Of a DNA stretch of 64,000 bases, positions 1-64,000 are shown in pieces. Position 1 is the stretch's first letter. The number at the start of each line of letters is the position of its first letter. This stretch comes from Limisphaerales bacterium (GTDB taxonomy: Bacteria; Verrucomicrobiota; Verrucomicrobiia; Limisphaerales; SXTU01), in assembly GCA_009773355.1 (NCBI GenBank), contig WRPG01000001.1, positions 270,529-334,528 on the forward strand, given 5' to 3'. The notes below the pieces were generated by a model that saw nothing but the letters and a program-made list of their open reading frames with translations, was not told the origin of the DNA and did not search any database. The position numbers were made by a program, and so were the translations under genes.

Positions 1-1
1 G

Positions 2-1810
2 CTCGAGCAAGGCTCGCCCATCGTCGCCATGGGCAACCCGCGCGGCCTCGACTTCAGCGTCGTCTCCGGCGTCGTCTCCGCCCGCCGCGAGGTCAAGACC
101 GGCGACCTCGACGCCGACGCGATGATTCAGCTCGCCATCCCCATCGAGCCGGGCAACAGCGGCGGCCCGCTCCTCGACATGGCGGGCCGCGTCCACGGCA
201 TCCTCACGCTCAAGTCCGCGCTCACGGAAAACCTCGGCTTCGCGATGCCCATCAACTCGCTCAAGCCGCTCCTCGCCAAGCCCAACCCCACGCCCATCGC
301 CCGCTGGCTCACCATCGGCAACCTCAACCCCCGCGAGTGGCAGCCCCTCCTCGGCGCGCGTTGGTCGCAGAAGGCCGGGCGCATCTCCGTCGAGGGCACG
401 GGCAAAGGCTTCGGCGGTCGCGCCCTCTGCCTGAACCAACGCGAAGTCCCCGCCGTCCCCTACGAAATTGCCGTGACCGTGAAGCTCGACAGCGAGAGCG
501 GTGCCGCCGGCCTCATCTTCTCCGCCGACGGCGGCGACCTCCACTACGGCTTCTACCCCACCGCCGGCCAGCTCCGCCTCACGCGCTTCGACGGCCCGAC
601 CGTCTATTCGTGGGCGATTCTGAAGACCGTCCCCTCGCCCCACTACCGCGCGGGCGACTGGAACACCATCAAGGTCCGCGTCGAGAAGGACCGCCTCCTC
701 TGCTACGTCAACGACCAGCTCGCCATCGAGTCCGACGACGCCACCCTGCGCACCGGCAAGGTCGGCCTCGCCAAGTTCCGCGACACCAAGGCCGCCTTCA
801 AAAACTTTCAGGTCGCCAAGACCATCCCCTCCGCCGCCACGACCGCAGGCTTGGAGCAAGACCTCATCAAGCAGCTCGAAGCCCTCACCACGCCGCCGAG
901 CGACAAGCTCCTGCTCTCCCTCCAGACTAACGCCGCCGCCAGCCGCGCCGTCCTCACCGCGCGCGCCGACCGCTTGGAGAAGGAAGTCAGCCAGCTCCGC
1001 ACGCTCGCGCGCACTGTCCACCGCCGCGACATCCAAGCCGCCCTGCTCCGCGAACTCGACCAGCCCGAGACGAAGATTGACCTCTTCCACGCCGCGCTCC
1101 TCCTCGCCAAGCTCGACAACGAAGAACTCGACCTCGCCGCCTACCGCCGGCAGCTCGACGACATGGCCCGCGACATCACCGCCCAGCTCGCCGCCATGCC
1201 CGACGAAGAGACCAAGTTGAAAGCCCTCAAGAAATTTCTCTTCGAGGAAAACGGCTTCCACGGCAGCCGCGCCGACTACAACAACCGCGCCAACTCCTAC
1301 ATCAACGAAGTCCTCGACGACCGCGAGGGCATCCCCATCACCCTCTCCGTCGTCTTCCTCGAACTCGCCCGCCGCATCGGCCTCGACACCGTCAGCGGCG
1401 CGCCCGTGCCCGGCCACTTCATGGTCCTCCACCGCCCCAAGATGGGGAACCGCCAGCTCCTCGACATCTTCGATGGCGGAGTGACCGTCCCGCCCAAGCG
1501 CGAAGAGGAACTCCGCCTCACCGACGAAGACCTTCAGCCCGCCACCAAGCGCTCCATCATCGTCCGCATGTTGCGCAACCTCATCTCCGGCGCGCGCGCC
1601 ACGCAGGACGCCGCCGCCATGCTCCGCTACCAGGAACTCATTGTCGCCCTCGCCCCCGAGTCCCCCGGCGACCGCATCGGCCGCGCCCTGTTGCGCCTGC
1701 AAAACGACGACCCCGAAGGCGGCCGCCTCGACCTCCTCTGGCTCCTGGAGAACCGCCCCCGCGGCGTTGACCTCGAGCGCATCGAGCAGCTCCTCCGTTC
1801 GCTGCGCTGA
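2..1810 (+). CDS. Multidomain protein, 5'-partial: trypsin-like (HtrA/DegP-type) serine protease C-terminal part + DUF1080-like domain + SirB1/transglutaminase-like-TPR domain
   Basis: The frame stays open to the window edge (LEQGSPIVAMGNPRGLDFSVVSGVVSA). Catalytic-Ser motif GNSGGPL. Central DUF1080-like segment (WNTIKVRVEKDRLLCYVND). C-terminal SirB1-like segment (GIPITLSVVFLELARRIGL). Stop at 1808-1810. Confidence 0.8.
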   Translation, partial: LEQGSPIVAMGNPRGLDFSVVSGVVSARREVKTGDLDADAMIQLAIPIEPGNSGGPLLDMAGRVHGILTLKSALTENLGFAMPINSLKPLLAKPNPTPIARWLTIGNLNPREWQPLLGARWSQKAGRISVEGTGKGFGGRALCLNQREVPAVPYEIAVTVKLDSESGAAGLIFSADGGDLHYGFYPTAGQLRLTRFDGPTVYSWAILKTVPSPHYRAGDWNTIKVRVEKDRLLCYVNDQLAIESDDATLRTGKVGLAKFRDTKAAFKNFQVAKTIPSAATTAGLEQDLIKQLEALTTPPSDKLLLSLQTNAAASRAVLTARADRLEKEVSQLRTLARTVHRRDIQAALLRELDQPETKIDLFHAALLLAKLDNEELDLAAYRRQLDDMARDITAQLAAMPDEETKLKALKKFLFEENGFHGSRADYNNRANSYINEVLDDREGIPITLSVVFLELARRIGLDTVSGAPVPGHFMVLHRPKMGNRQLLDIFDGGVTVPPKREEELRLTDEDLQPATKRSIIVRMLRNLISGARATQDAAAMLRYQELIVALAPESPGDRIGRALLRLQNDDPEGGRLDLLWLLENRPRGVDLERIEQLLRSLR

Positions 1811-1848
1811 ACCCGAACTCCCCAGCCCCTCCGCAAGCACTCCGACCG

Positions 1849-3045
1849 CTACTTGGCCTGCTTCGCATCCGGCTTCTTCGCCTTGTCGGGCTGCGAGAGC
1901 TTGGCGCGGAGGGCGGATTGGAACTCCTTGAAGTTCAGGTCCACCACGGTGAATCCGTCCTTGCGCGGGGATCTGGCCAGCAGCTTCTCCAGCCGCGCGG
2001 TGCGCTCGGGCGTGGCGGGGTGCGTGCTGAGGAACTCCAGCGCGTCCAGCGCGTCGCCGCCGGGGAGCTTCTCGCGCAGTTTCGCCTCCTCGCGGCGCAG
2101 CTTCTCGAAGAAGGTGATGATGCCGCGCGGGTTCAGCTTCGCGGCTTCGAGGTAGCGGAAGCCCTGTTCGTCCGCCTCGCGCTCGTGGTCGCGGGAGAAC
2201 TTCTGCGTGAGCAGGAAGGGCGCGTGGTCAACCAGGATGGCCGCCAAGCCCGAGGCATCGCCGAAGAAGGTGGTGACGATGGCGTAGAGGCCCAGGCCCT
2301 GGACGATGCCTCGCACACCGTGCTGCTGGGTGACGTGGGAGATCTCGTGCGCGAAGACGCCGAGGACTTCCTCGGGCGTGTCCGCCGCGAGAAGGAGGCC
2401 GGTGTGGAAGACGACGTTGCCGCCGGGCAGGGCGAAGGCGTTGAACGAGGCATCCTCGACGAGGTGCAGCTTGAACTGGTAGCGGTCCTGCGGCACGGCG
2501 GCGAGGAGCGGCGCGGCGAGCTGCTCGAACTGCTTCCTCACGACCGCGTCGGTGACGAGCTTGCGGCCGAGGCTGACCTGCGTGAAGGCGGTGTCGCCGA
2601 GCTTCTGCTCCCACTCGACGGGCACCTGGCGGGCGACGGCCCTGACCATCGGGTCTTTCGCCAGCCACACGCCCGCGATGGCCGCGACGAGAAGCGTGAG
2701 GATGCCGAAGGTGATGCAGCGCGAGACGAGCTTGCGGCGGCGAATGCGGTCGCGCGCCCGGACGAGCGCGGGGTTCTGCGCGAAGGCCGGGTGGCTGAGG
2801 ATGGCCTGGTCGGACGTGAAGATGGAGGCCTTGGGAAAGCTCGTGTGGGCGAAGAAGACCAGCCGGTCGCTCGCGCCGCCCATCGTGACCTGCACGCCCT
2901 CGAGGGGAAACGCGAGGAAGGCGTCGTCGCCCGCGAAGTTCACCATGCCGCCGTCAATGCGCAGCGTGCCCGCGATGCGGCGCGTGCCATGCTCCGGGAG
3001 AAACGCGCCGGCCTCGAAGGAGTCGGGAGTCGAGCGGGTGGGCAT
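1849..3045 (-). CDS. M48 family zinc metallopeptidase with N-terminal cytoplasmic domain and one TM segment
   Basis: 398-aa ORF. HExxH motif FAHEISHVTQQH. TM segment ITFGILTLLVAAIAGVWL. ATG at 3045. Confidence 0.85.
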   Translation of the reverse strand: MPTRSTPDSFEAGAFLPEHGTRRIAGTLRIDGGMVNFAGDDAFLAFPLEGVQVTMGGASDRLVFFAHTSFPKASIFTSDQAILSHPAFAQNPALVRARDRIRRRKLVSRCITFGILTLLVAAIAGVWLAKDPMVRAVARQVPVEWEQKLGDTAFTQVSLGRKLVTDAVVRKQFEQLAAPLLAAVPQDRYQFKLHLVEDASFNAFALPGGNVVFHTGLLLAADTPEEVLGVFAHEISHVTQQHGVRGIVQGLGLYAIVTTFFGDASGLAAILVDHAPFLLTQKFSRDHEREADEQGFRYLEAAKLNPRGIITFFEKLRREEAKLREKLPGGDALDALEFLSTHPATPERTARLEKLLARSPRKDGFTVVDLNFKEFQSALRAKLSQPDKAKKPDAKQAK

Positions 3046-3048
3046 GGG

Positions 3049-3480
3049 TCAGTCGGCGAAGGCGAGCAACAACACCACCACGAGGAATCCAATGCCCGGA
3101 ACGAGAGCGAGCAGCGCCAGCGGCCCGGATTTGCCGCGCGCCTCGCAGAGCTTCCAGAGGAGGAACACGCTGGCGACGACGTTCACAAACGGGATGAAGA
3201 ACAACACGATGAGCCACACCGGCTGCTTCGCGGCTTCGAGCAGCGGAATCAGGTGGGCGATGGGAATCCAAATCAGGATGCCCGGCGTGGTCCCGATCTT
3301 CTCGCAGATGCGTTTGAAGCAAAAGCTCATGAACACATGGACCACAAGGGCGAAGAACAGCACCGCGAGGAGCACGGCGATGCTGAAGCCGAGGGCGGCG
3401 GCCTTCTGCACGCCGGAGGCCGAGCCGCCTTGCTGGACGAGGAAGTTGAACAACGGACTGTCAAGGAGGGGCAGGTTCAT
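3049..3480 (-). CDS. Small multi-pass membrane protein (DUF5684-like), probably co-transcribed with the M48 peptidase
   Basis: 143-aa ORF with 3-4 hydrophobic helices. Its stop lies 3 nt upstream of the M48 start. The family assignment is tentative. Confidence 0.6.
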   Translation of the reverse strand: MNLPLLDSPLFNFLVQQGGSASGVQKAAALGFSIAVLLAVLFFALVVHVFMSFCFKRICEKIGTTPGILIWIPIAHLIPLLEAAKQPVWLIVLFFIPFVNVVASVFLLWKLCEARGKSGPLALLALVPGIGFLVVVLLLAFAD

Positions 3481-3687
3481 GGTGTTGGTCGGGTTGAGTC
3501 AGCCAGGCACATTTGAGTTTCGGAACGTGCGCAGAGTGAGAGAGCGGCGCGGGGGATTCAATGCCGAAAGGCGGGACGCTACAAGCGCGGCCCTCCGGGC
3601 CGCAGAGAAGTGCCCCGCTCGGCACGCACTCAAGCATCTGCGCGCCGCATTACCCCCCAGCCTGCTGCGGCCCGGAGTGCCGCGCTC

Positions 3688-4863
3688 CTACTGCTTCAGC
3701 CCGCGCACGAAGTTGTCCATGCGCGCGAGGCCCTTCTCGATGTTCGCCATGCTGGTGGCGTAGCTCAGGCGGATGTAGTCGTCCGCGCCGAAGGCGATGC
3801 CTGGGACGGCGGCGACCTTCTCCTGTTCGAGCAAGCGTGCGCAGAACTCGGTGGATTTGAGGCCGGTGCCGCTGATGTTCGGAAAGAGGTAGAACGCACC
3901 TTTCGCGTTGGCGCAGGTGATGCCGGGCATGGCGTTGAGCTTCGCGTGCGCGAAGCTGCGGCGCTTGGCGAACTCGACGAGCCAGCCCTTCAAGTGTTCC
4001 TGCGAGCCGTTCAACGCGGCGACCGCGCCCTTCTGCGCGAAGCTCGTCGGGTTGCTCGTGCTGTGGCCTTGGATGGCGTCAATGGCCTTGGCAATCGGCT
4101 CCGGCGCGGCGGTCCAGCCCAGCCGCCAGCCCGTCATGCTCCACGCCTTCGCGAAGCCGTGGACGATGATGGTGTGCTCGAAGTGCGCCGGGCTGAAGCT
4201 CGCGACGCTCTTCACCACCGCGCCGTCGTAAGTGAGGTGCTCGTAAATCTCGTCGCTCATGATGAGCACGCCCTTTTCCACGCACACGTCGCCGAGCGCC
4301 TTGATTTCCTCGGGCGAATAGACGCTGCCGGTCGGGTTGCTCGGGGAGTTGAGGATGAAGAGCCGGGTGTTCGGCGTGATGGCCGCGCGAAGCTGCGCGG
4401 GCGTGACCTTGAACTCGGACTTGTCCGTCGTCTCGATAATGACCGGCTTGGCGCTGGCGAGCTTGACCATCTCGGGATAGCTCAACCAATACGGCGCGGG
4501 GATGATGACCTCGTCGCCCTCCTGGCAGGTGGCCATGATGACGTTGTAGCAGGAATGCTTGCCGCCGCAGGAGACGATGATTTGCGACGGCTTGTAAGTC
4601 AGGCCGTTCTCGCGCTGGTGCTTGTCCGCGATGGCCTGCCGCAGCTCGGGAATGCCGGCGGCGGGCGTGTATTTCGTGAAACCGGCGGCGAGCGCGGCGG
4701 CACAGGCGTCCTTGATGTGCTGCGGCGTGTCGAAGTCCGGCTCGCCCGCGCCGAAGCCCACCACGTCAATGCCCTCGGCCTTCATCGCCTTGGCCTTGGA
4801 ATCAATGGCCAGCGTGAGCGAGGGCGAGAGGACTTTGGCGCGGTCGGCGATGCGATAGTTCAT
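3688..4863 (-). CDS. Class I pyridoxal-phosphate aminotransferase (aspartate aminotransferase-like)
   Basis: Motifs NSPSNPTGSVYS and HGFAKAWSMTGWRLGW (PLP-Lys region). I prefer the internal ATG at 4863 (MNYRIADRAKVLSPSL) over the track start at 4947. Confidence 0.9.
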   Translation of the reverse strand: MNYRIADRAKVLSPSLTLAIDSKAKAMKAEGIDVVGFGAGEPDFDTPQHIKDACAAALAAGFTKYTPAAGIPELRQAIADKHQRENGLTYKPSQIIVSCGGKHSCYNVIMATCQEGDEVIIPAPYWLSYPEMVKLASAKPVIIETTDKSEFKVTPAQLRAAITPNTRLFILNSPSNPTGSVYSPEEIKALGDVCVEKGVLIMSDEIYEHLTYDGAVVKSVASFSPAHFEHTIIVHGFAKAWSMTGWRLGWTAAPEPIAKAIDAIQGHSTSNPTSFAQKGAVAALNGSQEHLKGWLVEFAKRRSFAHAKLNAMPGITCANAKGAFYLFPNISGTGLKSTEFCARLLEQEKVAAVPGIAFGADDYIRLSYATSMANIEKGLARMDNFVRGLKQ

Positions 4864-4949
4864 AAAGCGGGGCGGAGGTTTGGGCAGCGCGCGGGCGTGC
4901 GCAAGGGGAAATTGGGCGGTGAAAAGCGGCAGGCCAGCGACGCGCATTC

Positions 4950-5023
4950 GGTGGGGCGAGCGTCCTCGCGAGCCGTTTCCCTACCAACCGAATGGCCCGG
5001 CTCGCGAGGACGCTCGCCCCACC
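4950..5023. repeat. Perfect 26-bp inverted repeat (REPIN-like hairpin) with a 22-nt loop
   Basis: GGTGGGGCGAGCGTCCTCGCGAGCCG (4950-4975) is the exact reverse complement of 4998-5023. Each arm contains its own small palindrome (GCGAG cgtc CTCGC). Confidence 0.95.
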
Positions 5024-5089
5024 AACCTCTGTCGGGTGACAGTGTGGCAGGAGCGGCTGTAAGGTTTAAGCTGCTCAACCGACTCACTG

Positions 5090-5905
5090 ATGCCGCACGA
5101 CGCGGCACCGAGCCAAATCATGAACTCATCCACCACGCTCTCCCACCCCGCCGAGCCGCTCGCCCGGCCCGCTCCCGAGCCGGTCATCCTCGTGCTGGCG
5201 GACATCAGCGGCTACACGCGCTACATGACGGCCAACGCCACCTCGCTCGCCCACAGCCAGCTCATCATCACGGAGTTGTTCACCGCCATCCTGCGCGAGG
5301 TGGAGCTGCCGCTCGCAGTGGCGGAAGTCGAGGGCGACGCGGTGTTCCTGTATGGCCGCAAGCAGTTCTGTCCGATGCCGACGGACGAGGCGAGGCGCGT
5401 CATCGGCGCGCGGCTGGCGCGGTTCCTCGACATCTTCGCGGCCAAGGTGCTTGAACTCAGCCAGGGCAATCACTGCACCTGCGGCGCTTGCACGCACCTG
5501 CCCCAGCTCAAGCTCAAGGTGCTCGTCCACAGCGGCGAGGCGCTCTTCTACGAGCTGGCGGGCTTCCGCAAGCTCTCGGGGGTGGACGTGATTCTCGCGC
5601 ACCGGCTGCTGAAGAATTCCGTGCCGCACAAGCACTACCTCATGCTCACCGAGGCGGCGCGCGCGGACGTGGAACTGCCCGCGCATTTGGAGGCGTCCGA
5701 GGGCGTCGAGTCGTATGAGGACATCGGGGAGATTCGCACGCACATCTTTCTGCCGCGCGGGGCGCGTCCACCGGAGGCAGCGGCACGGCCCAGGACAACT
5801 TGGCGGGACCGCGCGCGCTGGCAGGCGGGCCTGTGGTGGACGCCGCTGGTCGAGCGATTGCGACGGCTGCGCGGCGGGACTCGCGAGTTGAAGGTGGCGG
5901 CGTGA
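5090..5905 (+). CDS. DUF2652 family protein (class III nucleotidyl-cyclase-like fold)
   Basis: ILVLADISGYTRYM, EVEGDAVFLYG and VLVHSGEALFYE..GVDVILAHRLLKN resemble cyclase-homology motifs. Cys cluster CTCGAC. An alternative start is the ATG at 5120. Confidence 0.75.
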   Translation: MPHDAAPSQIMNSSTTLSHPAEPLARPAPEPVILVLADISGYTRYMTANATSLAHSQLIITELFTAILREVELPLAVAEVEGDAVFLYGRKQFCPMPTDEARRVIGARLARFLDIFAAKVLELSQGNHCTCGACTHLPQLKLKVLVHSGEALFYELAGFRKLSGVDVILAHRLLKNSVPHKHYLMLTEAARADVELPAHLEASEGVESYEDIGEIRTHIFLPRGARPPEAAARPRTTWRDRARWQAGLWWTPLVERLRRLRGGTRELKVAA

Positions 5906-5922
5906 ACCGCTATTGAACCCGC

Positions 5923-6543
5923 GTGCAAAGCCCGTCCGCCGATTCAAGTGCCGCGCGCCTCGCCGACCCGGAAGCGTGGGTGGACGAGTATGGCGACTAC
6001 CTGTTCCGCTACGCGCTGGTGCGGCTGCGGGACGAGTCGCTGGCCGAGGACATGGTGCAGGAGACGTTTCTGGCCGCGCTGAAAAGCGATGCGGCCTTCG
6101 CCGGACGGTCCGCGCCGAAGAGCTGGCTGGTCGGCATCTTGAAGAACAAAATCGTGGACCACTACCGCAAGGCGAGCCGGGAAACTCCGTTCACCGACCT
6201 GGAGTTCATGGCGGACGAACAGAGTGACCGGTTCATCCCGGACGGATTGTTCAAGGACGCCTGGATTCACGAGCTTGGTCCGCTGGAATGGTCGCCCGCG
6301 CCCGGAGCCGGGCTGGACAGCGAGGCGTTTTGGAAAACCTTCCACGAGTGCTCCGGCAAACTGCCGCGCAAGGTCGCGCGCGTCTTCCTGTTGCGCGAGG
6401 TGGACGACGTGTCCACGGAGGAGATTTGCGCGCTGCTGGACATCAAGCCGAACCATCTCTGGGTGATGCTGCACCGCGCGCGGATGGCGTTGCGCGCGTG
6501 CCTGGAGGCGAACTGGTTCGCGCGACCGGAGGGCAAGCCATGA
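5923..6543 (+). CDS. ECF-type RNA polymerase sigma-70 family factor
   Basis: Region 2 (AEDMVQETFLAALKS) and region 4 (ICALLDIKPNHLWVMLHRARMALRACL). GTG start. Confidence 0.9.
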   Translation: MQSPSADSSAARLADPEAWVDEYGDYLFRYALVRLRDESLAEDMVQETFLAALKSDAAFAGRSAPKSWLVGILKNKIVDHYRKASRETPFTDLEFMADEQSDRFIPDGLFKDAWIHELGPLEWSPAPGAGLDSEAFWKTFHECSGKLPRKVARVFLLREVDDVSTEEICALLDIKPNHLWVMLHRARMALRACLEANWFARPEGKP

Positions 6544-6845
6544 AGCCCGGCCCCGTCAAAATGTGGTTCATCACCTGGGTCTGGAACCACACGCCGACGT
6601 GCAAGGAAGTCACGCGCCTCGCCTCGCAACGGCTGGACGGCCCGCTCCCGCTCTCGACGCGCCTGCGCGTGTGGCTGCACACGACGATTTGCGCCTGGTG
6701 CAAGCGCTACCTTGAGCAGGTGAAGCTCGTGCGCGACGCCGCGCCCGGTTACGCGGACAAGGTCGAGCAGGCGTCGGAGAAATCCCTCTCAGCCGATGCC
6801 AAAGCGCGAATGAAGCGGGCGATGCGGGAGAAGGATGCCGAGTGA
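6540..6845 (+). CDS. Anti-sigma factor, zinc-finger (ZAS, zf-HC2-like), soluble
   Basis: Its ATG overlaps the sigma-factor stop (ATGA at 6540-6543). HxxxCxxC motif HTTICAWC plus an upstream Cys (TPTCKEV). 101 aa. Confidence 0.75.
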   Translation: MKPGPVKMWFITWVWNHTPTCKEVTRLASQRLDGPLPLSTRLRVWLHTTICAWCKRYLEQVKLVRDAAPGYADKVEQASEKSLSADAKARMKRAMREKDAE

Positions 6846-6893
6846 GCGCGAACTGGTTGTAAGTTTTCCCCTGCTGCTCCGACTCACTTCCAA

Positions 6894-7445
6894 ATGAAAC
6901 ACCTGAAACTCTACTCCCTGCTCGCCTCCACCATCCTCTTCGCCGCGTTGTTCGCGACCGCGCCGATGGCCCGCGCCAACCCCGACGACTTCACCCTCCA
7001 GTCCGCGACCAGCAAGGCGACGTTCAAGCTGTCGGACGCCAAGGGCAAATATGTCGCGCTGCATTTCCTGCTCAAGACGGAGTGCCCGCTGTGCCTGCGC
7101 CACACGCGGGATTATTTCGCCAAGGCCGCCACGCTGCCCAACGTGGTCCAGGTCTTCGTGAAGCCCGACACCGACGCGGAGATCAAGGCTTGGGCCGGCA
7201 AGCTCCCCGCTGACGAGCTGGCCCGGCATCCGGTTTACCGCGACCCGGACGCGAAGCTCGCCAAGGCGTTCAACATCCCCGGCGGCTACAAGTTCCACGG
7301 GCAGGTCGTGCATTTCCCCGCGACGGTGCTGCTGGATCCAGCCGGCAAGGAAGTCTTCCGCCACGTCGGCAAGAGCAACAGCGACCGACTGTCGTTTGAG
7401 AAGCTGGCCGAGAAAATCGGCGGACTCACCAAGCCCAAGCCGTGA
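6894..7445 (+). CDS. Secreted thioredoxin-fold protein (AhpC/TSA/redoxin family)
   Basis: Signal peptide MKHLKLYSLLASTILFAALFATAPMARA. CxxC motif TECPLCLRH. 183 aa. Confidence 0.8.
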   Translation: MKHLKLYSLLASTILFAALFATAPMARANPDDFTLQSATSKATFKLSDAKGKYVALHFLLKTECPLCLRHTRDYFAKAATLPNVVQVFVKPDTDAEIKAWAGKLPADELARHPVYRDPDAKLAKAFNIPGGYKFHGQVVHFPATVLLDPAGKEVFRHVGKSNSDRLSFEKLAEKIGGLTKPKP

Positions 7446-7525
7446 GGCATGAAGAGCGGCTGCCAAGAAACTGCCACGGCCGCGCTGAACACGTCGGGGC
7501 GCGTTCGCGTCAGGTTTTCAGTCTT

Positions 7526-8872
7526 ATGCTGAAAATCTTCGGCTCCTCCTCCGGCAAACTGTGCGACGGAACTTCACGCCGCGACTTCCTCCGCGTCGGG
7601 GCGCTGGGCATGAGCGGGCTAGCGCTGCCGCAGTTGCTGGAGGCCGAAGCGCTCGCGGGGATCGGCAAGTCGCACAAGGCGGTCATCATGATTTACCTGG
7701 TCGGCGCGCCGCCGCATCAGGACATGTATGACCTGAAGATGGACGCGCCCGCCGAAGTGCGCGGCCCGTTCCGGCCCATCAAAACCAACGTCCCCGGCAT
7801 CGAGATTTGCGAGCACCTGCCGCGTTTGGCGCGCATCATGGACAAGCTGGTGCCGCTGCGCTCCGTCTATGGCTCGCCCGACGGCGACCACGATTCCTTC
7901 ATCTGCTACACGGGCCGGCACAAGCGCATTCAGCCGCCCGGCGGCTGGCCGGCCATCGGCTCCGTTGTCTCGAAGCTGCAAGGAGCGGTGGACAAGTCCG
8001 TCCCGCCGTTCGTCGGCCTCGCGCCGAAGGCGGGGCATCCGCCGTATGGCTCGCCCGGCCTGCCCGGCTGTCTTGGCGCGCCGCAGGCGGCGTTCCGTCC
8101 GGCGGGCGAGGGCATGAGCGACCTCACGCTGAACGAGATTTCCCCCGCGCGCCTCAACGACCGCAAGTCACTGCTCGCCTCCTTCGACCACTTCCGGCGC
8201 GACGTGGACAACAGCGGCGTGATCGAGGGCCTCGACGCCTTCCAGCAGCGCGCGCTTGGGATGCTGACTTCCAGCAAGCTCGCCGAGGCGCTCGATCTCT
8301 CGAAGGAGGACGCGAAGACGCGGGAGCTTTACGGCAAGGGCTTCACGGGCAACTACGGTGACGGCGCGCCGCGCAACCTGGAGCACTTCCTCATGGCCCG
8401 CCGCCTCGTCGAAGCTGGTGCGCGGGTGGTGACGTTGAACTTTGGTCGCTGGGACTTCCACTCGGACAACTTCAACGAGGCGAAGAACACGCATCTGCCC
8501 TACTTCGATCAAGGCATGGCGGCGCTGGTGCAGGACTTGCACGACCGGGGCATGGACAAGGACGTGGCGGTGGTCGCGTGGGGCGAGTTCGGCCGCACGC
8601 CGACCATCAACAAGGACGCGGGTCGCGACCACTGGCCGCGCGTGGGCGGCGGCCTGTTGGCGGGCGGCGGCTTCCGCACCGGACAGGTCATCGGCGCGAC
8701 GGACCGGCTGGGCGGGGAGATCGCTGAGCGCGGCGTCCACTTCGGCGAGGTCTTCGCATCGCTCTACAAGCACCTGGGCCTCGACCCGCACGACACGACC
8801 TTCACGGACCTTTCCCGTCGCCCGCATCCACTGGTGGACTACCAGCATGAGGTGATGAAGGAGCTGGTTTGA
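7526..8872 (+). CDS. DUF1501 domain protein (sulfatase/alkaline-phosphatase superfamily), Tat signal
   Basis: Twin-arginine signal SRRDFLRVGALGMSGLALP. GRDHWP motif near the C-terminus. I prefer the ATG at 7526 over the track start at 7442. Confidence 0.85.
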   Translation: MLKIFGSSSGKLCDGTSRRDFLRVGALGMSGLALPQLLEAEALAGIGKSHKAVIMIYLVGAPPHQDMYDLKMDAPAEVRGPFRPIKTNVPGIEICEHLPRLARIMDKLVPLRSVYGSPDGDHDSFICYTGRHKRIQPPGGWPAIGSVVSKLQGAVDKSVPPFVGLAPKAGHPPYGSPGLPGCLGAPQAAFRPAGEGMSDLTLNEISPARLNDRKSLLASFDHFRRDVDNSGVIEGLDAFQQRALGMLTSSKLAEALDLSKEDAKTRELYGKGFTGNYGDGAPRNLEHFLMARRLVEAGARVVTLNFGRWDFHSDNFNEAKNTHLPYFDQGMAALVQDLHDRGMDKDVAVVAWGEFGRTPTINKDAGRDHWPRVGGGLLAGGGFRTGQVIGATDRLGGEIAERGVHFGEVFASLYKHLGLDPHDTTFTDLSRRPHPLVDYQHEVMKELV

Positions 8873-8966
8873 ATGGTCGGCTGCAGGCGGTTATTGCCAT
8901 CGGCCAAAACGCATCTTGACCCTTCTTTCCCGTCCGTTAGCTTCTCTCAGTCAACCCGACGAATTT

Positions 8967-10388
8967 ATGAGCACTGAAAACAACTCCACTGGCTCCGGCG
9001 CGTCGCGTCGCGAGTTCCTCAAGTCTGCCACTGCTGCCACGGCTGCGGTTGCTGCCACCGGCATTATGAAGACGCCGGTCTATGGCCAGAACCAGGCCCC
9101 GTCCGCAAACGTGACCGGCGCAAACAACCGGATCAACGTCGGATTCATCGGCATCGGTGGCCAAGGCTTCAACGCCCATGTAAAAAACGCAAAGCTCTTC
9201 GCGGGGGAAAACAACCTCGGTCTCGCAGCCGTTTGCGATGTTTCAAAATACCGAACGGGCTTCGCCAAGGACCATGTGGCGAAGGACGAAACAGTAAAAG
9301 GCAAGGATGGATCAACCTCAAACGTGAAGGGGCACTCCGGTGTCCAGGCCTACGCGGACTACCGCAAACTGCTGGAGCGTAAAGACATTGATGCCATCTT
9401 CTGCGCGACGGTGGACCACTGGCACACGAAGGTGTCCGTCGCCGCGTTGCAATCCGGCAAGCATGTGTATGTCGAGAAACCGATGACCCGCTACCTCAGC
9501 GAGGCGTTCGAGCTTTACGACACCGTCAAGAGCACCAAGAAGATTCTCCAAGTCGGCTCGCAGGGCTGCTCGGATATGAAGTGGCACGAGGCCGCACGGC
9601 TCATTCAAGCCGGCAAGATCGGCCCCATCGTCATGTCGCAAGGTTCCTACATGCGGAATCAACCGAAGGGAGAGTGGAACTATCCCATCCAGACGTGGTG
9701 CACGCCAGAGGACACGGACTGGAACACTTGGATCAATCCGGTCGCAAAGAAAATCCCCTTCAACGCCGACCACTATTTCCGCTGGCGCAAATACTATCCC
9801 TACTGCGCCGGTCTGCTGGGCGACCTGTTCCCGCACAAGCTGCACCCCTATATGCTCGCTACCGGCAATCCGGAGTTCCCGACGCGCGTCGCGGCGGTGG
9901 GCAGCAAGAAGTTCCATACGGACAGGAACACGCCGAACACGCCTGAGCGCGACGTGCCCGAAATCATCCAGCTCATCGCCGAGTTCCCCAGCGGCTACGT
10001 GATGCACGTCACCAGCAGCACGGTGAACGAGGTCGGCACGCAGGAAATGATCCGCGGCCACAAGGCCACGCTCACGATGGCTGGCAACAAGGTGGAACTG
10101 ACACCGGGTCGTCCCTTCACCGAGGAGATTGATCCCTACACCAGCCCGGCCATGCCTGGCGAGAGTGTCCCCGCCCACCACAAGAACTGGTTCGACAGCA
10201 TCCGCGCCAACAAGCAGCCCAACGCAGGCATTGACCTCGCCACCAAGGTGCAGACCGTCATCTCGCTGGCCGAAATGTCCGAGCGCCTGAGCATCATGTG
10301 CTCCTTCGACCCGAAGACGCGCAAGATCACCGACGGCTCCGGCAAGGAGGTGAAGCCGCTCACCTACGGCAGCCTGCCGTTGTCCTGA
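8967..10388 (+). CDS. Gfo/Idh/MocA family oxidoreductase with Tat signal
   Basis: SRREFLKSATAATAAVAATG signal. Rossmann segment INVGFIGIGGQGFNAH. ATG at 8967. Confidence 0.85.
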   Translation: MSTENNSTGSGASRREFLKSATAATAAVAATGIMKTPVYGQNQAPSANVTGANNRINVGFIGIGGQGFNAHVKNAKLFAGENNLGLAAVCDVSKYRTGFAKDHVAKDETVKGKDGSTSNVKGHSGVQAYADYRKLLERKDIDAIFCATVDHWHTKVSVAALQSGKHVYVEKPMTRYLSEAFELYDTVKSTKKILQVGSQGCSDMKWHEAARLIQAGKIGPIVMSQGSYMRNQPKGEWNYPIQTWCTPEDTDWNTWINPVAKKIPFNADHYFRWRKYYPYCAGLLGDLFPHKLHPYMLATGNPEFPTRVAAVGSKKFHTDRNTPNTPERDVPEIIQLIAEFPSGYVMHVTSSTVNEVGTQEMIRGHKATLTMAGNKVELTPGRPFTEEIDPYTSPAMPGESVPAHHKNWFDSIRANKQPNAGIDLATKVQTVISLAEMSERLSIMCSFDPKTRKITDGSGKEVKPLTYGSLPLS

Positions 10389-10410
10389 GCTGCCGGGACA
10401 TGAATTCACG

Positions 10411-10453
10411 CCGGGCTTTGTGGTGTGTCACCGCGAAGCCCGGTTTTCTTTTC
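10411..10453 (+). terminator. Rho-independent terminator after the Gfo/Idh/MocA gene
   Basis: Stem CCGGGCTT (10411-10418) pairs with AAGCCCGG (10436-10443) and is followed by TTTTCTTTTC. Confidence 0.7.
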
Positions 10454-10458
10454 GCCGA

Positions 10459-10549
10459 GTGGAGTAACGGGGTGAAGGAGCGGTGGAGTGATGCACCGAA
10501 TTGAAGCATTGCCCCATCACTCCATAACTCCATCACCCCGTTCGCTCCA
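10459..10549. repeat. Imperfect palindromic element built from GGAGTnnn octamer units (family A, copy 1)
   Basis: Left arm GGAGTAAC GGGGTGAA GGAGCGGT GGAGTGAT. Core ATGCACCGAA. Right arm CATCACTCCATAACTCCATCACCCCGTT. A second copy lies at 43281-43364. Confidence 0.85.
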
Positions 10550-10553
10550 CGCC

Positions 10554-11525
10554 ATGACCACCGTTACCCTCGCCCGGCACGCGATGGCCACGCGGTTTGA
10601 ACTCGTCCTGCACGGGGAGGATGAGCTGAGGTTGCGCGCGGCGGGCGAGGAGGCGTTGGATGAAATCGCGCGGCTGGAGGACGAGCTGAGCTATTTCCGG
10701 CCAACGAGCCAGGTGTTTCGGCTAAACCAGGAAGCGGCGAAACGACCCGTGCGCGTGACACCATGGTTGTTCCGCCTGCTGCAACAAGCCCGCCAGCTCA
10801 CGGAGGAAAGCGGCGACACCTTCGACATCACCGTCGCGCCACTCATGCGCTGCTGGGGCTTCTACACGCGGGAAGGGCGTGTGCCGGAGCCGGCGGCGCT
10901 GGCGGAAGCGCGTGCGTGCGTGGGTATGAAGTTGGTGGAGTTGAACGAATCCGACTCCACGGTGCACTTCGCGCGCGAGGGCGTGCAACTCGACCTCGGT
11001 TCCATCGGTAAGGGCCACGCCGTCGAGCGTGCGGGTCTGCTGCTGCGCGAGGCGGGCGTGACCAGCGCGCTCCTGCACGGCGGCACGAGCACGGTGCTGG
11101 CGATTGGGACGCCGCCGGACGCAGATGGATGGAAGGTCGGTCTCGAAGACCCGGCGAACTTGCAGATCCTCCGGGACCACCCCGGCGTGCTCCTCCTGCC
11201 GCTGGCAACGGTGAAACTGCGCGACGAGTCGCTTTCCGTCTCCGCCGTCTGGGGCAAGTCCTTCACTGCGGCGGACAAGAGCTACGGCCATGTCATTGAC
11301 CCGCGCACGGGGCAGCCGACCACAGGCGCGTTGCTCGCCGCCATCGTGCTGCCCTCCGCCACGGAGAGCGATGCGCTCTCCACCATGCTGCTCACGCTCG
11401 GGCCGGATGGTTTCGAGCGGGTGGCAGGGTTGCGTCCGGGCTTGCGCGCATTGGTGGCCAGCCACGGGCAGGCGGATGAACCGCTGCGGATCACCGCGCG
11501 CGGCTTCGAGTTGCCCGTCCGCTGA
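10554..11525 (+). CDS. apbE: FAD:protein FMN transferase (ApbE family), no signal peptide seen
   Basis: HAMATRFELVL N-terminus and DLGSIGKGHAVERA motif. I prefer the ATG at 10554, because the upstream ORF extension only translates the repeat element. Confidence 0.85.
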   Translation: MTTVTLARHAMATRFELVLHGEDELRLRAAGEEALDEIARLEDELSYFRPTSQVFRLNQEAAKRPVRVTPWLFRLLQQARQLTEESGDTFDITVAPLMRCWGFYTREGRVPEPAALAEARACVGMKLVELNESDSTVHFAREGVQLDLGSIGKGHAVERAGLLLREAGVTSALLHGGTSTVLAIGTPPDADGWKVGLEDPANLQILRDHPGVLLLPLATVKLRDESLSVSAVWGKSFTAADKSYGHVIDPRTGQPTTGALLAAIVLPSATESDALSTMLLTLGPDGFERVAGLRPGLRALVASHGQADEPLRITARGFELPVR

Positions 11526-11545
11526 GTTCCAAACTCCCCAAGCAA

Positions 11546-11570
11546 AAGCGCCGGCGCAAGGCCGGCGCTT
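11546..11570. terminator. GC-rich hairpin between convergent apbE and rpoD (possible bidirectional terminator)
   Basis: AAGCGCCGGC gcaag GCCGGCGCTT gives a 10-bp stem. The T/A tracts are weak. Confidence 0.45.
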
Positions 11571-11599
11571 CGCAGTAAATTCAAACCGTCAGCCGCTGC

Positions 11600-13504
<1,905 letters not shown>

Positions 13505-13666
13505 AGTAATGGTCGGGTGCGCTCCGGCTTTCCGCGCCGGAAAAGAGCCGCCGAATATGGTTACACCCCCCTTGAGAGTCAAGGGGAGAGATGCGGAATA
13601 ACAGGGCTGACAGGGAACTTGCGGAAAAGCCCCGATAATCCGCCCCCTTCGCACGCTGCTTGCGGG

Positions 13667-14821
13667 TCAGCTTTCCTGCCGCGCCCGCAAATCCGCCACG
13701 CACTCGACGTGCTGCGTCTGCGGGAACATGTCGTGCGGCGTCACCTTCACCAGCTCGTAGCCGCCCGGCGCGCAGAGAATCTGCAAATCCCGCGCCAGCG
13801 TCGCCGGATGGCACGACACGTAAATCACCTGCTGCGGTCGCGCCCGCCGGATGCGCTCCAGCGCCGGACGCGGGACACCCGTGCGCGGCGGGTCCACCAC
13901 CAGCGTCGTCGGCTCGCCGGGATGCCGCGCCAGCAGCCCGCCAAGGTAATCCTCCGCCGGGCCGCCCACGAACTGCCCGTTCGTCACCCCGCGCAACGCC
14001 ATGTTCTCCTTCGCCGCCTTGATCGCCAGCCCGTCATACTCCACGCCCACGAACGACGTGACCAGGTCCGCCAGCTCCAGCGCGAAGAACCCCACGCCGC
14101 AATACGCGTCAATCAGCCGCCGCGACCCCGCGTCCCGCAACCGCTCGCGCACCGTCTCCACCAGCTTGGGCAGCAGGAAGAAATTGTTCTGGAAGAACGA
14201 ATCGCGCGGCACCACCCAGCCCTCCGGCGTCACCCGCAGCGTCACCTTCAAGCCCCCGCGCGGCGGCGGGTTCGCGATCACCTGCTGCAAATCCTCGTTC
14301 AGCACCGGCTCCGCGATGGCGCACTCGTTGATGCTCACCACGAACTCGTTGTCCATCCCCAGGAAGCCCAGCTCGATGCGCTGCTGCCGCTTGTTCCACT
14401 GCGTCCGCACCATGATGCGGTTCCGGTAGCCGTAGGGCTGCGGGCACGGCACCACCGGATCAATCACCGCCGCCGGAAACCCGCCCACCCGCTGGAACAA
14501 ATCCGCGATCTGCTTGTGCTTCGCCCGCAACTGCGCCGGATACGCCACATGCTGATACTGGCAGCCCCCGCACTCACCGAAATACCGGCAGCGCGGCTCC
14601 ACCCGCTCCGGCGACGCCGCCACCAGCCGCACCAGCCGCGCGCGCGCGAACTTCTTCTTCACCTCCGTCACCTCCGCCTCGACCACCTCGCCGGGGATCA
14701 CGAACGGCACGAACACCACCAGCTCGCCCACGCGCCCCACGCCCTCGCCGCCGAACGCGAGGTCGTGAATCGTCACCGTGATGAGTTGTCCCGGCGACAA
14801 GCCGGGTGAATCAACTGCCAT
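13667..14821 (-). CDS. 23S rRNA (uracil-C5)-methyltransferase, RumA/RlmD family (TRAM + Fe-S + SAM MTase)
   Basis: TRAM domain (ITVTIHDLAFGGEGVGRV). Cys cluster CRYFGECGGCQYQH. SAM motif IDAYCGVGFFAL. ATG at 14821. Confidence 0.85.
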   Translation of the reverse strand: MAVDSPGLSPGQLITVTIHDLAFGGEGVGRVGELVVFVPFVIPGEVVEAEVTEVKKKFARARLVRLVAASPERVEPRCRYFGECGGCQYQHVAYPAQLRAKHKQIADLFQRVGGFPAAVIDPVVPCPQPYGYRNRIMVRTQWNKRQQRIELGFLGMDNEFVVSINECAIAEPVLNEDLQQVIANPPPRGGLKVTLRVTPEGWVVPRDSFFQNNFFLLPKLVETVRERLRDAGSRRLIDAYCGVGFFALELADLVTSFVGVEYDGLAIKAAKENMALRGVTNGQFVGGPAEDYLGGLLARHPGEPTTLVVDPPRTGVPRPALERIRRARPQQVIYVSCHPATLARDLQILCAPGGYELVKVTPHDMFPQTQHVECVADLRARQES

Positions 14822-14891
14822 GGTGGGAGCTTCGCGTGGATGCACTGGCGTAATCAATCTTCCGTCGCGGAGCTGAATCGTTTCCACACCT

Positions 14892-14917
14892 GCCCGCCCC
14901 TCTTGCGAGGGGCGGGC
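14892..14917. terminator. Hairpin downstream of the DUF3500 gene (terminator-like, no clear U-tract)
   Basis: GCCCGCCCCTC ttgc GAGGGGCGGGC gives an 11-bp stem with a tetraloop. Confidence 0.4.
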
Positions 14918-14979
14918 TTCCCGGAGGACGGGATGGTGGAGACGCCAGCAGCTCTTGAGAGGCCGCCAGCGGTGAAGAG

Positions 14980-16029
14980 TCACTTCTTGTGGGCCTGCTC
15001 GTAGTGCCGCTTGAGCAGGTCCTCGCCGAAATCGTTGGTGAAGTCGCGCCACACGGCGTGGACGTGGTTCGCGCCGTTCTGCGTGTTGTCGTATTCGAGC
15101 AGGAAGGTCGGGCCTTGGACGCGGTAGTAGTGGCCGTCACCCCGGTTCAGGCCGCCGGCCCACGCGAAGGCGACCTTGTCCCAGCCGGCCTTGGCGATTT
15201 TCGCGAGGTCGCCCTTCGCCACGTCGGGGCGGACGCGGTTGGCATACTCGGCGACGACCTTCTTGAGCAGCTCCTGCTGCGCGCCGTTGAGCTTGGCGTA
15301 GCTGATGCCCTCGGGGCTGAGGCGGTCGGCCTTGACCTTCGCGCCGGTGATGATGTCGGGCGGCGCTTTCTCGGCGAAGATGGCGGTGGGGCGCTGGTCG
15401 GCGCTGAGGGATTTGACGAGTTCGCGGCCCAGGTCCTCCTCGACGCCCAGCACGCGCAGGCCCTTCTTGCCGCCTTCGCGGACTTCCGCCGGGTTCGTGC
15501 CCATGAAGGAGGGGACGGCGGCCACTTCCTTGCCGTCCACGATGGTGAAGCTCATCGAGAGGTGGTGGCCCTCGAAGCGCCAGGCCCAGGTGCCCTTCGC
15601 GTCGGGCGTGCCGTAGATGCTGACGAAGTAGAGAATGGGGTTGCGGTCCACCCGGGAGTTTTTCTCGAACTCCTTGAGGACGGCCTCAAGGCTCATGATG
15701 CCGGTGGCCTTGGCGTAGCCGCCCTCGCTCAGGGCGGATTGCAGGAGGGCGAGGGCGAGCTTGCGCTGGGCCTCGGTCATCTCGGTGAAGGGCAGGCCCT
15801 TGCGCCCGAACGACACCATTTCCGTGGGGATGAAGTGCCAGGCCTGCCGCGCCTCGGCCTTGAGGTCCGCGTAGTGGGCCTTGGCCTTCTGCTCGGGCTT
15901 GAGGGTGCCGAGGAACTTCTTGGCGGCGTCCGCCATCGCGTCGGCGGCGGGGTGGGCTTGCAGCGAGAGGGAAAACGCGAGGCCGGCGGCCAGCAGCGCG
16001 GCGCGGCGGAGGAGCGGGCGAATGTTCAT
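14980..16029 (-). CDS. DUF3500 domain protein, secreted
   Basis: Signal peptide MNIRPLLRRAALLAAGLAFSLSLQA. FEGHHLSMSF and LLEYDNTQNGANHVHAVWRD motifs. Confidence 0.8.
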   Translation of the reverse strand: MNIRPLLRRAALLAAGLAFSLSLQAHPAADAMADAAKKFLGTLKPEQKAKAHYADLKAEARQAWHFIPTEMVSFGRKGLPFTEMTEAQRKLALALLQSALSEGGYAKATGIMSLEAVLKEFEKNSRVDRNPILYFVSIYGTPDAKGTWAWRFEGHHLSMSFTIVDGKEVAAVPSFMGTNPAEVREGGKKGLRVLGVEEDLGRELVKSLSADQRPTAIFAEKAPPDIITGAKVKADRLSPEGISYAKLNGAQQELLKKVVAEYANRVRPDVAKGDLAKIAKAGWDKVAFAWAGGLNRGDGHYYRVQGPTFLLEYDNTQNGANHVHAVWRDFTNDFGEDLLKRHYEQAHKK

Positions 16030-16095
16030 GCGGTGATTCAAGACGAGCGGCGGGACAAAAACGATGCAAAAAAGTTTGCCCATCGGCTGACCGGC

Positions 16096-17166
16096 TTAAA
16101 TCCGCACCTTGAACTGCTCGCCGTGCTTGAGCGAGAGCGCGAAGCCGGCCATCAGCTCGGGGATCAGCTCGAGGTCGCGGAGGTTCACCAGCTCGACGGG
16201 CGAGTGCATGTAGCGGTTGGGCAGGCTGATGAGGCCGCTGGCGATGCCGCCGCGCGTCCAGAAGATCGCGTCGGTGTCCGTGCCGCTCGTCGCGCTGGTG
16301 GCCTCGTGCTGGAGGGGAATCTTGAGGTGCGCGGCGACCTGCTCCAGCCGCTCGACGACGGCCGGGTGGTTGCAGATGCCGTGCGTGACCGCCGGCCCGC
16401 CGCCGAGCTTGATGTCGCCGTGCATCTGCTTGTTCACCGTGGGATAATCCGTCGCGTGCGTCACGTCCACGACCAGCGCCACGTCGGGCTTGAGCGAGTA
16501 GGCGATCTGCCGCGCGCCCAGCAGGCCGACCTCCTCCATGATGTTCGAGACGACGCAGACCTCCGCCTTGAGCCGCTTCCGCTGCGGGCACAGCAGGCGC
16601 AGCGCCTCGGCCACGGCGAACGTCCCGATGCGGTTGTCGAAGGCCCGCGCCACCGCGAGGTCCCCGCGCAGGTGCTCGAACTCGTTCGTCATCGTGATCG
16701 GGTCGCCCACGCGCACGAGCGACTGCGCGTCCGCCTTGTTCACCGCGCCGATGTCAATGAACAGGTCGGCGATCTCCGGCACCTTGCGCTCCTTTTCGAG
16801 CCGGAACAGGTGCGGCGCGACGTTGCCGACGACGCCCTTGACCGGCCCCTTGCGCGAGTGGACCACGACGCGCTGCGCCTTGGCCACGATGGGGTCCACG
16901 CCGCCGAGCTTGCGCACCCAGATGAAGCCGTTGTCATCAATGAAGTTGACCACCAGCGAAATCTCATCCGCGTGCGCGGCGAGCATCAGGCGCGGCCCGC
17001 CGCCCTTGTTCAGCACGGCGACGCAGTTCCCGTAGGCATCGGAGAACGTCTCATCGGCGAACTCCTTCACATAATCGAGCCAGACCTTCTGCCCGCGCGC
17101 CTCGTGGCCGGACGGGCTGGGGGTGTTGACGAGTTTGGTGAGGAAGGAAAGTGATTCAGAACGCAT
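16096..17166 (-). CDS. M42 family metallo-aminopeptidase (FrvX/glutamyl aminopeptidase-like)
   Basis: LVNTPSPSGHE N-terminal motif. 356 aa from the ATG at 17166. Confidence 0.85.
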   Translation of the reverse strand: MRSESLSFLTKLVNTPSPSGHEARGQKVWLDYVKEFADETFSDAYGNCVAVLNKGGGPRLMLAAHADEISLVVNFIDDNGFIWVRKLGGVDPIVAKAQRVVVHSRKGPVKGVVGNVAPHLFRLEKERKVPEIADLFIDIGAVNKADAQSLVRVGDPITMTNEFEHLRGDLAVARAFDNRIGTFAVAEALRLLCPQRKRLKAEVCVVSNIMEEVGLLGARQIAYSLKPDVALVVDVTHATDYPTVNKQMHGDIKLGGGPAVTHGICNHPAVVERLEQVAAHLKIPLQHEATSATSGTDTDAIFWTRGGIASGLISLPNRYMHSPVELVNLRDLELIPELMAGFALSLKHGEQFKVRI

Positions 17167-17340
17167 GGGGCGTAGGGTAGGCAGCCGCCGACGTAGTCGC
17201 AACCTTCAGGTTGCGCAGCCGCAAGGATTCACCCGCTGCGCAGGCCAAAGCCAGCGAACCCCGCCCGAAAAAAATCTGGCGGCCCCGCCCTGCCCCGTTA
17301 AGCTGCCGCCCCTAACTCGGTTTTACCCGACTCAACCAAC

Positions 17341-18813
17341 ATGGAACCTACAGGCGACATCGCAGTCATCGGCCTGGCCGTCATGGGCCAGAACCTCATC
17401 CTCAACATGAACGACCACGGCTTCACCGTCGTGGCCTACAACCGCACCACGTCGAAGGTGGACGACTTTCTCGCCAACGAGGCCAAGGGCACCAAGGTGC
17501 TCGGCGCGCACTCCATCCCGGAGATGATGAGCAAGCTCAAACGCCCCCGCCGCGTCATGCTCATGGTCAAGGCGGGCAAGCCGGTGGATGAATTCATCGA
17601 GACGCTCCTGCCGCACCTCGAAGCGGGTGACATCGTGATTGATGGCGGGAATTCCCTTTTCGGCGACACCGACCGCCGCGTGAAATATCTCGAAGGAAAA
17701 GGCTTTCAGTATATCGGCACCGGCGTGTCCGGCGGTGAAGAAGGCGCGCGGCGCGGGCCTTCGATCATGCCCGGTGGTTCGCACTCGGCGTGGGCGGCGG
17801 TGAAGCCGATCTTCCAAGGCATCTCGGCCAAGGTGGACGGCGGCGCGCCCTGCTGCGACTGGGTGGGCGAGGGTGGCGCGGGCCATTACGTGAAGATGGT
17901 CCACAACGGCATCGAGTATGGCGACATGCAGCTCATCTGCGAGGCCTACAACATCATGAAGCACGGCCTCGGCCTCAGTGCCGACGAGATGCACGAGGTG
18001 CTCAAGGAGTGGAACCTCGGCGACCTCGACAGCTACCTGATCGAGATCAGCCGCGACATCCTCGCCAAGAAGGACGAGGACGGTTCCCCGCTGGTGGACA
18101 AGATCCTCGACACCGCCGGCCAGAAGGGCACGGGCAAGTGGACGGTGATCAATTCGCAGGACCTCGGCATCCCCATCACGCTGATGGCCGAGGCGGTCTA
18201 CTCCCGTTGCGTCTCGGCGCTGAAGGACGAACGCGTGAAGGCGGCGAAGAAGTTGAAGGGGCCACGTCCTTTCCTCACGAGCATCGCGGCGAACCCCGAG
18301 CGCAAGAAGCAGTTCATCGCCGACATTCGCGACGCGCTCTACGCCTCGAAGATCGTCAGCTACGCGCAGGGCTACATGCTCATGCGCGCCGCCGCCGCCG
18401 AATACAAGTGGAACCTCAACTACGGCGGCATCGCGCTGATGTGGCGCGGCGGCTGCATCATCCGGTCGCGCTTCCTGGGCAAGATCAAGGAAGCCTACGA
18501 CAAGAATCCCAAGCTGATGAACCTGATGCTGGACGACTACTTCCGCGGCGAGATTAAGCGCTGCCAGAAGGGCTGGCGCAAGATCGTCTCCACGGCGGCG
18601 CTGCGCGGCATCCCCGCGCCGGCGTTCAGCACCGCGTTGAGCTTCTACGACCAGTATCGCAGCGCCGTGCTGCCGGCGAACCTGCTTCAGGCCCAGCGCG
18701 ACTACTTCGGCGCGCACACCTACGAGCGCCTCGACAAGCCGCGCGGCGAGTTCTTCCACACGAACTGGACCGGTCGCGGCGGCAACATCTCGTCGAGCAC
18801 TTACAACGTGTAA
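17341..18813 (+). CDS. gnd: 6-phosphogluconate dehydrogenase (decarboxylating)
   Basis: IGLAVMGQNLILNMNDHGF NAD(P)-binding start. GTGVSGGEEGAR. VHNGIEYGDMQLI. 490 aa. Confidence 0.95.
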   Translation: MEPTGDIAVIGLAVMGQNLILNMNDHGFTVVAYNRTTSKVDDFLANEAKGTKVLGAHSIPEMMSKLKRPRRVMLMVKAGKPVDEFIETLLPHLEAGDIVIDGGNSLFGDTDRRVKYLEGKGFQYIGTGVSGGEEGARRGPSIMPGGSHSAWAAVKPIFQGISAKVDGGAPCCDWVGEGGAGHYVKMVHNGIEYGDMQLICEAYNIMKHGLGLSADEMHEVLKEWNLGDLDSYLIEISRDILAKKDEDGSPLVDKILDTAGQKGTGKWTVINSQDLGIPITLMAEAVYSRCVSALKDERVKAAKKLKGPRPFLTSIAANPERKKQFIADIRDALYASKIVSYAQGYMLMRAAAAEYKWNLNYGGIALMWRGGCIIRSRFLGKIKEAYDKNPKLMNLMLDDYFRGEIKRCQKGWRKIVSTAALRGIPAPAFSTALSFYDQYRSAVLPANLLQAQRDYFGAHTYERLDKPRGEFFHTNWTGRGGNISSSTYNV

Positions 18814-18828
18814 GCAACGCAGTCTTCG

Positions 18829-18861
18829 AGGGTGTCGCCTGTGATGGGCGACACCCTTTTT
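18829..18861 (+). terminator. Rho-independent terminator of gnd
   Basis: AGGGTGTCGCC tgtgatg GGCGACACCCT followed by TTTTG. Confidence 0.8.
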
Positions 18862-18923
18862 GCTGCAATGGGCCGGGGTTTTCAGCAAGCTGGCCCGCGC
18901 AAAGCGATTAGCCGCCTGACTTG

Positions 18924-20081
18924 ATGAAAAACGTCGTCCTCCTCGGCTCCACCGGCTCCATCGGCACCAGCACGCTCAAGGTCGCCGATGACCTGCCCGA
19001 CCGCCTGCGCATCCTCGGCATGGCGGCGGGCAACAACTCCGAGCTGCTCCTCGAACAGACCCTCAAGTATCAGCCCGCCGCCATCTCCATCACCGACCCG
19101 GCGAAGGCCAACGAACTCCAAGCCAGCCTTGGCACCAAGGTCACGGTCCACGCCGGCAACGAGGGTCTCCTCAAACTCGCCACCATGCCCGAGGCGGACA
19201 TCGTGCTCATCGCCATCGTGGGCACCGCCGGTTTGCAACCCGCCCTTGCCGCCATCCGCGCGGGCAAAGACATCGCCGTCGCCTCGAAGGAAATCCTCGT
19301 CATGGCCGGCGAGACCGTGATGCACGAAGCCCGCAAGCACGGCGTGAAAGTCCTCGCCGTGGACAGCGAGCACTCCGCCATCTTCCAGTGCCTCGACGAC
19401 AAGCCGCCCGCCTCCGTCCGCAGCCTCTGGCTCACCGCCAGCGGTGGACCCTTCCGCGACAAGGCGCTGCACCCGAAGGAATCCTTCGCCGACATCACCG
19501 TCGAGCGCGCGCTGAAGCACCCGAGCTGGGTCATGGGCCGCAAGATCACGATTGATTCCGCCACCCTCTTCAACAAGGGCCTGGAGATGATCGAGGCCCG
19601 CTGGCTCTTCGACATCGGCATGGACCGCGTGCGGGTCGTCGTGCATCCGCAGAGCGTCGTTCACTCGATGGTCGAGTTCGTGGACGGCTCCATCATCGCG
19701 CAACTCAGCACGCCCGACATGTGCCTGCCCATCCAATACGCCCTCACCTACCCCGAGCGCGTGGGCAGCGACCGCGTGCAGACGAACTTCGCGAAAATCG
19801 GCAGCCTCACCTTCGAGGAACCGGACACCGACCGCTTCCCCTCGCTCAACCTCGCGCGCCGCGCGGGAGAAGTCGGCGGCACCCTCCCCGCCGTCCTCAA
19901 CGCCGCCAACGAAGTCGCCGTGGAAGCCTTCTGCAACCGCCAGATCAAGTTCACCGACATCTCCGCCGCCGTCGCCCGCGCGATGGAGACGCACCGCGTC
20001 ATCGCACATCCCACGCTGGAGCAAATCCTAGAGGCGGATGCGTGGGCGCGAAATGACACGCTTGCTGGAGTGCGGGGGTGA
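18924..20081 (+). CDS. dxr: 1-deoxy-D-xylulose-5-phosphate reductoisomerase
   Basis: MKNVVLLGSTGSIGTSTL and the NKGLEMIEA motif. ATG at 18924 (the track starts at a TTG at 18921). Confidence 0.95.
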   Translation: MKNVVLLGSTGSIGTSTLKVADDLPDRLRILGMAAGNNSELLLEQTLKYQPAAISITDPAKANELQASLGTKVTVHAGNEGLLKLATMPEADIVLIAIVGTAGLQPALAAIRAGKDIAVASKEILVMAGETVMHEARKHGVKVLAVDSEHSAIFQCLDDKPPASVRSLWLTASGGPFRDKALHPKESFADITVERALKHPSWVMGRKITIDSATLFNKGLEMIEARWLFDIGMDRVRVVVHPQSVVHSMVEFVDGSIIAQLSTPDMCLPIQYALTYPERVGSDRVQTNFAKIGSLTFEEPDTDRFPSLNLARRAGEVGGTLPAVLNAANEVAVEAFCNRQIKFTDISAAVARAMETHRVIAHPTLEQILEADAWARNDTLAGVRG

Positions 20082-20121
20082 CGCGCTTGCCGTCGCGAAG
20101 TCGTAAGGATACTGTCCTGCC

Positions 20122-20367
20122 ATGACGATTGAAGTTCAGGACGAACAGTTGCAGGGGCTGGAGTTGACTCAAGCTCAGGCGCTCGTGGACTTCGCCGTCG
20201 GGTTGTTCACGGAACGCCGCATCACCTTGGGCCGCGCGGCGGGCATCGCGCGACTGACGCAACTGGACTTTCAGCGTGAGCTGAGCCGGCGGGACATCCC
20301 AATCCACTACGACGTGGCGGACCTGCAGGCCGATTTGCGCACCCTCACGGCACTGCGTGAGTCATGA
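20122..20367 (+). CDS. UPF0175 family antitoxin
   Basis: 81-aa ORF. LVDFAVGLFTERRITLGRAAGIARLTQLDFQRELSRRDIPIHY is typical of UPF0175. Its stop overlaps the downstream ATG (ATGA). Confidence 0.75.
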   Translation: MTIEVQDEQLQGLELTQAQALVDFAVGLFTERRITLGRAAGIARLTQLDFQRELSRRDIPIHYDVADLQADLRTLTALRES

Positions 20368-20825
20368 TCGTCGTCAGCGACACGTCGGTCAGAACGTCGC
20401 TGATTCACATCGGGCTTGCTGAACTGCTGCAACGGCTTCATGGGCAGTCCTGATTCCCCGTGCCGTGCAACTGGAGTTGCTCCGAACCCACGCCATCCTC
20501 CCCGCATTCATCGAAGTGCGGGACGTGGCAGGTCGCGCCCGGGTCGCCGACTTGGAGGCCGAATTGGATTTGGGTGAAGCCGAGGCCATCGTGCTCGCCA
20601 AGGAGGCGAACGCCGACCTGCTGCTGATTGACGAAAAGCTCGGACGGCAAGTCGCGCTGCGCGAGGGGCTCCGCATTGCGGGGCTGGTGGGCTTGGTGGT
20701 CGAGGCGAAGCAGCTCGGGCTGATTATTTCCGTGCGCGACCTGGTGGGCCCGGCTCGAAACGGAGGCCGGCTTCCGGGTTTCTAATTCCGTGAAAGCAGA
20801 AGCGTTTCGTCTGGCTGGCGAATAG
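20364..20825 (+). pseudogene. DUF3368 (PIN-like, COG2405) toxin gene interrupted by two compensating frameshifts
   Basis: The window frame changes 0 then 2 then 0. Segment 1 is MIVVSDTS..LLQRLHG, ending at a stop at 20451. Segment 2 is VLIPRAVQLEL..LDLGEAEAIVLAKEANADLLLIDEKLGRQVA..GLVGLVVEAKQLGLI. Segment 3 is RLETEAGFRVSNSVKAEAFRLAGE, ending at a stop at 20823-20825. The shifts fall at GGG (about 20442) and GGGCCC (about 20750). Confidence 0.7.
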
Positions 20826-20877
20826 TTGCCTCAGTCTCGTTTGCCAGCCCCGGTGTTTCCCGCCATTCTTCCCGCGA

Positions 20878-22056
<1,179 letters not shown>

Positions 22057-22109
22057 ACTTCGGCGTTTAGGGCCCGCATTGTTCGTCGCCAATTCCACCG
22101 CGTTCAACC

Positions 22110-23972
22110 ATGTCCAAGCAGCTGAAACTAGCCATCGAGTCCAACGACGCGGTCGCTGTGCAGTCAGCGTTGAAAACGGTCAAGGACATCAACCGTAAGC
22201 TCCCCGGCTCGGCGACACCCCTTTTACTGGCCTGCGAGTGCGGCTCGGACAAAGTGATCGAAAGCCTGCTGAAGGCTGGGGCCGTGCCGGAAAGTCCAAA
22301 CGCGCTTCCCGAAGACACCGCTTTTGGACGGGCAGCAAAGCACGGCCACCTCGGGGTCCTCGGAAGCCTTCTTGAAGCCAATGCGGCATCCGCTGGAAAC
22401 ATTGAGCAAGCGGTTGAATCGGCTGTGATGGAAGCTCGGGAGACTGTGGTGCGATTCGTATTGGAACAAGGCCGGATCAAGGCGACGACCAAGCTTCTTC
22501 GGCTGGCCACCTACCCAAACAGCATCTCGCTTGTGAAGCTGCTCCTTGGTCATGGGGTGGACATCAATGCCTGCGAACAAGGCGCCGCCGGGAACGATGG
22601 AACGGTGCTGCACTTCGCGGCCGGTTCGGGTGACGAGGTCAGCATAAAAATATTGCTTGAGTGCGGTGCCAATGCGAACTCCCGCGATGCCATCGGGCAG
22701 ACGCCCCTGATGGCATTGGCAGGGCAGTTGGACTGGCGAATTCGGAAGAGTTCCGTCGCGGCCTGCCAAGCGGCGGTTGAAGCCCTGCTCAGGGGCGGGG
22801 CCGATGCCACCGCCGTGGATTGCCACGGGAATGATGCCCTCGCCTACTATGAATTCGAGGCCCGCCGGGATGGGGCAAAGCCTCATCGTGACCTGGCGCA
22901 AACACTCCGCGACGCGGGCGCAGTCGGCTTGGGCGCCACTTTCCTGCTGGTTGAAGCAATCGGCGAGAACTCCGCAGTCAAAGCGAGAAAAGCCATAGGA
23001 CTTGGTGCAGACGTTAATCGCATTTCTCCTCCTCCCTGCGGCGTGACTCCATTGGTCATGGCGAGCGGCTCGACAGAACTGGTGGAACTGCTTCTGGGCG
23101 CTGGGGCGGATCCAAATATGCCCGGATATCACTCGTTGCCGTTGGTGGCAGCCGTAGGGAGCGGCAATTTCGAAGCCGTCAAACTTCTGCTTAAGGCCGG
23201 CGCGCATCTCCACGCGGTCGAACCGCTTCACGAAGGAGATCCGTTGGGAATCAACGCCTACCTGAGAGCGAAAATGGATCAGCACACAGAACTGCTGGAA
23301 TACCTCATCGCTTTGGGCGCTGGTCTGCCGAAACCTGCGAAGGTGAATCACATCGAGCCTGGAGTCCCGAATTGGAATGATTTCTCCGAGCTGCTGGTGA
23401 AAGGCTCCCCGCAAGCTGTGGCGGACGCGCTTGCCGGCCTCGTGTCCGGCCAAGCATACACCAAGGCGCTCGGAAAAACTTTTCACCCGGGGGTGACCTC
23501 CTTTGTGGTAGTCCGACCCAAAGGACTTGCTTGGAGCCATGTCTTCCGCGTTAGTCCAGCCGCCGACCGTTTTGAAGACACCGAAGCGGCAACCCGGCAG
23601 GCTCTCCAACTTCATCAGGCAACCAATTCGCCGGTGCTGTCCATCATGTATAGCGACACTTCGGATGCCGTCTCGCTGCGGCGCTGGGGCCTGGGCGCGA
23701 CAGACCCCAACGACGACGGGTGCGATCATGAGTCGCTGCGTGAACTGGTCGAAGCAATGGGTAAGGGGGCTCCGGCCTGGGCAAGAAAGCGCCTTGCGGA
23801 AACCTGTGAGGGCGACCCGCCAAGCACCGAGCGGCTTGATCAGCTCGCAAAGCGGGAGAATTTCGTAGCCGGTGCTTTCAATATCGCATGCGAAGCGGAT
23901 GGCAGACTTGTGGTTGAATTCCCTGGTTTCACCTTGGAACAGTTCGAGGATGCAGTGTTTGTCACCACCTGA
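22110..23972 (+). CDS. Ankyrin-repeat protein with ~200-aa C-terminal domain of unknown function
   Basis: 620-aa ORF with repeated ANK motifs (TPLLLACECGSDKVIESLLKAGA; GTVLHFAAGSGDEVSIKILLECGANANSRD; TPLVMASGSTELVELLLGAGADPN; LPLVAAVGSGNFEAVKLLLKAGAHL). GC is lower than in the neighbouring genes. Confidence 0.85.
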   Translation: MSKQLKLAIESNDAVAVQSALKTVKDINRKLPGSATPLLLACECGSDKVIESLLKAGAVPESPNALPEDTAFGRAAKHGHLGVLGSLLEANAASAGNIEQAVESAVMEARETVVRFVLEQGRIKATTKLLRLATYPNSISLVKLLLGHGVDINACEQGAAGNDGTVLHFAAGSGDEVSIKILLECGANANSRDAIGQTPLMALAGQLDWRIRKSSVAACQAAVEALLRGGADATAVDCHGNDALAYYEFEARRDGAKPHRDLAQTLRDAGAVGLGATFLLVEAIGENSAVKARKAIGLGADVNRISPPPCGVTPLVMASGSTELVELLLGAGADPNMPGYHSLPLVAAVGSGNFEAVKLLLKAGAHLHAVEPLHEGDPLGINAYLRAKMDQHTELLEYLIALGAGLPKPAKVNHIEPGVPNWNDFSELLVKGSPQAVADALAGLVSGQAYTKALGKTFHPGVTSFVVVRPKGLAWSHVFRVSPAADRFEDTEAATRQALQLHQATNSPVLSIMYSDTSDAVSLRRWGLGATDPNDDGCDHESLRELVEAMGKGAPAWARKRLAETCEGDPPSTERLDQLAKRENFVAGAFNIACEADGRLVVEFPGFTLEQFEDAVFVTT

Positions 23973-24002
23973 CAGCCATTCTCCTTCACAGCTCTAGCAT
24001 CC

Positions 24003-24890
24003 ATGGATTCGCTCAACCCACTCCCCGAACTCCGCCTCGCCCCCATCGAGTCGGCGGACGACCTCGCCCACCGCGTCGAGCGGGAGCAGCGCAGCGCGAA
24101 CGTGCAGCGCGAGAGCGATCTCGAAAACTCCCTCGCCCCCTTCCGCGTCGGCTCCGTCCCCTACCTCAACGCCGTGCCGCTCACGCGCGGGCTGGAGAGC
24201 CAGATCGAGTTTATCCCGCCCTCGCAACTCGCCGAGAAGCTCCGGCGCGGCGACCTCGACGCCGCGCTGGTCAGCATCACGGAAGTGCTCTTCCATGACG
24301 GTTACGACGTGCTCGATGGCATCGCGGTCGCATCGCTCGGCGAGGTCTTCAGCGTCTTCCTCGCGCACTGCGTGCCGTTGGAGCAGGTCAAAGAAGTCTT
24401 CTGCGACACCGCGTCGTTGACGAGCGTGAACCTCCTGCGCGTCCTGCTGGCCGAACGCGGATTGAAGCCCGTGTTCAAGCCGCTGCCCAGCTACGCCGAG
24501 GCCACCGAGCACGATGCCGTGCTGCTCATTGGCAACCCGGCCATCGAGTTCCGCCGCGCATCGCACCCGCACGAGATTTGGGATCTCGGCACAGCGTGGT
24601 ATGAGCTGACCAGGCTGCCCTTCGTGTATGCCATCTGGGCCTTGCGTCGCGGCAAAGACAACGAGCGTCTCCGCCGCCAGCTCCGCGAGGCGCGGGACTT
24701 CGGCCTCGACACGCTGGACTACACCATCAGCTCGCGCACGGACTACGACCTGAACTTCCGCCGCGACTACCTCGGCTGGCACATCCATTACCACCTAGGC
24801 GCGGACGAGAAGCGTGGCATCGCGAAGTTCATCGAGCTGCTTCGCAAGCATTTGCCCGAGGCCGTCTTCCCCCCCCGGTTCGTGGCGTAG
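24003..24890 (+). CDS. mqnA: Chorismate dehydratase MqnA (futalosine pathway)
   Basis: FRVGSVPYLNAVPL, LRRGDLDAALVS and VYAIWALR motifs. The ~45-aa N-terminal extension may not be translated, so the start is uncertain. Confidence 0.8.
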   Translation: MDSLNPLPELRLAPIESADDLAHRVEREQRSANVQRESDLENSLAPFRVGSVPYLNAVPLTRGLESQIEFIPPSQLAEKLRRGDLDAALVSITEVLFHDGYDVLDGIAVASLGEVFSVFLAHCVPLEQVKEVFCDTASLTSVNLLRVLLAERGLKPVFKPLPSYAEATEHDAVLLIGNPAIEFRRASHPHEIWDLGTAWYELTRLPFVYAIWALRRGKDNERLRRQLREARDFGLDTLDYTISSRTDYDLNFRRDYLGWHIHYHLGADEKRGIAKFIELLRKHLPEAVFPPRFVA

Positions 24891-25003
24891 TCGAGCCGCG
24901 CGAACTTTGGACTTGGAGCGCGGATGCCTTGGGCTAGAGTCACGCCCCGTCAGCAGAATTTCCAACGCGCCCCACGGCGCAGAACCTAAAACATCATCCT
25001 GTT

Positions 25004-25924
25004 ATGCCAGAGAAAATCGGATTCGTCGGAGTCGGTCGGATGGGCGCGAACATGGCGCGCCGGCTCAAGGAAGTCGGTTATCCCGTCACCGCCGTTTATG
25101 ACATGCGCGCCGCCTCCGCGCAGTCGCTCGCGCAGGAGCTGGGCTGTGAGGCGTGCTCCACGCTCGCCCGCGTGACCGCGCTCGCGGATGTCATCATCAC
25201 CGTCGTCACCGACGACCAGGCGATGCGCAACATCTACACGAACAAGCGCGACAACCTGCTCAAGGGCAAAGGCGCTGCCGCCGGCAAGGTCTTCATCAAC
25301 TGCGCCACGATTTCGCCGAAGGTCCACGTCGAGGTTGCCAAGCTCGCCAAGAAGGCCAAGGCCGCGACGCTCGAAGCCTGCATGGCCTCCAGCATCAACC
25401 AGGCGCGCGCCGGCACGCTTTATCTCATGTGCGGCGGCGAGGAGGCCGCCTTCAACCAGGTGAAGGAATTGCTCGTGAAGCTCTCCGACGAGGGCAAGCT
25501 GCTCCGCCACATCGGCACCGCCGGCAAGGCCGCGCAGCTCAAGGCGCTGGTCAACATGGTGATGAACATCAACACCGCCGGCCTCGCCGAGGGTCTCGGC
25601 CTCGCGAACTCCCTCGGCCTCGACCTCAAGACGGTCATGGAAGTCTTCAGCCAGACCGGCGCGAACTCCCGCGTGCTGGTCACCGACGGCGAGGACATGG
25701 TGAACCGCGACCACTCCTGCTTCTTCAGCGCGTCGCACGCCGCGAAGGACAGCGGCATCGCCCTGCGCCTCGCGAAGGAGCAGAAGCTAAACCTCCCGCT
25801 CGCCGACGCGACGTGGCGGCAATACACCAAGCTGACCAAGGTCGGCCTGGGCGAACTCGACAAGTCCGGCATCGCGGAACTCACCTTCCCCGGACGTGGA
25901 CCGAAGAAAAAGGGGAAGAAGTAA
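25004..25924 (+). CDS. NAD(P)-dependent beta-hydroxyacid dehydrogenase family oxidoreductase (HIBADH-like)
   Basis: IGFVGVGRMGANMARRL Rossmann start. 306 aa with a Lys-rich tail. Confidence 0.85.
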   Translation: MPEKIGFVGVGRMGANMARRLKEVGYPVTAVYDMRAASAQSLAQELGCEACSTLARVTALADVIITVVTDDQAMRNIYTNKRDNLLKGKGAAAGKVFINCATISPKVHVEVAKLAKKAKAATLEACMASSINQARAGTLYLMCGGEEAAFNQVKELLVKLSDEGKLLRHIGTAGKAAQLKALVNMVMNINTAGLAEGLGLANSLGLDLKTVMEVFSQTGANSRVLVTDGEDMVNRDHSCFFSASHAAKDSGIALRLAKEQKLNLPLADATWRQYTKLTKVGLGELDKSGIAELTFPGRGPKKKGKK

Positions 25925-25942
25925 TCCACCGCAGTTTTCACG

Positions 25943-25979
25943 CGCCGCTTGCCACTCGCTGGCAAGCGGCGTTTCTGTT
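25943..25979 (+). terminator. Rho-independent terminator
   Basis: CGCCGCTTGCCA ctcgc TGGCAAGCGGCG followed by TTTCTGTT. Confidence 0.75.
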
Positions 25980-26035
25980 CCAGAGGCTGAATCTCCTGCC
26001 AATCCTGCGGCCGACTGGCTGAACAGCGCCCTTCA

Positions 26036-28735
26036 CTACTTGGTTGCGACGGCTTCCAGCTTCTCGATGCGGACGGCGGTGATCTTGTATTCGGGAGTCT
26101 TCGTGTAGCGGTCGCGGTGGGACGTGGTGATCTGGTTCAGGAACACGCGCGTGGAGTGGAAGGTGGTGTAGACTTCGCCGGCTTTTACCCGGTCGCTGAT
26201 CTTCACGGGCAGGTCCGCCTCGCCTTGTTCGCTGCTGAGACGGACGGTTTCCCCGTCGGCGAGGCCGAGGCTGGCGGCGTCGGCGGGCGAGAGTTGAAGG
26301 TAGTCGGTGGCGTGGATGCCGTCGTTGGGCGTGCGCGCAGTCTGGGTGGCGGCGTTGTATTGGTAAAGGTTGCGGCCCGTGGTGAGGAGGAAGGGAAATT
26401 CCTTCGTCGTCAGCTTCGGCGGCGCGACATATTCGATGCGGCGCAGCGCGGTGGTCTTGCCGTGGGTGAAATGGTCCGCGTGCAGCGTGCCGGTGCCGGG
26501 ATCGTCTTCGTCGAGGCACGGCCACTGGAGGCCGCCTTGCTTGTCCATGCGCGCGTAGCTAATGCCGGCGGCTTCGGGCCAGAGCGAGCGGACCTCGTCC
26601 CAGATTTCCTCGGCGCTCTTCCAGGCGAAGTGTTCGCCCTTGCCCATAAGCTTGGCGATGTCGCAGACGATTTCCCAATCCGAGCGCGCATCGCCCTGCG
26701 GCGGCACGGCTTGCCGCACGCGCTGGATGCGGCGCTCGCCGTTCATGAAGGTGCCGTCCTTCTCGAACGAGCTTGCCGCAGGCAGGAACACGTCGCCGAA
26801 CTCCCGCGCCGTCTCGTTGATGAAAATGTCCTGCACGATGACGAGGTCGAGCTTCTCCATCGCCCGGCGCGTGTAGTGCATGTTCGGGTTCGTCATCACG
26901 ATGTCGTAGCCGATGGACCACAGCACCTTCAGCTTCCCGGCGTCGGCGGCATCCATCATCTCCATCATGTTGATGCCGGGATTGGTGGAGAGCTTGACGT
27001 GCCAGGCCTGCTCGAACCGTTCGCGGTGCTCGGTGAGCGGCACGTAGCCGGCGAGCAACTTCGGCTCGGAGCCCATGTGCGGCGCGCCCTGCACGTTGTT
27101 CTGGCCGCGCAGAGGATTGATGCCGCAGCCGGGCTTGCCGATGTTGCCGGTGAGCAGCGCGAGGTTCACCAGCGCCATGATGCCCTCGGTCCCCTGGATG
27201 TGCTCGGTCATGCCGAGGCCGTGGACGGAGAGAGATGGTTTGTTCGTCGCGTAAAGCCGCGCGGCTTCGCGGACTTTCGCCGCCGGCACGCCGGTGATGT
27301 GCTCCACCTTCTCCGGCGCAAACTCCTTTACGAATTCGCGATACTCGTTGAACTCCGTCAGCCGCGTGCGGACGAACTCCTCGTCCACCAGCCCCTCCTC
27401 GACAATCACCGCGCCCATCGAGTTGAAGAGCACGACGTTCGTGCCGGCGTGGAGCTGGAGGTGCAACGTGGCGAACTCGCACAGCTCGATCTCGCGCGGG
27501 TCAACGACGATGAGCTTCGCGCCGTGCCGCGCCGCCTGCTTGACGCGCGCGCCGGTGACGGGGTGGCCCTCGGTCGGATTGACGCCCGCGACGAGGATGG
27601 TGCGGGCGAGCGCGATGTCGTCGAGCGAGTTGGTCGCCGCGCCGGTGCCGAGCGTCATCTTCATCGCGGCGGCGGTGGGCGAATGGCAGACACGCGCGCA
27701 GCAATCAATGTTGTTGGTGCCGAGCACGACGCGGGCAAACTTCTGCGCGACGTAATTCTCCTCGTTGGTCCCGCGCGCCGAACTGAGCACGCCGATGCTG
27801 TCGGGGCCGTGCTTCGCCGCGGCCTCGCGCAGTTTGTCGGCGATGAACTGGTTCACTTCGTCCCAAGTGACTTTTTGCCATTCGCCATCGCGCCGAATCA
27901 TCGGCGAGAGCGGGCGGTCCTTGGCGGTGATGTAGTCGAACGCGTAGCGGCCCTTCACGCAGGTGTGGCCATGATTGCTCGGGCCTTCCATCGAAGGACG
28001 GATGGTGGTGATTTGGCCGTCACGCGTGCCGACCTTCACTTCGCAGCCAGTGCCGCAGTAGGAGCAGATGGTTTTCGCCCAGTTCGTCGGCACGCCGCGC
28101 TTGAGGATGCTGATGTCCTCCAGCGCGCCCGACGGGCAGGTGTCCACGCACGCGCCACAGCTCACGCAGCCGCCATCCTGCAACGTCTCGCCGCGCACCG
28201 GGCCGATGCGCGTCTGGTCGCCGCGATTCCACGCCTTCCACACGAACTGCCCCTGCACCTCCTCGCAGATGCGCACGCAGCGGTAGCACGTCACGCACTG
28301 CGTCATGTCCACGTTGATGTAGGGATGCGTGGTGTCCTTCATGAAGGGCACGGCAGGCTGCGGCGCGGTGCGTGAACCGCGCGCCTTCACGTCATATTCG
28401 CGGAGGTAGCGGTGAAATTGTTTGTCAGGAAACTGCGCGACGGCTTCGGCGGGATAATCCTTCGCGAGCAAGTTGAGCAACGTCTTGCGCACGCCGTTCA
28501 CTTCCGGCGAGTGCGTCTGAATTTCCATCCCGGCGCGAAGCTGCGTGTTGCAGGCGGTGACGAGGCCGTTCACGCCCTTGACCTCGACGGTGCAGAGGCG
28601 GCACGAGCCGTAAGGTTGGATGCGGTCGTCGTGGCAGAGCGTCGGCACCTCGACGGCGAGCTGCTTGAGCGCCTGATTGATCGTGAGCCCCTCGGCGAAC
28701 GAGTGCGACTGGCCGTTGATGGTTACTTGAAGCAT
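26036..28735 (-). CDS. Formate dehydrogenase alpha subunit-like molybdopterin oxidoreductase (NuoG-like Fe-S N-terminus + Mo-bisPGD domain), Cys type
   Basis: N-terminal 2Fe-2S and 4Fe-4S Cys clusters (CRLCTVEV; CVTCYRCVRIC; CVSCGACVDTC). Active-site region CCARVCHSPT has Cys, and there is no in-frame TGA. 899 aa. Confidence 0.9.
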   Translation of the reverse strand: MLQVTINGQSHSFAEGLTINQALKQLAVEVPTLCHDDRIQPYGSCRLCTVEVKGVNGLVTACNTQLRAGMEIQTHSPEVNGVRKTLLNLLAKDYPAEAVAQFPDKQFHRYLREYDVKARGSRTAPQPAVPFMKDTTHPYINVDMTQCVTCYRCVRICEEVQGQFVWKAWNRGDQTRIGPVRGETLQDGGCVSCGACVDTCPSGALEDISILKRGVPTNWAKTICSYCGTGCEVKVGTRDGQITTIRPSMEGPSNHGHTCVKGRYAFDYITAKDRPLSPMIRRDGEWQKVTWDEVNQFIADKLREAAAKHGPDSIGVLSSARGTNEENYVAQKFARVVLGTNNIDCCARVCHSPTAAAMKMTLGTGAATNSLDDIALARTILVAGVNPTEGHPVTGARVKQAARHGAKLIVVDPREIELCEFATLHLQLHAGTNVVLFNSMGAVIVEEGLVDEEFVRTRLTEFNEYREFVKEFAPEKVEHITGVPAAKVREAARLYATNKPSLSVHGLGMTEHIQGTEGIMALVNLALLTGNIGKPGCGINPLRGQNNVQGAPHMGSEPKLLAGYVPLTEHRERFEQAWHVKLSTNPGINMMEMMDAADAGKLKVLWSIGYDIVMTNPNMHYTRRAMEKLDLVIVQDIFINETAREFGDVFLPAASSFEKDGTFMNGERRIQRVRQAVPPQGDARSDWEIVCDIAKLMGKGEHFAWKSAEEIWDEVRSLWPEAAGISYARMDKQGGLQWPCLDEDDPGTGTLHADHFTHGKTTALRRIEYVAPPKLTTKEFPFLLTTGRNLYQYNAATQTARTPNDGIHATDYLQLSPADAASLGLADGETVRLSSEQGEADLPVKISDRVKAGEVYTTFHSTRVFLNQITTSHRDRYTKTPEYKITAVRIEKLEAVATK

Positions 28736-30231
28736 GGCTCAATCTCCGTGGGGTAGTAGCGCAGGATGGATTCCGCGAAGCGCGCGAGGCCGGTGCCGTG
28801 ACCGCACAGGCTGGCGAGCTTGAGCGCGACGACAAGTTCACGGCATTCCTGCAAGTCGGCCTTCGTGGCGTCGCCGCCGAGGGCGTTGGCAAAAATCTCT
28901 TCGACGCGTCCGCTGCCGCTGCGGCAGGGCGTGCATTTGCCGCACGACTCGTAAGCGCCGAACGAGAAGACGTGCGCCATCAAGTCCGGGATGGACGTAT
29001 GCTCATCGAACGCGACGACGCCGCCGTGGCCGACGCCCGCGCCGATGGCAGCGAGTTCCTCGAAGCCGAGCGGCGTGTCAATCAGGTGCGGTGGAATGAT
29101 GCCGATGATCGGCCCGCCGATGAGCACGGCCTTGAGCTTGCCGCCGCCGCGCAGTCCGCCACCAATCTCCTCGACGATATGCCGCACCGTGACGCCGAAC
29201 TCAACCTCGTAAAGGCCGGGACGATTGAACAGAGAGTTGAGCGAGAGCGCCTTCGTGCCGCGGCTCTTGTTGAAGCCCAGCGCCGCGTAAGCCTCGCCGC
29301 CGTTCGTGACGATCCACGGCACGTTGACGAGCGTCTCGACATTGTTCAGCAGCGTCGGCTTGTCGAACAGCCCGCGCTCGGTCGGATATGGCGGGCGCGC
29401 CATGACTTCAGGGCGCTTGCCCTCGATGGAGCGGAGCAACGAAGTCTCCTCGCCGCAAACGTAGCTGCCGTGGCCAGTGTAAACTTCGAGATCGAAGGCG
29501 AAACTCTTGCCGCCGACCTTTGACCCAAGCCAGCCCGCCGCGCGCGCCTCGGCGATGGCTTCGCGCAGCACCTGGTTCGCAAGCGGATATTCGAGGCGGC
29601 AGTAGATGTAACCCTTGCTCGCGCCGACCGCGTAGCCCGCGAGGATCATGCCCTCGATGAGCGCGTGCGGATCATCCTCCATCAAGTAGCGGTCAATGTA
29701 AGCGCCCGCATCGCCTTCGTCGGCGTTGGCGACGACGTATTTCTCGCCAGCAGGCTGTGAGGCGACCGCGCGCCACTTGCGTCCGGCGGGAAAGCCCGCG
29801 CCGCCGCGTCCGCGCAGTTGCGACACCTCCACCGCCGCGAGCACTTGCTCCGGCGTGCCGTCGAGCGCCTTCCGCAGCGCCGCGTAGCCGCCGAGCTTTT
29901 CATACGCCGCCAGCGTTCGCGCGCCACCAGCCGCGATGCGACCCAGCACAATGCCGTGCGGGGCGAACACCTTCACCGGCGGACGCGGGTGCGTCTGGCC
30001 CCTGGCGGGTGAGGCGAAGCATTCGCCGAGACAATACACACGCGGACTCTGTGCGTTCGCCTCGGCCCACAGCGACGGGTTGAAGTGACGCGCGGCGAAG
30101 CACGCCGTGCCCTGGCACGCCTTGCCGGTGTGCTCGCCGTGCGGCAGGTGGTAGAACGACTCGACGTCGGCGGAGAGCGCGTGCCGGGGACGGGCCAGGT
30201 TGACGCGGGGAAGGGTGGCCGTGGCGTGCAT
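28723..30231 (-). CDS. NuoF-like NAD/FMN/4Fe-4S subunit (formate dehydrogenase beta, FdsB-like)
   Basis: GRGGAGFPAGRKW (FMN/NADH site) and ESCGKCTPCR (4Fe-4S). Overlaps the downstream alpha gene by 13 nt. I prefer the start at ATG 30231; the track start is 30270. Confidence 0.85.
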   Translation of the reverse strand: MHATATLPRVNLARPRHALSADVESFYHLPHGEHTGKACQGTACFAARHFNPSLWAEANAQSPRVYCLGECFASPARGQTHPRPPVKVFAPHGIVLGRIAAGGARTLAAYEKLGGYAALRKALDGTPEQVLAAVEVSQLRGRGGAGFPAGRKWRAVASQPAGEKYVVANADEGDAGAYIDRYLMEDDPHALIEGMILAGYAVGASKGYIYCRLEYPLANQVLREAIAEARAAGWLGSKVGGKSFAFDLEVYTGHGSYVCGEETSLLRSIEGKRPEVMARPPYPTERGLFDKPTLLNNVETLVNVPWIVTNGGEAYAALGFNKSRGTKALSLNSLFNRPGLYEVEFGVTVRHIVEEIGGGLRGGGKLKAVLIGGPIIGIIPPHLIDTPLGFEELAAIGAGVGHGGVVAFDEHTSIPDLMAHVFSFGAYESCGKCTPCRSGSGRVEEIFANALGGDATKADLQECRELVVALKLASLCGHGTGLARFAESILRYYPTEIEPCFK

Positions 30232-30454
30232 GGTTTCAGTGCGTGGACCGCCCGCTCCGGGCCGCGCCATGTCCGCTGCCGGCGCGGTTCCGGGCGACTT
30301 GCTCTGACGAGGCGTTCATTTCGGTTGAGCATCCGCACCCACGGGCGCGCTGCAACTTTTTTTAACTGACCGGCGACAGTTTTTCACCCGTGACACCCGT
30401 TTGATCCCCGTGACGGAGACGGGCGAGGAGGTGGGGGGAGTGCGGGCGTCCGGC

Positions 30455-33605
<3,151 letters not shown>

Positions 33606-33730
33606 GGAACGCCCTCACCGCCAATGTTCCGCTGATGACAACGCAAGCCCGGGGATGACTGTGCGTGGCTGGGTTGGGACGGAGGATTGCCAGAGTTTGG
33701 CACCGCCGTGGCGCACCGCCTGCCATGCCT

Positions 33731-35131
33731 TCATCCCGTCACCTGCGCGGCCAGCTCCTCCGCCGGGTAGGTCCAGATTTCGGCCAGGGTCGGGTGGTAG
33801 TGCGGCATCGCCGCCAGTTCGCCGACGGTCATGCGCTTGCACATCGCGGTGACAATCTCGTGGACGAGTTCGCCGCCACCTGGCCCAACGCACGCGCCGC
33901 CGAGGATTTCGCCCGAGCGCGGATCGGCGAGCAGCTTCACAAAGCCGTCCTTCGCCTCCATGAGCAGCGACTTGCCGTGGTCGTTGAACGGGTAGCCCGC
34001 CACGATGAAGTCCCGGCCCTGCGCGCGGGCCTGCGCCTCAGAGAGACCGACACACGCGACCTGCGGATCGGTGAAGACCACGCTGATGAGCAACCGGTAA
34101 TCCACCCTACGCGGAGTCTGCGGATGGAGAATGTTGTGGGCCGCTGTCTCACCCTGCTGGATGGCGATGTGGACGATCTCGTGCGGCCCGGTGCAGTCGC
34201 CGGCGGCAAAGATGTGCGGGGCGGAGGTCTGCATTTGCGCATCGGTCTCGATGCGCCCGCGTGCGGCCAAGGCGATCCCAGCGGCGGGCAGGTTGAGGCC
34301 GGCGGTGTTGGGCGAGCGGCCCAGGCCGTGGAAGATTTCCTCCGCGCTCACGGTGCGGGTCCGTCCCGCGTGCTCGAAGGTGATGTGCTTCAAACCGCCT
34401 TCCGCCCGCGCTTCCAGCAGCCGCGTGCCCGTGAAAAGCTCGACGCCCTCGCGGCGGAACACAGTTTCGATGACTTGCGCGGCATCCGGATCGAAGTCGC
34501 GCAGCAGGTGCTCGCTCCGTTGCAGCAAGGTCACCCGCACGCCGAAGCGCGCGAAGAACTGCGCGAACTCCACCGCCACCGCGCCGCCGCCCAGCACGAT
34601 GAGCGACTTGGGCAGGCGCTCCAGCGTCATCGCGGTGTCGCTGGTGAGGTAGCCGGCCGCGTCCAGTTGCGGCAGCGGCGGCGTGGACACTGCGGAGCCG
34701 GTGCTGAGGACAAAGTGGGCGCTGGTGAGCCGCCGGCCGTTGTCCAGCTTGACCGTGTGCGGGTCCACGAACGAAGCGTTGGCGCGGATGAAATGGAACC
34801 GCCCGCTCTCCAACTGCTGCCGCCGGTAGCCGGCGAAGTCGGCGATCATCGCATTCTTGCGCGCCATGACCTGCGCGAAGTCGAAGCGGACTTCCGGCAC
34901 CTGAAGGCCCCAGGTCGCGGCATGCTCGGCGAGGTGCTTGACCTCCGCCGCGTAGAGCAGCGCCTTGGTGGGCATGCAGCCGCGCAAGATGCACAGGCCG
35001 CCGACTTCCGGGCCGCCCTCAATGACCACCGTGCGCAGTCCCCCGCGCGCCGTGGCGCTGGCGGCGGCGTAACCCGCACTCCCGCCACCGATGACCGCCA
35101 CGTCGAAGTCGAACTGGTTCGCCAAACTCAT
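33731..35131 (-). CDS. Class I pyridine nucleotide-disulfide oxidoreductase (dihydrolipoyl dehydrogenase/mercuric reductase-like)
   Basis: FDVAVIGGGSAGYAAA. Redox CxxxxC motif (GGLCILRGCMPTK). C-terminal HPTLAE dimerisation motif. ATG at 35131. Confidence 0.85.
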   Translation of the reverse strand: MSLANQFDFDVAVIGGGSAGYAAASATARGGLRTVVIEGGPEVGGLCILRGCMPTKALLYAAEVKHLAEHAATWGLQVPEVRFDFAQVMARKNAMIADFAGYRRQQLESGRFHFIRANASFVDPHTVKLDNGRRLTSAHFVLSTGSAVSTPPLPQLDAAGYLTSDTAMTLERLPKSLIVLGGGAVAVEFAQFFARFGVRVTLLQRSEHLLRDFDPDAAQVIETVFRREGVELFTGTRLLEARAEGGLKHITFEHAGRTRTVSAEEIFHGLGRSPNTAGLNLPAAGIALAARGRIETDAQMQTSAPHIFAAGDCTGPHEIVHIAIQQGETAAHNILHPQTPRRVDYRLLISVVFTDPQVACVGLSEAQARAQGRDFIVAGYPFNDHGKSLLMEAKDGFVKLLADPRSGEILGGACVGPGGGELVHEIVTAMCKRMTVGELAAMPHYHPTLAEIWTYPAEELAAQVTG

Positions 35132-35190
35132 GGACGACAGGTTGGGGCGCAAGCGGCGGCAATTCAACGCTGGAACCGGAGCGCTGGCTC

Positions 35191-35270
35191 GGAGTCCCGC
35201 CTTCAGGCGGCGCGACTGCCGCACGACGACGACGGGTCAGGTGCGCTCCACCGGCTGAAGCCGGGACTCC
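35191..35270. repeat. REPIN-like doublet: two inverted 20-nt hairpin units separated by 40 nt
   Basis: GGAGTCCCGCCTTCAGGCGG (35191-35210) and CCGGCTGAAGCCGGGACTCC (35251-35270). Each unit folds on its own (5-bp stem, TTCA/TGAA loop). The two units are near reverse complements of each other. Confidence 0.9.
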
Positions 35271-35319
35271 CTGTGCAGAAAGGCCGGCCTCGCCGGTGAA
35301 ACGAAGTCACTGCGGCGGG

Positions 35320-36093
35320 CTACTTCGCCTTGCGCAGCGCGTCCTGGATCTGCATTTCCAATTGCCTGGTCTGCTGCTCCGCACTGCGGGCGATGACCGC
35401 GATGGCGTGGCGGACCTTCTTCTCCTGCGGCGTGAGGCTCACATTCTTGGCGAGGCGGTCCACCTGCGTCTCGACCTTCTGCAACTCGACGAGCGCCTGG
35501 TCAATCTTGTCCTTCAAGGACTCATCCCCGGCCGACTTGTCGCTGAGGTAGCGGACGATCTCCTGCTCCAGGTCCGGGGCCAGCGCCTGCAACAGCTCCG
35601 GCTTGTTCTCCGCCGTGTTGAGCAGCGTGCGGATTTGCACCATGTGCGCCTGGAGGAAATCGTCGAGATGCTTGCCAAGCTGCTGGGCGGTGGCCTGGCA
35701 ATGCTCCTTGAAGTCCTGCTCGATGCGGTCCTCCAGCGCCTCGCGGTGGCGCGGCAGCTCGCGCTGCACATAATCCGGCAGGCCGGCGACCAGCGCGGGG
35801 ATGCGCTCCTTGACCTGGCTGGCGAGGGCGTCGGTCTTCTCCATGACCTGGCCGGCCACGAACGTGGTGGCGAAGTCGGCGGCGGCCTTGGGCTGGAGCT
35901 GCTGGTTCAGCGCACGGGCGACGAAGCTCATGTAGGCGACCACGACTGCGACGATGATGAGGCCCGCGACACGGGTGCGTTGGAGCGCGCGGCGCGTGGC
36001 GGCGAGCTCGCACGCCACAAACTGCTCGGCCACGGATGCGCCGATGGCGGGGGCGGGGGCGGGGGCGGGAGAGGAGGATTCGGGAGTGCTCAT
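35320..36093 (-). CDS. Hypothetical protein: N-terminal Pro/Ala tract, one TM, long helical/coiled C-terminal region
   Basis: 257-aa ORF. TM segment VAGLIIVAVVVAYMSFVA. Its start overlaps the upstream gene's stop (ATGA at 36090-36093). I recognise no family. Confidence 0.6.
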   Translation of the reverse strand: MSTPESSSPAPAPAPAIGASVAEQFVACELAATRRALQRTRVAGLIIVAVVVAYMSFVARALNQQLQPKAAADFATTFVAGQVMEKTDALASQVKERIPALVAGLPDYVQRELPRHREALEDRIEQDFKEHCQATAQQLGKHLDDFLQAHMVQIRTLLNTAENKPELLQALAPDLEQEIVRYLSDKSAGDESLKDKIDQALVELQKVETQVDRLAKNVSLTPQEKKVRHAIAVIARSAEQQTRQLEMQIQDALRKAK

Positions 36094-36836
36094 GGCTGGG
36101 CGGGTTTGACCTTGTTTTGAAGTTTGGCTGGGATCGTCGGCGCGGTCTCGGACACATGCAGGTCCGCGAACTCATCCCGGATGAGGTCGAACACCAGCAG
36201 GGCCATGTCCCAGGAGGCAAGGTCTTCCCGGGGGGTGACCGGCTCCGTGCGTTGGATGTGCGCCACGTCGTCCATGACGCTGCTCAACGACTCGAGGTGG
36301 GGCGCGAACAGATGGTGTGTGACATGGTCAAGCCGCTGCTGCGTCAGGTCGGTGAGTTGCAGCACCAGCGTCGCAACCTTCTGCTCGGTCACGTCGGGAT
36401 ACTGCTTGCGGATGTCCGCCTCGCGCTTTTTGAGCATGGTGCCGAAGGAGGCTTGCAGCACCTTCTCGCCCCGGCGCGGGAGGTTGTGCAGGAGTGACTC
36501 GACCTCCTTCTTGAGCGCGCCCGCCATCTCCGGCGTGCGGTCGTTGAGGCGGGCGAGTTCCTTGTTCACCGCCTCGCGCGTCTCGCTGAAGGTCTGCTGC
36601 GCGACCTTCTCGATCGTCGGGCGCACCTCGGTGTTCAGCCCGTCGGTGAACGCCGCGACGAATTCCTCGCGCGGCGGCCCCTCGGTGACGAGGCTTGCGG
36701 CGGAGTGGTAGATGGTGAAGACGCCATACGTGACGACGCCGATGGTGATGAGCGGGATGGCTGTGCGCCACAGTCGCAACTGTGAGCGCAGCGCCTCCAG
36801 CTCCCGGATTTGGGTGGAAACCTCTTCGGGGGTCAT
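36090..36836 (-). CDS. Hypothetical protein: one TM plus helical region, same architecture as the downstream neighbour
   Basis: 248-aa ORF. TM segment AIPLITIGVVTYGVFTIY. I recognise no family. Confidence 0.6.
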   Translation of the reverse strand: MTPEEVSTQIRELEALRSQLRLWRTAIPLITIGVVTYGVFTIYHSAASLVTEGPPREEFVAAFTDGLNTEVRPTIEKVAQQTFSETREAVNKELARLNDRTPEMAGALKKEVESLLHNLPRRGEKVLQASFGTMLKKREADIRKQYPDVTEQKVATLVLQLTDLTQQRLDHVTHHLFAPHLESLSSVMDDVAHIQRTEPVTPREDLASWDMALLVFDLIRDEFADLHVSETAPTIPAKLQNKVKPAQP

Positions 36837-36905
36837 AAAGAGGACTGGTGGTTGTGGTTGATGGTTGGCTGACGGTGGCGATTAAAGCTCCGGCAGCCGG
36901 CCATG

Positions 36906-37463
36906 TCAAACCCCATGCCAAGCCTGTTTTGCGCCGTCTGGCCGGGAGCGCTGACGATTGCGCAAGATCGCCTGGCCATGTTCCGCCGGCGTGTTCAGGT
37001 TCCGCAGTTCGTCCCGCCGTCGCCGAGGCAGCCGGAGTTTCCGCGCCCGCAGGCGCCGCGCAAGGGCTTGCAGAGAGAAGCGCTTCTCCGCAAGGGCCTG
37101 CTCCACCAACGGGAGACGCGCCCGGTCCAAGGCGAAGGGAAAGCCCGCGCCCTCCGCCGTTTGGGCAAACACTCCCCTGCCCTTCCCCTCCCCCACGGCG
37201 CGAATCAACTCCGGCGTCACGAACGGCATGTCACACGAGAGGAAGACCAGCCGCTCCGCCCGGCTGCGCTGAAACGCCGTCCATACCCCGCCCAACGGCC
37301 CGCAGCGCGGCACGAGGTCGCGGCGGATGACGCGCACGGGCCAGCCGGTCGCCCGCGCCGCCGCGCGCACCCACGCCAGCAAGGCCCGCCCGCCCAGCCG
37401 CAGCCGCGCCTTGTCCCGGCCCATGCGCGAGCTGAGTCCTCCCGCAAGGATGACGACTTCCAC
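36906..37463 (-). CDS. mobA: Molybdenum cofactor guanylyltransferase MobA
   Basis: VVILAGGLSSRMGRDKARLRLGG. I prefer the GTG at 37463 (MEVVILAGG). The track start at 37586 would translate a heptamer repeat tract. Confidence 0.7.
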   Translation of the reverse strand: MEVVILAGGLSSRMGRDKARLRLGGRALLAWVRAAARATGWPVRVIRRDLVPRCGPLGGVWTAFQRSRAERLVFLSCDMPFVTPELIRAVGEGKGRGVFAQTAEGAGFPFALDRARLPLVEQALAEKRFSLQALARRLRARKLRLPRRRRDELRNLNTPAEHGQAILRNRQRSRPDGAKQAWHGV

Positions 37464-37473
37464 GGCCAGCGGC

Positions 37474-37501
37474 TGACCGCTGACCGCCGACCGCCGACCG
37501 C
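37474..37501. repeat. Heptanucleotide tandem repeat (YGACCGC)x4
   Basis: TGACCGC TGACCGC CGACCGC CGACCGC. Confidence 0.95.
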
Positions 37502-37779
37502 TCTTTCGCTTCGCCTTCACCGCGCCCGATTTGCCGCCGGGAACGGGCCTCGCGCAATCACTTTCAGCGGAATTTAGCATTGCCACCGCGCGGCTGGCTG
37601 CTAGTTTGCGCCCTCTTTTCGCCGGATTCGGCGGGAAGGAACGGCCTTAAACCAAACAGCCTCGGCCCGTGTGGGCGGGGGCGGCCACCGTAACACCAAA
37701 CGAAATCCCGAGTTCTGCGGGATGGCCGGTCGCGCGAGTCGCGACGCGGGCTGACAACCAATCGGAACGGATAGCAAGT

Positions 37780-38574
37780 ATGATGACCATCGGAATCAAA
37801 GAACTGTTGGAGGCGGGCGTCCACTTCGGCCACCAGACCAAGCGCTGGAATCCCAAGATGAAGAAGTTCATCTTCGAGGCCCGCAACGGCATCCACATCA
37901 TTGACCTCAGCCAGACCGCGCAGCAGCTCCAGGCCGCCTGCGAGTTCCTCGGCGGGCTGGTGCGCGGCGGCGGCAATGTGCTCTTCGTCGGCACCAAGAA
38001 GCAGGCGCAGGAGGCCATCAAGGAATCCGCCAAGTCCTGCGGCCAGATGTATGTCACCGAACGCTGGCTCGGCGGCACGCTCACCAATTTCAAGACGCTC
38101 AAGCGCTCGCTCGCCCGCATGAAGAAGCTTGAGGCCATGTTCGCCGACGGTTCCGCCGGCAAATACGGCAAGAAGGAGCAGTCCGCGTTGGGCCGTGAGC
38201 TGGAGCGCTTCGTCAAGAACCTCGACGGCATCCGCACCCTCGACAAGATGCCCGACGCCATGTTCGTCGTGGACCTCAAGCGCGAGCACAACGCCGTCGC
38301 CGAGGCCCGCAAGCTCGGCATCCCGCTCGTCGCCATCGTGGACACGAACGCCGACCCCGACCTCGCCGACTACCCCATCGCCGGCAACGACGACGCCCTG
38401 CGCTCCGTGCGCCTCATCCTCGCCGGCGTGACCGAGGCGTGCGGCAAGGCCCGCGCCGAATACGAGGCCAAGTATGGCCGCAACAAGCAGGCCGCCGAAC
38501 CCGCGCCGGAGCCGGCCCCCGCCATCGCCCCCGAGGCGCTCGCGTCCCTCGCCACGGCTCCTGCCGCCGCCTAG
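37780..38574 (+). CDS. rpsB: 30S ribosomal protein S2 with an Ala/Pro-rich C-terminal tail
   Basis: [30 protein letters not shown] at 37780. Confidence 0.95.
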
Positions 38575-38628
38575 TTTCCCTTGAACGAACGGGACTGCGG
38601 GCCGCGACCGGCTCCGCAGCTCCCAACC

Positions 38629-38649
38629 AATTACTAATCACTAATCACT
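38629..38649. repeat. Heptanucleotide tandem repeat AATTACT AATCACT AATCACT
   Basis: Read directly in the rpsB-tsf spacer, 10 nt upstream of the tsf ATG. Confidence 0.9.
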
Positions 38650-38658
38650 CTCCCATTT

Positions 38659-39498
38659 ATGGCTGAAATCACCGCCGCAACCGTAGGCAAGCTCCGCGAA
38701 ATGACCGGCGCGGGCTTGATGGACTGCAAGAAAGCGCTCACCGAGAACAACGGCGACCTCGACCTCGCCGTGGACTGGCTCCGCAAGAAAGGCGTCGCCA
38801 GCGCCGCGAAGAAGGCCGACCGCGCCGCGAACGAGGGCGTCATCGCCCAGCACATCGTGCCCGGCTCCAAGGTCGGCGTGCTGCTCGAAGTGAATTGCGA
38901 GACCGACTTCGTCGCCAAGAACGACCAGTTCAAGGCCTTCTGCGACGACCTCGCGAAGAAGATTGCCGGCAACCCGGCCGCCGACCTCGAACCCGACCGC
39001 GTCGCCGCCGTCGCGAAGATTGGCGAGAACATCCGCCTCAACCGCCACCTCCGCTGGGAAGTCACCGGCAACGGCCTCATCGCCGCCTACATCCACACCG
39101 GCGCGAAAGTCGGCGTGCTCGTCGAAGTCGGCGCGGGCCAGGAAGCCACCGTCACGAACGACGCCTTCAAGGAACTCGTGCGCGACATCACCCTGCAAAT
39201 CGCCGCCGGCAACCCCACCGCCGTCCGCCGAGAGGAAGTGCCCGCCGAAGTGCTCGACAAGGAAGACGAGATCGCGCGCAACTCCGACGCGCTCAAGGGC
39301 AAGCCCGCCGCCGCGATGGCGAACATCCTCAAGGGCAAGCGCGAAAAATACTTCCAGACCGTCTGCCTCGTGGAGCAGGGCTTCGTGAAGAAGAACGGCG
39401 AAGTCACCGTGAAGGAGCACATCGCCACCGTCGGCAAGGCCCTCGGCGACGAAGTCACCGTCCGCCGCTTCGTCCGCTACCAGATCGGCCTGGCCTGA
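38659..39498 (+). CDS. tsf: Translation elongation factor Ts
   Basis: MAEITAATVGKLREMTGAGLMDCKKAL (UBA-like N-terminus). 279 aa. Confidence 0.95.
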   Translation: MAEITAATVGKLREMTGAGLMDCKKALTENNGDLDLAVDWLRKKGVASAAKKADRAANEGVIAQHIVPGSKVGVLLEVNCETDFVAKNDQFKAFCDDLAKKIAGNPAADLEPDRVAAVAKIGENIRLNRHLRWEVTGNGLIAAYIHTGAKVGVLVEVGAGQEATVTNDAFKELVRDITLQIAAGNPTAVRREEVPAEVLDKEDEIARNSDALKGKPAAAMANILKGKREKYFQTVCLVEQGFVKKNGEVTVKEHIATVGKALGDEVTVRRFVRYQIGLA

Positions 39499-39521
39499 GT
39501 CTCCAACTCGCTCAATTCACC

Positions 39522-39558
39522 AGAACGGGCGTTCCGCAAGGGACGCCCGTTCTACTTT
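39522..39558 (+). terminator. Terminator hairpin after tsf
   Basis: AGAACGGGCGT (10-nt loop) ACGCCCGTTCT followed by ACTTTG. Confidence 0.65.
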
Positions 39559-39698
39559 GTCGAGCGCTTCCCCGAGCACGATTGGCACGGCCCAGAACTC
39601 GCAGACGACACTGGTGGGAGCCGCCAAAATTATCGCATCGGAGGTTCCCGCATTGCAGTCACCGGCCAACTGCGTAGGATGCGCGGCATTCGTTGCGC

Positions 39699-42230
<2,532 letters not shown>

Positions 42231-42243
42231 GAACTGTTTCGCG

Positions 42244-42312
42244 TTTTGAGTTTCGAGTTGAGCAACGACACCGGCAAGTGAACCCGAAACCCCAAACGCC
42301 AAACTCGAAACT
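42244..42312. repeat. Palindromic element with arms of 7-nt units (TTTGAGT TTCGAGT / CCGAAAC CCCAAAC GCCAAAC TCGAAAC)
   Basis: AGTTTCGAGTT on the left pairs with AACTCGAAACT on the right. The 7-nt periodicity is read directly. Confidence 0.85.
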
Positions 42313-42877
42313 GGGCTTGTTCGGCGGCTCCTTCGACCCCGTCCACCTCGGGCATCTGCTCGTGGCGCAGGCGGCGTGCGAGGAGTTCGGGCTGGACCGG
42401 CTGTGCTTCATCCCGGCGGCGCAATCGCCCTTCAAGCCAGGCAGCGAGCCTGCGCCCGCGAAGGTGCGCCTCCAGATGCTACGCCTCGCCCTCGCCGGCC
42501 AGCCGCGTTACGAGGTGGACGCGCAGGAGGTCACGCGCGGCGGCGTGAGCTACACGATTGACACGGTGCGCGACTACCGCCGGCGCTTCCCGGCCGCGCG
42601 GCTCCACTGGCTCATCGGCGCGGACCACGTGGCCAAGCTCCCGCTCTGGCGCGACGCGGAGGAACTCGCTGCCAGCGTGGAGTTTCTCGTCATTCCCCGG
42701 CCCGGTGAGCCGAGCGTCCCCTTCCCCGGCCCGTTCCGAGGCGCGATGCTGAAAGGCTTTCCGCTGGGTGTCTCCTCGTCGCAAATCCGCGCGCGGGTGA
42801 AGGCGGGCTTGCCAGTGGATTTGCTCACCGGCCTCGTGGTCGCCGAGGCCATCCGTGCGAACAGGCTTTATCTCTGA
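42278..42877 (+). CDS. nadD: Nicotinate-nucleotide adenylyltransferase
   Basis: LGLFGGSFDPVHLGHL and the SSSQIR motif. The start is uncertain: a GTG at 42278 lies inside the repeat element, and the conserved core begins about 42311. Confidence 0.8.
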   Translation: MNPKPQTPNSKLGLFGGSFDPVHLGHLLVAQAACEEFGLDRLCFIPAAQSPFKPGSEPAPAKVRLQMLRLALAGQPRYEVDAQEVTRGGVSYTIDTVRDYRRRFPAARLHWLIGADHVAKLPLWRDAEELAASVEFLVIPRPGEPSVPFPGPFRGAMLKGFPLGVSSSQIRARVKAGLPVDLLTGLVVAEAIRANRLYL

Positions 42878-42902
42878 GCCGGAGTTTGCCACCGTCCCCG
42901 CA

Positions 42903-43274
42903 ATGGAAGCCAAGCAACTTGCCCTGCTCTGCCGGAAACTGGCCGAGAACAAGAAAGCCGAAGACATCGTCGTGCTGGACGTGCGCAAGCTGTCGAGCGT
43001 GACGGACTACTTCGTGATCTGCTCCGGCACGAGCGAGCCGCACCTGCGCGCCATCGTCAGCGAGCTGGAGGACCAGTTGCGCAAAGAGCACGGGATCAAG
43101 GCCCGTGCCGAGGATGGCGCTGCGGGTGGGCGCTGGGTGGTCATGGATTTCTTCGACGTGATCGTCCACGTCATGCACCCGGACGTGCGGAAGCAATACG
43201 ACCTCGAAGGGTTGTGGAGTGACGCCAAGCCGGTGCGGGCGGGGAGCCGGAAGAAGAAGGCAGCGGCGGAGTGA
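42903..43274 (+). CDS. rsfS: Ribosome silencing factor RsfS
   Basis: AEDIVVLDVRKLSSVTDYFVICSGTSEPHLRAI and WVVMDFFDVIVHVM. Confidence 0.9.
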   Translation: MEAKQLALLCRKLAENKKAEDIVVLDVRKLSSVTDYFVICSGTSEPHLRAIVSELEDQLRKEHGIKARAEDGAAGGRWVVMDFFDVIVHVMHPDVRKQYDLEGLWSDAKPVRAGSRKKKAAAE

Positions 43275-43280
43275 CAGCAT

Positions 43281-43364
43281 GGAGTAGTGGAGTGTTGGAG
43301 TGTTGAAATGCATCCGAACGCCCGGCCACCACTCAATTACTCCACCGTTCCACCACCCCGTTGC
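43281..43364. repeat. Palindromic GGAGTnnn-octamer element (family A, copy 2)
   Basis: Left arm GGAGTAGT GGAGTGTT GGAGTGTT. Core ATGCATCCGAA. Right arm CCACCACTCAATTACTCCACCGTTCCACCACCCCGTT. Same layout as 10459-10549. Confidence 0.85.
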
Positions 43365-43374
43365 CCCGCTCGCC

Positions 43375-43713
43375 TCAGTCGAGATTCCGCTCGTCGGGCC
43401 GCTCCTCGTCGTCGGGCTTGGAAATGCCCTCCGGCATTTCCGCTGCGGTCTTCACCATCTCGCCGATGATCTGGTGAAAATCCTCCAGTCCGCTCGCGGG
43501 GATGATGATGGTGTCGCGACGGCCCTGCACATCCTCCGTGATGCGGAGGAACCGTCCGCGCGGGTTTTCGCGCAGCGTGAAGATGAAGAGCTTGCGCTCA
43601 ATGTTGAGCTTCTCGGTGCGCAGCGCGTCCTCGGGCAGCGGCTGCTTGGGCGGGCTGGAATGGTGGTGATGCGGACGGCGGCCGTAGGGAGAAGGACGTT
43701 CGTTCGAGATCAT
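43375..43713 (-). CDS. PUR-alpha-like nucleic-acid-binding protein (DUF3276 family)
   Basis: LRTEKLNIERKLFIFTLRENPRGRFLRITEDVQGRRDTIIIPASGLEDF. ATG at 43713. Confidence 0.7.
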   Translation of the reverse strand: MISNERPSPYGRRPHHHHSSPPKQPLPEDALRTEKLNIERKLFIFTLRENPRGRFLRITEDVQGRRDTIIIPASGLEDFHQIIGEMVKTAAEMPEGISKPDDEERPDERNLD

Positions 43714-43774
43714 GCCTGGAAGACCCCGCCGGCAGCGCCATTGCCCCGGGAGGTCAGCGTCACGTCTCTGCCCC

Positions 43775-44326
43775 TCAGGACCGGTTGTCAATGCCGAATT
43801 TGTTGATCGGTGAGACGAAGCGCGGCGCCTCGCCCGTATGGATGACCCGCGCGAGGTAAAGCCACAGGGACGCCAGCATCAGCAGGTTCATCGTCTGCGA
43901 GACGCCATGCCACAGGCCGAACGACTTCGCCGCCTCCTCGCGCTGCGCGGCGGTCGCGGTGTAGCGGTAGTGGTCGGCGTATTTGACGCGCTGCAATTGC
44001 TTCAGCTTGGGCTGGAGCCAAAGGCCGCCAAGGAGGCTCAGGCCCAGCACGCCGCCCACGAGCCAGACCGTCAGGCGGGGCGGCACCTTGCCGGAATACA
44101 TCCATTCCGCGCCGAGGTGCGCCAGCGCGAGGAACCCGCAGACGTAGTGCAGGACGAAGTAGCGGCCCAGCACCAGCTCGGCGATCGCCCCGTTGTAGGG
44201 CGGGGGAAAGAGCTGCTTCATCTCGGGCGTGAAGAAGGCCGGGCCGGCGAAGAAGGTGAAGAAGACCGTCGCGCCAAACCACACCGCCGCCACCGTCACG
44301 CCGAAGAATCGCAGGAAGGAAAGCAC
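43775..44326 (-). CDS. DUF4149-like four-TM membrane protein
   Basis: 183-aa hydrophobic ORF (FFGVTVAAVWFGATVFFTFFAGPAFF). GTG start. Confidence 0.6.
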   Translation of the reverse strand: MLSFLRFFGVTVAAVWFGATVFFTFFAGPAFFTPEMKQLFPPPYNGAIAELVLGRYFVLHYVCGFLALAHLGAEWMYSGKVPPRLTVWLVGGVLGLSLLGGLWLQPKLKQLQRVKYADHYRYTATAAQREEAAKSFGLWHGVSQTMNLLMLASLWLYLARVIHTGEAPRFVSPINKFGIDNRS

Positions 44327-44380
44327 GTCGCCGATGCTAGGGAAGGCTCCCCTGCCCTGCCAAGTCTCGATTCGGAATGC

Positions 44381-45781
44381 TCACGCTGCCGGCTTGGAAG
44401 CGGCGGCGGCTTCCGCCGCCAGGGCGGCCAGCGTGACCTTGCCCGCCGCAGATTGCTCGACCTCCTGAAACCGCTCGTAGTGTTCGCGCACAGGCCCGCG
44501 CATCGCGTCCTCGCGCGTGGCCACGCTGCCGTTGCGGCTCGTGCGGAGCGCGATGAGAACATCGTGGCAGGAAATCTTCTCCAGCGGACGCGCGGGCAGG
44601 TAGGCGGTTTCCCCCTGCTGGCTTTCCGCCAATAGCCGCGCCCCGACGAGCGCCTGGAGAATCTTCCCCGCCAGGCGCGTCGGCACCCCGAGCAGTTCCG
44701 ACAGCGCCGCGCCGGTCACGGGCTTCTCCCCCGCCAGGAAGCGCCGGCCAATCTCCACCATGATCCGCAAGCCAACAAACTCGCGGCTGCGCTGGTCGAG
44801 GTTCTCCACCTGCCGCTCCTGAAAGTAGGCGCGGCGGTTCTGAAAGCTGTAGGCCACCTGCGCGCCAAAGAGCATGATGACCCACGAGAAATAGAGGCCA
44901 ATCATCACCACCGGCACCAGGCCGAGGCTGCCATACACCTTGCTGTTCGAGACCACGCGCGACACGTAGAGCACGCTCAGGAGATTGTTGAGCTGCCACA
45001 GCGTGCCGCCCACGATCCCCCCCGCCAACGCGGCTCTCCAGTTCACCTTCGTCGCCGGCAGCAGCGCGTAGAACGCCGCGAAACCCACGCTCAGGAGCGC
45101 GAACGGGAGAAACTTGAACAGGAACGCCGTCAACTGCCCGATGCCCAGCGGCATCCTCGCCAGCTTCGCCTGAAAGGCCGCAAGCTCCGTGCTCGAAGTC
45201 AGGCCAATGACCAGGATCAGCAGCACCGGCCCCAGTGTCAGCGCCGCCCAATACTGCGTCACCCGCGCGAACCAGCTCCGCCCGCGCTGGACGCCCCAGA
45301 TGTCGTTGAACGTGTCCTCGATGCGCGAGAGCATCATGATGGCGATGTAAATGAGCATCACCGCCGCGCCCGCCGACACCGCGCTGGTCTTCTGGTCGTT
45401 CACGAAATCCTTGAGCTTCTTGACCGTTTCCTTCTGGGCGCTCTCCGTCCCTTCCGCCGTCGGCACCACCGCCCCGACGACATGCTGGATCATCAGATCA
45501 AGGTGCTTGTCCCCCTCATCGCCGCGCAGAAAACCCAGCCCGATGGTCAGGACCAGCGCCAGCATCGGCACCAGCGCCAGCAGGCTGGAGTAGGCCAGGG
45601 CCGCCGCCCGCACCGGCACCCGATTGCGGACAAAGCTCCTCACCGTCAGCACCCAGAAATGCACGAACGCCTCCGGCGCGGAGAGCTTTTCCTCGTCCGC
45701 CACCGCGTCCGCGTGGTCGTCCCATGCCCGCTGCGCACCGGTGAGCAGCCGTCTGAGCCGCGACAAAACGTCGTCTGCCAT
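44381..45781 (-). CDS. YihY/BrkB family membrane protein with C-terminal Rrf2-like winged-helix domain
   Basis: AAALAYSSLLALVPML and YGSLGLVPVVMIGLYFSWVIMLFGAQV. C-terminal GLRIMVEIGRRFLAGEKPVTGAALSELLGVP. ATG at 45781. Confidence 0.8.
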   Translation of the reverse strand: MADDVLSRLRRLLTGAQRAWDDHADAVADEEKLSAPEAFVHFWVLTVRSFVRNRVPVRAAALAYSSLLALVPMLALVLTIGLGFLRGDEGDKHLDLMIQHVVGAVVPTAEGTESAQKETVKKLKDFVNDQKTSAVSAGAAVMLIYIAIMMLSRIEDTFNDIWGVQRGRSWFARVTQYWAALTLGPVLLILVIGLTSSTELAAFQAKLARMPLGIGQLTAFLFKFLPFALLSVGFAAFYALLPATKVNWRAALAGGIVGGTLWQLNNLLSVLYVSRVVSNSKVYGSLGLVPVVMIGLYFSWVIMLFGAQVAYSFQNRRAYFQERQVENLDQRSREFVGLRIMVEIGRRFLAGEKPVTGAALSELLGVPTRLAGKILQALVGARLLAESQQGETAYLPARPLEKISCHDVLIALRTSRNGSVATREDAMRGPVREHYERFQEVEQSAAGKVTLAALAAEAAAASKPAA

Positions 45782-45885
45782 GCCGCCAACCTGCCCAACC
45801 GCCCGCGTGCCGACGAGGAAAAACCCTCCGGAGGTTGTGCTTGCCAAAGCGCGGCTCCTCCCTAGATTGGGCCGCTCTTGTGGCT

Positions 45886-46254
45886 ATGACCTTGCTTGCT
45901 TCCATCGGTTTGTTCGCCGCCGAGGCCCTGCCCGGCTCCGGCCCGCAGCCCCCGCCCATGTGGACGAACCTCGTCCCGCTCGGGTTGATGATCGTGGTCT
46001 TCTACTTCCTGCTCATCCGCCCGCAGCAGAAGCAGGCCCGCCAGCAGGACGAGCTGCGCAAGGGGCTGAAGAAGGGCGACAAGGTCGTCACCAGCAGCGG
46101 CATTCTCGGCACCGTCGTCGGCGTGAAGGACAAGACCGTGACCATCCGCTCCGACGACACGAAACTGGAGCTGCTCAAGTCCGCCGTCGCCCAGGTCGTT
46201 GAAGATTTTGACAAGGCTCAAGTCGATCCGGCCCCCGCCGAAGTCAAAAAATAG
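45886..46254 (+). CDS. yajC: Preprotein translocase subunit YajC
   Basis: LIRPQQKQARQQDELRKGLKKGDKVVTSSGILGTVVGV. Confidence 0.9.
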   Translation: MTLLASIGLFAAEALPGSGPQPPPMWTNLVPLGLMIVVFYFLLIRPQQKQARQQDELRKGLKKGDKVVTSSGILGTVVGVKDKTVTIRSDDTKLELLKSAVAQVVEDFDKAQVDPAPAEVKK

Positions 46255-46284
46255 TCCGCCCCCCCTGCCCCGCTTTCTCTGCCC

Positions 46285-48855
46285 ATGCAACGCAACAATT
46301 TCTGGCGCGCCATCCTCGTCCTGTTCGTCACCCTCTGGGCGCTTTACGAGTCCTATCCGCCCGCCGCCCGCAACCTCATTGACGTCTTCGAGGAGAAGGC
46401 GACCAAGAAGGACGCGGCCTTCAACGCCATCGTCGCCAAGGCCCGCGAGTTGGACAAGCAGTTCCCCGAGCGCAATTTCGCCAACCTCCGCGACGCCGTC
46501 GGCACGAACTCGCTGACCAACTTCATCGCCCTGAGCACCACCGGCGACCAGGATCCCAACCGCGCCATCCTCAACCGGCTCCAGCAGCAGGCCGCCGGCA
46601 AGATCAAGCTGGGCCTCGACCTGCGCGGCGGCACGTCGTTCCTCGTCGGGCTGGACATGGGCAAACTGGAGGCCACGTCCGACAAACAGTCGCTCGTCAA
46701 CCAGGCCATCGAAGTGCTCCGCAAACGCGTGGACAAGTTCGGCGTGGCCGAGCCGATCATTGTCGCCGAGGGCGAGGACCGCATCCTGATCCAGATGCCC
46801 GGCTTGAGCCAGGCCGAGCGCGACGCGGTGCGCGACACGCTCACCCGCCCGGCTTTCTTGGAGTTCCGCATGGTGCATCCGCAGAGCGACCAGATGGTGG
46901 CGCAGGGCATCATGGCTCCCGGCCACGAGGTGCTCACCCAGAAGCGCAAAGGCCAGAACGGCCAGGAAACCCTCGAGCGCGTGCTCGTGAAAGTGAAGGC
47001 CGAGCGCGGCCTGACCGGCAAATACATCGAGCGCGCCGGCGTCATCCGCGACCCCGTCTCCAACCGCCCGCAGATCACCTTCAAGTTCAACAGCGAGGGC
47101 GGCAAGATTTTCGGCGAGCTGACCACCGAGCACACGCGCGAGCGCATGGCCATCGTGCTGGACGGCGAGCTTTACTCCGCGCCCGTCATCAATGAGCCAA
47201 TCCTCGGCGGCAGCGGCGTCATCAACGGTGACTTCGACCTCAAGGAAGCCTGGCAGCTCGCCAACGTGCTGGAGAACCCGCTGCAAACGCCCGTCCGCCT
47301 GCTCGACACCGAGGAAGTGGACCCGTCGCTGGGCAAGGACTCGATTGACAGCGGCATCCGCTCCGCCGTCATCGGCACCGTGGCGGTCGGCGTGTTCATG
47401 CTGGTCTACTACATGATGTCCGGCGTGGTCGCGAGCCTGGCGATGCTGCTGAACATCGTCATCCTGCTGGGCGTGATGTGCTCCATCGGCACCACCCTGA
47501 CCCTGCCGGGCATCGCGGGCGTGGTGCTCACCATCGGCATGGCGGTGGACGCCAACGTGCTGATCTTCGAGCGCATCCGCGAGGAGCTGGCCGCCGGCAA
47601 GTCCGTGCGGGGCGCGCTCAACGCCGGCTACGACCGCGCGTTCGGCACCATCTTCGACTCGAACCTCACCACGCTCATCGCCTCGGTCATCCTCATCTAT
47701 CTCGGCACCGGCCCGGTGAAGGGTTTCGGCGTGACGCTCACCATCGGCATCTCGGTGAGCATGTTCACCTCGCTGCTGGCCACGCGGCTGGTCTTCGACT
47801 GGCTGCTGGCGAAGAACCTCCTCAACCTGTCCATGCTGCACCTCGTCAAGGGCAGCAGCATTGACTTCATGAAGTGGTCCAAGCCGGCCTTCGCCGCCTC
47901 GTGGGTCATCATCATCGTCGGCCTCGGCTACGGGGCGGTCGTGCGCGGCAAGCAAACCCTGAGCGTGGACTTCGTGGGCGGCGACGCGCTGACGTTCTCC
48001 TTCGCCAAGCGCGTGGAGACGGACAAGCTCCGCGAGCTGATCGGCGCGGTTGAGTTCCACGAGCCGGCCGAGGCCGGCGGCCAGGCCGCCGCCCGCGTCC
48101 GCAAGGTGGGCGACCCGCTGGTCTCGTATCAGCAGAACCGCGCCAAGGGCACGGAGAGCCTCCGCGTGACCGTGCCCTCCGGGGCCGGCGTGGTGGTGAA
48201 GGACGCGATGTTGAAGCGCTTCCCCGACGCGCAGTTCAAGCTGGAGCAGTCCCGGCAGGTGGGGGCGATCATCGGCGGCGAGATCATGCGCAGCGCGCTG
48301 CTGGCGCTGGGCCTGTCCCTCTTCGGCATCCTGGTCTATGTGGCGTTCCGCTACGAGTTCAGCTTCGCCGTGGGCGCGGTGGTGGCGGTGGCGCACGACG
48401 TGTTGATGACCGCCGGCATTTACTGCCTGACGGGACTGGTGGGCGAGGGCCGGCAGTTCAACGCCACGACGGTCGCCGCGCTCCTGACCATCGTCGGCTT
48501 CTCCATCAACGACACCATCGTCATCTTCGACCGCATCCGCGAGGACTTGAAGCTGGGCATCCGCGGCTCGTTCGCGGACATCCTGAACCGCGCGCTGAAC
48601 CAGACCCTGAGCCGCACCATCATCACCAGCGGCACGGTGTTCATCGCCACGGTGGCGCTCTACGCCTTCGGCGGCGGCCCCATCAACGACTTCGCGTTCA
48701 TGTTCCTCGTCGGGGTCATCACCGGCACCTACTCGTCCATCTACATCGCCAGCGCCATCGTGCTCTGGTGGCACAAGGGCCAGCGCCCGGACATCGGCGG
48801 CAACACCATCGCCGTGGGTGTGGCGGAGACGGCGGGCGAAGTGCGGGTGGGGTGA
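46285..48855 (+). CDS. secDF: Fused protein-export membrane protein SecDF
   Basis: 856 aa. SecD (LGLDLRGG, PGIAGVVLTIGMAVDANVLIFERIREE) and SecF (GFSINDTIVIFDRIRED) signatures. Confidence 0.95.
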   Translation: MQRNNFWRAILVLFVTLWALYESYPPAARNLIDVFEEKATKKDAAFNAIVAKARELDKQFPERNFANLRDAVGTNSLTNFIALSTTGDQDPNRAILNRLQQQAAGKIKLGLDLRGGTSFLVGLDMGKLEATSDKQSLVNQAIEVLRKRVDKFGVAEPIIVAEGEDRILIQMPGLSQAERDAVRDTLTRPAFLEFRMVHPQSDQMVAQGIMAPGHEVLTQKRKGQNGQETLERVLVKVKAERGLTGKYIERAGVIRDPVSNRPQITFKFNSEGGKIFGELTTEHTRERMAIVLDGELYSAPVINEPILGGSGVINGDFDLKEAWQLANVLENPLQTPVRLLDTEEVDPSLGKDSIDSGIRSAVIGTVAVGVFMLVYYMMSGVVASLAMLLNIVILLGVMCSIGTTLTLPGIAGVVLTIGMAVDANVLIFERIREELAAGKSVRGALNAGYDRAFGTIFDSNLTTLIASVILIYLGTGPVKGFGVTLTIGISVSMFTSLLATRLVFDWLLAKNLLNLSMLHLVKGSSIDFMKWSKPAFAASWVIIIVGLGYGAVVRGKQTLSVDFVGGDALTFSFAKRVETDKLRELIGAVEFHEPAEAGGQAAARVRKVGDPLVSYQQNRAKGTESLRVTVPSGAGVVVKDAMLKRFPDAQFKLEQSRQVGAIIGGEIMRSALLALGLSLFGILVYVAFRYEFSFAVGAVVAVAHDVLMTAGIYCLTGLVGEGRQFNATTVAALLTIVGFSINDTIVIFDRIREDLKLGIRGSFADILNRALNQTLSRTIITSGTVFIATVALYAFGGGPINDFAFMFLVGVITGTYSSIYIASAIVLWWHKGQRPDIGGNTIAVGVAETAGEVRVG

Positions 48856-48881
48856 TGTTCCGTTGGCCGGGCAGCGTCGGT

Positions 48882-48994
48882 GGAATGACCTGTTTCCAAT
48901 GACGCAAGGCCCAATGACCAAGGTCCGGCGACAACCCGGGGACATTGGAGCTTGGGCATTCATTGGACATTGGAAATCGGTCATCGGACATTCC
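48882..48994. repeat. ~110-bp imperfect palindrome built of 7/14-nt CATTGG/CCAATG-type units
   Basis: Left arm AATGACCTGTTTCC AATGACGCAAGGCC CAATGACCAAGGTCC. Right arm GGACATTGGAGCTT GGGCATTCATTGGA CATTGGAAATCGGT CATCGGACATTCC. Confidence 0.8.
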
Positions 48995-49001
48995 TGACAC
49001 T

Positions 49002-49985
49002 GTGCTGGGCCTCATCGAAATCACCCCGTGGCACTACGCCGGCTTTGTCGCCGCCGTGCTGGTGTTCCTCGCGCTGGACCTCGGCGTGTTCCACCGCGAG
49101 GCGCACGTCGTGAAGTTCCGCGAGGCGCTGGCGTGGACCGCGCTCTGGTTCGCGCTGGCGATGGCCTTCGCCGGCCTCATCAAGCTCAACCGACCACAGG
49201 GCGAGGCGATTGACTTCGTCACCGGCTACATCATCGAGCTGAGCCTCTCGATGGACAATGTCTTCGTCATCGCGCTCATCTTCACCTACTTCCGCGTGCC
49301 GTTGGCCCAGCAGCACCGCGTCCTCTTCTGGGGCATCATGGGCGCGCTCATCATGCGCGGCGTGATGATTGGCGCGGGCGCGGCGCTCATCAAACAGTTC
49401 CACTGGCTGCTCTACGTGATGGGCGGCTTCCTCGTCTTCACCGGCATCAAGATGCTCTTCGTGGACGACGACGGCGTGCATCCCGAGAAAAACCCGGCCA
49501 TCAAGCTGGCGAAGAAGTTCTTCCCGGTGACGCACGCGTTCGACGGACAGAAGTTCGTGACGCGGCTCGACGGTCGGACCGCCCTCACGCCGCTGGCCCT
49601 CGTGCTGGTGATGGTGGAAACCACCGACCTCATTTTCGCGGTGGACTCCATCCCCGCCATTTTCGCCGTCACGCAGAACCCCTTCATCGTCTTCACGTCG
49701 AACGTCTTCGCCATCCTTGGCCTGCGCTCGCTCTACTTCGTGCTGGCGGGGGCGATTGGCTTCTTCCGCTACCTGAAGGTCGGCCTGTCCATCGTGCTCG
49801 CCTTCATCGGTGTGAAGATGCTGCTGGGCATCTGGGACATCCAGATCCGCTCCGGCATCTCCCTCACCATCGTGCTGGCCATCATCCTCACCTCCATGGC
49901 CGCCTCCATCGTCGTCGCCCGCCGTGAGGGCAAGCACCTGCCGGCTGACGATGATCCCGACGCCCCGCCTACGGCACCGGCGTGA
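49002..49985 (+). CDS. TerC family integral membrane protein
   Basis: FLALDLGVFHREAH, ELSLSMDNVFVIALIF and DLIFAVDSIPAIFAVT. I prefer the GTG at 49002, because the track N-terminus (48945) only translates the repeat. Confidence 0.85.
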   Translation: MLGLIEITPWHYAGFVAAVLVFLALDLGVFHREAHVVKFREALAWTALWFALAMAFAGLIKLNRPQGEAIDFVTGYIIELSLSMDNVFVIALIFTYFRVPLAQQHRVLFWGIMGALIMRGVMIGAGAALIKQFHWLLYVMGGFLVFTGIKMLFVDDDGVHPEKNPAIKLAKKFFPVTHAFDGQKFVTRLDGRTALTPLALVLVMVETTDLIFAVDSIPAIFAVTQNPFIVFTSNVFAILGLRSLYFVLAGAIGFFRYLKVGLSIVLAFIGVKMLLGIWDIQIRSGISLTIVLAIILTSMAASIVVARREGKHLPADDDPDAPPTAPA

Positions 49986-50658
49986 TCTCGACCTTCCGCA
50001 CCACGGTCGTCGTCTGGTAGGTGGCGATGCCGAAGGGGACGGAGCTTTCGATTTCCCCGAAGCGCATGGAGATGCGGCGCTCCTTGATGTCCTGGTCCAC
50101 GACCTTCTCGTCGTTGATCCACGTCTCCAGCTTCGCCGGCGTCACCTTCATGCGGATGCGGAACCACTTGTCCTTGTCGTAGCCGAGGAACTTGGTGGTG
50201 TCGTTCTCCGAGGCGTCCAGGCCGTCAATGCTGGAGATGCCGGTGGTCGCGCCGCCCCAGCCGCCCAGCACCAACGTCGCGTGCGCCTCGGCGACGGGGA
50301 AGGTGAGGCCGATGAAGAAATCGTTGCCCTGCACCTTGAGCGCTTCGAGCGTGATTTCGAAGTTCTGCTTCGGCACCGGGTTGGTGAAGGTGATGCCGCT
50401 GAGGGACTGCCCGGCCTCGATGAGGATGACCGGGCCTTGGCCGCGAAAGTTCGGCTCCACCTTGGTCTCGCCTGCCCCGGCGAAGCCGGAGTCTTTCCAG
50501 CCGGCGAGGGACTTGCCATCGAAGAGGTTCTTGGCGGCGGAAGCGGCCCCGGCCTGGGCGGGGGCGGGCTTGTCCTTGCAGCAGTCGCAGTCGGAAGAGG
50601 CGCAGCCATTCAGGAAGAGGGCGCACAGGAGAACGAAGATCGGGGCGATGGATTTCAT
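49969..50658 (-). CDS. DUF1080 domain lipoprotein
   Basis: Lipobox LFLNGC. LFDGKSLAGWK and the lectin-like DUF1080 body. Its 3' end overlaps the terC 3' end by 17 nt (convergent genes). Confidence 0.8.
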   Translation of the reverse strand: MKSIAPIFVLLCALFLNGCASSDCDCCKDKPAPAQAGAASAAKNLFDGKSLAGWKDSGFAGAGETKVEPNFRGQGPVILIEAGQSLSGITFTNPVPKQNFEITLEALKVQGNDFFIGLTFPVAEAHATLVLGGWGGATTGISSIDGLDASENDTTKFLGYDKDKWFRIRMKVTPAKLETWINDEKVVDQDIKERRISMRFGEIESSVPFGIATYQTTTVVRKVEITPVP

Positions 50659-50712
50659 GTCTGAGATGGTGGGCAAGAACGTGGCTTTCGACGGCCGGGG
50701 CGCAAGGTCACT

Positions 50713-51624
50713 TCATTGACGAGGACGCGCGGGCTTCCACGCGTAGCTCGACTGCTGGAACGCGCCGTTGAGCTTCAGGCTGCCGTCGCGGAAGACCTCC
50801 AGCACGCCGGACGCAGTGTGCTCCGGGCCGCTGCCTTCCACCATCGCCATGAGCGTGCAGTAATGGATGCCGCCGACCTCGCGGTAATCGTTACGATGGT
50901 GGTGGCCTTGGAAGACGGCGAGCACGTTGCCGGCGCGTTCCAGAATCTCCCGCACGGCTGGCGCGCTCTTCACGGCATACTCGCCCGGGATGTCGAGGCG
51001 CTGATGCACGAAGACAATCGTGGGCTTCCGCGCCGCCGCCAAGTCCTCCGCGAGCCAGCAGCGCTGCGTCTCGGGAATCTCGGTGTCCGTCCACTTGAAG
51101 TTCTTCGCACCGTAGGCCGTGCCGTCCGCGCGGAAGCAGGCGTCCAGCACGACGAAGTGAAAGCCCGCGTGGTCCCACGAGTAAGGACCGGGCTTCGCCG
51201 CGCAGTTCGCGTGGAACTGCTCCTTCGTCAGCGTCCAGACGCAGTGGTTGCCAAGCACGTAGTGGCGCGGGCCACGGAATTTGGCGAACTCCGCCTCGAC
51301 GGTCTTGAGATGCGCAACCTCGCCCTCCGCCGTCGTCGCCTCGTCAATGTAGTCGCCCAGTTCCACTGCGAAGTCCGCCTTCGCCTCGTTGAAACGCTCC
51401 ACCGCCGTGCGCACCTTGCCGAGCGACTCGCGGTAATGACGCTTGCCCTTCGCCGGGATGTCCGCGTAGTGCGGGTCCGTGAGCGGGCCGATGCGGAGGG
51501 CGGGTGTGACCGTGGCTTCGGCGGCGAGTGAATCAGCGAGGCCCGACGCAGTGGTCATCAGCAATGCGCCGCGTCGGAGGAACGCCCTTCGGCCAAGCTG
51601 CGGATGACGCGCATCGTGATTCAC
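50713..51624 (-). CDS. Calcineurin-like metallophosphoesterase with Tat signal
   Basis: GRRAFLRRGALLMTTASG, LGDYIDE, VLGNHC and GHHHRNDY. I prefer the GTG at 51624, 6 nt after the actP stop. Confidence 0.75.
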   Translation of the reverse strand: MNHDARHPQLGRRAFLRRGALLMTTASGLADSLAAEATVTPALRIGPLTDPHYADIPAKGKRHYRESLGKVRTAVERFNEAKADFAVELGDYIDEATTAEGEVAHLKTVEAEFAKFRGPRHYVLGNHCVWTLTKEQFHANCAAKPGPYSWDHAGFHFVVLDACFRADGTAYGAKNFKWTDTEIPETQRCWLAEDLAAARKPTIVFVHQRLDIPGEYAVKSAPAVREILERAGNVLAVFQGHHHRNDYREVGGIHYCTLMAMVEGSGPEHTASGVLEVFRDGSLKLNGAFQQSSYAWKPARPRQ

Positions 51625-51629
51625 ACGGT

Positions 51630-53270
51630 TCAGTGTGCGGTGGCCTTTTCCGCACCGAGACCAGTGTTCGCGCGGACGGTCAGCTCGGCGAACTTCGCCT
51701 CGCTCGTGTGGTCGTTGCTCATCAGCGTGGCAATCCACGCGGCGAGGAAGCCCAGCGGGATGCTCACGATGCCGGGGTTCTTGAGCGGGAACAGCGGCGC
51801 GGCGTTGATGAGCGCCTTGCCATTGGCGTCCATGACGCTCGGGCTGAGAATGATGAGGACGATGGAGCCGACGAGGCCGACGCCAAGGCCCCAGACCGCG
51901 CCCGCCGTGTTGAAGCGCTTCCAGAAGAGGGAGAGCACGATGACCGGCAGGTTCGCGCTCGCGGCGACGGCGAAGGCGAGGCCGACGAGGAACGCGACGT
52001 TGATGGTCTGGAGCTTGATGGCGAGGAAGATGGCCACCGCGCCGACAACGAACGCCGCGATGCGCGCGACGCGGACTTCCTCGCCGGGCGCACGCTCGCG
52101 TCCGTGGTGGAGGACGTTCGTGTAGAAGTCATGCGCGAAGCTCGTGCTGGCGCTGATGGTCAGACCGGCGACGACCGCGAGGATGGTTGCGAAGGCCACC
52201 GCGCTGATGAAGGCGAAGAAAATTTCTCCGCCGAGCGCCTGGGCCAGCAGCGGGGCGCTCATGTTCTCCACGCTGATCTTGCCCGGCGTGAGAATCGTCG
52301 CCGCGCCGAAACCGAGCAGGGTGGTCATGATGTAGAACGCGCCGATGATGATCATCGCCCACACCACGCTGATGCGCGCGGTCTTCGCGTCCGGCACGGT
52401 GTAGAACCGCACAAGGACATGCGGCAGGCCGGCGGTGCCGAACACCAGCGCGAGGCCGAGCGAGATGAGGTCAATCGGCCCCCAGCCCTTCGTGACTTCG
52501 AGGCCGAAGATGAGGCCGGGCTTGAGGAAGTCCTTGTGGACGATGGTTCCGTCCGGGCCGGCCACGGGGACTTTGCCGACGGCCTCGAAGAATTTCACGA
52601 AGCTGTAATCAAAGTGCCTCAGCACGAGCACGCTCAGGAAGAGCGAGCCGCTCATGAGCAGCACGGCCTTGATGATTTGCACCCAGGTCGTCGCCAGCAT
52701 CCCGCCGAAGACGACATAGACAATCATCAGCACGCCGACGCCCGTGACGGCCCATTCGTAGCCGATGCCGGGCAGGAGGAGCTTCACCAGCGCGCCCGCG
52801 CCGACCATTTGCGCGATCATGTAGAACGTCGAGACGGTGAGCGTGGAGAGCGAGGCCATCGCGCGCACGGGGCGCGGGCTGAGGCGGTAGGCGAGCACGT
52901 CGGCCATCGTGTATTTGCCGGCGTTGCGCAGCGGCTCGGCGACGACCAGCAGCACGGTGAGATACGCCACGAGCCAGCCGACGGAATACATGAAGCCATC
53001 GTAGCCCTTGAAGGCGATCATGCCCGCGATGCCGAGGAAGCTTGCCGCGCTCATGTAGTCGCCGGCGACCGCGAGGCCGTTCTGCCACGCGGTGATGCCG
53101 CGCCCTGCGGCGAAGTAATTGCTCGCCCCGGTGGACTTGCGCGCGGACCAGTAGGTGATGCCCAGCGTGATGAGGACAAAGGTGAGGAACATCCCAAGCG
53201 CGGGCGTGAAGTGGAAGCCGGTTGAGGCCGGTGCGCCAGTCGTGGCGGCGGCAGCGAGGAGGAAGCTCAT
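51630..53270 (-). CDS. actP: Cation/acetate symporter (SSS family, ActP-like)
   Basis: 546-aa multi-[33 protein letters not shown]. Its start is coupled to the upstream DUF485 gene (ATGA). Confidence 0.9.
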
Positions 53271-53707
53271 TCCGGCTTCGCTCCTTTCGGCTGGTCGAGA
53301 CGCGCGATGATTTGCCGGGCCTCCTCATCGAACTTCGCCGCCTTGCGCAGATAGACAAACGCCACGGCCCACGCCATGAAGAACTGCGACAGCGCGAAGA
53401 CGTAGGCGAGGTTCACCGGCCCGATGCGCTTCTCCATCAGCTCGGGAAACCAGCCGACCAGCACCGGCAGCGCGAAGTAATAAACCACGAAGAACAGCGT
53501 CGCCGGCACGATGAAGGCGATCTTGGCTTTAAGCAGCGCCTTGAACTGCTCCATCGCCGCCACGCGGTCCCAGTCCACCACGTCCGCGTCCTCGTCGGCG
53601 GTCTGCTCGTGGGCGGGCGGCGGGCTGGTGTGGCCGAGGCGGGCCACGTCAGTTTCCGCGCTGACCTCGGGCGTCAGGTCGCGGTCGGGGTTTGGGTCTT
53701 CAGGCAT
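53267..53707 (-). CDS. DUF485 (YjcH-like) membrane protein
   Basis: [40 protein letters not shown] at 53707. Confidence 0.85.
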
Positions 53708-53868
53708 AGTGGTAAAGCGCGCGTCAGGATGGGAAACAGCCGGGAGCAGGTCAAGGCGCGAGGCCAAAAGTTTTGCGGACCGCTGGGAGCAACAGCGCCG
53801 GGCGGCGGGGAGACAATTCCCGTGCCGCAGTGAATTTCCCCTTCCGTTCCGCCCGGCCATTTGCTCTA

Positions 53869-54213
53869 ATGCGCCAGCACATGAAGGACGAGTCCGTTGA
53901 TCTCGGCATTTGGGACAAGCTCACCCGGGCGGTGATGTTCCTCCTCGTCGTCGCCATCGTCACTGGCATCGGCTACCTCTGCGTCCCCCTCATCCAGCAG
54001 AACGAGCGCATGCGCCAGCGCAACCTCGAACTCGAGGCCAGCATCCAGCGCGAGGAAGACGCCGCCCGCCAGCTCAAGGCCGGCCTCGACGCCCAGCGCT
54101 CCGACCCCAAGGCCGTGGAGCGCCTCGCCCGCGAGAAGCTCGGCTACGCCAAGCCCGGCGAAGTCGTCATCCGCTTTCAGGAGCCGGCGGCCGGCGCGAC
54201 TGGCAAGCCCTGA
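53869..54213 (+). CDS. ftsB: Septum formation initiator (FtsB/DivIC family)
   Basis: One TM, then a coiled coil, then the KAVERLAREKLGYAKPGEVVIRF motif. The start is either 53869 or 53881. Confidence 0.75.
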   Translation: MRQHMKDESVDLGIWDKLTRAVMFLLVVAIVTGIGYLCVPLIQQNERMRQRNLELEASIQREEDAARQLKAGLDAQRSDPKAVERLAREKLGYAKPGEVVIRFQEPAAGATGKP

Positions 54214-54360
54214 CGGCGCGGCGTTGCTGTTCGCCGGGAGCTTTTCCGGCTCGCGCCGAGGTTTTCCAATTCCAGGCTTGCAATGACTCCCCCCTTGGCT
54301 AGCTTCCCGCTTCCGCTGCGGCCCAAACGCCGGGCGTAGCGTCCGAATCCAGACACTTTT

Positions 54361-54918
54361 ATGGCAAACGTAACCGAAATCCGCAAAGGCATGGCCATCC
54401 GTCAAGGCGGCGACGTCGTCGTCGTGACCGAGGTCACCCATCGCACCCCGGGCAACCTCCGCGCCTTCGTCCAGGTCGGCATGCGCAGCCTCAAGACCGG
54501 CAAGACCTCCGAGCTGCGCTTCGCCTCCGGCGAGAAAATCGAGGTCGTCCCCATGATGACCACCAAGATGGAGTTCAGCTACAAGGACGGCCAGGACTTC
54601 GTCTTCACCAACCCGGAGACCTACGAGACGGTCACGCTCACGCCCGAGCTGGTCGGCGACTGCAAGAACTACCTCGTCGAGAACGGCGGCGTGACCATGG
54701 TCTTCGTCGAGGACAAGGCTGTCTCCGTCGAGCTGCCCTCCAGCGTCATCCTCACCGTGGCCGACGCCCCCGAGGGCGTGCGCGGCGACAGCGCCAACAA
54801 CATGCAGAAGCCCGCCACCCTCGAGACCGGCGTGGCCATCCAGGTGCCCCTCTTCATCAAGCCCGGCGAAAAGATCAAGGTGGACACCCGCACCGGCAAA
54901 TACATGGAGCGCGCCTGA
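54361..54918 (+). CDS. efp: Translation elongation factor P
   Basis: 185 aa. Loop THRTPGNLRAFVQV. C-terminal GVAIQVPLFIKPGEKIKVDTRTGKYMER. Confidence 0.95.
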   Translation: MANVTEIRKGMAIRQGGDVVVVTEVTHRTPGNLRAFVQVGMRSLKTGKTSELRFASGEKIEVVPMMTTKMEFSYKDGQDFVFTNPETYETVTLTPELVGDCKNYLVENGGVTMVFVEDKAVSVELPSSVILTVADAPEGVRGDSANNMQKPATLETGVAIQVPLFIKPGEKIKVDTRTGKYMERA

Positions 54919-54946
54919 GCGTCTTGCCCTGGCAGTCAGATTTGAG

Positions 54947-54976
54947 CGGCCCGCCCGTAGGCGGGCCGTTGCTTTT
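54947..54976 (+). terminator. Rho-independent terminator of efp
   Basis: CGGCCCGCC cgta GGCGGGCCG followed by TTGCTTTT. Confidence 0.8.
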
Positions 54977-55072
54977 CCACAAAGGAACCCTGACGGATCG
55001 CCGCTGACTTCGGCGCGCTGTGACGGGAAACTCCTTGCATTGCCCGGCTCGCAAAACAGAATCCGGCACCCG

Positions 55073-55969
55073 ATGAACGACGCGCTCACCGCCCTGAATG
55101 CCAATGTGGGCGCGCTGCTGCTGGTGCTGAACCTCGGGATTCTGCTGCTGGTGGCGGTCCTCACCTTTCAAACCTCCGCCATGCGCCGCGAGCGCCGTGC
55201 CCAGCTCGGCCAGCTCGCCGAGCAGTTTGGCCGCGCGCTCGCCAACCTCCAGAAGATCAACTCCAGCGTCATCGCCCAGACCAACGAGACCAAGGAGCGG
55301 CTCGGCACCCTGAAACCCGCGCTCGATCAGGCGGAGCAGCTCCTCCGCGAGGGGACCAGCTTCACCGGTGATTTCAAAGCGGTGCGCGGGGAGCTGCGCC
55401 AGTTGGGCGAACGGATCGAAGCCTTGAACCAGACCGCCGCCGCCGTCGCCACCGAGCAGTCCGCCGCGACGGGATCGCTGCGCGAACTCGACCAGCAGGT
55501 CGGCGCGTTGCGGCAGGCGGTGGCGGAGACCGCGCGCGTCCAGCCCGCCGCCGTCCCGCCCGAACTCCGCCAGCTTCAGGAGCATGTCGGCGCGCTCCGC
55601 CAGGCCGTCACCTCCGCCGCGCAGGCCCAGACCGCGGGCACGACCGAGCTGCGCTCCGACCTCAGCGCGCTGGCCGCCGAGCAATCCCGCGCCACGCAGT
55701 CCCTGCGCGACTCGCTCGCCGCCGAGCTGCGCCAGCAGGAAGCGCGGTTCCGCCAGTTGTCCGAAAAATTCCTCGCCGAGTCCGCGCAGCTCCGCACGCG
55801 GATTGAGAGCGAAAGCCGCGCGCTCCCGCCGCCGGTGCGGCAGACCGCGCCCGTCAACGATGTCCCGGCCAAGGCCGAACTCGACGCCGAGACCCGCAAG
55901 GAGTTCCGCAAGATCGCCGAGCGCCTCGACGGCCTCCAGCGCCGGATGGAGGAGATCATCAAGCTGTGA
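55073..55969 (+). CDS. Hypothetical membrane-anchored coiled-coil protein with internal LRQ..VGALRQAV repeats
   Basis: N-terminal TM (VGALLLVLNLGILLLVAVLTF). Repeated segments LRELDQQVGALRQAVAETA and LRQLQEHVGALRQAVTSAA. Confidence 0.6.
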   Translation: MNDALTALNANVGALLLVLNLGILLLVAVLTFQTSAMRRERRAQLGQLAEQFGRALANLQKINSSVIAQTNETKERLGTLKPALDQAEQLLREGTSFTGDFKAVRGELRQLGERIEALNQTAAAVATEQSAATGSLRELDQQVGALRQAVAETARVQPAAVPPELRQLQEHVGALRQAVTSAAQAQTAGTTELRSDLSALAAEQSRATQSLRDSLAAELRQQEARFRQLSEKFLAESAQLRTRIESESRALPPPVRQTAPVNDVPAKAELDAETRKEFRKIAERLDGLQRRMEEIIKL

Positions 55970-56072
55970 GCTTGCGCTGCTCGTTCGCGGTATGGTGAGG
56001 CCTCCGTCGGCGCTCCCTTGAATTTGCCCGAAACCTTTGCGGCCGACCCTCGTCCAGAATGGAGTTCAACCT

Positions 56073-57398
56073 ATGAAAACCCTTCGCCTCCTCCTGCCGC
56101 TCGTCGCGAGCGGACTGCTCTCCACCGCGTTCGCCGAGGCCGTCAAGGACCGCGAGGGCGCGGTCCGCAAGGACAAGGCCGAGATGCAGAACGACAGCCG
56201 CTGGATTTACAACGACTGGCAAAAGGGCTTCACCGAGGCCAAACGCACCGGCAAGCCGCTGCTCGTCGTGCTGCGCTGCGTGCCCTGCAAGGGCTGCATG
56301 GGGCTTGATGCCAGCGTGCTGACCGCGCCGGACCTCGTCCCGCTGCTCGACCAGTTTGTCTGTGTGCGGCTCATCAACGCCAACGCCATCGAACTCGCGA
56401 AATTCCAGTTCGACTACGACCTCTCCTTCTCCACGCTCTTCTTCAACGCGGACGGCACCGTGTATGGACGCTACGGCTCGTGGTCGCACCAGAAAGACCC
56501 CGAGGAGAAAACCACCCTGGGCTACAAACGCTCGCTGGAGGCCGCGCTCGCTGTCCACACCGCCTACCCGGTGAACCGGGCCGTGCTCGCCGGCAAGCAG
56601 GGCGGCCCCACGCCGTTCGCCACGCCCATCGAAATCCCCCTGCTCGTCGGCAAATACAAGCGCGACCTCGACTGGGAGGGCAAGGTGGTCGGCAGTTGCG
56701 TCCACTGCCACCAGATTGGCGACGCCTACCGCTCCTTCTACCGTGACCAGGGCAAGCCGCTGCCCAACGACCTCATTTATCCGATGCCCATGCCCGAGAC
56801 CGTCGGCGTCACGCTGGAGCCGGATCACGTCGCAAAAGTGAAATCTGTCGCGCCCGGCAGCCTCGCGGCGAAGGCGGGCGTGCAGGCCGGCGACGAGTTC
56901 AACACGCTCGGCGGCCAGTTGCTCCTGTCCATCGCGGATTTTGCGTGGGCCTTGCACCGCGCGCCCGAGTCCGGCTCGTTGCCCGCCACCCTGAAGCGCG
57001 GCAAGTCGCAAGCCGCGTTGACCTTCGCGCTCCCCGCCGGCTGGCGCACCCAGTCCGACATTTCCCGCCGCGTCGGCACCTGGCCGATGCGCGCGATGGC
57101 CTTCGGCGGCATGGTGCTGACCGACCTGCCCGACGAAGAGCGCCTCACGCGCGGGCTGGCGAAGGACAAGCTCGGGCTGTTCGTGAAGGGCCTCGGCCAA
57201 TACGGCAAGCACGCCGCCGCCAAGAACGCCGGCTTCCGCAAGGACGACGTGCTCGTGGAGCTGGACGGCAAGTCCGCGCGCATCACGGAAGGCGAGTTGC
57301 TCGGCCAGCTCCTCCAGCAGACCAGGCCAGGGCAGAAGCTCAAGGCCACCGTCCTGCGTGGCGGCCAGCGCGTGGAGCTGATGCTGCCGATGCAGTGA
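56073..57398 (+). CDS. Secreted thioredoxin-like domain + PDZ domain protein
   Basis: Signal peptide MKTLRLLLPLVASGLLSTAFA. KPLLVVLRCVPCKGC (CxxC-type motif). PDZ-like segments (VAPGSLAAKAGVQAGDEF; AAKNAGFRKDDVLVELDG). Confidence 0.75.
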   Translation: MKTLRLLLPLVASGLLSTAFAEAVKDREGAVRKDKAEMQNDSRWIYNDWQKGFTEAKRTGKPLLVVLRCVPCKGCMGLDASVLTAPDLVPLLDQFVCVRLINANAIELAKFQFDYDLSFSTLFFNADGTVYGRYGSWSHQKDPEEKTTLGYKRSLEAALAVHTAYPVNRAVLAGKQGGPTPFATPIEIPLLVGKYKRDLDWEGKVVGSCVHCHQIGDAYRSFYRDQGKPLPNDLIYPMPMPETVGVTLEPDHVAKVKSVAPGSLAAKAGVQAGDEFNTLGGQLLLSIADFAWALHRAPESGSLPATLKRGKSQAALTFALPAGWRTQSDISRRVGTWPMRAMAFGGMVLTDLPDEERLTRGLAKDKLGLFVKGLGQYGKHAAAKNAGFRKDDVLVELDGKSARITEGELLGQLLQQTRPGQKLKATVLRGGQRVELMLPMQ

Positions 57399-57546
57399 GG
57401 CGCGCGACGTTCACGTCGCTTCAACGCCCAAACGCCCAGGAAGCTGTGAACCTCCAGGCGTTGTGAGCGTCAATCTCGGACAGCGACCGCGAAGATCGGC
57501 TTTCCGTTTTCGCATGTTTGGCGTCTTTCGCGGGCTCGGCTCCGCC

Positions 57547-58149
57547 TCAATCCGGCCGCCTCAGCTCGAAACGATCTCCCGTGCGGCAATACCAATTCGG
57601 ACTGGCCATGCGCCCGATGGTCTGCAGCCGCTCCGTTCGGATGCGTTGCGTGGCCGGGTCGAACAACTCGTCGCGGACATGGATGCGCTTGATGAGGCCG
57701 ATGATCAGCCGGTTGTCGCCAATTTGCAGTGTGCCCCACTCGGCGCATTCGAGGCTGGCTGGTGACTCGGCAATGCGCGGCGGACGCACGACCGACGACG
57801 GCAAGGTTGTCAGCCCCGCGCCCGCCAGTTCGCTCACGCCGTAGGGCAGCGAGGCGGCCGTGCGGTTCATGGCCTCGGCAGTTGCCTCGTCCACGAGGTT
57901 CACCACGAACTCGTGCATCTGCCGGATGTTGCGCGCGGTGTCCTTGGGCGTGCCGTCGTCACGGTCGCCGGGGCAGAAGCCGAGGATGGGCGGATGCGCG
58001 CCGAGCAGGTTGAAGAAGCTGAACGGCGCGAGGTTCACCGCGCCATCCGGCCCGAGCGTCGTCACCCACGCGATGGGCCGCGGCGTGACGAGCGAAGCCA
58101 GCAGCGGGTAGGCGCGCTCGGCGTGCTGGCCTTCGAGGTCGAGTTCCAT
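57547..58149 (-). CDS. Flavin reductase family protein (FMN-binding split barrel)
   Basis: LLASLVTPRPIAWVTTLGPDGAVNLAPFSFFN. Confidence 0.85.
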   Translation of the reverse strand: MELDLEGQHAERAYPLLASLVTPRPIAWVTTLGPDGAVNLAPFSFFNLLGAHPPILGFCPGDRDDGTPKDTARNIRQMHEFVVNLVDEATAEAMNRTAASLPYGVSELAGAGLTTLPSSVVRPPRIAESPASLECAEWGTLQIGDNRLIIGLIKRIHVRDELFDPATQRIRTERLQTIGRMASPNWYCRTGDRFELRRPD

Positions 58150-58161
58150 GGCTGTGAAGCT

Positions 58162-58647
58162 TCAGTGCGGCGGCGGGAGAATCTCGATGCCGTAGCTGGG
58201 CGCGACGGCGAGGAGCTTCTGGATGTCCGCCGGCGTCACCGGCGTGGGCGGGGAATCGAAGGACGGCACCGGCGTGGCGAAGGCAGCGAGGAAGTCCTCG
58301 AAGCCCGATGGGGACACATGAATCAACATCCGCGCTGGCGTAGCGCTCTCGTTCTTGAAGGCGTGTGGAATGCCGCGCGGGCCTTGGATGAACGAGCCTG
58401 CCTTGGCCACCACCTTTTCCCCCGCGAGCTGGAAGGTGATTTCGCCCTCCAGCACGAAGAACGCCTCGTCCTCGCGATGGTGGATGTGCGGCGGCGGCCC
58501 GCCGCCCGGCAGCACGCGTGCCTCGCACAAGGTGTAAGCCCCGCCCGTCTGCTCGCCCGTGGCTAGGATTCGGTAAACATCCCCGACGGCGGAGTAGGCC
58601 GGGCCTTCGCCAGGCGCAACGCGGATGACTTGGGCGGCGGTGCTCAT
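58162..58647 (-). CDS. Cupin domain protein
   Basis: GGGPPPHIHHREDEAFFVLEGEITF..GSFIQGPRGIPHAF. ATG at 58647, 5 nt after the thrS stop. Confidence 0.8.
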   Translation of the reverse strand: MSTAAQVIRVAPGEGPAYSAVGDVYRILATGEQTGGAYTLCEARVLPGGGPPPHIHHREDEAFFVLEGEITFQLAGEKVVAKAGSFIQGPRGIPHAFKNESATPARMLIHVSPSGFEDFLAAFATPVPSFDSPPTPVTPADIQKLLAVAPSYGIEILPPPH

Positions 58648-58651
58648 GGGT

Positions 58652-60748
58652 TCATGCCCGCCGCTCTTTGATGCTCTGCACAATCTCCGCCACCACCTGC
58701 GCGGTGGGCTTCGCGCCTTGGGGGCCGCCGGTGTGGAGGCGCACGGAGACGTTGCCGGCTTCGAGGTCGCGCGGGCCGAGGACGAGCATGGTGTGGACGC
58801 GCGCGTGCTCGGCGTTGGCGATCTTCGCCTTGATGGGTTCGTTGGTGAAGTCGCCGGTCACGCGGACGAAGTTCTGGCGCAGCTCATGCACCAGCGCCTT
58901 GCCGGCGGCGAGGAGCGGGGCGTCGTCGCCGAGGGTGATGACGCGCACCTGGTCGGGCGCGAGCCAGAGCGGGAAGTTCCCGGCGTAGTGCTCGATGAGG
59001 AAGCCGATGAAGCGCTCGTGCGTGCCCAGCGGCGCGCGGTGGATGCACAGCGGCGTTTTGTCCGTGTTGTCGCGGTCGCGGTAGGTGAGGCCGAACTTGG
59101 CGGGCACGGCGAAGTCCACCTGGTTCGTCGCGATGGTGAACTCGCGGCCGATGGCGCTCCACACCTGCACGTCAATCTTCGGGCCGTAGAAGGCGGCTTC
59201 GTTCGGCACTTCCACGAAGTTGATGCCGCTCTCGACCAACACGCGGCGGACCATGTCCTCGGTCTGCTTCCACAGCTCGGGTTCGTTGACGTATTTCTTG
59301 CCCAGCCCTTCCGGCGACGAGGTGCTGAAGCGCATCTGGTATTTGCCCAGGCCGAAGATCTGGAAGTATTTGAGATACATCTCGTTCACGGCGCGGAACT
59401 CGTCGGCGAACTGCTCGGGGGTGCAGTAGATGTGCGCGTCGTTCATGTTCATCGAGCGCACGCGCATGAGGCCGAAGAGTTCGCCGGACTGCTCGTAGCG
59501 GTAGCAGGTGCCGTATTCGGCGAGCCGGAGCGGGAGGTCGCGGTAACTGCGCGGTTCCGCCGCGAAGATGCGGTGGTGGTGCGGGCAGTTCATGGCTTTG
59601 AGGTAGTAGCGGTCGGGTTGGGGGAAATGTGCCGAGAAAAGCGACAGACTTAATCTGTCGTAGACGAATGTTTCGACCGACTTCTGTGTTTCCGGGGAAG
59701 CGCTCTTCACCACCCGTTGAAGCGCATCGCCCCAACTCTTCTCCTCGCCCACCGGTGGTGATTTGAGGTCAATCAACCCCTCCAGAACTTCTCTGATTAA
59801 CCGGTCATCTTCAGCCGCACCTTGCTTGAACTTCTGGACTTTCACGCCGAACTCCCCCTCGCCTTGTAGCTCCATTGGCGGAAACATGCTCTCCGCGTAG
59901 TAAGGCAGATGCCCGGAGGTTTTATACATCTTCTCCCGCGCCAGATGCGGCGTCTTCACGCGCACGTAGCCAGCCTGAAACTCCGTTTCCTTCGCCAGCT
60001 TCTCCAGCTCCTCGAGGATGGCCCCGCCCTTGGGCAGCCACAGCGGCAGGCCCGGCCCGGTGAAGTCCGCGTCGAACGCGAAGAGGTTCATCTCCGCGCC
60101 AATCTTGCGGTGGTCGCGGCGCTTGGCCTCCTCCTGAAGCTTGAGCCACTCCTCGAGCGCGGTCTTGTTCTTGAAGGCCGTGCCGTAGATGCGCTGGAGC
60201 TGCGGGCCTTTCTCGTCGCCCTTGTAGTAGGCGGCGGCCACGGTGGTGAGCTTGAACGCGCCGATGTTGCCCGTGCGCATGACGTGCGGCCCGGCGCAGA
60301 GGTCAATGAAGTCGCCGTTCTTGTAGTAGGAGATCGGCTCGCCCTCGGGGATGTTCTTGAGCAGGTCCAGCTTGAACTTGCTGGCGTTGCCGGGCCGCTC
60401 GGCGAGGCCGCCGAGGCGTCCGCTCTGCGCGTCGGCGATGGCCTGCTCGCGCGTGACGGTGAGCTTCTCGAAGACGTTGTTGGCCTTGATCTCCTTCTTC
60501 ATCTCCTCCTCGAGCTTGGCGAAGTCCTCGGGGGAGATGCGGTGGGAGCATTCGAGGTCGTAGTAGAAGCCGTTCTCGACCGGCGGCCCGTAGGCGAACT
60601 GGGCGTCCGGCCACAGGCGCAGGATGGCGGTGGCCAGGACGTGCGCGCACGAGTGCCGGATGCGCTCCAGCTCGGTCATCTTGGCGCGGTCGTCGAGCGT
60701 CTTGCGCTCGGGGTTCGGGGCGGGGGGCGGCTGGATTTCGTCAGGCAT
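58652..60748 (-). CDS. thrS: Threonine--tRNA ligase lacking the N-terminal TGS domain and carrying a ~85-aa insertion before motif NCPHH
   Basis: Editing-domain HxxxH (RHSCAHVLA). Class II core (YLKAMNCPHHHRIF, LRLAEYGTCYRYEQSGEL, MRVRSMNMNDAHIY). ATG at 60748; the track start at 60829 only translates a repeat. Confidence 0.95.
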   Translation of the reverse strand: MPDEIQPPPAPNPERKTLDDRAKMTELERIRHSCAHVLATAILRLWPDAQFAYGPPVENGFYYDLECSHRISPEDFAKLEEEMKKEIKANNVFEKLTVTREQAIADAQSGRLGGLAERPGNASKFKLDLLKNIPEGEPISYYKNGDFIDLCAGPHVMRTGNIGAFKLTTVAAAYYKGDEKGPQLQRIYGTAFKNKTALEEWLKLQEEAKRRDHRKIGAEMNLFAFDADFTGPGLPLWLPKGGAILEELEKLAKETEFQAGYVRVKTPHLAREKMYKTSGHLPYYAESMFPPMELQGEGEFGVKVQKFKQGAAEDDRLIREVLEGLIDLKSPPVGEEKSWGDALQRVVKSASPETQKSVETFVYDRLSLSLFSAHFPQPDRYYLKAMNCPHHHRIFAAEPRSYRDLPLRLAEYGTCYRYEQSGELFGLMRVRSMNMNDAHIYCTPEQFADEFRAVNEMYLKYFQIFGLGKYQMRFSTSSPEGLGKKYVNEPELWKQTEDMVRRVLVESGINFVEVPNEAAFYGPKIDVQVWSAIGREFTIATNQVDFAVPAKFGLTYRDRDNTDKTPLCIHRAPLGTHERFIGFLIEHYAGNFPLWLAPDQVRVITLGDDAPLLAAGKALVHELRQNFVRVTGDFTNEPIKAKIANAEHARVHTMLVLGPRDLEAGNVSVRLHTGGPQGAKPTAQVVAEIVQSIKERRA

Positions 60749-60764
60749 AAGTTCAAAGACTTTT

Positions 60765-60857
60765 AACCACGGATGGACACGGATGGACACGGATAAGGCG
60801 TTGGGAAAGCGCGTTCGCGCTCTGTTCATCCGTGTTCATCTGTGTCCATCCGTGGTT
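60765..60857. repeat. ~93-nt hairpin with arms of GGATGGACAC decamer units, 17 nt upstream of the thrS ATG
   Basis: Left arm AACCACGGATGGACACGGATGGACACGGATAAG. Right arm CTGTTCATCCGTGTTCATCTGTGTCCATCCGTGGTT (about 30 of 33 positions complementary). Apical palindrome AGCGCGTTCGCGCT. Confidence 0.9.
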
Positions 60858-60873
60858 GATCATTTTGTGTCGG

Positions 60874-60909
60874 CAAACAAAAACGCCTCGACCAAACAGT
60901 GCGAGGCGT
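60874..60909 (-). terminator. Orphan intrinsic terminator on the thrS strand, in the thrS/rrf2 divergent spacer
   Basis: The minus strand reads ACGCCTCG cactgtttggt CGAGGCGT followed by TTTTGTTTG. I can call no minus-strand gene upstream of it. Confidence 0.55.
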
Positions 60910-61044
60910 CGGCGTCCACGGGCTGTCGTGGACGCTAAATCGTAGTCGTGGTGTTCCGGCGGAACATGGGCGGGACGGTAGGAAAGGCGGGCGGGTTTGG
61001 CAATGGGGGATTCCGCCTCAGTTCCTGATCCTAATCGTAATCCT

Positions 61045-61095
61045 GCTCTTAATCCGAATCGAGACGCGGGGAGGAGTAAGATTACGATTAAGAGC
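61045..61095. repeat. Hairpin of AT-richer TAATCG/GATTA-type units upstream of rrf2
   Basis: GCTCTTAATCCGAATC (19-nt loop) GATTACGATTAAGAGC, with 14 of 16 positions complementary. Confidence 0.75.
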
Positions 61096-61159
61096 AAGAG
61101 TAAGAAGGGAAGGACGCCACTTGGCTTGCCCCCCTCCCCTGCCCTGTTACGCTGCGCGC

Positions 61160-61579
61160 GTGAAGCTGTCGGTCAAAAGCGATTATGCGATGCGCGCCGT
61201 GCTGGAACTGGCGCGGGCGCACCCGTCCGGCGGCGTGCAGCGCGTCGAGGACATCGCGGCCCGGCACGGCGTCCCGGCGAACTACCTCGTGCAAATCCTC
61301 CTCGAACTGAAAACGCGCGGGCTGGTGCGCAGCGTGCGCGGCAAGGAGGGCGGCTACCGCCTCGCCAAGCCCCCGGCGGAAATCACCTTCGGCGACGTGC
61401 TGCGGGCGGTGAATGGCGCGGTCTTCGACACGCCGGCGCTGGCGAACGGCCAGTGCCCTCCAGAGTTGCATCGCGCGTGGAGCCGGCTTAAAACTGCCGC
61501 CGAGAGCGCCGCCGACGCGGTTAATTTCCAGCAACTGGTCGAGGAAGGCGCGGAGAAGGAGCGGATGTTTTACATCTGA
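61160..61579 (+). CDS. Rrf2 family transcriptional regulator (no 3-Cys Fe-S ligand set seen)
   Basis: VKLSVKSDYAMRAVLELA..VQRVEDIAARHGVPANYLVQILLELKTRGLVRSVRGKEGGYRLA. GTG start at 61160. Confidence 0.85.
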   Translation: MKLSVKSDYAMRAVLELARAHPSGGVQRVEDIAARHGVPANYLVQILLELKTRGLVRSVRGKEGGYRLAKPPAEITFGDVLRAVNGAVFDTPALANGQCPPELHRAWSRLKTAAESAADAVNFQQLVEEGAEKERMFYI

Positions 61580-61662
61580 CCGCGAGTTCCCGTGCCGGCG
61601 GCGCTTCGGTCGTGATGTTCAACGCTGATTTCAAATGACAACCGCGAATGCGCAAGCCGTGC

Positions 61663-61681
61663 CGGCGATTTGCAATCGCCG
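61663..61681. promoter_or_regulatory. 19-bp palindrome CGGCGATTTGCAATCGCCG (candidate operator or hairpin)
   Basis: Read directly. A related palindrome lies 69 nt downstream. Confidence 0.35.
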
Positions 61682-61731
61682 CCTGGCGCTTTCGAACGCA
61701 GGCATCGGGTCCGACCAACGAACGCCACGGA

Positions 61732-61750
61732 CGGCGGTTGCAAACCGCCG
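61732..61750. promoter_or_regulatory. 19-bp palindrome CGGCGGTTGCAAACCGCCG (candidate operator or hairpin)
   Basis: Read directly, 36 nt upstream of the ATG at 61786. Confidence 0.35.
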
Positions 61751-61785
61751 GCACAGGCTGACTCGCTCGCCTTAAGTTTCCGCCC

Positions 61786-64000
61786 ATGTCCGCCACCACT
61801 CCCAGTTCCGACCGCGTCCGCGTGGACGGCAAGTTCTTCCGCCTCGGCGAGCAGAAGTTTTGCGCCAAGGGCGTGACCTACGGGCCGTTTGCGCTGGGCG
61901 AGGACAAGTCGCACTTCCCGCCACGCGCGCAGATGGAGCGGGACTTCCTGCAAATCCGCGAGCTGGGCGCGAACACGCTGCGCGTTTACACGATTCCCCC
62001 GCGTTGGCTGCTGGAGCTCGCGCAGGCGCACGGCCTCAAGCTGCTCGTGGACGTGCCGTGGTGGAAGAACGGCTGCTTCCTCGACAGCGCCGAGACGCGC
62101 GCCACCGCGCGCAAGGCCGTGGCCGATGCCGTCGCCGCCTGCGCGCATCACCCGGCGGTCTTTGCCTTCAGCGTGGTGAACGAAATCCCGCCCGACCTCG
62201 TGCGCTGGAGCGGCGCGGAGAAGGTGGCGGAGTTCATAGACGAGCTGGTGGCCGTGGCGAAGGACGTGGACCCGGAGTGTCTTTGCACGTTCGCCAACTT
62301 CCCGCCGACGGAATTCCTCCAGCCGCGCAACCTCGATTTCTTTACGTTCAACGTCTATCTCCACCACCCGAAGCCGTTCGACAACTACCTCGCGCGGCTC
62401 CAGATGATTGCGGACACGAAGCCGCTGCTGCTCGGCGAGTTTGGCGTGGACTCGGTGCGCGAGGGTGAGCCGGCCAAGTGCGAGATGCTGCGCTGGCAGA
62501 TCGAGACGGCGTTCAACTGTGGGGTCGCGGGCGCGGTGGTCTTCGCGTTCACCGATGACTGGTGGAAGGACGGGCATCAAGTGCTCGACTGGCACTTCGG
62601 CGTCGTGACGCGCGAACGGCAGGCGAAAGATTCCTTCGCCGTGGTGCGGGACGCGTTCAAGACCGCGCCGCACTTCCCGCTGCCGCGCTGTCCGAAAGTC
62701 AGCATCGTCGTGGCGAGCTACAACGGCGGCAAGACCCTGCCCGCGTGCCTCACCTCGCTGGAGCGGCTCAACTACCCGAACTACGAAGTCATCCTCGTGG
62801 ACGACGGCTCCAAGGATGACACGCAGCAAATCGTCGCGCGGTATCGGATGGAGCTGGAGGACCGGACGGTGGCGAAAGAGAGCGGAGCGCAGGTGTCCAA
62901 CCTGCACGATGAGGCTGAGCAGGGACGCGCAGGTTGGACACCTGCGCTCCGGCCGCGCTTCCGCTGCATCCGCCAGGTCAACCTCGGCCTCTCCGTCGCG
63001 CGCAACACAGGCATCAACGCGTCCGAAGGCGAAATCGTCGCGTTCACCGACTCCGACTGCCGCGCGGACGAGGACTGGCTGCATTACCTCGTCGGCGATT
63101 TGCTGCGCAGCGATTTCACGGGCATCGGCGGGCACAACTTTTTGCCGCCCGAGGACGGCTGGATTCCCACGGCGGTGATGGCGTCGCCGGGCGGTCCCGC
63201 GCATGTGATGCTCACCGACCGCCTCGCCGAGCACATCCCGGGCTGCAACATGGCGTTCTACAAGTGGGCGCTGGACGAAATCAGCGGCTTCGACCCGATC
63301 TATCGCAAGGCCGGCGACGACGTGGACGTGTGCTGGCGGCTGCAACAGCGCGGCTACAAGATCGGGTTCAGCTCGGCGGGCTTCGTCTGGCACTACCGGC
63401 GCGCGACGGTGAATGCTTACCTGAAACAGCAGCGTGGCTATGGCGAGGCCGAGGCGTTGCTCGTGCGCAAGCACCCGGAATACTTCAACGACATCGGCAG
63501 CAGCATCTGGCGCGGACGCATCTACACGGCGGCGAAGATCGGCGTCGTGACGCGCGCGCCCATCATCTATCACGGCGTCTTTGGCAGCGCGTTCTTCCAG
63601 TCCATCTACGCGCCGGCTCCCTCGATGTTCCTGATGCTGATGACGAGCCTTGAATGGCATGTGCTCGTGACGCTGCCCTTGATGACCCTCGGTGTCGCAG
63701 GTGCGGGCGTGAAATTCCCGCTGCTGCTGCCGCTGGGCCTCGCGAGCGCGCTGGCGTCGCTGACGCTGTGCATCGTCGCCGGCAGGCAGGCCGAGATTCC
63801 CAAGGCCAAGCGCACCTTCTGGTCGCGGCCGCTCGTCGCGTGGCTCTTCCTCGTGCAGCCCATCATGCGCGGCTGGGCGCGCTACTCCGAGCGGCTCATG
63901 CTCCAGCAGACGCCGCTCTCCGCGCACGAGACGCTCGACACGCTCGACCTCAAGCGCCGCCGCGACGACCGCTTCGAGCTGGCCGGCTACTGGGCGGACT
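61786..64000 (+). CDS. Fusion protein, 3'-partial: N-terminal glycoside-hydrolase-like TIM-barrel domain + family 2 glycosyltransferase + C-terminal TM region
   Basis: I translated this by hand from the ATG at 61786 and found no stop up to the window end. It is absent from the ORF track because it is open-ended. GT2 motifs are VSIVVASYNGGKTL, ILVDDGS, FTDSDC and the QQRGYGE region. The N-terminus has GANTLRVY and NEIP. Confidence 0.85.
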   Translation, partial: MSATTPSSDRVRVDGKFFRLGEQKFCAKGVTYGPFALGEDKSHFPPRAQMERDFLQIRELGANTLRVYTIPPRWLLELAQAHGLKLLVDVPWWKNGCFLDSAETRATARKAVADAVAACAHHPAVFAFSVVNEIPPDLVRWSGAEKVAEFIDELVAVAKDVDPECLCTFANFPPTEFLQPRNLDFFTFNVYLHHPKPFDNYLARLQMIADTKPLLLGEFGVDSVREGEPAKCEMLRWQIETAFNCGVAGAVVFAFTDDWWKDGHQVLDWHFGVVTRERQAKDSFAVVRDAFKTAPHFPLPRCPKVSIVVASYNGGKTLPACLTSLERLNYPNYEVILVDDGSKDDTQQIVARYRMELEDRTVAKESGAQVSNLHDEAEQGRAGWTPALRPRFRCIRQVNLGLSVARNTGINASEGEIVAFTDSDCRADEDWLHYLVGDLLRSDFTGIGGHNFLPPEDGWIPTAVMASPGGPAHVMLTDRLAEHIPGCNMAFYKWALDEISGFDPIYRKAGDDVDVCWRLQQRGYKIGFSSAGFVWHYRRATVNAYLKQQRGYGEAEALLVRKHPEYFNDIGSSIWRGRIYTAAKIGVVTRAPIIYHGVFGSAFFQSIYAPAPSMFLMLMTSLEWHVLVTLPLMTLGVAGAGVKFPLLLPLGLASALASLTLCIVAGRQAEIPKAKRTFWSRPLVAWLFLVQPIMRGWARYSERLMLQQTPLSAHETLDTLDLKRRRDDRFELAGYWAD
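62884..62950. repeat. Perfect 22-bp inverted repeat (23-nt loop) inside the GT2 CDS
   Basis: GGAGCGCAGGTGTCCAACCTGC (62884-62905) is the exact reverse complement of 62929-62950. Each arm contains GCAGGT..ACCTGC. Confidence 0.95.

Follow-up and report, generated by a model that had tools for sequence, protein, structure and literature searches.

A palindromic insert in a Limisphaerales glycosyltransferase that is very probably a RAYT-associated REP doublet

Our analysis indicates that a perfect hairpin, embedded in frame in the GT2 domain of a protein from a Limisphaerales (Verrucomicrobiota) MAG, is very probably a REP doublet of the REPIN type, belonging to a RAYT-associated Verrucomicrobiota repeat family and carried as a passenger in a loop of the enzyme. 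Membership of the hairpin arms in a repeat family, together with the doublets of that family that flank RAYT genes, leads us to this identification. Against it stands the head tetranucleotide, GGAG, which is not the canonical GTAG or CGTC.

The host gene and its hairpin

The host gene starts with an ATG at 61786 and runs on the plus strand to position 64000, the end of the window (the whole 64-kb stretch of DNA analysed), which thus holds the first 738 of its 880 codons, the 3' part lying beyond. The translation is 100% identical to P0001, an 880-aa protein labelled as a glycosyltransferase of a Limisphaerales MAG. From the N to the C terminus the protein encompasses a GH-like TIM barrel, a GT2 (GT-A) domain and a membrane region, with Pfam matches to PF00535, PF13641, PF13632 and PF02836, and the PF00535 match is broken into two stretches by the insert. 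By structure search the N-terminal part resembles GH2/GH157 TIM barrels; the search of the PDB with the host protein returned only this barrel and nothing on the insert loop. Upstream of the insertion site lie strand beta2 and helix alpha2 of the GT2 domain (VILVDDGSKDDTQQIVARYR, 62788-62847, plus strand), which are conserved in all homologues and correspond to residues 333-340 and 346-351 in the AlphaFold2 model. Downstream, the conserved strand beta3 and the motif that follows it (PRFRCIRQVNLGLSVARN, 62953-63006, plus strand) are modelled as a strand at residues 391-397 and a helix at residues 402-412.

A preliminary description of this DNA had placed an in-frame peptide of 36 codons, RMELEDRTVAKESGAQVSNLHDEAEQGRAGWTPALR (62845-62952), between ...ILVDDGSKDDTQQIVARY and PRFRCIRQVNLGLSVARN, and the translation agrees with it. 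The exact 22-bp inverted repeat with a 23-nt loop that it reported at 62884-62950 was likewise reproduced, the 22-mer GGAGCGCAGGTGTCCAACCTGC lying at 62884-62905 (plus strand) and its reverse complement at 62929-62950, with 23 nt between them. Perfect pairing extends over 23 bp (62883-62905 with 62929-62951), and over 26 bp with 17 nt separating the arms when one mismatch is allowed. The 73-nt hairpin has a folding energy of -55.7 kcal/mol as RNA (z = -9.8) and, for each strand as ssDNA, of -34 to -36 kcal/mol. At three mismatches or fewer, the 64-kb window contains two matches to the arm, where dinucleotide shuffles predict 0.01; these are the arms themselves, and no further copy was found in the window.

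Resolved into its parts, the hairpin consists of a left REP unit (GGAGCGCAGGTGTCCAACCTGCAC, 62884-62907, plus strand), which differs from the family consensus only by an A for G at 62906, a spacer that forms the hairpin loop (GATGAGGCTGAGCAGGGAC, 62908-62926, plus strand), and an inverted right unit at 62927-62950 that matches the consensus exactly on the minus strand. The GGAG heads point outward, the arrangement of a tail-to-tail dimer. Two 24-nt units and the spacer give the doublet a length of 67 nt, and with its junction bases it amounts to exactly 23 codons, encoding the peptide GAQVSNLHDEAEQGRAGWTPALR. Of the 36 codons, only 23 (62884-62952) come from the REP doublet, whereas the 12 codons after the R (MELEDRTVAKES, 62848-62883, plus strand) are an older, clade-specific extension of the loop outside the REP element. 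In this extension, RME(L/F/C)(E/D)DR is common to all 26 closest homologues, and VAK(E/A/P)S is also found in L056, L057 and L067, whose inserts differ.

The hairpin is no product of misassembly: over 3,235 nt, hairpin included, the window sequence recurs without a difference in an independent Logan assembly (L146), and a relative that is about 9% diverged (L055) has a variant of the hairpin. Between the window and this relative, 1 of 46 arm positions and 3 of 21 spacer positions differ, the latter counted as the spacer plus one base on each side. No significant direct repeat flanks the window doublet: the score of 9.0 lies at the 95th percentile of cross-locus controls (maximum 10.5), and the best match is 9 nt long and 43-52 nt from the element.

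A dispersed repeat family and its transposase

Each arm of the hairpin is one 24-nt unit, GGA-GCGCAGGT-GTCCA-ACCTGCGC, that is itself a small hairpin; in the consensus unit, a stem of 8 bp closes a loop of 5 nt, with a folding energy of -10.5 kcal/mol as ssDNA (z = -5.3). At least 54 genome stretches contain the 19-mer core of the unit, which is present in at least 16 contigs of the MAG CAYIIH01 and at least 10 contigs of the MAG DATEKZ01. About 20 non-verrucomicrobial 19-mer matches, among the matches listed, were treated as chance; they are without the GGA head and sit in unrelated coding contexts, such as ABC-transporter motifs. The Verrucomicrobiota copies conserve the unit in full, GGAGCGCAGGTGTCCAACCTGCG(C), and are dispersed as singlets and as inverted doublets with spacers of 19-74 nt, at least 18 other doublets being found in related loci. 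Most copies adjoin the ends or starts of ORFs. A CRISPR array was rejected as a description of the family, as each 8-kb locus holds one unit or one inverted pair and no arrays.

The stem is preceded by GGA in 55 of 59 units. Four distinct compensated stem variants (GAT/ATC, GGA/TCC, CCGGT/ACCGG and CGGAT/ATCCG) occur among the 15 units that lie outside the selection imposed by the exact-match search, and these variants keep the hairpin within the unit, not the long stem between arms. By these variants, it is the unit hairpin that is conserved as a structure. The spacers of doublets differ among copies of the family, and comparison of each with its own flanks in either orientation found no similarity. 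None of the six frames of the unit contains a stop codon, and members of the same family lie in frame within two real genes, encoding a GH84 NAGidase (L001) and a PhoPQ-related protein (L010). Long ORFs that span copies in L007, L015 and L022 are rich in arginine and seem to be artefacts of reading GC-rich DNA in the wrong frame; they were excluded from the genic insertions. The source organism carries the unit at no fewer than two loci, the window and an intergenic site about 5.6 kb downstream of the gene, at the contig end, where a second exact unit is found (L146, 9271-9293).

Doublets of the unit also lie on both sides of an ORF in L021 that carries the motifs WVVMPNHVHAL and YIENNP. This ORF matches the NCBIfam model for REP-associated tyrosine transposases, NF047646, with 81.8 bits at a cut-off of 80, and also Pfam Y1_Tnp (PF01797, 1.5e-7) and the TnpA-REP structure 4ER8 in the PDB. 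In other samples (L059-L061) a RAYT that is 74% identical to that of L021 (P0121, with a weak precomputed match to PF01797) again has unit doublets on both sides, so that a RAYT gene is flanked by doublets of the unit in two independent genomes. A further RAYT, 62% identical, has flanking doublets with the same GGAGCGC head and a different stem. A motif scan of the 64-kb window, in itself a weak test, found no RAYT there. The RAYT, an IS200/IS605-like Y1 HUH transposase that acts on hairpins in ssDNA, presumably mobilises the unit family, and from these sequence associations we infer that the mobility of the doublet would likewise be RAYT-driven.

A separate observation concerns the singlets. 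In one related MAG, nine of them have flanking imperfect direct repeats of 29-37 nt, and the offset between the repeat copies is constant, at 66-72 nt. In one case an orthologue with a single target copy provides the empty site; the filled site reads as a 37-nt target, a 35-nt insert with the unit and the 37-nt target again, in frame in a GH84 gene. We put forward only tentatively, and with more doubt than conviction, that integration of a single unit of the family duplicates about 37 bp of target sequence. Transposition of the IS200/IS605 type, which serves as the model for RAYTs, makes no such duplication, and a duplication of this length would therefore point to a different route of REP integration. 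If true, integration would proceed with a fixed stagger of about 3.5 helical turns, candidate routes being CRISPR-spacer-like integration or hairpin-protected flap ligation at the replication fork. If general, the duplications around singlets would be a rare mechanistic clue to REP insertion.

The insertion site and competing explanations

The expectation that the two GT2 motifs normally lie close together holds within this family, as VILVDDGS and ARN stand 37-38 aa apart, meaning no insert, in 89 of 120 homologous proteins and 67 of 80 metagenome loci. Homologues without the inverted repeat do not share a conserved segment of the same length. The hairpin itself is seen in only two of about 39 insert-bearing sequences of the clade and in none of the insert-free ones; since nearly every orthologue lacks it, it is no conserved trait of the host gene. 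In other lineages the same loop holds at least five other palindromic doublets or REP-like inserts (L056, L070, L072, L099/L114 and L132) and, in L064 and L065, simple repeats. The AlphaFold2 model presents the insert as a disordered stretch between helix 346-351 and strand 391-397, with pLDDT below 50 for residues 356-387 only and an otherwise confident GT2 core. In a Rossmann-like fold, such a loop and the nucleotide-sugar site are on opposite sides. The proposal in the preliminary description that a REPIN-like element was inserted in a surface loop and is tolerated in frame is supported by the dispersed family, the cognate RAYT, the absence of the segment from most homologues and the low pLDDT.

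The doublet would have ended up in the DNA for the alpha2-beta3 connecting loop of the GT-A fold, where it is predicted to add about 23 unstructured residues. Its survival there may be explained by the disorder of the loop, the absence of stop codons from the unit, a length of exactly 23 whole codons and the prior lengthening of the loop in this clade. Most likely the doublet is a selfish or neutral passenger that probably has no adaptive role in the enzyme or in its mRNA. Its neutrality is presumed here, as is its route of arrival, whether by transposition or by recombination. The left flank of the doublet reads VAKES in the window and QPG in L055, and by overall distance the window gene is nearer to L056, which has another insert, than to L055. 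The same doublet in different left contexts, combined with this affinity to L056, suggests from sequence comparison that the locus has a history of replacement or recombination rather than of one simple insertion. The homologues compared include no clean empty site for the window locus.

The stability of the hairpin as RNA and the near-invariance of its arms in the window and L055, which do differ in the loop and the left flank, would suit an element kept for the host mRNA, acting through ribosome pausing, RNase III or RNase E effects, or separate expression of the GH and GT parts; transcribed REPs have been proposed to modulate mRNA stability (PMC3733652). The better conservation of the arms than of the loop, at about 9% gene divergence, could indeed reflect a function of the hairpin, but conserved arms are expected of any member of a RAYT-associated REP family, and the compensated variants maintain the small unit hairpin, not the arm-to-arm stem. 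Moreover, insert-bearing relatives other than the two with the hairpin have unrelated sequence or other repeat families at this position. No Rfam family reached its gathering score, the matches being generic miRNA-precursor hairpins (the best at 34 bits against a gathering score of 168) that were rejected as a known structured RNA, and there is no terminator-like T run, with zero terminator-like sites in 62500-63300. A conserved RNA role is not supported, and we regard retention for the mRNA as very unlikely.

Equally concerned with the locus is the idea of a hypervariable cassette, swapped between strains by homologous recombination and possibly under diversifying selection, in which the doublet arrived by allele transfer. 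The region from RMELEDRT to RPRFRCIRQ is replaced wholesale between genes that are 7-9% diverged, and the two left contexts of the one doublet and the nearness of the window gene to L056 also fit such exchange; however, sliding-window identity gives no clear signal of a recombination tract around the insert, with no sharp shift in the flanking 100-nt windows. Diversifying selection would have no obvious agent here, given that membrane synthases of this kind should have their GT2 domain in the cytoplasm and that the model shows a disordered insert. We consider a cassette of this kind unlikely, and it concerns only the route of arrival, leaving the identity of the REP doublet unaffected. That the hairpin is unique in the 64-kb window could, finally, suggest that it arose by local accident and is unrelated to mobile DNA, whether through template switching in replication that perfected a quasi-palindrome or through an error of assembly. 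Identical units at dozens of unrelated loci, where they also flank RAYT genes, the second copy in the source organism, and the recurrence of the hairpin in independent assemblies and in a diverged relative make such an accident extremely improbable.

Relation to known repeats and significance

As a REP doublet, the element shares much with the published REP/REPIN and RAYT systems (Nunvar 2010, PMC2817692; Bertels & Rainey 2011, PMC3116915; Di Nocera 2013, PMC3733652): a GC-rich imperfect palindrome, here 24 nt long and with a head conserved within the family, many dispersed copies, either single or paired as inverted doublets that form a single long hairpin, a RAYT gene with these repeats on both sides, the occurrence of heterodimers (here in the one genome DATEKZ01), and tail-to-tail dimers with variable spacers, a tendency also noted for published dimers (PMC3733652). 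REPs within genes have been reported, above all from Opitutus terrae (Verrucomicrobia) and R. conorii, and dimers or grouped repeats that encode 20-30 aa make up more than 50% of them (PMC3733652). The intragenic dimers of O. terrae, a member of the same phylum, likewise lie in ORFs and encode 20-30 aa; REP dimers in ORFs have thus already been published, and the kind of event described here is not new. The unit sequence and the host lineage (Limisphaerales and relatives), on the other hand, found no match in the REP literature cited. The head also differs, being GGAG(CGC) as opposed to GTAG, GTGG or CGTC, and GGAG is not among the degenerate heads reported (GYAG, GTRG and, in O. terrae, GTGG). 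Flanking duplications like those of about 29-37 bp around the singlets of one related MAG have not been described for REPs.

Bacterial MITEs (Correia, ERIC and similar) resemble the element in being short, non-autonomous repeats that can form hairpins and lie within transcripts. The window element was rejected as a MITE, being a 67-nt doublet of 24-nt units with no significant flanking repeat and with a Y1 HUH enzyme as the associated transposase. MITEs, by contrast, generate short target duplications. MITEs measure 70-300 bp, with TIRs of 15-30 bp recognised by the transposases of parent insertion sequences (PMC3733652). Rickettsia palindromic elements (RPEs) are similar in that they are palindromes in frame in genes, adding a peptide to proteins that are probably still functional (PMC3733652), but their sequence is unrelated, their end tag is CGTC, some are longer (RPE-1) and their hosts are alphaproteobacteria.

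Taken as a REP doublet, the odd 36-residue insert in a conserved glycosyltransferase would be selfish palindromic DNA read in frame, and neither a functional motif nor an RNA regulator should be read into it. At least six palindromic repeat families, along with microsatellite-like repeats, appear to have colonised this one loop independently in different lineages. The alpha2-beta3 loop of this GT2 family may be a recurrent landing pad in which several REP families feed new peptide sequence to the enzyme, and it would offer a convenient natural system in which to follow the tolerance of mobile hairpin DNA in coding sequence and the origin of disordered segments.

Position of the hairpin in the glycosyltransferase

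The window sequence carries GGAGCGCAGGTGTCCAACCTGC at 62884-62905 and its reverse complement at 62929-62950, and this exact inverted repeat lies in frame, as stated in the preliminary description, within a plus-strand GT2 glycosyltransferase gene that starts at 61786 and continues past the window end. The arms pair over 23 perfect bp, or 26 bp with one mismatch; 0.01 matches of this type are expected in shuffled sequence, and no further copy of GGAGCGCAGGTGTCCAACCTGC was found beyond the two arms within the 64-kb window. When the 73-nt hairpin is folded in isolation, the predicted energy is -55.7 kcal/mol for RNA (z = -9.8); for ssDNA it is about -35 kcal/mol, whichever strand is taken. An independent assembly, the source organism's Logan contig L146, is identical to the window over 3,235 nt, hairpin included.

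The full 880-aa product (P0001, from a Limisphaerales MAG of the Verrucomicrobiota) comprises a GH-like TIM barrel, a GT2 domain and a membrane region. In the window protein 73 residues separate the VILVDDGS and ARN motifs, against 37-38 in 89 of the 120 homologous proteins and in 67 of the 80 metagenomic loci; the shorter distance agrees with the short linker that the preliminary description gives for typical GT2 domains, and the insert does not belong to the GT2 fold. Most homologues lack an insert. The 26 closest ones (69-94% identical over the aligned protein) all carry, after YRME.EDR, an extension of 26-97 extra residues whose content and length are almost wholly different between genes only 7-9% diverged in DNA. 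The AlphaFold2 model of the host protein (89-sequence alignment, mean pLDDT 78.6) drops to pLDDT <50 exactly at residues 356-387, in the connection between helix 346-351 and strand 391-397. In a Rossmann-like GT-A fold the helix-to-strand connection and the nucleotide-sugar site are on opposite faces, and we infer that the window insert lies on the face away from that site.

The doublet spans 67 nt (62884-62950) and, with junction bases, adds 23 codons, GAQVSNLHDEAEQGRAGWTPALR; none of the unit's six frames contains a stop codon. Of the 36-codon stretch initially read as inserted, these 23 codons do come from the doublet, whereas the 12 preceding codons (MELEDRTVAKES) are an older extension common to relatives with other inserts. 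A relative about 9% diverged, L055, carries this doublet as well, with 1 difference in 46 arm positions and 3 within the spacer of 21 nt; the left flank there differs from that of the window copy. Overall distance places the window gene nearer L056, a relative bearing a different palindromic family (unit CTCCCTCACCCCGGCCCTCTCCCGCTGGGAGAGGG) that is also present elsewhere in the related loci examined. The same doublet beside another left flank, together with the nearness to L056, indicates that the history of the doublet at this locus includes replacement or recombination.

Other lineages have other REP-like doublets or small GC-rich hairpins in this GT2 loop (L056, L070, L072, L099/L114, L132 and the homologous protein P0047), or microsatellite-like repeats (L064 and L065), and the loop is a recurrent sink for repeats. 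One widespread palindrome distinct from the present family, CCCTCTCCC-N4-GGGAGAGGG then CCGGGGTGAGGG, translated PLPxGEGRGEG, sits in the same loop in close relatives; it occurs at L056 2555-2956, L057 5003-5284 and 3938-3957, L132, and L011 4786-4805, also outside the gene.

The unit family and an associated transposase

The search for other copies proposed in the preliminary description found at least 54 stretches with the 19-mer core (one genome per species), plus a second exact unit in the source organism. The latter is intergenic, about 5.6 kb downstream of the host gene; it falls within L146 9271-9299, and that contig ends 6 nt after it, as would be the case if short-read assemblies break at the repeat. 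Among the matches listed, at least 16 contigs of CAYIIH01 and at least 10 of DATEKZ01, both Verrucomicrobiota MAGs, contain the core, and others fall in Limisphaerales, Verrucomicrobiales and related MAGs. About 20 listed matches in unrelated phyla lack the GGA head, lie in ordinary coding sequence and look like chance.

The Verrucomicrobiota copies share a conserved unit, GGA-GCGCAGGT-GTCCA-ACCTGCGC, which by itself forms a stem of 8 bp closed by a 5-nt loop. In the loci examined the unit is scattered, either as a singlet or as an inverted doublet (spacers of 19-74 nt), and never in arrays. Counted only among the 15 units not picked by exact-match search, four double substitutions (GAT/ATC, GGA/TCC, CCGGT/ACCGG and CGGAT/ATCCG) keep the within-unit stem paired but put mismatches into the long arm-to-arm stem, a pattern of substitution which argues that the conserved structure is the small within-unit hairpin. 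Copies also occur in frame in a GH84 NAGidase (L001), as a singlet that separates the catalytic domain from the C-terminal one, and in a PhoPQ-related protein (L010), just past the signal peptide. In DATEKZ01 (L008, L014, L017, L018, L028, L039, L042) the doublets are systematic heterodimers of a GGT/ACC-stem arm and a GAT/ATC-stem arm, with spacers that begin alike, (C/T)GTTCGTGAGG; this pattern suggests that doublet and spacer replicate there as one unit.

Doublets of the unit lie on both sides of an ORF in the CAYIIH01 locus L021 that has the motifs WVVMPNHVHAL and YIENNP and matches the REP-associated tyrosine transposase (RAYT) model NCBIfam NF047646 (81.8 bits, cut-off 80), as well as Pfam Y1_Tnp and the E. 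coli TnpA-REP structure 4ER8. A RAYT 74% identical to it, from different samples, has the exact unit on both sides, and around one 62% identical the flanking doublets keep the GGAGCGC head and differ in the stem. A RAYT flanked by its own repeats is the defining REP-RAYT arrangement (PMC2817692, PMC3116915), and the REPIN-like reading of the preliminary description is supported by these flanking doublets. The head of this family is GGAG and not GTAG; published REP families include degenerate heads, such as GTGG in Opitutus terrae, and GGAG is not among them. On the minus strand of L021 (2295-4043), a single unbroken frame of 582 codons runs through a proline-racemase-like ORF, a REP doublet and the RAYT ORF; the upstream, proline-racemase-like gene has no stop codon ahead of the doublet.

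Several further inverted repeats were observed in the window. A second REP-like inverted doublet (3584-3686, arms AGCGCGGCCCTCCGGGCCGCAG / CTGCGGCCCGGAGTGCCGCGCT) separates convergent genes; read on the minus strand, its right arm is GTAGGAGCGCGGC..., with a GTAG head and then GAGCGC as in the glycosyltransferase-gene unit. At 4950-5023, in the intergenic region from which an aminotransferase-like gene and the next ORF diverge, an inverted repeat of 26 perfect bp (GGTGGGGCGAGCGTCCTCGCGAGCCG) encloses a 22-nt loop and resembles a further REP-doublet family. Long imperfect inverted repeats occur at 60765-60857 (tandem ACGGATGGAC units, upstream of a threonyl-tRNA synthetase-like ORF) and 10466-10542 (AACGGGGTGAAGGAGCGGTGGAGTGATG and its complement).

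Direct repeats flanking singlets

Nine CAYIIH01 singlets (L001 4600-4770, minus strand; L006, L010, L013, L023, L036, L038, L053, L054) lie between imperfect direct repeats of 29-37 nt, which start 1-17 nt from the unit and whose two copies are offset by 66-72 nt. Their scores are 10.5-26, and eight of the nine score 13-26; the highest score among 390 cross-locus controls was 10.5, which the weakest singlet, L053, only equals. L144, an orthologue of the L001 GH84 gene (86% identical, 24 aa shorter), contains the 37-nt target only once; the filled site in L001 and L145 consists of target + CGC + unit + CGGCGAGAA + target, adding 72 nt. Comparison with this empty site shows that the filled site in L001 is a 37-bp duplication of the target together with an insert of 35 nt, in frame. 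The REP/RAYT literature compared makes no mention of such flanking duplications, and IS200/IS605 elements are described as making none. Scoring around the window doublet against cross-locus controls found no flanking direct repeats.

Function and relation to published elements

No known RNA family, terminator or promoter was matched at the hairpin (Rfam; terminator scan of 62500-63300). The hairpin is missing from almost all orthologues, and a gene-specific regulatory role is therefore unlikely; its strong predicted RNA structure could nonetheless affect translation or decay. Some REPs lie wholly inside ORFs (Di Nocera et al. 2013, PMC3733652), most numerously in Opitutus terrae (Verrucomicrobia) and R. 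conorii; dimers or groups that encode 20-30 aa make up more than half of these inserts, and tail-to-tail dimers tend to have variable spacers (PMC3733652). The window element closely fits these intragenic dimers; the family member and the host gene are new, the kind of element already known. Most likely, the doublet is a passenger, selfish or neutral, in a loop that tolerates it.
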